The notes beneath the pieces were generated by a model, which saw only the letters and a list, made by a program, of their open reading frames with translations, searched no databases and was not told the DNA's origin. A stretch of 60,389 nt of DNA, counting the filler, from Bipalium vagum (Eukaryota): NCBI GenBank assembly GCA_037834085.1. It is 3 parts of 3 records of this genome, joined end to end, with 100 filler letters (N's around TTAATTAATTAA, not from the genome) between each part and the next. Parts side by side here need not be neighbours in the genome. Positions count along the whole stretch, not along the records: positions 1 to 20,493 come from JBBMKC010252313.1; 2 more parts are not named here. One strand, given 5' to 3'. Shown one piece after another: positions 1 through 60,389 of the stretch (the stretch's first letter is position 1; every line of letters begins with the position of its first letter). A program made the translations under genes and the position numbers.

Positions 1-256
1 ATAATTAAAATTAACGGTTACAAATTAAATTACGAATAAAAAAAGTTTAAAAACAATTTAAAAATAAAATTATTAGACATACAAATATGTCAAACTTTTT
101 AACCAATTTTAATTAAACATCTATGTAAAATGTGTCTTTGGTAGAGATGTTTTTCGTACATCTTTCATACTACGAAGTAATGCTTAACTACCCAATAAGT
201 TAAAAATTATAATTTAGCCTAAGGATATATAAAAATATATTTTCAAATATCATTGT

Positions 257-460
257 ACAGGGTGTTTGCAATAAATCTGGAATATTTCCAAAGTAATATT
301 ATATAAATATTTTTATAAAATCCATATGACTTTTACTTGTTTAAGTAAGCTAATATATCAATAATATCAATAGATCAAAAATAAAATTTAATGTTTTAGA
401 TATGTCTTCGGACTACGACAGAAGAGCAGCAATGCTCAAATTGCTTCGAACAGAAAAAAA
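257..460 (+). mobile_element. 5' end remnant of a Tc1/mariner-superfamily (maT-like) element
   Basis: TACAGGGTG terminus at ~257, followed by MSSDYDRRAAMLKLLRTEKK at ~402, which resembles transposase HTH N-termini. Confidence 0.4.
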
Positions 461-628
461 ACATTATTTTTAGCATATTTTAAAATAATGAAAGATGAAT
501 TTTTAGGGTAATATTACTCTAAATTGTAAATGTATCAATATAAAAGAAGTTGTTACTATATACAATGTGGAGAATTTCCTTTATTTTCATCGAACAAAGA
601 TGGATTGTTTATATTGTTATATTTTATT

Positions 629-630
<2 letters not shown>

Positions 631-661
<31 letters not shown>

Positions 662-673
662 TATTATTATTAT
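631..673. repeat. (AAT)n followed by (TAT)n microsatellite
   Basis: Visible trinucleotide tracts in opposite orientation. Confidence 0.9.
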
Positions 674-721
674 TTATTTCCCTTATCTCTGATTAAAATC
701 ATGTTAATTAATAGGACATAC

Positions 722-894
722 TTTCCCGTCCGACAGAGCCCCGTTTGAATTTCATCGGCAATAAACAGGACATTGTATTTTTTACATAAATCTTGCACTC
801 CCTTTAGGTATCCTGGAGATGGTACTATTACTCCTGCCTCCCCTTGAATGGGTTCTGTCATAAAAGCACATACATGAGGATCTTTAAGTTTATC
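722..894 (-). CDS. OAT: OAT-like exon 4 (gene continues beyond window start; catalytic Lys exon not in window)
   Basis: AG at 896-895, GT at 721-720; 173 nt, phase 0-2. Translates [30 protein letters not shown]...[15 protein letters not shown], the class III PLP-binding motif. Confidence 0.95.
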
Positions 895-1039
895 CTACAA
901 CGAATTGAAAAATTGAAAAATCTTTGTTGATATAATAATTTTATCTTTAACTTTTTATTTAAAATGATGATTAGAAAGTGAATAATTCCATGATATGTAT
1001 AAAAAAAAGAAAAGAAAAAGAAGAAGAATTATATCATAC

Positions 1040-1263
1040 TTCTAAGGAAGTTAAATCATCGTACGGAACGAGTTCAAATCCTGGTAGAAATGGACCAAAA
1101 CCATCTTGCAAAAGCTTATTTGTTGAGCTAGAAATGGCGGCCAGGGTCACTCCCCAGTAGTTGTTATATGGAAATACTATTTTTGCTTTATATTCAGGAA
1201 TCTTCTTGTTTCGATATCCCCATTTGCGAGCCAGTTTGCAGGCTGTTTCGCATCCTTCAACAC
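1040..1263 (-). CDS. OAT: OAT-like exon 3
   Basis: AG at 1265-1264, GT at 1039-1038; 224 nt, phase 1-0. Translates [75 protein letters not shown]. Confidence 0.95.
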
Positions 1264-3564
1264 CTATGATATAAATAATATTCTGACAAATTGAATAATT
1301 AATCTAAATTAACCAATTATTAATTTTTTATATCAAAACCGATGTTTATATTATATATATTATCAGTTTTATTACTAATACGTTATTTTTATAAATAGTA
1401 TTATAAAGAAAATATAAAATAATTATTACTTTTCACTGGGGATAATTTTATTTATCACGTGTGTTACATTTTCAAAAATGTGCGAAGAATTTTAATTATT
1501 TTATTTCTTAGTATTAAAGGAAATTAACAAATTTACCAAGAGAAAAGGGCAATAAATCTTAAAATGTCCTGCCAACACAATTAATGTTCCAACATGTAAA
1601 TATCAGTGCTATCCTGTGTCGAAAAAGCAATAATTTATGGTTACACCGTTAACTTTCTCCACCGTTTTACCACAAGATTGTTGATAATTAAAGTAAGGGT
1701 GCCGAAACAAAGGCGTGATCTCGTCAGTGTTATCTGATCTGAAAATGTTGCTCTAGCTTAAGAAGAATCGTGGTATTTGAAAACAATTTTATTTATTTTT
1801 CGGATGAGTTTTTTTGCTAAACATTCTAAAAATAGTCAAATTTTTGTTATTTTCCAATCCACAGTGCACCGAATTCTTCGTATGGAATTTAACTTATTAT
1901 TTTTTTAATTTAAAATTATTATTTTTAATTATATGTATAAGTTCAAAGTTATGATATTCGCAATAAGGGGAATCTGTTTATTAATATTAATTGAAAATAT
2001 TACACAATTTTATCAATTATATTATATATTTTTTGAATTTGGAACAAATAAATTTATTTTATTTACGTTAAATTCAATTGTTTTTTAAAAATTCAATAAT
2101 ATTTTAAATAAATTTTCTTTTTATGCTGCAATCAGATCTCTTTGATCTCATTTATTTTCACTCAATAATCTGATCCTGTCCAAGATCATTTCTACCTTCG
2201 AGTGATTTTGATCTCTTTTAAGTCGTTTTTCGTACTTTGTTCAATTACGTATATTTTTGCCTTTAAGATATTACTTTTAAATAAGGAAGATAAAATTATT
2301 TTTTTCAGAAATTTATAATCAAAAATAACAATGAAAATAACAAACAACTTTACAACAGTAAAACAAAAAATTATTTGTTAAAGTTATTTTGGACATATGT
2401 TTTCATATATGCAAGATATATTGAAAATATTATTATAACAATGTAATATATAAAATATAATAATAAATAATTAAATTTAGTTTTCGGGGTCGTTGAATTT
2501 AAAGTTCATAAAATTGAAATTGAACTTAACAAAGTTGAAATTTAATGTAAAACCTTGTATATTTCTAGTATAGAAATCACGTGACATCTCCTTTTGCTAA
2601 CCAATAATTATTAATTATTATATTTCTAATATATCAATGCCCAATGGAACCCCTTAATTGTATTATTATTGTTATTATCTTTTATCACATAATATTGTAA
2701 TATATTATAAAGATTATTTCTAATAATACATTATTTAGAAGTCAGATGTATTTTTTTCATTCTTTAGCTAATTTCGCAGCATTTGTGTCTGTTCAGTAAG
2801 AAGACTGAATTCACATAATCGGATTTGCTGTGGCTGTTCATTTTTACTGACGGTAATTATCATTCTTTGCTTAATTCTAAAAACTTATAGAGTAACTCTT
2901 TTAAGCTTTTAATTTTTATAAAAGAAAATAATAATAAACAATTTTAATCAGTATCATTTCCAATGAATCTATTAAGAGTTTTGGTTTCTCATTTGAAATA
3001 AAAAGAATAATATATATTTATAAATTTTATAAATACATGAATTTTTTTTCATAATATATTTTGTTTTTTATCTTTATTTTTATTGTTTTATCTTTTTATT
3101 AATGACACATTTTTATTTATATATCATTTGTCTATTAATTAATATTTAAAAATGAAAGAGATATAAAATTTTTTATTAATATTAATATTAATACTATTAT
3201 TACTTTTATTATTACTATTATTATTAACTTTTATTTTTATTATTATTAATATTTTGATTATAATTATTATAATTAATTTTATTATTATTAATAGTATTTG
3301 AAATAAACTTCTGTCTCAGTTTATATCACTTAAATAATTTCTGGTAGTTTTAAAATATAATCAATGGCTTTTAAATGGTCGATTAATGATGGGAAACTGA
3401 GACAAATTAATTTTGGGAAATATCAAGATTTTCATTGTCGCAAATTTCCATAAATAAATCAAAATATAAATAAATTTTCCTACAAAACAATTAAAACAAT
3501 GAGCTTTCTTGGAATATTTTTAGAAGACTTATAAATTGTGAGTGTAGGTGTTCAAAAAGGTTAT

Positions 3565-4000
3565 CTATTATTATTATTAATAATAATAAGCTCTCATTTG
3601 CAACTATTCCTGGCCTTCTGTATATCATCAAGTCTCCTGATTGTCAATATCTATTATCTATTTAGATTTTTCTCGATTTAACAAAAACCAAAAATATCCA
3701 ATTTTCCATCACCATCAGCGCCTGTTTGTGTCCATCTTCATTTGTTTTATTGAATGAGCTCAGATGACCTTGAGAATAAAAATAATTTACTATTTACCGA
3801 TTATCCTGTTAATATGGATACGGATTCTTAATAAATATTTTTATTGGGTTTTTGTTTCAATTCATTTCCAAAATTTAGTTTTAGGACTTGTTGAGGTATT
3901 TTTCTCCTGAAAAATCTATACTTTTCGCAAAAACAATAATTAATTAAATAACACTGATTTCGTTAATACGAAACCGTCAATAAAATGTAAAATCTCATGA
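3565..4000 (-). mobile_element. Degenerate non-LTR (RTE-like) retrotransposon 3' end
   Basis: Fragments such as RFFRRKIPQQVLK and KMDTNR, ending in a (TAA)n tail; weak motif match only. Confidence 0.3.
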
Positions 4001-5059
4001 ATTCTATGGACCTGAGAAAATTTGATTGCTAAAGAAATTAATATATTATTAATTAGTTTTAATTAATTATGTCAATCCTTATATTTTGTATTTTGCGTAC
4101 TGAATATTTATTAAATAAACAACTTTGAACACAGGTTTTATTTATTTCATAATAAAATATAAATTGGTCAATTAATGTTAATTAATATTTATTATTTTTG
4201 ACGATAAATCCCTTGCAGCATGTTTACTATTTTTCTGCATTTTAATTAAATGTAAAAAAGTTACATGCAATGAACATGCTAATAACTTATATAATAACTT
4301 ATTTAATAATTAAATAGTAATATAATAAATAATAAATCTTTTAAATAAATTTGTAAAAGAAAAAACAGAATTATTAATTATTGAATAAATAATAGACTTA
4401 GTTTTTAAAGAGTTTGTTAAAACAAATTAATATTTTATTTTTGAATTTTTCCAGATATAATATTACTTCGAATTTATTTATTCACTATTTTTTACAATAA
4501 ATATAATTTTATTAATTTAAAATTGGCAATTTTGATATTAAAAATTATTATTAATATATAATGTTATGTTATAAAAAATATTATTTCTATTTTTAATTAT
4601 TTATATTAAATCAAATATAATCACCATGACCTTTTTTAAAACTACTTAGTGAAGTAAGTGTTTTGGATAATAAATTATTTTCATCTTGGTAGGGCGTGTA
4701 TTTAATTATTTTATTTATATATCATAACATAAGCTTAGTGTGAGAGTCATTTTTGACATTGGTGGTATTCTTTTAGTATATTATGTATTAGTTAATATTA
4801 TTATTGTCATATGGGTCTAGAGAATGAATCTATTATTTCAGTGAGATCTCTGCAATAATATCTATAGTGCATATACGTGACCAAAAACCTAAATTCATCA
4901 TATAAAATTTAGTCTCATTTATTTCATAAACAAGCCACATTTTTTTATTAATATACATTAACATATCTCATTATTTATTTGTATATATTTCAATTTTATT
5001 TATTTATATTTTAAAGTAAATCTTTGTTAAGATAAATAATTAAAATGTATTTTAATAAT

Positions 5060-5800
5060 GATTGGTCAATAATCGTGTTAATTATTTATTGGATTCTTTA
5101 TAAAATAATAAATAATAATTCTTTGAAACCCATTATCAAAAATTGGACAAAAATAATTAAAATTAATAAAAGAAACCAGAATTTAATGTTGAACAAAATT
5201 TAGTATAAAGAAATCAAAAGACCTTTACATGTAAGCTTATAACAAAAAATTGTCCCTGAAAAATATTATATTAGATTTCAAAGGACCACAGTTTTGTTTA
5301 AGTGTGAACGTTGGAAAACAATCACGGTAAAGAACAAAACTAAAACTTATCCATGAATGATTGGAGACCTCCATGGAACCGTTCATTTATTTTGGTAGAG
5401 TTCTTTCTACTACGAAAAAGTATAAAATAATGGTGTTTGACAGATTGCAGTGAAAGTATATAATTATTGAACTATAGAAGAACACCCAGACTTTGATAAG
5501 ATTTATTAATGATTTATGCATATTTAATTACTATATTAACATAAACCTTTAGAAAATTTAATGATCAAAAAGTTAATAATCTTTCACTTAATCTCCTAAA
5601 ATGAATAAAACTGAATACGCAAAGTAAAAGTATAACTTTATAAATTCTAGAAAACCCTAAAAAGATCAGATCGTAAAATAAAATTGGTTTATTTCGGAAG
5701 ATATATTCTTTTATCGTATCTTTACAAAGAGAATCTTTGTAATTAATATTTTCATCATTAACTCAAACCTCGAATAAAGGTAAATTTGAAAGTTCTTTTA
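5060..5800 (+). pseudogene. Degenerate reverse transcriptase, probably Penelope-like
   Basis: IRFINDLCIFN at ~5497-5529 resembles RYIDDL; a G(x)SMGT-like motif lies upstream at ~5363-5380; many stops. Confidence 0.35.
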
Positions 5801-7249
5801 AGATAACTTTTCATGACCTTACATATGACACACATTTTGATAGGGCGATCAGAGTCACATTCATCAAAGTGTTTAACAATTTTGTGCCTTATCTGTAGAC
5901 AGGAGGTCTCTTGGCTACATTAATGTGTCGTTTAAAGACCTTTTTGTAAACCTCTTTAATAATTTAAATCTATCTTAATCGTCTTTATGATTGGATATGG
6001 ATGATATTATTTGTTCTATTGTAAAGGTTTCTTCGACATATTGCCATCGACATAACAATCATTATTATTAGTATTATCATACTAAAGATAATAATGAAAA
6101 TAATAATGTTAACCAGCATAAAACAAATGTCACAAAGTCAGATAGTAGAAGTATTAAAATGATAGATAATTAATCTGAAAGTTATTTAAAAATTATTCTA
6201 AAAATAAGAAAATAATTAAAAAAAAGTATTGTAAATAATAAGGCCATCATTAAAAACTCATTAAAATTATAATTATATAAAGACAGACTCAAACTGGATA
6301 CATTCTTCAAGTTGATCTGTCTAGAATCAAAAGTTTTAACCATATCACCTATGATCGATTTAATGATAACAATAATCTCTTGAGAACAAAAGGGTATCGT
6401 TTTACAAATGAATTTCAAGATTATACACTTATAGAACTTGTTGTATTTTGGGAAATATAAAAATATTTAATATGGTAAATATGGTAATGGTGAAGTTAAG
6501 CCACCATCTCCCATGAAAATCATAATTGTCGATTAAAAGATTCAACCGGTACGAAAAAGTAAATCTCTTCAATTAAGGTTTTTTATAGTAAAATTCGATA
6601 TTAAAAAGACAATATCAGACCTTGATTACATTTCACTAATGAAATAAGACATCATTATTAAATTGCATTAAGAAAGATAACCCCTTTAACTGAATATATT
6701 CTTTGAAATGCCCTTCTCTAAAAAAGATAAAATATCAAATTTTTATTATTTCTTTTTTAAAAGGGAATAGTCTAGCAGATATTTATTTCAATTTCTAACA
6801 AAAAAACAGCAAAAAAATTTAAGAATTTTTCCCTTAAATTTGGAATGTTTTGGAATGTCTCCCATCAAGACGATACCCAAAAATTATTATCCATGTTGAA
6901 GTACATTATGATTGTAATACATAGAAAAAAATATAATTTTGTTTTAATCAATTAAGAATGTAACGAAAATGTTCTGATATCGATTTTTTATTTACCAAAT
7001 CATGGATTGGCAATTTCTTAAATTTTACAAAGTTTTGAACTACTATCAATAATATTGCGACAGAAATTATTAAAAAAAATAATGTTAAATTTAATTGGTT
7101 TCGTAAAAAGAATTTTGATATTTTCAATATCAATACCAATGTAGATCAATATAATAATATTATTTTTCTATTTGTAAATATTTTCAACATAATTTTTCAC
7201 ATTTTAATTGATGTAAATACGAAATCAGAAATTAATGAATAACATAAAT

Positions 7250-7760
7250 AATAATTTATAAAAAATTTAATTTGTTTTCAACAAATAAATAATAAATTAT
7301 AATTATAATAATTTATAAAGAATTAAAATAAATTTTCAATAAAAAAAATAATAATGATCATAATCTGAATAATAAAAATAAAAAATAATAAATAATAAAT
7401 AATTACTAATGACAATAATATTAAATAGTAAAATAATAAGTTATAATAAATTAAATTTTTTTGAAAAAATAAAAAAATCAATAATGAATAATAATTTATT
7501 TTAAAAAATAATAAATTTAATCTTAATTTTAATTTATAATAAATTAAATTGTTTTTCACCAAATAAAAAATGAATAATATTAATAATAATTTTAATAAAA
7601 AAATAATGTATCAAAATTATTATAATAATTTAAAATAAATTTAATTTTTTTTAAAAATAAATAATAATGATAATAATTTTAATAATAAATTAATGATTTA
7701 TAGTACTTTTTTTCAACCTATAAATAATAATTTATAATAAATTAAATTTGTTTTCAACAT
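7250..7760. repeat. Degenerate AT-rich tandem repeat
   Basis: Unit AATTTATAATAAATTAAATTTGTTTTCAAC recurs with variation at ~7253, ~7438, ~7531 and ~7729. Confidence 0.55.
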
Positions 7761-8151
7761 ATTTATTTATATCAAAAGTCCTCTTAATAATAACTTAAAA
7801 AAATTTCTTCCATTATATTAAATATTATTTTTTCATCTGATAAAGACGTGAATGAGAGTTACTGGCAGTCATTATTTCTTTTTTTCATTATTTTCACCAG
7901 GAAGAAAACCTTTTTATTTATTCAATTAAATTTCCGTAAGTATGATGTTGTTTTATTATTTTGACTACGACAAAAGTTCAACAAATTATGCCAAATTCAA
8001 GGTCTCTAAAGAAAATATCAGATTTTAATGGAATTTAAAATAAATGTTACACAAATTATAAAACGACATTGATGTTGTTTATGGTGAATGAAACGATTAA
8101 AACTATGAATTTCTTTATCAATTTACACTTTTGTACCGGGGAGAACATTAC

Positions 8152-8376
8152 CTGTATTCATAGGTAAAACCCTGTCATATCCAAAGATTTTAGTTATAAA
8201 CTCTTCATATTCACCCAAGACGGAATTGAAAAATGCTCTTGATGTCAGCGTTAATTTGTGGGCCTGCTCTGAAAGAGCCTTCACGATTTCAGGATGGCAA
8301 TGACCTTGACTGATGGAGCTAAATGCGCTGAGGAAATCAAAATACATATTGCCTTCGACATCCCAGACATAAATAC
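8152..8376 (-). CDS. OAT: OAT-like exon 2
   Basis: AG acceptor at 8378-8377, GT donor at 8151-8150; 225 nt, phase 1-1. Translates [28 protein letters not shown]...[34 protein letters not shown]. Confidence 0.95.
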
Positions 8377-8633
8377 CTATAAACATTTTATATTTTAATA
8401 AATAAAATAAATATTCTGGATAAAAAAACAACTGCACAATTCCTATTTCTTTTTAATTTAAAAAGATAATATGTTTCAATTAAAATCTGAAAAAATAAAA
8501 TTTGTTGGAAACAGTTTCTAGTGATATTAATATTTTATAAAAATCATTCTAACAAATAAAATTGTGTCAAGAAAAAAATTCTTAATATTTTTTTATTTCC
8601 CTTTATTTCCGTTATTGATATTAGAAAAAATAC

Positions 8634-8811
8634 CTTGTCCTCTGTCAATTACTACAGGTATGGGTTTGTCACTGTGAGCCCCAAATTTGGCTTGTTTTTG
8701 ATATATAGTTTCTGACTTATTTGATTGAACCCGTATACCGTTTTTCCAGGACGAATTGACAGAAAAATTTCTTAAATTCAGAAAAAATACCAAACTTTTA
8801 CGGATCTGCAT
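8634..8811 (-). CDS. OAT: OAT-like class III aminotransferase, coding exon 1 (mitochondrial presequence + GAHSDKPIPVVIDRGQG)
   Basis: ATG at 8811; 178 nt; GT donor at 8633-8632 (phase 1). Aligns to human OAT GAHNYHPLPVALERGKG. Confidence 0.9.
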
Positions 8812-9099
8812 TTCAAAAATAAATAAATAAATTTGTGATATCGTTTGTTTTATTCTACAAAAATTGTCAAATTGATTTTTATTGGTAATAAATTTGCAGT
8901 GATTGAATTGATAAAAAATAATTCCGTGTATGCATCCAATTACTTTGATAATTTATAAATCATTATAATATACCATTATAATATTTTTATAATAATAAAT
9001 TTATTCATTATATAATAATATTAATCGTCATATAAATGAAAATTGGTCATAGGAATGTATTTTGTAAACAGAATTTATTTTTTTAATAAATAAATTGTT

Positions 9100-9700
9100 T
9101 TAATTGAAAGACCAACTTGGAAAGATCTCTTCAATTGACAAAATTGAAAAATTCCAGTTGATGTCTTGAATGACCTAAGGAAACATAAAATAGGAATTTT
9201 TTTCTGTTGAATGTCTTTAAATTTACTTGAAGTATACAAAAAACCAAAATATAATAATACATTTTTTATTTTTTTAAGAAGCATTCACAAATCATCGAAA
9301 TAAAAGACTAAGTTCTCATTCCGCGATATCTAATCTATATAAACAACCAACGGAACATTGTCTGGGTGGTGGTATTATTTGGGAAAACTTATTAAAACTG
9401 TTTCAAAAGGTTCTAATGTTCCTTTTCTCTATTAAATAAATAAAAATGGTAATCATTAAACTCACATTTTCTACCAATGGACATACGAAACATATTTATT
9501 GATAAATTTCCACGTTTTTCTGGGAGTGCTATAATATTTTCCTTTTTTTAAATAAATCTCTAAAATAATGTTTTCATGTCTTTGTCCGACAAATTTTCCC
9601 ATTAAAATTTTTTTTAAGTTCTTTTCATTATTATTTTTCATATGCATTTCTAAGGAAGTTAATCTTATTTGTTTTTCAGTAGATTTTTATGTTTTACCAT
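9100..9700 (-). mobile_element. Degenerate LINE (EN-RT linker region)
   Basis: KHYFRDLF...TPRKTWKFINKY pattern, typical of the region preceding RT in CR1/L2/Jockey-type LINEs. Confidence 0.35.
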
Positions 9701-10195
9701 ATACCGTGTAATGTGTTAATTTACACTGTAAACCCTGTAAGAGGTCGATTTTAATGTATTTTATTATCATTTTTAAGAATAATATTAAATTTTATTAAAA
9801 TATGAATTAAAACTTTATTTATAATAGTTTTTTATTCGAGGTTTTTGTATATAACATCTTAATCATATTGCTGAAGATGACATTACTTTTCGACGTTAGT
9901 TTCTACCAGGAAATTATGCAACAATTATAACCTAATAATTTATTCATATCCAATAAAAATAAGCGAGTCTAAAATGTGTTTATACTTAGTTTTACACACC
10001 TAAAATGATTACACAGACAATAGAATAGGTTAATATACTTATTCATTCCATGGGAAAGTTAATTTGTAAAAATATTTAAAAAGCCAAGAGAATTCATAGT
10101 TTTAAATATACAGGATGTATAAGTATCCGATTTTAAAATGTAATACTATAAGGTATATCCAACATAAGACTGCTTATCTTTGACACAGTAATACT

Positions 10196-10650
10196 TACAA
10201 GGTGTATTTAAAGAAACCCGACGATTTTACTTTGCTATTTAATACTTTTATCAATATATGTTTTATAATACTTTCTACAGTGAATACTAGAGAGGTTGTC
10301 ATTTATTATTTAGATAGAATGACATACATCACTCAGTAAAATACAAATACAAGGAAGCGCATTAATAAAATAACAATTACAAAGTTAAAACAATTTATAT
10401 TTTTACAAAATTTTCAAGATGATGTCCTTTCTGTTGAATGCACGCATGCAGTCGAGTCTCAAGGTTCTGAAGAATATTCTCAAACATATCAGAAAAAGTG
10501 CAAGCTAATTTATTGACGATTTTTTCACATAATAAGGGGATGGTTAGAGGTGGTGATTTAAACACTTTTCCTTTAAGAAACCCCAAAGGAAAAAATCCAG
10601 GCGAGTTAAGTCAGGTGATCTTGGAGGTCAATGAATTTCTCTGTCATTTG
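10196..10650 (-). mobile_element. 3' end of a rosa/Tc3-like transposon with TIR
   Basis: *PPRSPDLTRLDFFLWGFLK (frameshift) ...RLHACIQQKGHHLEN; TA-CAAGGTG terminus at 10196. Confidence 0.75.
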
Positions 10651-11639
10651 TCAAAATTTAAAATATCTAACTTAAATTTTAACACAGATTTCTTATATAT
10701 AAACAAATATTTTAGAAATGAAATGGCAGATATAGACGAATACAAAATTCATCATATAAAAAACTTAACATCCTAATAAAATAATATTGTATAAAAACAC
10801 GCTGTATTTATTAAAATTTATGATTTTTCCAAAGAATGAAAAATTAACCTTAATACACTTATGTAAGCGATTATAGAAATCTTTCATAAATTTTGACACA
10901 TTTCTGGTGATTTTCTGGCTGCTAAGCTTAAAATAAAATATAAAAAATGTACAGGGTTTCAGTTTAAGTAGCTTTACAACTTTACAAGTGTTATAAATCT
11001 TTTGAATATTTAGTTTTGTTTGGCTGAAATATTGCCTCGTGTATCTTGAAATGTAATAATACATTGATACATAATAATCCTCCGTTTGCTCAAAAATATT
11101 GTCTACCATTGATTATTATTTATGATTTTCGTCTATTGTCAGGGTATAATTGCATTTCAAAAATCATATGCACATTTGCCATATTATCTTTAACACTTGC
11201 TGAAATAAAAGATTTAGTATTGGAAAGGCAGGTCAAAGCCGTTTGATTGAATTAAAATTTTAAATCATTCATAACAATTCAAAGAATTAGGAAACGTTAA
11301 ATGAATAATTATCAATCAAGTAGATCAACTATCAATGCAATATTTAATACATTCCTCAAATATGGGTGTGTCATGAGTACACTAAAATTAAACGTTAACC
11401 AAAAAAGAGTGCAAATTTTTCAAATGAAAAAAATCAACTCTTGTAAAAAAACCAAATATATCACCTAGATGAAGTTCAGTGAATTTATTGCTTTACATGA
11501 AACATTCCGTAAAGCGATGTGACTTGCATCACAAAACCTTACATCCTAAGGTTGGTTCAGTAGTTGACAGAAGATGTGTTTGACAGACGAGTGAAATTTT
11601 ATTTTTAATAAAATGATATTGCATTAAAAAAGCTTCCCA

Positions 11640-12330
11640 TAAGTCATTTTTATCTGTCCTTCGTCATAAATTTAAATCCGTTTATAAATTTTTGGATCCC
11701 GTTTTTGGTTTGATGCGATATTAACTGTATTCCAGTTTCCCTAGATTATATTTATAAACACTCTTGCTATCTTACTTTTGGAAGTTTTGAATGGTTAACG
11801 GTGCCATGCTGGGTTCCAAAATGTTGTATATTTTTTATCCCTTAAACATGTCCGTATATATTATAGATCCATATTTAACTTCAATTATCTAAGTTACAGG
11901 AATTACTAAACGGTCATTTAGTTAAACAAAAAATATTTTCTTTTTACTGGAGTGGTCAACCTCTCCAACTATTTATACACCTTTAACAGGGTGGCCTTTG
12001 TGATATATCTGCTTGTTCATTTTGGTTTCATCAAGTTTTATGATGATTCCTTCTCCACAAATCGAACAATCTCTAATTGTTTCCCGTAAATTGTCTAGGT
12101 ATGACCACATTGCAGGATTTTATAAACTCTTTGCAGTTATTGAGGTTGTTAGAAACATTTAAAACCCATAAATGTCCGGCTTACATGGCTTTACAAAATT
12201 TTATTATAATGGTTTCTTCAAAGAATGTCTTTTGGAATTTCTTTGGAATTTTCTTCATTAAAAACACTTCTAATATTTCATGCGTTTCCGAAATCATGTA
12301 CGTTATTAATTAATTTTGATCTTAAACAAA
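11640..12330 (-). pseudogene. Merlin (IS1595-like) transposase pseudogene
   Basis: ICGEGIIIKLDETKMNKQIYHKGHPVKGV*IVG, GSIIYTDMFKG* and QHGTVNHS match Merlin motifs GGxGxxVEIDESK, GSxIxSDxWKxY and HxTVNHS. Confidence 0.8.
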
Positions 12331-13979
12331 AACCTTCAGCATCCTTCAAATTTATTAATTAATTAAAATAAAATATTTAGACAAACCGAAAACTGCATCA
12401 CTGATTCTTAAAATGTTCCAACGTTTCCTTACTTTTAAAAATTATTTAATATTATTTTTATAATATTATTTATAATATTATAATATTTTATAATATTATT
12501 TAATTATTTAATATTATATTAATTATTTAATATTTAAAAATTAAGAAATTTTTTTTAAAAAAATGGAAACATTTTTATTTTATATATTTAAAAAATATTT
12601 CCCTTTATCTTTATATCATATTTTCTTTATGTTTACTGTCTTGGAGTGTAAATAAGAAATTAACTGACTGATATGTAGAATGGTGAAAACCCTTTTTTAA
12701 TATCAGTTCACTCCGTTGATTTCGTTGTAAAAATTGTATTTTTGTAAATAAAAATACAAATAAAAATGTTTGCATTAAAAACATGACTCACAAAACTTAG
12801 AAGAAAAAAAGAAAGAAAAAATCTTGTCGAAGTTAAATCGGAGCTCCTATCAGAAAATGGTCGAATCGAAGTTATTAGGGCCTAAATCTTGCTATATCAT
12901 AATTCTCTATTATTATTATTTGGAGCCAACTGATAAGCGTGTGATTAGAGTAATCAATCATAAATTTAAAAGCAATTCACTTCTGAGATTCTTAATCATT
13001 TATTTTTATATTTATTATTGTTTATTTAAGTTCTCGGTTCAGCTTTTTCTTTTATTTCAAAGTTATTTTAGTTATAATAGGAATGAAAAATAAAAATTTT
13101 AATCTATAGATTTAGTTCAAAACCGAAAGAGGTCAAAAATAAAAAACGAAATGAGTTCGGAATCACATTGTTTACTAATCTTGCTGAGCTTATCCTTAAC
13201 CGTATAGTTTTATTGTGGTGATTTGAACAACTTAATTTTCAAGCACTCATATGCTCATAGAACGTCACACTAAATTTTACCGCTTGAGACCATTTTTCTG
13301 TCTCCTTTGGTCTATTTTTTGTCATTTTTTAAAACTGAAAAATCTGTTAAATATTTTTCGGATTAAATTATACATAGTAACAATATTACTATTTTTAGAT
13401 TTTTCATTATTTTGTTTTTTGTTATTTTCTATTTTTAGTAATCTCAATTTTTATCCTATTCAAATAAAATGAATTTATATATGATAACTTTTCTTCTTCC
13501 TTTTATATACATATTTTATTTTTTCTGACCCAGAATATTACTGTTTTATTACTCTTAGAAGTAAAGAAAAAACTGTTTTGGATTTGTTGTTAGAACATAT
13601 TTAACAAATATGTTCTAGCCATAGAGGTCTGTATTATAAAATTAACTGATAAATAAATAAATAACCTTTTAATAAATATTATTAAAAAGAACATTAAAAA
13701 AAACATATGTATTATTAAATTTAGACTTTTTAGTTTTTGATGTTAACGATATTAAATTAAAATTTTATGTTCTACACCCTTTTCTATTGTTTTTTGAAAG
13801 CTTTAAATCCTTTTGAAAAATGTATTTTTACGACATTTTTAAACTTATCTTTTTTATGGTAATATAATTGCAACTTCTTTATTTTCATATTATTCGTTCT
13901 GAATCATATTTGAAATAAATCTTATAATTATCATAATAAAATATATTTTAATAGAAATAAATCATAAAATATTTGAACA

Positions 13980-15043
13980 TATAAGGGAACCCAAAAAACA
14001 GCCTTTAAAAAACATTTATTCCAGAAATCGTACAACATTTCATAACAAATAATCAAATCAAATAGTCACCATGACACAAAATGGTGTTCAAATAATCTCT
14101 CAATCTGTTCAACTCAGGAATCAGTTTGTAACTGGTTTGCTTTTCCAGGAGCTGTTTCAGAAAAATTTTTATTTCGTGCACGAATTTGAATGCTTTTAGT
14201 CTTTCATTTGACTTCAAATTCCGAAATATAAACCAATACATCATGTTCATGTCAGGATTATAAGGTGTTTGTAGGATTAGCATGATAACAATCTGTTCCA
14301 AGAATATGTAAATTTGGCTATATGAGGGTGAGCGTTTTCCTTCGTATTGGAAGTTTTTATGTTGATGAGTTTCTATTTTAATTGATCAGCTTTATGTCAG
14401 AATTGATGGATCATCTTCGCTATTAATTGTTTATTATTTTAGAAATAGACCGAAAAGTCCGTAATAAAAAACCTTAGAAAAGGTTGTTGGGATAATTATA
14501 GGTAAAATTTTATTCATGTCAAAGAGGACAGGCTGATAGGTTTGTATAAATAAATGTTCCGTTTCATTACTATCCAAAAGCATTCGGCTAACTTCTAATC
14601 TTTGTGATTTTTAGGAATAATTCAAAAGAAAAAGAGGAACTCATTTATCCACCTTTTTTCTTACAAATATCTGGTTTGACCGCTAACTTGAACGTTTTTC
14701 TAACTGCTCGAAATGATTTATGAACTTTTATTTAAATCATCATTATCAAATAGCTGAACTCTCCTCAAATTCAAAACTTTTATGTTTCGAGTAGCTTCGG
14801 TTGTCTTATGCTTTGATTTCCATTCATATAAAAATATTGTACATATTACCGTATTATTTTATTTTGAATTCCATAATATTTAATAATAATTTAGATTTCA
14901 AGCTTATACTGATTTATAAATCGTTTCTTTATATTAATTATTACATTTTAAGCATTATTTTAAAAAAAAGTTATTTAAATTCGGAAATTTCATAAGCTAC
15001 AATCTAATAATTGTTGACATGGATTACATTTGGCTCCCTAGTA
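13980..15043 (-). mobile_element. Decayed mariner-like element
   Basis: K*VP, ENAHPH (DNARPH-like) and QTPYNPDMN...CHGDYL. Possible TIRs TATAAGGGAACCCAAA / TTTGGCTCCCTAGTA; boundaries uncertain. Confidence 0.6.
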
Positions 15044-15458
15044 AAATTAATAGTCTGGCTGGCAACGTTAAGGTTCTGGGTAAGTCGCCGAAAAACCCGG
15101 ACTGGTGGGTGCGATAGATAGATATAATTTTTATATCGATGGGTTTCAAAAGTTCATAAAAAGACAAATGCAGACATTGTGAAACGATTAAATAGAATTA
15201 TAAAACTTACGCTGTTGTGGATTTGTAAAAGGATGTTGTTAATAAAAAATACAACCATATGTTTTAGGTATTGTCGGACATGTTAAATATATTTAGCTGT
15301 CCAGAAAGTCTTTGTTAAATACAAAATGTTTCAAAACGTTATACAAACAATTTGACTGCATGAATAATATTTTTTATATCAGCGTAAAATACAAATTCCA
15401 ATCTATTGAATTTATTTTCATTAATTATTAATTGATTTATTAATATTTTTGTTAATAG

Positions 15459-15918
15459 ATGACAAATGAACGATCAAATATTTTGGCGATGCACAGAAGG
15501 GAGAAAACTTCAAATTTAAATCTCGAGATACAAGGGGCTATGTCATAATGGCGACCGTTCTGGAAGAGGAAGAAAGTGGATCGCAAACACGTTCAGAAGC
15601 CACAAGATCATCAAGAAGCAGGTTATGCGTAATCCATGGATATCAAACAGAAAAATAACCAGTGAGACCGGCATCAGCCACTCATCGGTTTACAGAATGG
15701 CCAAAACAGAGCTCAACCTAAAGCCTTACAAGCTCCACAAAGACCAACAGATGTAAACAAAGGAGTACGACTAAAGAGATATATGCAACTTCTGAACGGG
15801 GCCGCAGGTGAGAAATGGGAGAAAATCGTCTTTATCGATGAGAAGCTGTTTAAAATTAAATAATGTCAAAGGTCAACTGAAAACCCCGGACCATCTGCTA
15901 TAGTCACGCATTGCCAAA
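15459..15918 (+). mobile_element. maT/DD37D-like transposase N-terminal half
   Basis: DRSGRGRKWIANT...RNPWISNRKITSETGISHSSVYRMAKTELNLKPYKL...WEKIVFIDEKLF; GC content higher than the flanks. Confidence 0.75.
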
Positions 15919-15919
15919 A

Positions 15920-16775
15920 TCTTTTATCAACTCTGTACGTTTCTGTTGAAAAAAATTTTTTAATTTTTACAGTTGTTAGCAATATACATTTGAATCAATT
16001 GTTTTTAATGGTAAGAGCACAAAATATATAATACCCTTGTAAGTTCACCATATGGATACCATAAAATTTTTTTGGTTGGTATCAGGTTTCGATATTCTTT
16101 GACTGTTCTCACTAGACTTTGACCATGGTCTTTTACATTTGACATTATTGTATACAATTCATTTTTTGTCACCGGTTATCAGTTTTTCAAAAATCGACTT
16201 CTTTAATTTCGTTTGAGGAGCATGTCACAAATATTGATACGTTGAGTTAACTGAATTTCATTTTATGTAGAAACCCCCAAATATCAAGCTTTTTGAATAT
16301 TTCTTAATTAATTATCAATAGTTGTTTTCAACAAATCAAACTTTGCCATATCACGAACGGTAATTTGTCTGTCATATTCGATAACTACTTCTTCATAACT
16401 ACGTCTTCATTCAGTTGAACTGGCCTACCAGAATTGAGATCTTTCAGGAATGAAATTTGATAAACCAAATCTGGCAAGTACGTTGTTATTCAATCTTTGC
16501 CATAGACTCTACATAGTTTTCGATGTCTATCTGAAACTTCTTTGTCTTTTAAGTTAATAAAGTGCAATATGTCTAATATGTTCATGTAGATTTTGCATTT
16601 TCAAATATGAGGCGTATAAAATTTATGCATATAAAAAAATTTTAAAATTTTGTGAAATATAGATATTAGTATATGATATAATAAAAATTTACATTAAATG
16701 CACTCATACTTACAAAACAAATATTAACAACTTCCACAATGCAAAAACCGAAAAGACTTTTCGGACAACCTAATA
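15920..16775 (-). mobile_element. mariner (cecropia-like), 5' TIR plus truncated transposase
   Basis: TIR TATTAGGTTGTCCGAAAAGTC at 16775; MQNLHEHIRH...; LITGDKK*IVYNN; MVSIW*TYKGIIYF. Confidence 0.85.
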
Positions 16776-19700
16776 AAAATAAAAAATTGTTCTAATAATG
16801 ACAAAGAATTTAATTCATTTCATTTTCAGAATTTGTCACCATTACACCTTAAATCTATGTTATCCTTATTCTAATTGATGGACCCGGAAATGAATTATCC
16901 AGAATTTGTGAAATCATTATGTGCCAATGAAAAATGAAATCGAGATAAAACAAAAAAATTGAAATGTAGTGTATTCAGTTGATCTATTAAATGACAACGT
17001 CAAGCTCCATGTTTATCCATAAATTCAAGTAACCCTGCAACAATTAAAATAAGAACTTATGGCCCGTGTAGTTAGTATAGCCTAGAAGTTACTTTATTCA
17101 AATTCTAATATTATTTTAAGTCAACTAATAGATAAAATAAATTAGTCTATAATTTCATTTCTTCGAATTTCATCTTTTCAAGTTTCATCTTTTGGATCTT
17201 TGAAACATTTCCTTGCATATCAAACAATCAGAAACATCGATGATCCACAAATTTTAATCAAAGCCAGAAAAATATTTCCATAAAAGTATTCATTGTTTGC
17301 GCAAAAAATGATAATAAAAATATCTATGTTAAAAATTGTGTACACTAACATTGGATTAATGTTTGTTATTCGTTTGCAAATTATTTGAAAAACATTGAAG
17401 GTTTTAATGAACCAAAAATATATGCAAACCCCAAATTGAAATTCGATAATTTTTCAATTGTTGATTAATATAATACCCATGTGTTGAGTTTCTTTTTGAA
17501 CCCAGCCCTAATCAATTTGTTGACATTTATGACATTTCTTTCTTAATTTAACTAAAAATTTCATCGAAGTTTTAATTAAATTTAATTAAAATTAATGTCA
17601 TAAATAATGATCATTTGTCTAATTATGGTAAAAAAATGTGGTCATAATTTTGTGAATTTTATGTTTTTTTTCCTTTTTACTGTTAATTTCAATATAAATA
17701 TTATAAGTTAGTGAGAATGAATAAATATCACAATTTGAGAATATTGGATATAATTAGATATAAATCAACGTTCATCCTGTAAAGAAAATAAACATGGTAA
17801 ATAAATCAATCAATAAAAGCACTGAATAATAATAAATAATTTTGAAGATTTTCAAAAATTTAATAAAATATTGTTATAATAGAATATTTTATGATATGTA
17901 TGTATATTATTAATTATACATAATAGTATTAATTATTTTAAAAATAGTTTGGAAAGTCTACAATTTGTAGAGTATAAATATGAAATCCGCTGTGATTATG
18001 AATATCGATATACATACTCAAAAATCTTTTGATTCTACTTGTATAAGGAAAAATTCATATGAAAGTTACAAATGGTAAGCAGAACTGAAAATAAATAAAA
18101 AATATTTTACATCTTCAGACTTAGGTAAATAATTATTAACTTGACAATATAATAATCACGAAAAATTAATATATTTGTCATTTTAAAAATTCAATGTGAA
18201 CTTTGGAAAAATCCACTTTAGCAAAGTCATTCATTTTTTACTGAAGAACTGTTTAAAAGCCTTAAGATTTAGTAAATAGTTTTAAGATCGTTTCAAGAAC
18301 AAAACTGGGTCTTTTATGATAAGATTTGTCAGATATCTCTAGAACCTATGAAACAAACCTGTTCTCATTCTATAAATTCGTTTTTTAATCTGATATGTAA
18401 TTAAAAGAATTGTAACAGTGGATTTAGCAAAATTTCGTTATAAATTGAATTCATAGCTCTTTATGACAGTTTTTTCTCCAGTTTCATTTACTGTTTGACA
18501 TTAAATGAAACTGTCAAAACAAATTGACATGCCCAGTCACAATATCCGGTAATCGTCACATTAATATTCGGTTAAAGTATTTTATTCCAAATCTTTCTGA
18601 ATTTAAAAAGAATATTTATCTCCAGATTACATTTTTTCAAATATACGCAAAACTTTGTGTAAATCCATTAAGTTGATTTAAACAACAGTAATTAATGATT
18701 AAAAACTAGGAACTTTATTTTTGATAAATAAAACCAGTGAAAGAAATTGTCTTAAATTAATGTAATAAACCATTCCTTAACGAAATGATAACGTAGACAA
18801 TGATGCTCATTTATTCATGAATTCAACTTATATGTACATGTATAAAATTTCATTCAATACATCTGTAAATATAAGTTGTTTCCATTAACAAATTCACAAA
18901 ATGAAAAACCGCTTTACTAAAAAAAACGATCATTGACTTACGTTTTTTTCAACTGATGATTTTACTAAAAACTGAAGTAATAAAAACCGATTTACAATTA
19001 TAAGCAGACAAGTAAAAATTGAACATATGATTCCACTGATATATCGATTACCTTTAGTCATTTTCAGCAACATAACATAATAATCAGCACAATCAAAACG
19101 AGTGAATGGTATGAGAAAAATAACGTATTGGCGAGAGTTGCGAAAATAAACCAGTAACAAAGATAGTTAGCCTTAAATTTCATTGAATTGATACAGCCAC
19201 TACTGAAGAAAACGATCTCGTTTTTGGATAAGTTAGCATTTCATAGATTTAATGAAAATAGTCAATAGTTGGTCGAATCATATTATATTACACAATCGGC
19301 TAGAGAATGGCTTCGATATTGCCCAAATGTCTGGTTGTCCTTTCTGTCTAAGTGGTCAGGACTTGTTATCCAATATTACCATAAGTTGTTTAATCGATAC
19401 TGAAGTTAATTAGATCATTATATTGATAAATAGCTGAGAAAAACTGAATTATTTGTCATTTAATTATAAAAGATTAGAAATCTCTGGTCGTTAGAATTCT
19501 GATCTGTTTTTTTTAATAATATTAAAAGTTTAATTTTAAATTTTGACATTATTTTCCGTTTGCTCTGTACAGGTTCGTAAAAATGAGGACAGACGTTGGA
19601 AATATGAAAGTTGATAAAAAAAATAATTTTCAAAATTATCGATAGATGAATTGTTCACAAAAAAATCTTTTATAGTGAAAATAAATTGATATTTTCAATA

Positions 19701-20493
19701 AATAATGACCTCGTTGGAATTTAAAATTTTTTTTAAGCTTTTAAATTAACACCAAACAGATTTTCATTTTTAAATTTCTTTTAGCAAATTGTGTCTTTTT
19801 CTCATATTTCACCTTCACATATAAAAATTCTGGAAAAATTAAAATTAATTTATTAATAATTATATTATATTATTTATTAATATATAAAGATTAGGATAAA
19901 TTCTCTTTAAACAAATGCTTTAGTCGAAGATTATCCAATATTGGAGCTATTAACAACTTTTTTTAATTTAGTATCATTTTAATAACAAAAGCAGTTAATT
20001 TCCTTTTACTTACTTGTCGTTAATCCATGTCTTTTTCATAGAATTAGTGAAGTTAACTGGAATATTTTAAGTCTTCATTATCCTTTTTATATGATTTATT
20101 AATATTTAACTTTCCTCTTGGTTTTAATTTTTACCTGAGATAACTGTTTTTTTAAAATTAACTTTATTAAAGTAAACTAAAATTAAAATCGATATTCATT
20201 TCTTATTGGATTATAATGTATTTAACTAATACTAATTCAATTAAATTAATTTTGGATTCTTTAAGGTAATCCTTCAGTTAATAAGTGTAAAATATTTTAA
20301 AGTATCAAGAAACTTCTGAAATTTTTTTTACTATGTTTAATGTTTGAATTCATGTGGCGTGAAAATAGGAGTAACTGCTAGAAAGTAGTGTAAAGCGGGA
20401 TTGACAAATAATGAAGTGTTACTAATATACGGAAATGTAGCAACGTGTGCTCGTCTGCTTTTGACTCCTCACTATTTGTACTCGTTGTGTTCG

Positions 20494-20593
20494 NNNNNNN
20501 NNNNNNNNNNNNNNNNNNNNNNNNNNNNNNNNNNNNNTTAATTAATTAANNNNNNNNNNNNNNNNNNNNNNNNNNNNNNNNNNNNNNNNNNNN
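20494..20593. other. Assembly gap with artificial linker
   Basis: N44-TTAATTAATTAA-N44, 100 nt total. Confidence 0.97.
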
Positions 20594-20883
20594 ATTGTTA
20601 ATTGTGAATTATTGTTAATGGATAGTTCTTTCACGATGATTGTTGGTTCTTCACTGTGCTTGATAACTTCATGGTTGATTTTTGGGATGTTGATTGGGAT
20701 CCGCGTAGTCTCCACAAGAAGAACGAACTGGAGACCACACCGAAAACCGGAAGCATGAAAAAAATAAGTTATAGATGCTTTATCAAAAAACCACAGAAAA
20801 TTTTGGGAGTTCAAATCAGACGATATAACGACAAAACTACTCTAAAAATGTATTAAATGAAATGAGGGTGAAACTCTTTATTT

Positions 20884-21429
20884 ACAACAATCAAACTGCA
20901 ACACTCAGGTACACTAAATCAACAAACTGCTCAATACAGTCTCAACAAAACAACAAACACTCTTTAATTAAAAAGATGTGCCAGGGAAAACCCTGATCAG
21001 CAAAATAAAATTATAAATCAAAAACATACCAAGTTTTCCTGATAATTTTCTGGGCTAAAAATAATGAATTTTTGCTGGCTTATATATATATATATAATAT
21101 TATATACTATTTTACTGTTTCTTTTAGCGTCTCTGATTGTCCAGTTAAGCTGTCAATCGTGACGTACTTTCTAAATTTAATTATTACTAAACATAAAATA
21201 AAATTCTGAAATTATGATTAAAATTTTAGAGAGACATGCTACTGATTAAAAATCAATAGTTGATTCTAAAATAATATTTTTTTAATAAATCTAAATTTAT
21301 TTAATTAATTTTAAATTAACAATTAATAATTAAAATAAATAATTTTAAATTAACCAGTGCATTATTTAAATTTTTTTTCGTCAAAATTTTATGTACAGAA
21401 ACTTATAAGATAGAAGTCAAACCTCAACA
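20884..21429 (-). repeat. LTR-like repeat family A, copy 1
   Basis: Clear alignment to 29491-30063 (TGTGCCAGGGAAAACCCTG; CATACCAAGTTTTCCTGATAATTTTCTGG; GTTAAGCTGTCAATC); begins TGTTGAG on the minus strand. Confidence 0.8.
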
Positions 21430-21434
21430 GTCAT

Positions 21435-22015
21435 CTGACCAGAATATTATGTAAAGAGTTGGAATCCGCAGTTGATTGCCCTAAAATTGTTCGAAGGAAA
21501 TCATGTCAGAAGAAACTACTGCGAGACCATTGAGAAGAACTACGTCAAAAGAAGTTTAAATTTTATTTGGTATATCAATCTTTATGATCTCTATGCCACA
21601 GGAACTTATGACGGTTCTGTGCTGTTTGGGGATTTCTGAGCTAACCAGATTGGGCTCAGTAAACCACCCTTTGGACCTGTCGTCGACAGATTGGTGAGAG
21701 GATTCTTATTCTTTGTTTTTAAATTTTATGTTTTAAATTAATCTTTAATTAAGACATTTCATTAACATTGTTATGTAATATTATTTAATTATTTATTAAT
21801 TCTTATTTTCTTTATTTTGATTTTGTAGAGTTATTTGATTGTGTGACTGCTGACATTTTTATTGACTATTCAATTTGATAATTTGTTACTTTGTTAATAA
21901 AGTGTTGCTTGTAGTTGTTTTGATTCATTCATTTGCGTACAGGTTTTGACAAACGTGAAGGGGTCAGTAAACTTTACGATTTAAGAGTTACGACAGCGTT
22001 CATATTAGCGTAACA
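21435..22015 (+). repeat. LTR-like repeat family B, 5'-truncated copy
   Basis: Ends TTACGACAGCGTTCATATTAGCGTAACA like 34421; internal AATAAA; hairpin shared with the 33452-34421 copy. Confidence 0.65.
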
Positions 22016-22019
22016 GAAA

Positions 22020-23050
22020 CAACAATAAAAGAAGAAGCAAAGTTGTGGCTGGCTCACACGTTTATAGAGAAGAAACAAATAACCGATTCAATTTGCGAAT
22101 TGTCAGAGGTTAGACAAAATTCGGATGAACGATTTGCAACTTTTGATATTCTTATTCGGAATCTAATGAACGACATCTTTAATTTTGATTGTTCCAAAAA
22201 GAGATCATTACCGAATTTTTAACAAAACGAACTTGGAAGTGTTGGACTTTCAGATGGTCTTGTTTCGAAACAGAACGCCAAAGTCGAAGATATCAGAGCT
22301 TTGGCCAAACTATATGAAACACGGAAATCAAAACTGGATCAGAAGAAGGAAATCCAAGTCAATGTCGTAAGACAAAGAAAGCTATGCAGAAACAGTACAA
22401 AGAAAATTTCCAAGAGAATTTCAGCCAAAATGTGCTAATACATCTACGTACAATCGAGTTGCTCAAAGGATAAATTTGGCATCTGCTATAGTTAAAGAAG
22501 CACAAAAAGAATATTGAAAAGATGTCGGATTTAGAACACAACAAAGACGAGAACATAAGTCAACATATTCAGAGCAACGAGAAGATCCACAATTCTCTAC
22601 CAAGTATATAGCCAAACGATTTTACAACAAATGTAAAGGTATCCCAGCACCCCGAGATGAATATCTGCAGTGAAATCAATGTTTTTGCTGCGGTGATTAT
22701 TATCATGCATTGTCCACTGAAAAACAAATCTGATTTTTGAAAAAGATAAGCACCTTTTTCGTTCATGCCCAATGTTGAATTCAAATTCAATAATTCCAAG
22801 AAGATCCTTAATGAGCATTCATGATTAGCTATTATAATAGAAGAGGATTCACGAAACCATGACGATGCTTATGAATAAGATGAAGAAAAAACCAGGCCGA
22901 ACTCATTGCTCACATGTGGTCTGTGGGGTTGAACCATTAAGATCCTCACAAAATCGAATATGCCAGATGTTCAGATGTTTAAGACAGTGGATGGCAGACT
23001 GTGAAGTTAGATGAAGATAAGAGTCATAAAAATCAAAATGTTGTGGGATT
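22020..23050 (+). pseudogene. Degenerate gag-like region
   Basis: Follows the LTR-like end; QCFCCGDYYH (CX2CX4H partial zinc knuckle) at ~22677-22706; many stops. Confidence 0.35.
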
Positions 23051-25249
23051 CTGGAGCCTAATTTATTGTGATTGTGAGCATTTGAACATATTTTTGAATT
23101 TTAAAATTTTTATAGTTTCCTTTTTAAAATGCGATATGAATATTCATTAATTTAATGTATTAGTTAATTTTAAAATAATAATTTAATTTTAAAATATCTT
23201 TTTAAAAAAAATAATAAAAGAGACACTTTATTTTTAGTCTTTTGCTTTTTGCAGAGTATGAAAATGAAATATTTGTTCGGTCTATTATTAAAATTTAATT
23301 TTTAAATAAATTTTAGTTGTTCTTATTATTTTTTTATATTGATAAAATAACGTAATTTCATGTATTAAAAATGCTAAAATGGTTGAAACAATTTATTAAT
23401 ACAATACATATTTATAGTTCCCTTAGGCAAGCCAAAAATTTTTCCCATAAGTTATTTTCATTTTTTCTTCGCCGTATTGCTTCCAATAGGTGTGGAGACT
23501 CCCAGGCCCGATCCCAAATTCAATCCCAAATCCAATCTCAAATTCTCGATAAAACAATAAATGACAATTTAGTGATTTTAAAAACATTCTAGTATTTTAG
23601 TGTTTTTTAGGTTTATGTTTTTGTGTCGGATAAAAATATAATTTTATTTTTATATAAATATAATTCTTATTTTTATGTAAAGTTAAAACCCGAAGTTTAA
23701 TTAATTATCCTTCCTATCTGTCTAAAATATAAAATAAAATATGAAATATAAAATTACAGTAAAAATTATATATATATAAAATACAAAAATTATTATTATA
23801 ATTATAATTAATTAAAAAATTGATCATTTTGATGATTAATTTATGAAATATTTGGAAAAGATTGTTTAGTAACATAAAGTTACTATAAATAATTTTTTCA
23901 ATAATAATTTTAATCAATGTTACTATAAATAATTTTATAGTCAAAACTTTTAAGATAAACTCTAAAAATAGTAACATAAAGTTACTATAATTAAAAATAC
24001 AGAAAAAAATATAAATACTGAAGTATTTCAGTGTCATGACACACAAAAAAAAAGCATAAACTCAAACTCTAAGAAGAGGAAAGCGAACTCAAACCGACAA
24101 TCAGCATTTGGATCAAAAAGGTCGCAACAGACCCAAATAAAACCGAAGGAAGCATCAGATACAAAACAATCCTGAAGAAAGTTTCAAAGGCAAGTAGCCA
24201 GAGGAAGGGATCAGATATTAATCTAGGACAAATAACGGAGCATTAGCCTCGGTGACCAGCTCAACGAGAAAACTTCAACATTTAGTCATTTATTTTATTG
24301 CAATAAGTTTATTAGATTTGTAATCAAATCTAAATAGACTTTAATTATTCATAAATTAAATAAATATAAAATAATTTTTGGGTTTCACACTGCTCACAGG
24401 TGAACCGATATCCAAATAAAAAATAGTAATTAAAAACAAAATTAAAAGCTATAATTCGATTACGAATTATAAGTTATTAATTAAATTAAATAAATACTAA
24501 GGATTGGACAGCAACTCCAATACATTATTATCAAATAATTGTTATCTTTTTTCTTACTTCCAAGTATTTTCTTTTTTGTGTTCTACACGTCTAATAGGAC
24601 GGAGAACCGAATTTTTAACTGAGGGCCCTTGAGAGTAAGATACCGAAGGGTGATATGACTTTTCTCTGAACTTCTTATCTCGGGTTTTAATTCCAAAGTA
24701 AAATTGTATTAAAAAATAAAATTGTCAGATTTATATAAAATATATTTTATAAAACAACTTGTTAGCTCAGTTGATCGATTAAAAATTTATCGTTTTACAA
24801 GTGTAAAAGTTTATCATTTTAAAAGTTAAAAAAATTTGCAATCAGTATTTGTTAAAAAGTTTAAAAGGTTCAACTTTTTGTAATTAACATTTTTATTGTC
24901 ACTCAAATTTTAACTTCGAACGTACGCGCACTAAATCCTTCTGAATTTGCATATATTTTATGTTAAGTTCCTAAAAGTCCACTATAGATATTCTTAACCC
25001 AATAAACGTAAAAAGTCAAATTTCGATATTCTTAACCCGAATAAATATTAAAAATTATTTTTATATTATCTTTTTAGTCGAAACTTAACATACACTTCAT
25101 AAAAATAATAAAAATCATAAAATGGTAAAGCAAAGAGTCTCTTTTATTAGAACTATATTTCAATCGGCTAGTTCATAGAACTGCAAACAAAAGACAACTC
25201 AAAAAATAGGTAAAAAATAAATTACTGATTTTATCAATTCCTATCTTAT

Positions 25250-25560
25250 TCTTATCACAACGGTCTCAATAATGCTGACCCTAAAGTTACCGACAAATAA
25301 CTATCGCTTTATTTCTCTTTTCAACTGATTTAGCATATGTATCTGAACCATATATTTTACTGTCAGTTAGCTCCTACTTAATTCTCAGACAATAACGTAT
25401 TTTCTCATATCTTACATCAACCTACTTGACTAAGGTTATGATATTAAATTTCTAATTGGCAATTTAATAATTGGTTGGGACATTATTATTTGATATCATC
25501 TGTACGTTAACAGATCATAAGCAAATTGATTTTATGTTATCTCAATTTGGTGATCGATAT
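25250..25560 (+). pseudogene. LINE reverse transcriptase fragment
   Basis: ADPK..NYRFISLFN, resembling the NYRPISLL motif. Confidence 0.45.
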
Positions 25561-26862
25561 GATTTTCATCTAAATATTGTATTGATGAATTGATATCTTT
25601 TTGTGTTGCTATTGTATTGTGATACAAATACACAATATTTTTTTTATTACTGATCTTTGTTGATTACATCAACTATTAGTATAGGAAATCAGGTTGATTT
25701 TTAAATTATCAAATAATTAGCACTTATGTATTGAAAATATTTGATCATGGTTTAGAATAGAATAATGCAAAAATAATGTTAGATCTACAGAAAGAAAAAA
25801 GCAGAAGAAAAAGCAGAATATTTTAATAAAGTTTTTAAAATAATTCCGTTTACTTTAACTATGATAACCAATGGGATTTTGTCTTAGTTTTCAATATGAA
25901 AGCTAAAATATTTTAAATAATTCATAAGTTACATCAACAAATTAAGTTTAAAGAAATTCAGATTTTGTTAGGTCAACTTATAAAGTAAATAAGGTTTTGA
26001 ATAAATAATATATCGAATTTTTTACAATCTGTCCATTCTAAAAGTCAAATGTCATCAATTACTGAAATTGAATTTAATTAAGAAAGTGACAGCAAATCAG
26101 ATGAGTCTAAAAACTATTCTTCTATAGAACTGATGCTGATCAGTTCTAAGAATATGAAGCGAAGGACATTATCAATCAGATAGAGAAATGTATATTTCCT
26201 ATTGTAGTAATAGATTGTCCGAACAACTTTTTCATGAATCCCAGTCTAAAAAGAATTATGTGCAAAGTTTAACAATCTATGTCCTTTAAGTAGTACCAAA
26301 TTAGGTCTAAAAATATTAATTACGGTGGTTAAGAAAATATGATTTAACAATTAATTAGTTCATCGTAAATTTTCCACACATTTTGTAATACTAAACTGTT
26401 TTATTATCATTAAGAAAAGAACATACATAAAATCAGAAATCTACTAATCTTATATTAAAAAAGAAGGGATGTAAGATGACTATTAATAAAAATTAAAATA
26501 AATAAAATTTTCATGAATTAAAAAAATATTTAAATAATGAAAAGATTTATTCAGAAAATAGGGTAGGTATACTGGATTTTATGGATATTTATTTTCCAAA
26601 AGCCTTGAGGCATATAGTAATCCATAAGCTTTGGTGATGAGATATTGAAATAATTGCTTTCAAATTAAATTGGACCCATCTAAAAGTAAAGTCATGACAA
26701 GTACAATTCAATGTAAATAAATTGATTTATTTGTAAAATAAAGATAAGTCGAAATGACTAGGACACCATTTCAGATAGAACACGTAGATAAATAAAAAAT
26801 TGAGATACTGATTTGCAAAAATGTGCCAGAGTTGGCTGGGTTAATCTCCTTGTAAATCTTTT

Positions 26863-27166
26863 TCAAGACAGAATTACACGTCGTAATGATGGACCGGAAT
26901 TGATGGATTCCCAGCTGAGGAATTTGGAAATTGGAGGCTTAGTCCACCATTTAGTTGAATAATCATTTAAAGGTCCAGGTCGACAATTGACAGCTTCTAA
27001 TCGAATTGCTCTGTCCCATGATAATGTGTGGCGAGTTGATTGTTGATTGTAAAGACCATTATTTTTTCCAAGTTGTAGAAGATCAAAATAGTAATGAGCA
27101 TATACTGATGATGGAACGTTAATATTAAACTGTATCAATTCCAAAAAACTCCTTTCCAATTCATTT
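26863..27166 (-). CDS. CCNY: Cyclin Y exon 6 (terminal)
   Basis: AG at 27168-27167; [29 protein letters not shown]...RRVILS*; stop at 26863. Confidence 0.95.
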
Positions 27167-27215
27167 CTAGCAGATTTTATATTAATAATTACAAAAATGT
27201 TTAATTTGATCTTAC

Positions 27216-27382
27216 ACATCTTCTACACATAAATCCTTCAAAATCTGACAGTAATCTGCATTCCAAACGGCCTGATCGTCCCATACTTTACTGGCAAGTA
27301 AGATTGATGCCAAAACCTGTCTACGCCAGCTCCATGGTAGCATTTCTAATTCAGCGGATGAAAGCAATCTTTCAAGATATAC
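27216..27382 (-). CDS. CCNY: Cyclin Y exon 5
   Basis: [55 protein letters not shown]; AG at 27384-27383, GT at 27215-27214. Confidence 0.96.
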
Positions 27383-27559
27383 CTGAAATATGAGTAACTT
27401 TAAGAAGTGAAAGTTAAAAAAATGTTTTCTTATATGTTTACAAATCTGAAAGTAACTTGAAAAAGCTGATCAACTATTTGATAATTTGAAATTAATCCTT
27501 AAAAATAGATATTTTACTATTTTTATGATATGTATTTTTTACTATTTTACCATAATTGA

Positions 27560-29350
27560 AATCAGTAACTTTTAGCTCAAAACCTTTTAAGCTCCTCACT
27601 TCGTTACTATCTTATTCGTTTGATTGAAACTGCTACAAAAATATATACTCAGTTGAATCAAAATAATCACAATACAAATCTTAAATCACAAAAACAATAA
27701 CACAATCAATAATCACAGAGATCAATAAATGTTCAAAATACATAAAAAAACTCAAATAAATCACTCAAATAATTATCAAATGTAGAAATTTTAATAAAAT
27801 TAAATCAAAAAGTTATATTTAATCAAAGTTTAAATTAACACAAAAGAAAAACAAACCCTCTCACCCTGAGCGATAAAGGGTCCCCGGGTCGTCTGCTAAG
27901 TCATTTATATGATTTCCAAGGGATTCCAAAACTCGATGGGCCCTATTGTGAAATCCTATTACGAATTGATCATTATAACAATGTTTAACAGTCAAAATAA
28001 AATCCTCGGATAGTTTCGTCGAGATAAAATATTCAGAAACTTTATTCTTGTCAAAAATAAATGATAACAATCTTATTAACAAAAATCTTTGCAATTTCCT
28101 TTTGTGTGAAATTCTGGTAGAATTTTCGCCTTATACAGGGTGTATCCAAATTCATTATCTATTTAAGTAATTGAAATTTTTAAAAATATTTTAAATTTAT
28201 AGAAAATAACGTCTGTAATAAAAAAATATTTTTATTCCAAGTTTTTGTTTTATTTTCCTAATTTATTTTTTTCTGGTTACAATCTATTACACGAAATGAT
28301 TGAAAATTATTAAATTTACAGAATCCTAAAAACTGTTCTGAAGAAAAGAGCCTATCATCTTCAAGTTTTTCACAACCTACATGAAGATTGTTCGCTCAGA
28401 ACAGCGATGAGTGCTGAGCTTATTGATCAAATTGAAAATGCGACATTATGTTCAGTGGTGAATAAACCTTTCACACTCGTGGGAAAGTTATTCGTTATAA
28501 TTGTCACATTTGGGGAATTGAGAGGCCAATTGAATTTAATGAACATCAAAGAGATTCACCGAAAGTAAATGTTTGGTTAGGCATGACAAAATGGAAAGCG
28601 TATAGTCCTTTCTTCTTTTTAAATGATAGTTAGAGGAACAAAGTATCTAGATATGCTGAAAAATTTTCTCGAATCGATAAGAGATGACATCTTTGACACA
28701 ATGATTTTTTCATTAGTATGGAGTACCGTGTCATTATGCACGGATAGTACGTGATTATCTAAACAGACGATTCCCTAATGTTGGATTGGTGATAGACAGA
28801 AAATTCCTCAGATTTAACACTTAGATTTTTTTGCTTGAGGTTTCATTAATTTTGAAGTATACACTGGTAGAATAGTTAAAAATATTACAGAACTTGTCAA
28901 TCTTATTACTGATGCAGTTCTAAAGATAACGTCACAAATACTGGAAAATGGTTTTCGGCAAGCATCCCGTAGTCTTGAACTGTCAAGTCATTGATGGTCA
29001 CCATATGGAAAACTGATTATCATATAACATCTTTTGAACAAAGCTTTTTTCAAATTAAAACTTTTTTTAAGAATTTCAATTATTTCTTGTAACGGATAGT
29101 GATTTTTGATACACCCTATATAGTCGTAAAGATTAATCTACAACCGCCAGTCGCTACATTTAAAAGGCTATTTCTTCTAATAGCCCCTTAATCAAAATTT
29201 ATATCTCGACGGCGAGATAAAATTACTTTTATAATAATAATATGTATAATAAATCACTACCCCGATGCAGGGATAGAATTTTTATTAATCATTTATCATT
29301 ATCTCGATGTCCAGATAATTTTATAAAAAATTACTCTCAAATTTTACTTA
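27560..29350 (-). repeat. LTR-like family B-related copy, interrupted by a DNA transposon
   Basis: Minus-strand GACGACCCGGGGACCC...GGTGAGAGGGTTTG resembles 21662-21705; continues past the 28136-29118 insertion. Confidence 0.45.
28136..29118 (+). mobile_element. Internally deleted rosa/Tc3-like transposon with both TIRs and TA TSD
   Basis: TIRs CAGGGTGTATCCAAATTCATTATC / GATAGTGATTTTTGATACACCCTA; MFSGE*TFHTRGKVIRYNCHIWG; RDSPKVNVW. Confidence 0.88.
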
Positions 29351-29490
29351 AAAGTGTCAGCGCAACTCTTGACTAGCTCACCTGACCTACGCTGAGGTTG
29401 CTGTGGGTCTAAAAAAACACTAAAACAAACAATTTAAAACTTTATTAAATTTAATGATAATTACAAACAATGATAATGATAATGATAATT

Positions 29491-30063
29491 ACAACAAACA
29501 AACTGCAACAATCTGCAGTTACACTAAACCAACAATTTGCTCAGGCAGTCTCAAAAAAAACAATAAACATTCCCTAATTAAAAAACTGTGCCAGGGAAAA
29601 CCCTGGTCAGCAATATAAAATTATCAATCAAAAACATACCAAGTTTTCCTGATAATTTTCTGGATGAAAAATAATGAATTTTCGCTGACTTATATACTAT
29701 TTTACTGTTCGATTTAGCGTCTCTGATTGGCATGTTAAGCTGTCAATCATGACGTACTTTCTAAATTTAATTATTAATAAAAAAAATTTCTAAAAACTAT
29801 AATTAAAGAATTTTATAGAGACATGCTACTAATTAAAATCAGTAGTTGCTGATAAAATAATATTTAAATTTTATTTAATTAATTCTAAATTAATAAATTA
29901 ATAATTAAAATATTTAATTTTAAATTAGCCAGTGTATTAATTAAATTTTATTTTTCACCAAAATTTTATTTACAGAAACTTATTTTCAACATTTTATCGA
30001 AATTTTAGAGGTGGCCCAAAACATATGGACGGCATTGTATAAGATAGGAGTCGAATCTCAACA
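29491..30063 (-). repeat. LTR-like repeat family A, copy 2
   Basis: Homologous to 20884-21429; carries a 57-nt insertion at 29983-30039. Confidence 0.8.
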
Positions 30064-33000
30064 AAAGTAATTTTATATATTAAAACTTAATTAATTATGT
30101 TATTATTATTGTTGACCCTTAGTAATCTCAAAGTCTAGGGTTCAGGCCTTTGGTGACCCCAACATTTCTGTAGAATCAAAAATTAATGTGAAAAGAAATT
30201 TATTTTCTTTAATGTGCATTCGGTCATATCACAATATTTCATCAATGAGATAAAAATATATGTAAATATAAAATATGATATTATATTTATAATAAACAGT
30301 AATTGTAATAACAAAATATTTATATATAATTAATTATTTTTCAATACTAAATTTTAGGATTTTAAGAAAGGAACAAAAAAAGAAAACTTAAAAAATCAAA
30401 AGATAATATTATTAAAACAATGAAATAAAAAAATAGACGGGAAAAGCTTTAAATTGTAACCAAGTTTTCAAAACTATAAAAAACAAAAAGAAATTATGAA
30501 TTCACAATATCAATATTCAAAATATGAACCGTAATATTGACAATTTTCTTTTATGTGCTTTTCTTAAATTTTAATACTTTTAATAAAATAAAATGTATAC
30601 AAAAATAATTCTGATTTATGTTTACGATGAATAGAGACAAATTTTCTTTAACACAATTACAAGACATTTCGAAACGATATTTATAAATAGAAGAATTTCT
30701 CGACAGTGAAGGTTAAATATAAAATTAGTGATTAGATTCTTTTAAAAATTGATTAATTTTTATTTATTATCATATTTTAAGCTATTTCGAATTTCTACCT
30801 ACCAAAAAATGAAATTAAGACTTATTAAATCTAGAATGCTGCTATAACAAGTTTGTTTTATTAATTATTTTTATTAATAATATTATTAAAAAGATATTCA
30901 AGAAGTTTTAACTTTTTAAGAATCGATATATTTTTCTCATAAGAAATGACATTATATGGTGACAGCTTTTTAAATATTATAATTGTATTATGTATTAATT
31001 CAAATACAACCTGAATAAATAAGGAAATTATAATAACTATTATTATATAATTATAACTAAAAGAACTAAACTGTACAAGTCACAACACCCTCTACTACCA
31101 TCGTAATAAGTTCAGAGATTTTTATTCACATATTCTTTATTATGACCTTGTCTCCATCAAAGACCACCTCAATTTCATTGTGTTATTGTATATAAAATAA
31201 TTAAAACTTAATAATTATTGATCACTAATCGATTCAAGCGAAAATTATAATCGAATAAAATTAACATCAATATAGAGTAACAATGTTTATGTGGCTGGAT
31301 GCTGCATAGTATACTCAGACCACATGCAGATCTGGGCAGTAGTTTACCAGTCCATTGACTAAGCAAATGTCATTAGCAAATATTTTGTGACAAAGGAAAT
31401 GTAAACGTATAATAAATTGACAAAACAAAGTTTTGAAAACAATATGAATCTTTAGTTAATAAACAATAATTTAATCTCGGTCATCAGTGAAAACTTTGAA
31501 TTAACTGATTATTATTAACTGGTAACACTAGAAAATAAAATTTGAGTTGAACGGTGTCAATGGGAAAGTATCTGATTCAAAATTCTGTAGGATAAATAAA
31601 ATACACAAAATATAAATAGAAAATCAAATTACTATACTTTTTAATTAATTATTTTTTTGATTTTTTAATTACACGTACCATGACAACGTTAAGTGTGTGT
31701 TATACAAAATGTGAAATGCATGTTTATTATGAATTTTCTTCTGGATTATTTTTTCTTTTAAAAGGATTAATTTATCTTTCAATCAGATTAAATAAATTTC
31801 AAACCACTGTAAACACCATAATCCACATTGATACTGTGTTATTTTTGTCCACATTCATTTCTTATGAATTAATTAAAATTATTCTGGTCACAAGACTCGT
31901 TTTAAAATAACTTAACGTAAACTAATGTTACACAAAGACAGATACCAAGGTATAAAAGTTATACTATTGTCAATTGTCATTGTTGAAAATGATAAAAATA
32001 AGCTAAATTTCTTAAAACAACTCCATCATATCAAATTCTAAATCCAAAACCCAGTAAACTTTGTTGATTGACCTCTGACAGAGCTTATGGTTTCCAGTTA
32101 AATTATTCTGACAAATCACTATAACCATCAAAATAGAAAACAAAATTCACTTAAATGGTTCGATTTTCATTTTCATTTTCCACATGTCGCAAAATGCACT
32201 TTGAACTTCTGGAGAGCTTTATAAACATTTTCGAACAATAATTACCATAAATCTCAAGATTCAATGCTACTAATATATAACCTCATATTATGCACGTTCT
32301 GGTAGGAAAATAAGTATAAAATGTAAAAGAAACATACTTATCACATTTTCGTTAAAATTTTAAAAATATTAAGCGCGAACATCAGTGTACGAAAAAGTGC
32401 AAGTTGACCTAGTTCAGCTGACCTAATTTAAGGTGGGTGAGTGTTAACCAATAACGTTCAAAAATTCTCACAGCGATTTTGCTGAAAACCAAAAATGTAA
32501 CTGTTAACAAAATATATAAAACAATGGACGAATGAAAGTTAACTTAAAATCTGACTTGATGGATTTAAAAATTCACTTGTTTTAATTTAAAAAGAATTGA
32601 TTTAAAAGAGTTTTTTGTAATAAATGTTTAACAATGGAAGTTGGTTGGTTGAAATATTTTATGAAATTAAAATAATATTTTAAATTGAGAAAAAATCATT
32701 TATTTTATTTTATTAATTAAAATAAAATAAATAATAATAAAAATGATTTATGTAATAAAAATTTCTCAATATTTTCAAAAATTTGATTTGTTTATAATGT
32801 TACTCATTAATAATGGAAGAATTGTTGAAAAAATTCAGAAAATTTTTAAATACCAAAACCAGTGGAAAGTATAAGCGTGAGAAACGTGAGCAGTGTGTAC
32901 AAATATTTACATCGTTAGTCAATATAGCAGAAGAAAGTGAAAGAGAAATCTTAAATTATTCCACATTCTGCCAGAAATTTGTGACTGGCCTAAAAAGAAT

Positions 33001-33451
33001 TTATTTTATAATTAATCTTCAAGATCAACGATATTGATGAAACTGTATAATTTGACAATGCCGGAAACAAGTTGAAAAAGCTCAATTTATATTTTCCAGT
33101 ACACATTGAAATAATTTTTAGATGAATAAAATTTGAATAAAATATTCATTGGCCAGGTTATATATAATATGAATTTATAAAATAGACATCAAATATTTCC
33201 AATGAAGTCTCTTATCAGTTTAAAATACAGATCTTGTAAAACTTGTAACCATCAGTCTGTACTGGATCATAAGAGATTTTACAAAAAACCTTAAAGTTTT
33301 CCATTGGTCACAAGTTATGATTTTTAGTTTTATTTTAATATTCTTGGTTTATTATTGTCAATAATTCTCATTCATGTTGAAAATGTGTGGATTATTTCGA
33401 AAAAGGATACTCAATCTTTTATTGTTGAGGTACACTTCTAACAATTTTTTG

Positions 33452-34421
33452 GGTTACCAAGGGTACATACTTTTAACTCTTTGAATTATAAAAACCGTAA
33501 AAGGGTCTAAAATAGTATAATAATAATTAAATAATAATATAATTACAATTAAAAGTGCAAAAGTTAATTAAAATAATAATAAAATGATAATCTTTTTAAT
33601 CTTGAATAATCTAATCTTGACAACGGTGAATGTCGTATTACCAAGATTAGACCAGAGTCCACAAATAGGGACCGATTTAATATTAAGTGCCTAAAAAGGG
33701 AATTGACATTCCCAATCAAGAATACTGGTTTACGACTGAGTAGTTGTCTGACTGTATAAACGGTATTGGAGTCTTCAATGGTCTACCACAAAAGAATTTT
33801 TAAAATTGCTTATTAGGAAAGTGTTGTGAGCCAGAATATTTAATTTATGTAGAAAACGTCAAATCTCATCAGAAGAGAATTTAAGTCGGAAGAATTTTTC
33901 AGAAGAAAAATCGCTGGTGAACATTTTTTTATTATGCCCTTTTTTATGCGACAGGAGCCAACGGTGAGTCCTGTGCTATTAATGTGTTTATGAGTGTACC
34001 GGTTCGTGGTCATCAAACAACCCTAGGACCCATCTTCTTCTGAGAGTTCCGTATCTTGTTTTTGTTTTATTTTTAATTCAAAATTTAAACATAATTTGAC
34101 TTATTAATATTATTGAATCCGACTTAATTTTCTCATTGTTTCGATTTAGTGTTTTGATCTGATTTACATTTGATCATTTATTTATCTCATTATATTTGAT
34201 TTATTGATTGTATTTAATTTCATTATCATTGATTTATTTGTTGGAGACATTTTGCAATTTGAGATCGATTTGTTGTGTGGACATTCAATCGTGTATCTTT
34301 GTGCTAGAGAAATAAAGTCTTATTGTGATCGCTTTGATTCAATTATTTTTGAACACGTTATTGAAATGATCAGTAAATTAACAAGCTAAGTATTACGAAA
34401 GGCTTCATATAAAGCGTAACA
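33452..34421 (+). repeat. Probable solo LTR, family B
   Basis: GGTTAC...GTAACA termini; TATAAA at ~33755; AATAAA at ~34311; homology to 21435-22015. No TSD seen. Confidence 0.6.
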
Positions 34422-35208
34422 AATTAAAAAGACCATGGCGGCACATAACAATTAAATAAGTTTAAGAGACTTTCTCCTACCTATACTTCATTCTGTAAAA
34501 TATTTTATGAATAAATAAATAATAAATTGTAGAAAGAAAATTTCTCATGTTTTATTTTTAAATAACGTTTGCAGAACTTTTTTGTTATACATTATATTTT
34601 AGATTTAAAGGGCTTATCAAATTTTCCATAAATGTTGAATATTTAAAGTAATATCCTCAAAACTTCACAATATTCAAAGAATCACAAAACAATATAAAAA
34701 GCCAATTATAAGACATTACCACGGAAATTAAAAAGAATGGAAGATAATCCACAGAAAATTTCAAATACGGTGATCTTTTATGAAGTAAACTTAGTTAAAA
34801 TCATCATTCGTTGGCTAAAAGAGATTCGCACTCACCGAACATTAAAATAGATGAAAGAATTGGAAATTTTGGTGTTGCTGAAGATTGTTCTTCGAAAACA
34901 ATATTAATAGTGTGTTACATTCAAATTTTACCCAATCGAATTATTGATGCATTTACTATGAAAGAGCATGAAAACTACCATTGAATATTATACCGTTTCT
35001 ATAATATAATTATATATATTCAACCTTTTGTACGAAATTTCATAACATATGGTGATCATATTGAGGTTTATAAGCCATTAAATAAAATTCTGGGTCGATT
35101 TAAAAATTGAAAAATTAATTTTTTTCTTTTGCATTCTACAAACAATAGATTAAATGTTACGTTTTTAAGGACCTATAAAAGTTGCTGATAGATAACTTAG
35201 ACATCATA

Positions 35209-35630
35209 TATAGTGTGTTTCAAAAGTAGTAACGCATACTTTAAACCGCCACAATTTTTTCAAATATTAAAATATTGATTGGAAATTTTTATAATCTAAT
35301 AGAATATTAGGTAAGCCTTAATTTCACATATAACATGTTAACTTGTGGTAGAAATAAGCGTTAATTTCTATCAAGATAGATCCAACCTAATAATTGAACA
35401 TTTCCAAGGAAATAATAGAAATAGTAAATTGTGGAAAATCACTATTTAACAATTGGACAAAGAAACTAAGCTGGATTTATAATAAAGGTTTTTATCATGT
35501 ATAGTTTATATATCAGTTTGTACATCCTTTCTTTGTTTTTCATAAAAAATTAAAATATTTGAAATATTATTTATGGTTTTAAAATTATTGTTGTCCAAAG
35601 TTCGCGCTACTACTTTTGAAACAAATTATA
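35209..35630. mobile_element. Non-autonomous mariner-type element (MITE, ~420 bp)
   Basis: TIRs TATAGTGTGTTTCAAAAGTAGTAACGCATACTTT / AAAGTTCGCGCTACTACTTTTGAAACAAATTATA. Confidence 0.8.
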
Positions 35631-35768
35631 TCTAATATGTTATAAAACGATTGCACAATCATTTTAGTATCATTAAGAGATATACAAAGAAAGTTTGGAA
35701 TATTATCCTCATTACAATTTTAAAATTATTTTTATTTAAATAATAATAATAAGAAAACATTCTATTAC

Positions 35769-36107
35769 CAGTGTTACTATTGCACATTCGGGAGTCAGCT
35801 GAGCCATATTGAAAATACCTCTCAAGAATCTATATATTTCTCTGTGACTAGGAATGCGCAGAAAATCACTCTGTGAACAGCCAGTACGTATGACAGGATG
35901 CTGTCTTTCGTCAAAAATTGAATACAGTGTATCATCTGGAGAACATCGATATCTCTGATTATTAGAATTTTTTTCACTTTTGACATGCAGATGAATTGCG
36001 AGAGCCAAAGCTTTCAACGATAAAGCCGGGTTAGGTTGAGAAATAGTGTTATCATCCATTAATATTGTGCTACATGAGCTCCATCGACTGATATATCTTG
36101 AATTATT
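35769..36107 (-). CDS. CCNY: Cyclin Y exon 4
   Basis: NNSRYISRWSSCSTILMDDNTISQPN...IYRFLRGIFNMAQLTPECAIVTL; 339 nt, phase 0-0. Confidence 0.95.
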
Positions 36108-36155
36108 CTAACAAAATATCAATTGAATTAAATCAATTACAACGTTAAATTTTAC

Positions 36156-36187
36156 TCTCTCGTTTTCTACGTGCCTCCTTTGTAAAT
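36156..36187 (-). CDS. CCNY: Cyclin Y exon 3 (32-nt microexon)
   Basis: AG at 36189-36188, GT at 36155-36154; needed to keep the frame (phase 1-0); encodes (N)LQRRHVENER. Confidence 0.75.
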
Positions 36188-36236
36188 CTAAATAGAAACA
36201 TGGTTCAAAGCTCAAATCCACACTGGTTTAACAAAC

Positions 36237-36314
36237 TTATTTCAATATCTTCTTTGGACCTTTTCAGAAACAAAGTTGGATTTTTGGCATTAATAGAAGG
36301 ATCATGTTCAATAT
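36237..36314 (-). CDS. CCNY: Cyclin Y exon 2
   Basis: DIEHDPSINAKNPTLFLKRSKEDIEI resembles human FNPSDHPRASTIFLSKS; 78 nt, phase 1-1. Confidence 0.85.
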
Positions 36315-37279
36315 CTGAAAAGTGAAGATGGATTAAATTATACTTAGAACAGTTGCAGTTAAATAACCATAAAACCATAGATCAAACCGATCATCCAATT
36401 AATTATTATGAAAGAAAATTTCTTGTTATTTTCATTAATTAACTTAATTACGCATTTCAAGCAATGTAAAAATAGAGATGCATTCGAAACAAATTCTGTC
36501 TCCTCTGACATACATCACCTAGGATGATTTTAATTAATTAATTTCCTTTTCAGATTTCCATATTTAATGTCGAATAAGAACGGTTATCGGTCATCACTGA
36601 CATATGCGCTATTAATGGTTATTAATTAAAAATGCTCTTAATTACAAATTAATCTAATAATCTAAGTGCTGAGATTTTACAGATATCAATTGGACTTTTT
36701 ATTGCAGGTAGAGAAAAAATCTTCAATTTTGTCAAAATATAAATTTTAAACTGGAGATTATATCTCCTTCATTTATATTTGCTAACACAATGACATTAAA
36801 AATATTTTCTTTTTAAATAAGTTTTATAAGTAAATAATAAATAAATAATATTTACAATGGTCATATTAGCAAACACTTTTCTTAAATCTGTTTTAATAAT
36901 ATAATTAGTTGATATTGTAAATATTTAGACATTATAATTATAAGATATTGTTTTATTATTATTATTATTTTTATTATTATGTGAAAAAAAATTTCATAAT
37001 AATTTTATTATTTTCAAATTCAATTCAGATTTGTGTTTACTATTACAGGGTTGATCTTTATAATATTTCATAAAATATATATTATTTTTAATATTTCAAT
37101 TTTTTTAGAGTTTTATTATTAAATATTATTATTATTATTATAATTATTACTAAATATTATTATTAACTATTATTATTATTATTATTTATTAATATTATTA
37201 TTAGACATTCATTTAAAATGTAATTTTTTAAAATATAAATTGAAATTTCTTTATTTTATATAATTACAAAGAACATAAC

Positions 37280-37733
37280 CTTCTGGCTCTCGTTCACTTA
37301 TGTGTTGTAATTGGTCTGTGCTTTTAATCATCCATGAATCGCGATATGATTCCTCCAAGTTATTATTTAAATGAAAATATCTTCCATTGTGTTGCTGAAA
37401 ATAAACAGTGTTCTTATTAGGGTAAAACGGAGCAGGGCATATAATATTGGTCACCGGATAATTATTTGGATAGAAAAAACTGTTAACAGAGTTTTCAGTG
37501 ATATTGTTATGATTAGTGTGAGGTCCTAACGATTGATTTTCCGAAACAGAATTAACTTGTAAGTTAAATGTTTCATAATGAAAACCTTTCTCACTACCAC
37601 AATTTTGATTTAAATAACCATTTGAGTAATTTTCGATACCTGCCGAGTATTTACAATTGCTGTTATTTGGTCTATTGACAAATTCTGGTGATTCTGTCCA
37701 CCTCCACCTACAGCAAACTAACTTATTACCCAT
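37280..37733 (-). CDS. CCNY: Cyclin Y exon 1
   Basis: MGNKLVCC (myristoylation/palmitoylation-type N-terminus, cf. MGNTTSCC) ...LQHISEREPE; GT at 37279-37278. Confidence 0.92.
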
Positions 37734-38544
37734 TTCTAAAAATATTGAATATTTAATTTTTTTTACTAAGAAAACACAAGTTTAAATTTTATTAATTTTG
37801 AAGATAATCGATAATTATTTACGGTCGCTTAGAATAAAAATTCTATAAATTTGATTCTTTTATTTATCATAATTATAAATAATAATAATTTAAAACAATC
37901 TCAAGGCTGACCATTAATTCCTTGGTTTGGATTCTAATATTAATTTATTTATTGAATAATCCCGCGTGGATCAATTTGAGAAACTTCTAAATATTCTTTA
38001 TAAAATTATATTAAAGATATTTAATTTGTTAGAATCTTTTTATAATGAAAATCTACTTGAAAAATAATTTCTTCAGGCTAAATCCTGGAAATTTAAATTA
38101 ATTAGTTGGAGTAATATTCTTTAATTTAGAAATTTAATTTATTACTTTTAATTAACGTTAGTGTCAACAATTTTAAATCGATTGCATAAATTTATTTTAT
38201 AAAATTGAAGTGCTAAAGGATATATTCTATAAAAATCATTGATTGATGTAAATTTTATTATATTTGTCTATATTTAGAATTTCGTGAATCATTATTATAG
38301 TTTTTCAAAAAATTTGATCGGGTTCTCTGGACTTGGTTATATTTTTAATTAACTTGATTTGAATCGCAAGATTTTTTTTGTGAATGATTTTTCAGAAATA
38401 TTTGCAAATAAAATTTAAGCTAATTTTACAAAAGGTATTTTTAGAATTTTACTGTTTTTCTAATATTAGACACAAATATATTAAAGGTTAAAAGCAAACG
38501 GTCACTAGAAGAATTCGATAATACAAATAAGAAGTCTAATAATA

Positions 38545-39254
38545 ATAAATGTGAGAAAACAATAAAGACGTCTTCTGCACTACTGAAACTCTGATCCCTG
38601 GTTGAGTTTTGTAACGATCTAAGCAGATGATAATCTGAAGATGCAATTTGCTGCAAGGCTTCAAAGCCAAACTTCTTCAGCTTCGTTCTGGTGATCATTG
38701 ATGTATGGTGGTCTGGTATTATCATGATGGAATGTAACACCTTTTCTAATCACCAGATGAGGTCGTTTTTTGATAACAGCAGCCTGTAAACTTTTCAGTT
38801 GACTACAGTAAACCGTTGAATTCATTGTTTTATTTCTCGGAAGTAGCTCATAATAGATGGAACCTTGTCATTCCCATCCAGCCTTTGGTGTCGGTAATGG
38901 TGGTTCACTCCTTTATAGCTAGGATCTTTTTATCGTAATATTAAGATATAGGATTCAATTTTCATATGTTATCATCTGTATCGAAACTTGTATGGATTTG
39001 GAATAAGCTGCAGCAGTTGTCTTTTGCCCCATCCGAAAAAAGTTGTGAATTATACATCTCAGATCCTCCTTTGCTCGTCCATATTTATCTATATAAATAA
39101 TCAATATTTAAGAAAATTTACCTAATTAAATTTCATTAATTTATAGCCTTACTTACATTCTTTCAAGATATTCGCACAGAAATTAAATGGCATTCTAATT
39201 ATTTTAAAAAAATATAATGATTAAAAAACGAAAAACTTTTCGGATCATCCAATA
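38545..39254 (-). mobile_element. Deleted mariner element
   Basis: TIR TATTGGATGATCCGAAAAGTTTT at 39254; VYCSQL...KKRPHLVIRKGVTFHHDNTRP; ASSDYHLLRSLQN. Confidence 0.8.
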
Positions 39255-39779
39255 GTAGCGTGATTTTATTTCCTATCGTTACGTAGAAGACCATTGAATA
39301 TAAATCATCTCAAATAGCGAGCCAAAATTAATTACACTCAGAATTAAAGTATCAAAGATTTTTCAGTGATTCTGTGACAGTTTTATTAAAAATAATAAGA
39401 GAATCAATAAGAATTAATCGATATTCAATAATAAGTAACTGTTTTTACTTGCTTCTGCGTTTTTATAGTTTTTTGCAAAATCGTCGAAAGAGTCGACTCA
39501 CATAGTTCCTATCAGAGGGATTTTTCACCTACACTGAAGTGATATGTTTTTTCTTGACTTTAATTAAAGGGTAATACGAAAAGTTAATAATTTTCATATT
39601 ACATATGCAACTATGTTTATATTTATTTTCAACTATGAGTTGTATATCCTTGTTTCATTAAATTGTCTTAGTTAATTTTGTTCATTTTTATTTGTGCTAA
39701 CCGTAGTCCTTTAAGCAGCCAAATCTTTTGTAATAATATTTAGCTTTTCAGGGACGACGAAGAAGATCAACTTACAAAT

Positions 39780-40400
39780 CAATCTGTTGTATAATTTATA
39801 AATGTTATTTCAGCGGTAAGAGACAGTGTGTCCTTACCATCTGTACTAAAATTTAAAGTTGATCGTTGTCGTTGATCGTAAGTTGTCAAATGGTAAACAA
39901 ATACTACTTCAGTCTCAAGTCTTCGAAGACTTCTTACAAACTTCTCTCAGCTTATCACACAGAAGCAGTCATTCCATAAGCCTTTAAAGTTAAAGTTTTC
40001 CAATTTGCTTTTAATTTCTTTAAGGGCGAGTTACTTTGATTGATTTAGATTCACATTGGCAGTACAAAACAATCAACTACAGCTTATTTTATGGCTCATG
40101 TATATATTTCTAAGATTTATCAATTGTAATGTTATTTTTAAACCGCGTTTGAAGCACAGAAATTGAACACCTTAAGAATCTCTCTCGATCAATCGTTAAT
40201 TTATGTTAAATTCAACAGGCAAAGTTTTCTCACAGCCAAATATCCATGTTATATCGAGTGTTTTCTAATCATACTAATGTCGTATGATACCTGAATCTCG
40301 AGATAAGTCACATGACGGTCAAGCTTTATCAATTATTTATTTAACATTGAGATTTGCTGTCCTCACAAATGATTTTGTACGCTTTTCGTAAAGCAAACTT
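39780..40400 (-). pseudogene. hAT transposase C-terminal (dimerisation domain) remnant
   Basis: AERSL..SLRRLET..LRST, resembling ERSFSxLRRLKTYLRST. Confidence 0.45.
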
Positions 40401-41429
40401 TGAGATTGAAATGTTTTTTTTCAAACAATTAGGTAACACTTTAAACTTGTTAATTTATACAAAGTAAAATTTTATCATGAAAAAGTAATTTTACAGTTAG
40501 GTAATGTAATATTTTCAGTTCGCAATACAGTTATTATAATGTTAATATGCATAAAGTTAAAAGTTTGTGATATAAGATGTACTAATAATAAATAATAATA
40601 TATTGATTGTTACAATGTAAAAATTGCTAATTTTCATTAATAGAAAAATTTCTTTTAATGAGGTTTTCAGTAGATATTTACCAAAAATTTTTCGAAGTAC
40701 AATGAAACCTGTCAATGTTGTGCACGATTGGGACCGAATATTTTGCCTACAATATAGGGGGTTCATGAAAACGAAAGTCAATATTTCTTTTATTAACAAA
40801 AAAAATAAAATGATCAACTTAAGCAGGTGTCCACATTATAGAGGTGTACAAATTAACAAGCTTCGCTTTATAATAAAAGTTAACTGAACGAAATCAATTA
40901 TTAATTAAAAATAAATAATTGCAATATTGTGAAAAATATAGTTTAAAAAACTAATGAGGAGAAATAAAAAGACAATATAAATAAACTGTTTCATAAAATT
41001 AGCTTTGAATAAAATAATTTTCATTCAATCCAGTCTAATAATTGAAAATCAGATTTTTTAGACGTTTTCTTTGTTTTAAAGATTCATTTTTTATAAATAA
41101 ATTTAAAATCTGAATTAGTTTTGATATGAATTTAATTTCCTGAAAATAGTGTTGGAAATTTTGCTAATGAATAATAAATATTAATAATTGAATTATTCAA
41201 ATAATAAACAGTCATTTTGAAAAGTCAATAATTTTGGTGAAAAGAGTATCTAGAATTTGATTTTTTCTAACACAAATCTTTCTCTCAATATTTTTGTGCG
41301 TTATTTTTCATTAAAAATAATTTGCATACATGTTGTGACAATAAAGTTCCAGCACTTTATCTATTCAAAACCAAAGATACATAAAATAACAATAAGTCAT
41401 ATTTCATTGCTTAAAGTATTCACAATTGA

Positions 41430-41900
41430 AAGTAGTCACTTTTGAATACACTTAGTACATCTTTTATAGAAAGCGCCAAAACTTTTTAAAAGTCCTCTTT
41501 TTGAATACTCTTCAGATCGCTTGTAAAATTTGTCTAAATATCCTCTCCATCTAGAAATTTTCTTAGTTAAATCCGGTGAATATTATAAAACTTTTCTGGT
41601 TTTGGAGAGCTCTTTGAACACTATTGAATGCTCTATCCACCACCACTCATCACCATTAACAATTGATTTTTTAAAATTTTGGTCAGTATCACAAACGAAA
41701 ATGAAATTACAGCAGCAATCAACTCTGCGTTGCAATTGTTTCGGAGTCAAGCTGTGAGCAGCAAGCCGCAACAAATCTTTTTCTTACCTAAATTCTCAAT
41801 CAACATTTTCCGAATCGATTCTTTATTGATTTCAGTTTCATCTTCGAATATTCTTAATGTAACATGTCTTTCTTCTTCAACAATTTCTTTAATTTTGTCC
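41430..41900 (-). mobile_element. mariner fragment (irritans/mellifera-like)
   Basis: EEERHVTLR...LIENLGKKKICC..AHSLTPKQLQRRVDCC...SIVNGDEWW. Confidence 0.8.
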
Positions 41901-42106
41901 TTGTAAAGTTGAAAGCTACAGCTATAAATCTCAAGACTATTCACCAGAAAATTCTAATAAAGCGTTTTGTTAGTTTTTTTTGAATTTACATGAATTTTCC
42001 AAATATCAGGCTCAGCTCCAAAGTGAACTTTAAAACTAACTAAAAAAGCTAGGTAAAATAGAGAAAATGGAAAATTTTCTTTTTATCTTATTTTTTGTTT
42101 TCTAAT

Positions 42107-42929
42107 CAATTTTCACCTCTATTTTGACATTGCAAAACTCAAGTTTGACAATGTTATGTTTAATTTTAACTTTGTTTAAAATCGTATTTTTGTTTATTTT
42201 GATTATTTTTTTAAGATTTTGCTTAGCCCAAGAATTTTTAAAAATTCCTTCTCAAGTTTTTGAAAGTAACGTATTTGTTATTGACGAATTTGGCTTTAAT
42301 GTAAATATGAGAGCTAAGAAAGGTCGATCTTTTAAAGGAAAAAGCATATTAAGGTTGCCCAATCTTTAAGATCAAGAAACATCTGTTTGCTGTGCAATGA
42401 ATATGGAAACTTTATTTTATTATGGCACTCAATTTCGTCCTTTTAATGGTGACATTTTTGAATATATAGAAAAACTACTAGCTTTGCTTTAAAAAATATG
42501 CTTACGAAATTGGTTTTAAAAATAGACAATGTTGCTTTTCATAAAACTACAAAAATAAGGAAATTGATAGAGGAATACGGTTTCAGTTCATTATTTATAC
42601 CTTCATACTCACCTTTTTAAAACCCAATTTAAAATTTATTTTCAAAAAGAAAGAAATTTGAACAGAAAGAGAGACCAGAAAATGAAGAATCTTTAATAGG
42701 ACTTTTAAATAATGTGTCAAGGCTTATTACTTATTAAGTGGAGATTGCTCCGGTTTCTATCGCAATGTGGATGAACAAGGAAATTATTAATGAATAAATG
42801 TATTTTTGTTTGATTAGTTAGATTTTTTAACGTTATGAACATATACCTATTGTAATTAACTTGCTGTCAAACTGGACTATTACAATGTCAAAAATAACCT
42901 TAACGTTGTCAAAATAGAGGTGAAAATTG
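42107..42929 (+). mobile_element. IS630/Tc1-type DD34E element, internally deleted, both TIRs present
   Basis: TIR CAATTTTCACCTCTATTTTGACA at both ends; FVIDEFGFN; DNVAFHK-...-PSYSPF*NPI* with 34 residues between D and the E position (now TAA). Confidence 0.88.
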
Positions 42930-43162
42930 TGTGCTTTTATTTTTTTCCTTTTGTTAACGAATGAACTTTTAAATTTTAAGTGAATTTATTTTGTAGCATT
43001 TTCTTAATAGTTATCGTTACGTGTGTCGATCGCGCTCCAAAAGCGGATTCTATTGACAATAATGAATCGATTGATAAAATTTTGGTAGTCAATAAACTTT
43101 ATTGTTATATTTGTGTTTTAGTAAAAGTAGAGGAATTGATTATGCTTTAAATATCAAATATA

Positions 43163-43259
43163 TACAGTGCGCGTAAAAAGTATGTTCACCTCCTATCAAA
43201 AATACTAATTTTGATATATATTTCAATTTAATTATAAATAGTTGTTTAAATATTAACTT
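43163..43259 (+). mobile_element. Tc1-like terminus abutting a gap
   Basis: TACAGTGCGCGTAAAAAGTATG. Confidence 0.5.
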
Positions 43260-43359
43260 NNNNNNNNNNNNNNNNNNNNNNNNNNNNNNNNNNNNNNNNN
43301 NNNTTAATTAATTAANNNNNNNNNNNNNNNNNNNNNNNNNNNNNNNNNNNNNNNNNNNN
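43260..43359. other. Assembly gap with artificial linker
   Basis: N44-TTAATTAATTAA-N44. Confidence 0.97.
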
Positions 43360-44696
43360 TCATATCATTAACCAAATTTATATGTATATAAAAGTAAAAA
43401 AATTATTTATTTATTATTAAATAAATAAAATATTTATTTGTAAATTAATACTCTATTTAATTTTAATTTATTTATAATTATTTATTGATGTTATTGATAT
43501 TTTTATTAATATTATTTATTGTAACGAAAACTTGAAAATTTCTTTCGAAAAAAATATTTATTCTCCTGGGCATCGATCAAAACCTGTTGCTCCCTTTTTT
43601 GTCAGTGGAAGTGTCAAAATGATTATTTGATCATTTCGCTTCCTTGACTTAGTCACAAGTTGGAACATGCGGAGTTGACTCGGATGGTTCGTGATATAAA
43701 TTCCAAACCTCAGTTGATATTGGTTCAATGCAATAATTGTTCACTTTTATGATAGAATGAAATATAAAATTACTACTTTCTGAAATTGAGAAAGTAATCA
43801 GATTGAGATATTAAGGACATTAATAACTATGCGTAAACCACTGCATCCTTATCAAATGATAATGTCTGTATAATCTTTCATAAACTTGTCTCGACTATAT
43901 GGAGATATCCTGGATATATGATCTATCTTCCGTATTCAACTTTAAGTGTCTCAAATTTCAGTTTGAATTCTCAGGAAACCTGTGTATTAAGTAGTCTTTT
44001 ACTCGCTTTTCGATAATCAGAATTGGCAAGAGAAACTTACTTTCTTATTTTCCAATAAGCCACTTATATTGGGAATGAAAATAAATACAACCCGGACCAG
44101 ATCTATTTACAGCCTATAACATCCTCATGGTCTTCTCAGACTTCATTAATTTGACATTAGGAGAATAATTATATATAATCTCTCAATAATCCAATATTTA
44201 CAATATGGCATTTGGAAATGGATGGGCACCGATTGAAAAATTCATACTATTTTCTAATTGACGTTGGGTTCTTGCCATTTCAGGTTCTTTAATTTATTTT
44301 CTTTTTCTGAGATCCATAATAAAATTCTGATTTTCTATAAATCTTCTTTATTCCATTATAGTGTAATTAAGAATTATTTATTACTTTTTATTACATGATT
44401 AATTTTCTTTCCTGTCTAAAAACAAAAAATTATGATTTAAAATAAGGTATTGCAGAACTGAAAATAATAATAAAAATATTATTAATATTAAATGGAGAAA
44501 TAATTTTTATTTTATTCAGAAGCAATTTAGGAAAATGAAAACATCAATAAATAATTTTTAGATCTTCTTGAAAAAAATTATTTTTTAAAAACCTGAATTT
44601 TATAACTAATTTATAGAAGTGCACTTTTATAGAATTTCATTAAAAATTATCAATATTCAATTATTATCTGATCCAAAAATGAGACAAAATTTATTT

Positions 44697-45300
44697 ACAT
44701 GGTTACGCTAAAAGTACTTTGACTTTACCAGAAATATTGAAGATCCTTGAATAAAATTTTGCACGTCTACATAATAGTCATACATGTATATAAGAAATAT
44801 ACGATTTGTTTAAATACTCCAATTTTTTGTTTGATCTAGATTAGATTAATTCAAAAAAATATTCGATAAGTTGAAATTTCGCAGTGTGATCTGTTTTTCT
44901 CTTCTAAGGGGATCTTACAAAAAGGTGATTATTAACCAGCTTCAAGAGGTATACGTTGAAGAAGCATCCATTTATAACTAGATCCGAGAATTCTTATTTG
45001 ATCGAAAAATCACTTTTGATGTAACCAAAAGTGTAAAACCTGTCGAAATTCGAGAAAAATTAATATAAAAAATGGTAAGAAATTGTGAAAAATAAGAGAT
45101 AAATTACTCAAACACAGATATCTGACAAATTAAATGTATTCAAAAGAACTGTCAAGATGTCACTAGAGCATATTGGAATCCGAATGTTATGTAGATGACT
45201 CATGATGAAATTTTAAAAAACTGAGATGATAACTAGACGAAAAATGTTATGTGAAAAGAATCCTCATCTCTAGATGTAGTCTGATCGAATTTATTATCGA
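44697..45300 (+). mobile_element. Decayed mariner 5' portion
   Basis: FRSVICFSLLRG...IINQLQEVY...IREF HTH-like segment. Confidence 0.5.
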
Positions 45301-45505
45301 ATATAATAACTACATATGAAACGCAATTGAGTTTCCATACTCGGTTATTTCAAGAAATGCGACTTATGAATGTATACTTATTGTTAAAAAAGATTTTGAG
45401 TTGACCTCATTATTTCTGATAGAGTCTAATTGCTTTGTAGCATTATCACTTACACTTGATAATTTTTGTTATTTGTTTTTTCATATAAATATTTAAAGTT
45501 TTTTA

Positions 45506-46717
45506 TTTGGTGTCCAAAAATTCCCGCTGAAAGTGAGCTTAAATGTTTTTCATTCAATTCAATCCTTTTTAACTTATAATTTTATAATAATGAAGTATGC
45601 AAGGTTAGAGTTATTTTAATATTTTAGTATCATATTTAGCAAATGGGTATTCATATGAACACCAGAAGAAAAATTGGATTATTAATGACCAAATTCAAGT
45701 CAATTTTTATGATAAGAAGAAAATTAAAAGCTGGCTGAAAGAATTATAGATAGACATTTAATCTTTATTTTGAAAGAGGATCAGTAGAACACTCTGAAGA
45801 TGGAACCTGATCACTGACAATGAAATTTAGTGTCCACACTTATTCAAAATGAGACACAATATTGTGTTTGATCTGTTTCAACCGCTGCTTCATTTGGCGT
45901 TAAATGTTATCATCTAATTATAACAGGGCAGTTGTCATGGAAACTTTATAAAGTACATTTAATAAATTTATTACATGATGAAGATCTGGAAGACAAGCTT
46001 CAGAGTGCAAAACTCTGATTCCAGTAGAAAATGCTGATATTCAAGAAAATATTTTCTTTTGAGGTAAAACAGCATTTTACCTAAAAATATTAATATATAA
46101 AAATAACGTCAGATATTGTCAGAAACCAACCCGCGTGTTAATTTTGAAACCCTCATTAAATCTCCGAAGGTCAATTTTTTGTGTGCTTTATCAAAGAATC
46201 GAATTAGCTGTCTTTATTTCTTTAATGATGAGACTGTTAATGACCAAAATTATCTGTAAATATTTAAAGAATATTTTATTTTTGAAATGAAAAAATTGTA
46301 AAAAGTACGGTCTCTGATATTTCAGAAAGATGGAGCTCCTTCACATTTCTCAAAAGATATTTGACAGTATCTTAAAGATAAATTTTCGAACAAATTCCCC
46401 GATTCGATAGGCTCCACGTTAACCATTTAAAGGAAAAGGTATTGAGATCTGAAATTAAGAATTTGAAAACAAAAATCACTGAAGAAATAAAAATTGTTAT
46501 AAGACTAACTTTGAATAACGTCCTCACCTTTTATTTTTAAAAAATGAACTTGTATTTCAGTTAATGGTAGTCATTTTGAATACTTGTTTTAAATTACTTT
46601 AAATAGAATAAAATTTTAAAGAGTTTTCTTTCACTTTATAAACCCAATCATTAAATATCTCAAACTGCATAAGAAACATCAAACTCTGCTTTCCGTGGAA
46701 ACTTTTGGGACACCTTG
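45506..46717 (+). mobile_element. rosa/Tc3-like transposon, near full length, decayed
   Basis: Imperfect TIRs (GGTGTCCAAAAA / TTTTGGGACACCTTGTA); SPKVNFLCALS..LYFFNDETVNDQNYL; IFQKDGAPSHF. Confidence 0.8.
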
Positions 46718-46762
46718 TATATAAAAAATATAAATAAATTTTAATATTTATTTAATTTTCAG

Positions 46763-46891
46763 TCCTAACAGACCTTCCATGCAGAATTGATAGAGACTGT
46801 GTTCATGTTAGTGGAAGCATGTGTCACCCTGGTGCAGGTCAGTGCGTATGCCCAAGCAGACATGTTTTTATTCCACAATTATTTCTTTGTC
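46763..46891 (+). CDS. Isolated exon encoding a six-cysteine EB/EGF-like module of an unidentified gene
   Basis: ttttcAG acceptor, GTAAG donor, 129 nt, phase 1-1, open frame: LTDLPCRIDRDCVHVSGSMCHPGAGQCVCPSRHVFIPQLFLC; GC-rich relative to flanks. Confidence 0.75.
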
Positions 46892-47796
46892 GTAAGAGTT
46901 TCATATATTTAAATAATGATTTTAACAATGAAATGTTGAAATAAAACATTTTTTGAAAAATGGACGAAATGAGAGAACATGAAAATTAAAAATTATTAAA
47001 TAATTAAATAATTTTATTAAATTAAAAGAAAATAAATATTTTGCAAGAAATAAATCGATTATTAATTACTTAATTAATTAATTAATTAACGATGAATAAA
47101 TTACTAAAAATAGATTTAATTCTGAATGAAAAGCAGAAAAGCAAAGTGAAATTCACATTAAGATAATATTAGCAAAAATTAATACCAGTGAGTTTGTTTA
47201 AATAAATGAATTTAATAAAAGAAAAAATATATGTATCTAGACGGCTCAGAGCATTAAAGTACCTTTTTAAAAATTCAACGAATCTTCAAAGACAAGTCAT
47301 ACGTTACTGAATGTTGTAGAAAACAGTCTCACGAATTTGGTGACCAGTACAGAAAAGATAATAGGAATACCGGAATAAGAATTATTTATTATTCCTAATT
47401 AATGCATAAAAATTAGGTAGTGATTAAAATGAAATCGATTTTAGAACAAAAAACGAATTATTTCTTTTTATTTATGGAAAATATTTTATTTTATTTTATC
47501 AAATTAAAATAATTTTTAGGTAATGTGATTATTTTTTTTAAAAATTTGTTTATATTAAAAATATATTTTATGGTCTGGTTTGGAATTACAATCATATTAT
47601 CATTAATTATAGTTTCTAATTAATCTGAGTAGAATTATTTAATTACGGATTTTTTAATTAATTTGAATTCATTTTGGCATTAGTTGATTTTTAATATGGG
47701 AAAAGTCGATTTTAATTTATAAATATTATGAGAATGTGTGATGATCAGAAAATGGTGTATGAAATAAAAAAGATTGGCAATAATTTAATCATTGAA

Positions 47797-48153
47797 TATT
47801 AGGTTGGTGCAGAAATAATAGCCGTTTTTAAATTTGAATCTTTTCTGTTTAAGATATTTTAAAATCAATATTATATTTTAATTCAAAGCTAAATTTCTAA
47901 TTAATTCCCGAAAATAGTAAGATTTTTAAATGCATTAATTAAATTACTTTTGTTTGAAATTTTAGTGATGCTATCAAAACCAGAAAATCGAATAATTACT
48001 TTGCATGAATTTAAACTTGTTCAAAATGCTGCAGAGGTGACTAGAAACATTATCCAGGTATGTAGAGATGAAAAGGTTTCTGAACGTATATAGTTTTTAA
48101 AGTTTCGGATTTGAAATACCAGCCTCGAGAATGAAGATTACAGTGGACGGCTT
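47797..48153 (+). mobile_element. mariner 5' end (Hsmar1/cecropia-like)
   Basis: TIR TATTAGGTTGGTGCAGAAATAATAGCCG; MLSKPENRIITLHEFKLVQNAAEVTRNI. Confidence 0.85.
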
Positions 48154-48977
48154 TTATCAAAGCACATAAAAATCACCTATAAGGTGATTATATGCTGTAT
48201 GCATAGCTTTCAACCTTTCTTTAACTTTGTTGTAGCTTTCGACGTTTTGAGTGTGATAATCATAATAAAGTCATAATCAACAAACTAATAATTATGACAA
48301 ACCAATTCCGTACTGCCTTATCTAACTGTTATGTATATGATTGGAAAGATAATTTTTGGCTTAAATTTCTCAGGCTTGTAGCTGCAATCTGCTATCAAAA
48401 TATATTTTTATATTCTCTACCGAGTTTGGCTCGAAATTTGATAAGAACTGGTCTATAAATGTATATATGAAATATTAGTTAAACTGCTTATATCAACATG
48501 TTTTATCATATCGCATAGTTGAATACCATTATTAAATACACAAAATTTAATCTCCAGTCGTTGGGTTTATAATTTCATCGTTCTGGTTGCACATCTTGAA
48601 TTCTAATTTAATATGTGCAATACAATAATTATTGTATAAAATAATTGTAATATAAGTTTAATTTATGTAATGTGTCAAAAATGACCTATTTTTATCCCAT
48701 GTGTGAAAAATGATCTCATTACCTAATGTGTATAATTTGACCTACAATATCGCAAAAGGTAACAATACATTATCAAAAGGTTTTTCCGTTTTACTTTTCA
48801 GTTGCAATGGGTAACTGAATACATCAAAAAACTATAAAAAAAAACAGTCAGATAAAATATAGTTTTTATCTATTTTAGAATTCTTCTTCTGAATTTTGAT
48901 CAAAAACATTTCTATAACGTATTTTTCCAGACGTGTGTCTTTAATCTTGTCTTTTGTAAGCTAAAGAGAATCTGAAT

Positions 48978-49124
48978 NNNNNNNNNNNNNNNNNNNNNNN
49001 NNNNNNNNNNNNNNNNNNNNNNNNNNNNNNNNNNNNNNNNNNNNNNNNNNNNNNNNNNNNNNNNNNNNNNNNNNNNNNNNNNNNNNNNNNNNNNNNNNNN
49101 NNNNNNNNNNNNNNNNNNNNNNNN
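48978..49124. other. Assembly gap (147 N)
   Basis: Run of N. Confidence 0.99.
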
Positions 49125-49944
49125 AAATTCTCGAATTTCTTGCCTTCAATAATATTATATAATATTATTCCTCTAAAGTGTACGCATAATATTTATTCGT
49201 TGTGTGACATAAAATTGATTTTTATCACAGATAAATTAATTTCGATTTGTCAATAAAAAAGTCTCACTTGAGATGTATTAAAAAATATTTCTTTCAATCT
49301 TAGAACAGTCTAATTGAAAAAATATTTTTAAAAGAAAAAATTTTCCCATGATTTTAATTGATTAAAGTGCTGCATCTTAAATGCTCTTGAGTATTTTGAT
49401 TAAATTGTTTGTTACTTGGGCTAAGTTCATTGATTAGAACCATTTCTTCAAAAATACATAATTCGATGACCGTAATAATTCGGTACGACTTCGCTTTTTT
49501 TCCTATTATATGTTTGATCTAATTGTAGAAAGAGTTTTCTCAGGAGAATTTCTTTCTAAAATTTTTTCACCATATTTCTAAATGTAAAGAAATAAATGTA
49601 GGGGTACTTAGAATTTCAAAAAGGATTTATTACCAACTTCAACGAAATTTGTTTCAAATATCTTCGTTTGCAATACTATTTTTATTATTGTGTAATATTC
49701 GCTGTTCTCTTGGAATATATCGAAGCGTAACAAGAAAGGAATATCACAAGAAATATTTCAAAAAATTATTTCCAGGGATATGATAAGAAATATTATTTTT
49801 TCAACATATTTCGAACCGGCCTTAATGAATTCTAAAACAATATAAAATATTGTGTTGTAATTAGGTGAATGCAAAGTTCCACATTGCTGATGCGTGTGTG
49901 AAATTTAAGTAATATTAATAATAATATAACATCTAAAAAGAGCA

Positions 49945-50142
49945 TGCACGGAGTTCTTCATTATGAACTGTTAAAATCATCAGAAACTGTTACTGTGGTA
50001 TTATACAGCCACCAATTGAAGCAATTGGAAGAGAAATTAATTGAAAAACAGCCATATCATGCGACCAAACAGAACACAGTAATTCTTCTGCACGACTAAA
50101 CCAAACTCCATTTTGTATTAAGAACTCAGGAAAAATTGATGG
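49945..50142 (+). mobile_element. mariner transposase fragment
   Basis: HGVLHYELLKSSETVT..YSHQL...VILLHD*. Confidence 0.8.
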
Positions 50143-50147
50143 TGTCG

Positions 50148-50720
50148 TGTCAATTGTTCACAGTACATATCGGCTGTAATTGTTTCACCAGGAGGTAACA
50201 ATTCGAAATGTACAATTCCCTTGCGATTCCACAAAATAGAAATCATGGTCTTTTATGCATGGATATTCGGTTTTGATGTGGTAGGAACTGGTTCACCTGG
50301 TAAGAAATAGGCTCTTAACGCGTGACATTACTGTTACGAATCCATTTTTCTTCTCCGATTATCAATCTGTCAAAAAATGGATCGTCTTCATATCGTAAAG
50401 GAGAGCAGAACATGCAAAAACACGATCCATTTTGTTTTTTTTCTGTGAGATCATGAGGTACCCGTTTAGACCATTTTTGAATAAATTCTAGTTTATGAAT
50501 GTTGTTTGTAATAGCTGTTTGTGAAACCTGGAGTCTCTTCGCTAATTTTCTTGTGGTAGAAAATGGGTCTGCTCTTAATTCAGACTTCAAGGTGGCATCA
50601 TCAACAACAGAAGGCCTGCCTGAACGTGGTTTATCTTCCAAGCTGAAATTTTCATTTTGGAATTTTTGGAACCAGAACCGAACTGTTCTTACTTTTACAG
50701 TTAGAACAGTTCTGGAAAAA
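50148..50720 (-). mobile_element. mariner transposase fragment
   Basis: WFQKFQNENFSLEDKPRSGRP; RVPHDLT; LIIGEEKWI; KGIVHFELLPPGETIT. Confidence 0.9.
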
Positions 50721-51740
50721 TAAAACCTCGGCATAAGAGACAATGACAATAGTGCAAATTCGAACATGTCTATTATAATAATTTAAACTATTATTTAAAT
50801 ATTTTCATCGGAAATATTTGTGGTGTCACTGGTACACATTGATATTTTCAATTTCCCTATGTAAAACTGCTCAATCTGTAATATCAATTCCCAGAAAACT
50901 TTTCTTTTTGCTGTATTTTTCATGAGAGTCATGGAATGTTACTTTAATTATTTTTATTAAATAAGTATTTATTAACATGGGTTCTTTCAAAATTCCGGTA
51001 TTCATAGGAAAGAGAACAGAAAATTTAAAAGATAATTTTTTAAAAAGTTTAGATTGAATATTTTTTTTAAAATTAAATTAAATTTATTAATTTCTAATTA
51101 GGTTTTTTAAAATATTAACAAATTTTTTAATGTACAAATATAATGAGATAATCTAAAAAATATTGAAAACAAAACCATTTTGTCGCTTTACAAATATACA
51201 TATTGATTTTTTAATTTTGGTAACTATCTAATGGTCGCTGCTGTATTAAATCAAAGTATAAGATTTATAAGTAAACCATTTATAAAATCCGTTCTGCTAT
51301 CAAGTTCTGAATATTTTAAAGTCGAAGCGGAATTAGTACACTATCTCACTAATTAATTATTCGTTAAACATCTTCAACTTATTATTATTAATTAATATAG
51401 TAATAATAATAATAATAGCATTATTATATAATATTATATATTTTAAAAATAAGTCTGTATCAAGAATTAGTTGAATGTTGATTAAAAAACGATGAAACAA
51501 TAATCATTTACTATCTCAGAATTCAATTATTTAGGTCCCATATTTGATTGTTGAACTTTTTTCTTTTAGACAATAATTTTGAATATTATTTCTTTTTTGA
51601 AAAAATTTTATTTTTCAAAAGCAAAGGTGTTTCTGTTTTGTATTTAATTTTTTACATTATTATTAATATATTTTGTTCAATTATAATTACAATTCCACTC
51701 TACACTTAAAAATATATTATTATTATTTATCATTATTATG

Positions 51741-51741
<1 letters not shown>

Positions 51742-51809
<68 letters not shown>
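51742..51809. repeat. (ATT)n microsatellite
   Basis: Perfect tract of ~22 units. Confidence 0.97.

Positions 51810-60389: not shown

What the first reader, a model, noticed from the sequence alone, without database searches (positions are those of the whole stretch)
722..8811. Intact OAT paralogue lacking both ornithine-anchoring residues (Y55->D, R180->V): candidate new mitochondrial aminotransferase activity
Seen: four exons splice in frame with canonical GT-AG and no stops, and the PLP scaffold is conserved (NTGVE, EPIQGE, ADEIQTG). However GAHNYHP reads GAHSDKP (Asp codon 8668-8670) and NFWGRT reads NYWGVT (Val codon 1148-1150). Established: in human OAT, Arg180 binds the ornithine alpha-carboxylate and Tyr55 the alpha-amino group; both are strongly conserved and mutated in gyrate atrophy. 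Inference: losing the cationic carboxylate clamp and gaining an acidic residue suggests a substrate with no alpha-carboxylate and a distal positive group (diamine, polyamine, agmatine or biogenic amine). The changes cluster in the pocket of an otherwise well-conserved protein, which looks more like neofunctionalisation than decay.
Basis: partly seen in the sequence, partly recalled or inferred. Interest (0 to 1): 0.85.

Follow-up and report, generated by a model that had tools for sequence, protein, structure and literature searches.

The report
Ornithine aminotransferase duplicate with rebuilt substrate pocket
This animal genome, probably a flatworm's, has a normal ornithine aminotransferase gene plus an old, still-constrained duplicate that keeps the catalytic machinery but has replaced every residue that holds ornithine, so it probably acts on another amine, perhaps a diamine such as putrescine; no assay or RNA data exist.

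Summary
The window's minus strand carries exons 1-4 (8811-8634, 8376-8152, 1263-1040, 894-722) of an ornithine aminotransferase (OAT) homologue. All splice sites are GT-AG and there are no stops.

Aligned to human OAT it reads Y55D and R180V. It also reads Y85F, N89S, F177Y, E47Q, N54S and D190N, at sites that are invariant or nearly so in 223 OATs. E235, D263 and Q266 are kept.

The contig ends inside intron 4. The genome holds a second, fully canonical copy (C9223) and two intact sets of 3' exons. Both sets keep K292, T322 and R413.

The likelier partner (C206193) adds G317D at the pocket entrance. Positions 180, 85 and 317 are the ones that separate E. coli putrescine aminotransferase from OAT.

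Synonymous sites between the two copies are saturated while dN is 0.22. The frames would not stay open under even 0.05 neutral substitutions per site. An exon-3 fragment from another species shares F177Y, R180V and D190N.

This favours a functional enzyme with changed specificity over decay. The diamine substrate, expression and the exon 4-5 link remain unproven. It is a new variant of a known kind.

The parts
8634..8811 (-). Exon 1 (59 codons plus 1 base). Starts at ATG 8811. Codons 1-33 have 6 Lys/Arg and no Asp/Glu, as a mitochondrial presequence would. Carries the GAHSDKP motif.
   Evidence: Same length, start and donor phase as exon 1 of the canonical copy.
8668..8673 (-). Codons AGT GAC, giving N54S and Y55D. 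Both sites are invariant in 222 of 222 OATs.
8692..8694 (-). Codon CAA, giving E47Q. The site is invariant in 222 of 222 OATs.
8152..8376 (-). Exon 2, human residues 67-142. Reads [14 protein letters not shown] where OATs read LSxYSAVNQGHCHP.
8309..8323 (-). Codons for Y85F (8323-8321), A87S, V88I and N89S (8311-8309).
1264..8151 (-). Intron 2, 6.9 kb, GT...AG. AT-rich, with tandem repeats at 7247-7754 and 3173-3298.
1040..1263 (-). Exon 3, human residues 142-216. Holds [17 protein letters not shown] and [16 protein letters not shown].
   Evidence: A Logan contig is identical here.
1148..1159 (-). Codons TAC TGG GGA GTG, giving F177Y and R180V. R180 is kept in 223 of 223 OATs.
1118..1120 (-). 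Codon AAT, giving D190N (D in 222 of 223 OATs). P0056 shares this change.
722..894 (-). Exon 4, human residues 217-274. Keeps EPIQGEAG (E235, 840-838) and ADEIQTG (D263 756-754, Q266 747-745). Ends in phase 2 before GTATGT.
1..721 (-). First 721 bases of intron 4; the contig ends here. Contains an (ATT)n run at 617-684 and one copy of a roughly 200-bp interspersed repeat at 225-462.

Best explanation
The window holds the 5' half of a functional, lineage-specific duplicate of the mitochondrial ornithine aminotransferase gene. The host is an AT-rich animal, probably a free-living flatworm.

The protein keeps what a class III PLP aminotransferase needs for catalysis: the G142/V143 region, D263, Q266, K292, S321 and T322. 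It also keeps the E235-R413 pair that handles 2-oxoglutarate and glutamate in the second half-reaction.

[quoted passage not shown] The changes are Y55D, Y85F, R180V, F177Y, N54S and N89S, and most likely G317D and E318Q from the partner subunit.

The most likely result is an enzyme that no longer uses ornithine efficiently. Instead it would transfer the terminal amino group of a substrate with no alpha-carboxylate and a distal positive charge to 2-oxoglutarate. Putrescine or cadaverine are the simplest candidates: the distal ammonium would sit against Asp55 (and Asp317*), and the lost Arg180 is no longer needed.

Shown: the gene structure, the substitutions, the presence of a canonical copy, and the constraint. 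Inferred: the pairing with the 3' exons on C206193, mitochondrial targeting, expression and the substrate.
For: 1. Residue mapping onto human OAT. The changes are D55, F85, S89, Y177 and V180. E235, D263 and Q266 are kept.
2. In 223 full-length OATs from animals, protists and bacteria, E47, N54, Y55, Y85, R180 and G317 never carry the residues seen here. The canonical copy B, and the exons on Z and Y, have no change at any invariant site.
3. A canonical paralogue sits on C9223 with the same exon phases. Ornithine catabolism is therefore covered and the duplicate is free to change.
4. Constraint. Between the copies pS is 0.73-0.87 (saturated) and dN is 0.22. Only 1.4% of simulations keep all seven exon frames open after 0.05 neutral AT-biased substitutions per site, and 0.03% after 0.1.
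5. Both candidate 3' sets are open, have GT-AG borders, and keep LGKAL (K292), GST (T322) and the R413 motif.
6. P0056, a 99-aa ORF from another species' assembly, shares NNYWGVT and STN, i.e. F177Y, R180V and D190N. It groups with the window's exon 3 (SH-aLRT 94) inside the clade of B and P0208. None of about 200 other exon-3 homologues lacks the Arg, apart from P0146, which has His.
7. The E. coli putrescine aminotransferase structure paper (PMC4244111) names three differences from OAT: Lys183 for Arg180, Phe91 for Tyr85, and Phe327* for a glycine, which is Gly317 by the T332/T322 offset. The paralogue is changed at all three positions and carries the same Phe at position 85.
8. Human R180T, Y55H/A/G and Y85I each cut ornithine efficiency by 100- to 1000-fold or more (PMC13327489).
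Against: - No RNA run holds the locus. Two motif scans of JGI metagenome and metatranscriptome contigs found no A-type transcript.
- The exon 4 to exon 5 link is not physical. Exon 5 evidence points the other way: the exon 5 on C238819 is the more derived one.
- Conservation of D55 and F85 outside this genome could not be tested.
- The copy still evolves faster: 27 versus 7 unique changes at conserved sites, and long terminal branches. Some relaxation of constraint is therefore possible.
- YgjG has Lys, not Val, at position 180 and Phe, not Asp, at 327*. The parallel is positional, not identical.
- No structure or docking of the joined model was made.
Confidence: 0.45

Rival explanations
1. 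Relaxed or decaying duplicate. After duplication the copy lost ornithine binding and survives as a weak, promiscuous or non-catalytic protein (a pseudoenzyme or a recently dead gene) with no new specific activity.
For: About four-fold faster protein evolution than copy B (27 versus 7 unique changes). Long terminal branches for both A and P0056. No expression evidence. Only one other species was found to carry it.
Against: The frames are open across seven exons although dS is saturated; simulation gives P of 0.014 or less after only 0.05 neutral substitutions per site. All catalytic and PLP-binding residues are untouched, while the changes at invariant sites concentrate in the pocket segments 54-55, 85-89, 177-180 and 317. 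F177Y, R180V and D190N are kept in a second species at 77% identity.
Confidence: 0.2
2. An alpha-aminotransferase for basic amino acids. With Arg180 gone, Arg413 would bind the substrate's alpha-carboxylate, as it does for glutamate. Asp55 and Asp317* would hold the side-chain ammonium or guanidinium of ornithine, lysine or arginine. The alpha-amino group would then be the one transferred.
For: The human R180T variant gains alpha-transamination of ornithine, producing pyrroline-2-carboxylate (PMC13327489). E235 and R413 are retained. Two new acidic residues sit in or at the pocket.
Against: The E235-R413 salt bridge that limits access to Arg413 is intact. Y85F and the more hydrophobic 177-180 stretch resemble a diamine enzyme. 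The alpha-activity of R180T is a minor side reaction of a crippled enzyme.
Confidence: 0.12
3. Still an ornithine delta-aminotransferase, with altered kinetics or regulation, for example a tissue- or stage-specific isozyme that holds ornithine through other residues.
For: Every exon scores best against the OAT equivalog TIGR01885, and the gene is sister to the canonical OAT of the same lineage. Asp55 could still contact the alpha-amino group.
Against: Single changes at positions 55, 85 or 180 in the human enzyme each cost 100-fold or more in efficiency, and here all three are changed. No other OAT among 223 carries any of these residues. No positive group is left for the alpha-carboxylate apart from the shielded Arg413.
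Confidence: 0.1
4. Artefact: assembly error, or a second organism in the sample, so that the two 'paralogues' are really orthologues from different species.
For: The assembly is highly fragmented (272,664 contigs). The only public run that holds the stretch is probably the assembly's own source.
Against: The key codons differ from copy B by 2-3 bases. A Logan contig is identical at depth about 12. Composition, microsatellites and exon phases are the same in both copies. Other class III aminotransferase exons (GABA-AT-like, AGXT2-like) occur only once, so the genome is not doubled in general. A and B share lineage-specific states, and X, Y and P0208 share L402I and I431L.
Confidence: 0.03

Closest known systems
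Mitochondrial ornithine delta-aminotransferase (OAT, EC 2.6.1.13; TIGR01885; human structures 1OAT, 2OAT)
   Same: It lies in the same clade and has the same exon structure as the host's canonical OAT, with about 70% identity to that copy over exons 1-4. The N-terminal presequence is of the same style. The PLP-binding residues, catalytic Lys292, and the E235/R413 pair for 2-oxoglutarate and glutamate are the same.
   Different: All three residues that position the alpha end of ornithine are replaced (Y55D, Y85F, R180V). Neighbouring near-invariant residues also change (N54S, N89S, F177Y, D190N, probably G317D). Each single change is crippling in the human enzyme.
E. coli putrescine aminotransferase YgjG/PatA (EC 2.6.1.82; PDB 4UOX; TIGR03372, NF008570)
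   Same: It has no Arg at the OAT-180 position and Phe at the OAT-85 position. It has a side chain instead of Gly at OAT-317*. The Glu-Arg pair for 2-oxoglutarate is retained. The pocket suits a substrate without a carboxylate.
   Different: It is not a sequence member: the putrescine-aminotransferase models score far below the OAT model on every exon. It has Val, not Lys, at 180 and Asp, not Phe, at 317*. It gains an Asp at 55, so the pocket becomes acidic rather than simply hydrophobic. No counterpart of the extra N-terminal helices or the Leu419 turn of YgjG was looked for.
Human OAT disease and engineered variants R180T (6HX7), Y55H/A/G (2BYL) and Y85I (2BYJ)
   Same: The same positions are hit. 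R180T was the best PDB match to exon 3, and the Y55A variant chain the best to exon 1.
   Different: Those are single loss-of-function changes in an otherwise normal enzyme. Here the changes are combined, fixed, shared with another species and accompanied by a normal paralogue.
Other divergent OAT-like sequences seen here: the N-terminal half of Holotrichia oblita P0207, and P0144 and P0146
   Same: They are OAT-clade proteins with non-canonical residues at 55, 85 or 180: S/F/R in P0144, F/N/H in P0146, and Ser at position 85 in the beetle copy.
   Different: They come from independent lineages and carry different residue sets. None combines D55, F85 and V180, and none is characterised.

Membership tests
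Class III PLP-dependent aminotransferase (Pfam PF00202) | Significant match to the family profile | tested here: met
   window exons match PF00202 positions 14-95 (75 bits), 93-165 (36.7 bits) and 174-242 (89.9 bits), each above the 30.5-bit cut-off.
Class III PLP-dependent aminotransferase (Pfam PF00202) | Schiff-base lysine (K292 in OAT) and PLP contacts D263, Q266, G142/V143, S321/T322 | tested here: met
   D263, Q266 and NTG-VE lie in the window. K292 and the GST motif are present in both candidate downstream exon sets. Those exons are on other contigs and are not physically linked to the window.
Ornithine delta-aminotransferase (TIGR01885, EC 2.6.1.13) | Best-scoring family and position in the OAT clade | tested here: met
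   TIGR01885 is the top hit for all six exons tested, at 122.8, 83.2, 93.7, 40, 112.9 and 57.2 bits. The whole-protein cut-off is 378.4 bits, and the exons were scored separately, never joined. The exon-3 tree places it with the host's canonical OAT.
Ornithine delta-aminotransferase (TIGR01885, EC 2.6.1.13) | Arg180 binding the substrate alpha-carboxylate | tested here: not met
   Val, codon GTG at 1150-1148. Arg is present in 223 of 223 OATs.
Ornithine delta-aminotransferase (TIGR01885, EC 2.6.1.13) | Tyr55 binding the substrate alpha-amino group | tested here: not met
   Asp, codon GAC at 8670-8668. Tyr is present in 222 of 222 OATs.
Ornithine delta-aminotransferase (TIGR01885, EC 2.6.1.13) | Tyr85, the residue that discriminates ornithine from GABA | tested here: not met
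   Phe, codon TTT at 8323-8321. Tyr is present in 222 of 222 OATs.
Ornithine delta-aminotransferase (TIGR01885, EC 2.6.1.13) | Glu235-Arg413 switch for 2-oxoglutarate and glutamate | tested here: met
   E235 lies in the window. R413 is present in both candidate exon 7 sequences, as IIRFAPP and IVRLAPP.
Ornithine delta-aminotransferase (TIGR01885, EC 2.6.1.13) | Ornithine:2-oxoglutarate activity | not testable with these tools
   Needs an enzyme assay.
Putrescine aminotransferase (YgjG/PatA; TIGR03372, NF008570) | Sequence membership | tested here: not met
   These models score 54-64 bits on exon 4 and 49-51 bits on exon 6, against 94 and 113 bits for the OAT model. They are absent from the hit lists of exons 2 and 3.
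Putrescine aminotransferase (YgjG/PatA; TIGR03372, NF008570) | Pocket features that set it apart from OAT: no Arg at 180, Phe at 85, a side chain at 317* | tested here: inconclusive
   V180 and F85 fit. D317 is on contig C206193, whose link to the window is inferred, and it is Asp rather than Phe. The 327*-to-317 equivalence rests on the paper's statement plus the T332/T322 offset, not on a structural superposition made here.

The most novel reading that the evidence does not exclude
An animal mitochondrial diamine (putrescine or cadaverine):2-oxoglutarate aminotransferase that arose from OAT by duplication. It would have converged on the pocket positions used by bacterial PatA/YgjG (180, 85, 317*) and added an Asp pair as the anchor for the distal ammonium. 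I know of no transaminase route of polyamine catabolism in Metazoa (own knowledge; no literature search was run on this point), where this step is ascribed to amine oxidases. It would also be a natural three-to-four-residue specificity switch in a medically studied enzyme.
Probability: 0.25. Interest if true: 0.8.

Novelty: new variant of a known kind. Interest (0 to 1): 0.58.

Why it matters
OAT is one of the best-studied PLP enzymes, both as the cause of gyrate atrophy and as a cancer drug target. Positions 55, 85 and 180 are the textbook determinants of its specificity.

This paralogue replaces all three, and probably 317* as well. It remains under purifying selection next to an unchanged copy. 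That makes it a ready natural experiment on how a class III aminotransferase changes its amino donor.

If the substrate is a diamine, it would add an unknown step to polyamine or GABA metabolism in an animal lineage. It would also warn that homology-based annotation, which would label this gene 'ornithine--oxo-acid transaminase', is wrong for it.

If it proves to be a weak, drifting copy, the case is ordinary.

Tried and rejected
**Linking the window to exon 5**
- Contig ends do not overlap; the only end matches are (ATT)n microsatellites.
- Intron 4 (1-721) matches only a roughly 200-bp dispersed repeat elsewhere.
- A Logan loose end at base 53 belongs to a repeat on C246989.
- The flanks of C206193 and C31922 hit only repeats.
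- The three 3' contigs share nothing but coding homology.
- The repeat inside C206193 intron 5 has copies at 89% identity or less, so a chimeric join there is unlikely.

**Pairing by other measures**
- Pairing by GC3 was inconclusive.
- Pairing by distant outgroups was inconclusive.

**Expression**
- No RNA run holds the stretch.
- Two degenerate-motif scans of JGI metagenome contigs, for [10 protein letters not shown] and for WGVT-14 aa-GFGPF, returned nothing.

**Full-length A-type orthologues**
- Two profile searches used the exons as separate rows beside a full-length OAT. They returned only canonical OATs, apart from the fused beetle protein P0207, whose N-terminal half is divergent.

**Other**
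- ORFs elsewhere in the window have no Pfam match.
- The careful version of the tree did not finish, so the quick tree was used.

- The spliced model was never joined. No whole-protein search, fold, dimer model or docking was run, and all statistics are sums of per-exon counts.

Full report
**1. What is in the window**

The window is AT-rich, at 14-34% GC per kb. It equals contig C252313:1-20493 of a 440-Mb assembly in 272,664 contigs.

On the minus strand, four exons of a class III aminotransferase can be read directly:

| Exon | Coordinates |
|---|---|
| e1 | 8811-8634 |
| e2 | 8376-8152 |
| e3 | 1263-1040 |
| e4 | 894-722 |

- All introns are GT...AG.
- Exon-end phases are 1, 1, 0 and 2.
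- The 264 whole codons contain no stop.
- Intron 2 is 6.9 kb.
- The contig ends at base 1, 721 bases into intron 4, so the gene is cut by the assembly and not by a lesion.

I searched each exon separately, by reference. No whole-protein search, fold or docking was therefore done, and all totals below are sums of per-exon counts.

**2. The substitutions**

Alignments to human OAT chains fix the numbering.

- Asp stands at residue 55. The best match there was the Y55A variant chain.
- Val stands at residue 180. The best match there was the R180T patient variant 6HX7.
- Phe stands at residue 85, in [11 protein letters not shown] against LSSYSAVNQGH.
- E235, D263 and Q266 are intact.

I compared the exons with 223 full-length OATs from animals, protists and bacteria. 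The window copy departs at these sites:

| Conservation in the panel | Changes in the window copy |
|---|---|
| Invariant or nearly so | E47Q, N54S, Y55D, Y85F, R180V, D190N |
| At least 90% conserved | A87S, V88I, N89S, A173P, F177Y, A214S, V229T, R250Q, V265I |

The codons are listed. Y55D (GAC versus TAT) and R180V (GTG versus AGA) differ from the paralogue by 2 and 3 bases. A Logan contig of the only public run that holds the stretch is identical over 685-1400. Codons 55 and 85 were not re-checked against reads.

**3. A canonical copy exists**

A Pfam scan of the whole genome found a second set of exons 1-4 on C9223, with the same phases. Its sequence is fully canonical at the pocket: GAHNYKP, LSAYSAVNQGH and NFWGRS. 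I call the window copy A and this copy B.

Other class III aminotransferase exons (GABA-AT-like, AGXT2-like) occur only once. The genome is therefore not doubled or mixed in general.

Measures between A and B over exons 1-4:
- 70% amino-acid identity.
- pS of 0.73-0.87 per exon, which is saturated.
- dN of 0.22.

At sites where seven outgroups agree, A has 27 private changes and B has 7 (my chi-square is about 11.8).

**4. The downstream exons**

| Label | Contig | Exons held | Key motifs |
|---|---|---|---|
| X | C206193 | 5, 6, 7 | LGKALSGG; KPDQHGSTYGG; IIRFAPP, then stop |
| Z | C238819 | 5 | SLGKALGGG |
| Y | C31922 | 6, 7 | KPGEHGSTFGG; IVRLAPP, then stop |

All have AG/GT borders in the right phases. 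Whichever set belongs to A, K292, T322 and R413 are present and the frame closes at the normal place.

No physical link could be made.

P0208 is a 430-aa transcript product from a soil metatranscriptome. It is 83% identical to B and 67% identical to A.

| Evidence on pairing | Result | Favours |
|---|---|---|
| Identity of P0208 over exons 6-7 | Y 106/137, X 83/137 | A+X |
| Private changes at conserved sites | X 15, Y 5 | A+X |
| Change at an invariant site | Only X has one: G317D, with E318Q beside it | A+X |
| Exon 5, 26 aa | Z is the more derived: 5 private changes against 0 for X | A+Z+Y |

I rate A+X at about 75%. The repeat in X's intron 5 has only copies at 89% identity or less, so a chimeric contig is unlikely.

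**5. Is it decaying?**

In a simulation of AT-biased neutral substitution, all seven exon frames stay open in 1.4% of trials at 0.05 substitutions per site. At 0.1 the figure is 0.03%. Synonymous divergence from B is saturated. The copy has therefore been under purifying selection for nearly all of its history.

The changes at invariant sites concentrate in the pocket segments: 54-55, 85-89, 177-180 and 317*. No catalytic or cofactor residue is touched.

Among about 200 exon-3 homologues only one other lacks Arg180 in the same way. This is P0056, a 99-aa ORF on a 1154-bp contig of ENA assembly ERZ27256860.

- It reads [17 protein letters not shown]...DGFGPF...VPYDDL.
- It shares F177Y, R180V and D190N with A, at 77% identity over residues 23-74 of the exon.
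- In an exon-3 tree, A and P0056 join (SH-aLRT 94) on a long stem, inside a clade with B and P0208 (96).

The A type is therefore at least as old as the split of two species, and its key residues have been kept. Its terminal branches remain longer than B's, so some relaxation cannot be excluded.

**6. What it may do**

Published work on the human enzyme assigns roles to the changed residues (PMC13327489).

- Arg180 binds the alpha-carboxylate of ornithine.
- Tyr55 binds its alpha-amino group.
- Tyr85 discriminates ornithine from GABA.
- R180T costs more than 1000-fold in efficiency, Y55H/A/G more than 100-fold, and Y85I about 1000-fold.
- R180T gains some alpha-transamination.

The E. coli putrescine aminotransferase structure paper (PMC4244111) singles out three differences from OAT:

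- Lys183 in place of Arg180.
- Phe91 in place of Tyr85.
- Phe327* in place of a glycine. By the T332/T322 offset this is Gly317. The offset also draws on my recollection of the YgjG sequence and was not verified by a superposition here.

The Glu-Arg pair for 2-oxoglutarate is conserved in that enzyme.

The paralogue is altered at exactly these three positions and has the same Phe at 85. It also gains Asp at 55, where the alpha-ammonium of ornithine would sit. Putrescine is ornithine without its carboxylate. A diamine:2-oxoglutarate aminotransferase is therefore the simplest reading.

Alpha-transamination of a basic amino acid through Arg413 fits the same residues less well. A weak or non-catalytic duplicate remains possible.

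The first 33 residues have 6 Lys/Arg and no acidic residue, like copy B. This fits a mitochondrial presequence but was not tested.

**7. Organism**

In a quick maximum-likelihood tree of 54 OATs, P0208 is sister to cestodes plus trematodes (SH-aLRT 95). With the soil source and the AT-rich, repeat-rich genome, a free-living flatworm is plausible. This rests on one gene tree only.

**8. Comparison with known families**

By homology the gene belongs to the OAT clade; every exon scores best against TIGR01885. An annotation pipeline would call it ornithine--oxo-acid transaminase. It fails all three tested ornithine-binding features, so I do not file it as an OAT by function.

It is not a sequence member of the PatA/YgjG family, though it may work like one.

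I found no description of such a paralogue in the literature searches.

**9. Verdict**

- Novelty: a new variant of a known kind.
- Interest: about 0.58.

Noticed in passing
G000 contig C238819 (L026:1038-1115, minus strand): The second exon 5 (LLCVHHDNIKPDIVSLGKALGGGVFP) is more derived than the exon 5 on C206193: 5 versus 0 private changes at conserved sites. By the exon 6-7 evidence, though, it should belong to the slow-evolving canonical gene. This mismatch is unexplained.
   Followed up: partly
P0207 (Holotrichia oblita, 670 aa, annotated 'aminotransferase class iii'): This appears to be a fused gene model of two tandem OAT genes. The first half is a divergent OAT-like sequence (FVSTSSSLNQGH, YYMGRS, EPLLANAG). 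The second half is a canonical OAT. It looks like an independent divergent OAT duplicate in a beetle.
   Followed up: no
P0144 and P0146 (401 aa each, unnamed): These are OAT-like proteins with non-canonical pocket residues at 55/85/180: S/F/R in P0144 and F/N/H in P0146. The catalytic residues are intact. They are further candidates for altered specificity in other lineages.
   Followed up: no
window 225-462: One copy of a roughly 200-bp interspersed repeat (MITE- or SINE-like). At least 40 copies were scored at 80-89% identity on other contigs, out of 213 candidates.
   Followed up: partly
L015 (C206193) 1065-1881 and L016 (C31922) 1-240: Two high-copy repeat families lie in or next to intron 5 of the two OAT genes. 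One has 1,747 candidates at 89% identity or less and shows integrase-like ORF fragments. The other has 643 candidates at 90-95% identity and coincides with the start of contig C31922.
   Followed up: partly
C9223, intron 2 of the canonical OAT (L007, about 1729-2294): The donor of this intron reads G|GCAATT, so it appears to be a GC-AG intron. The window copy has GT at the same place.
   Followed up: no
window 7247-7754 and 3173-3298 (inside intron 2); 617-684: AT-rich tandem arrays with a 93-bp period of about 4-5 copies, plus (TTA)n microsatellites. The same (ATT)n type sits at the ends of contigs C9223, C206193 and C238819 and probably caused the assembly breaks.
   Followed up: no
window 9000-20493: No ORF of 70 aa or more has a Pfam match. 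A GC-richer patch at 15-16 kb holds short ORFs that looked like a helix-turn-helix motif by eye, but they gave no Pfam hit. No neighbouring gene was identified.
   Followed up: partly
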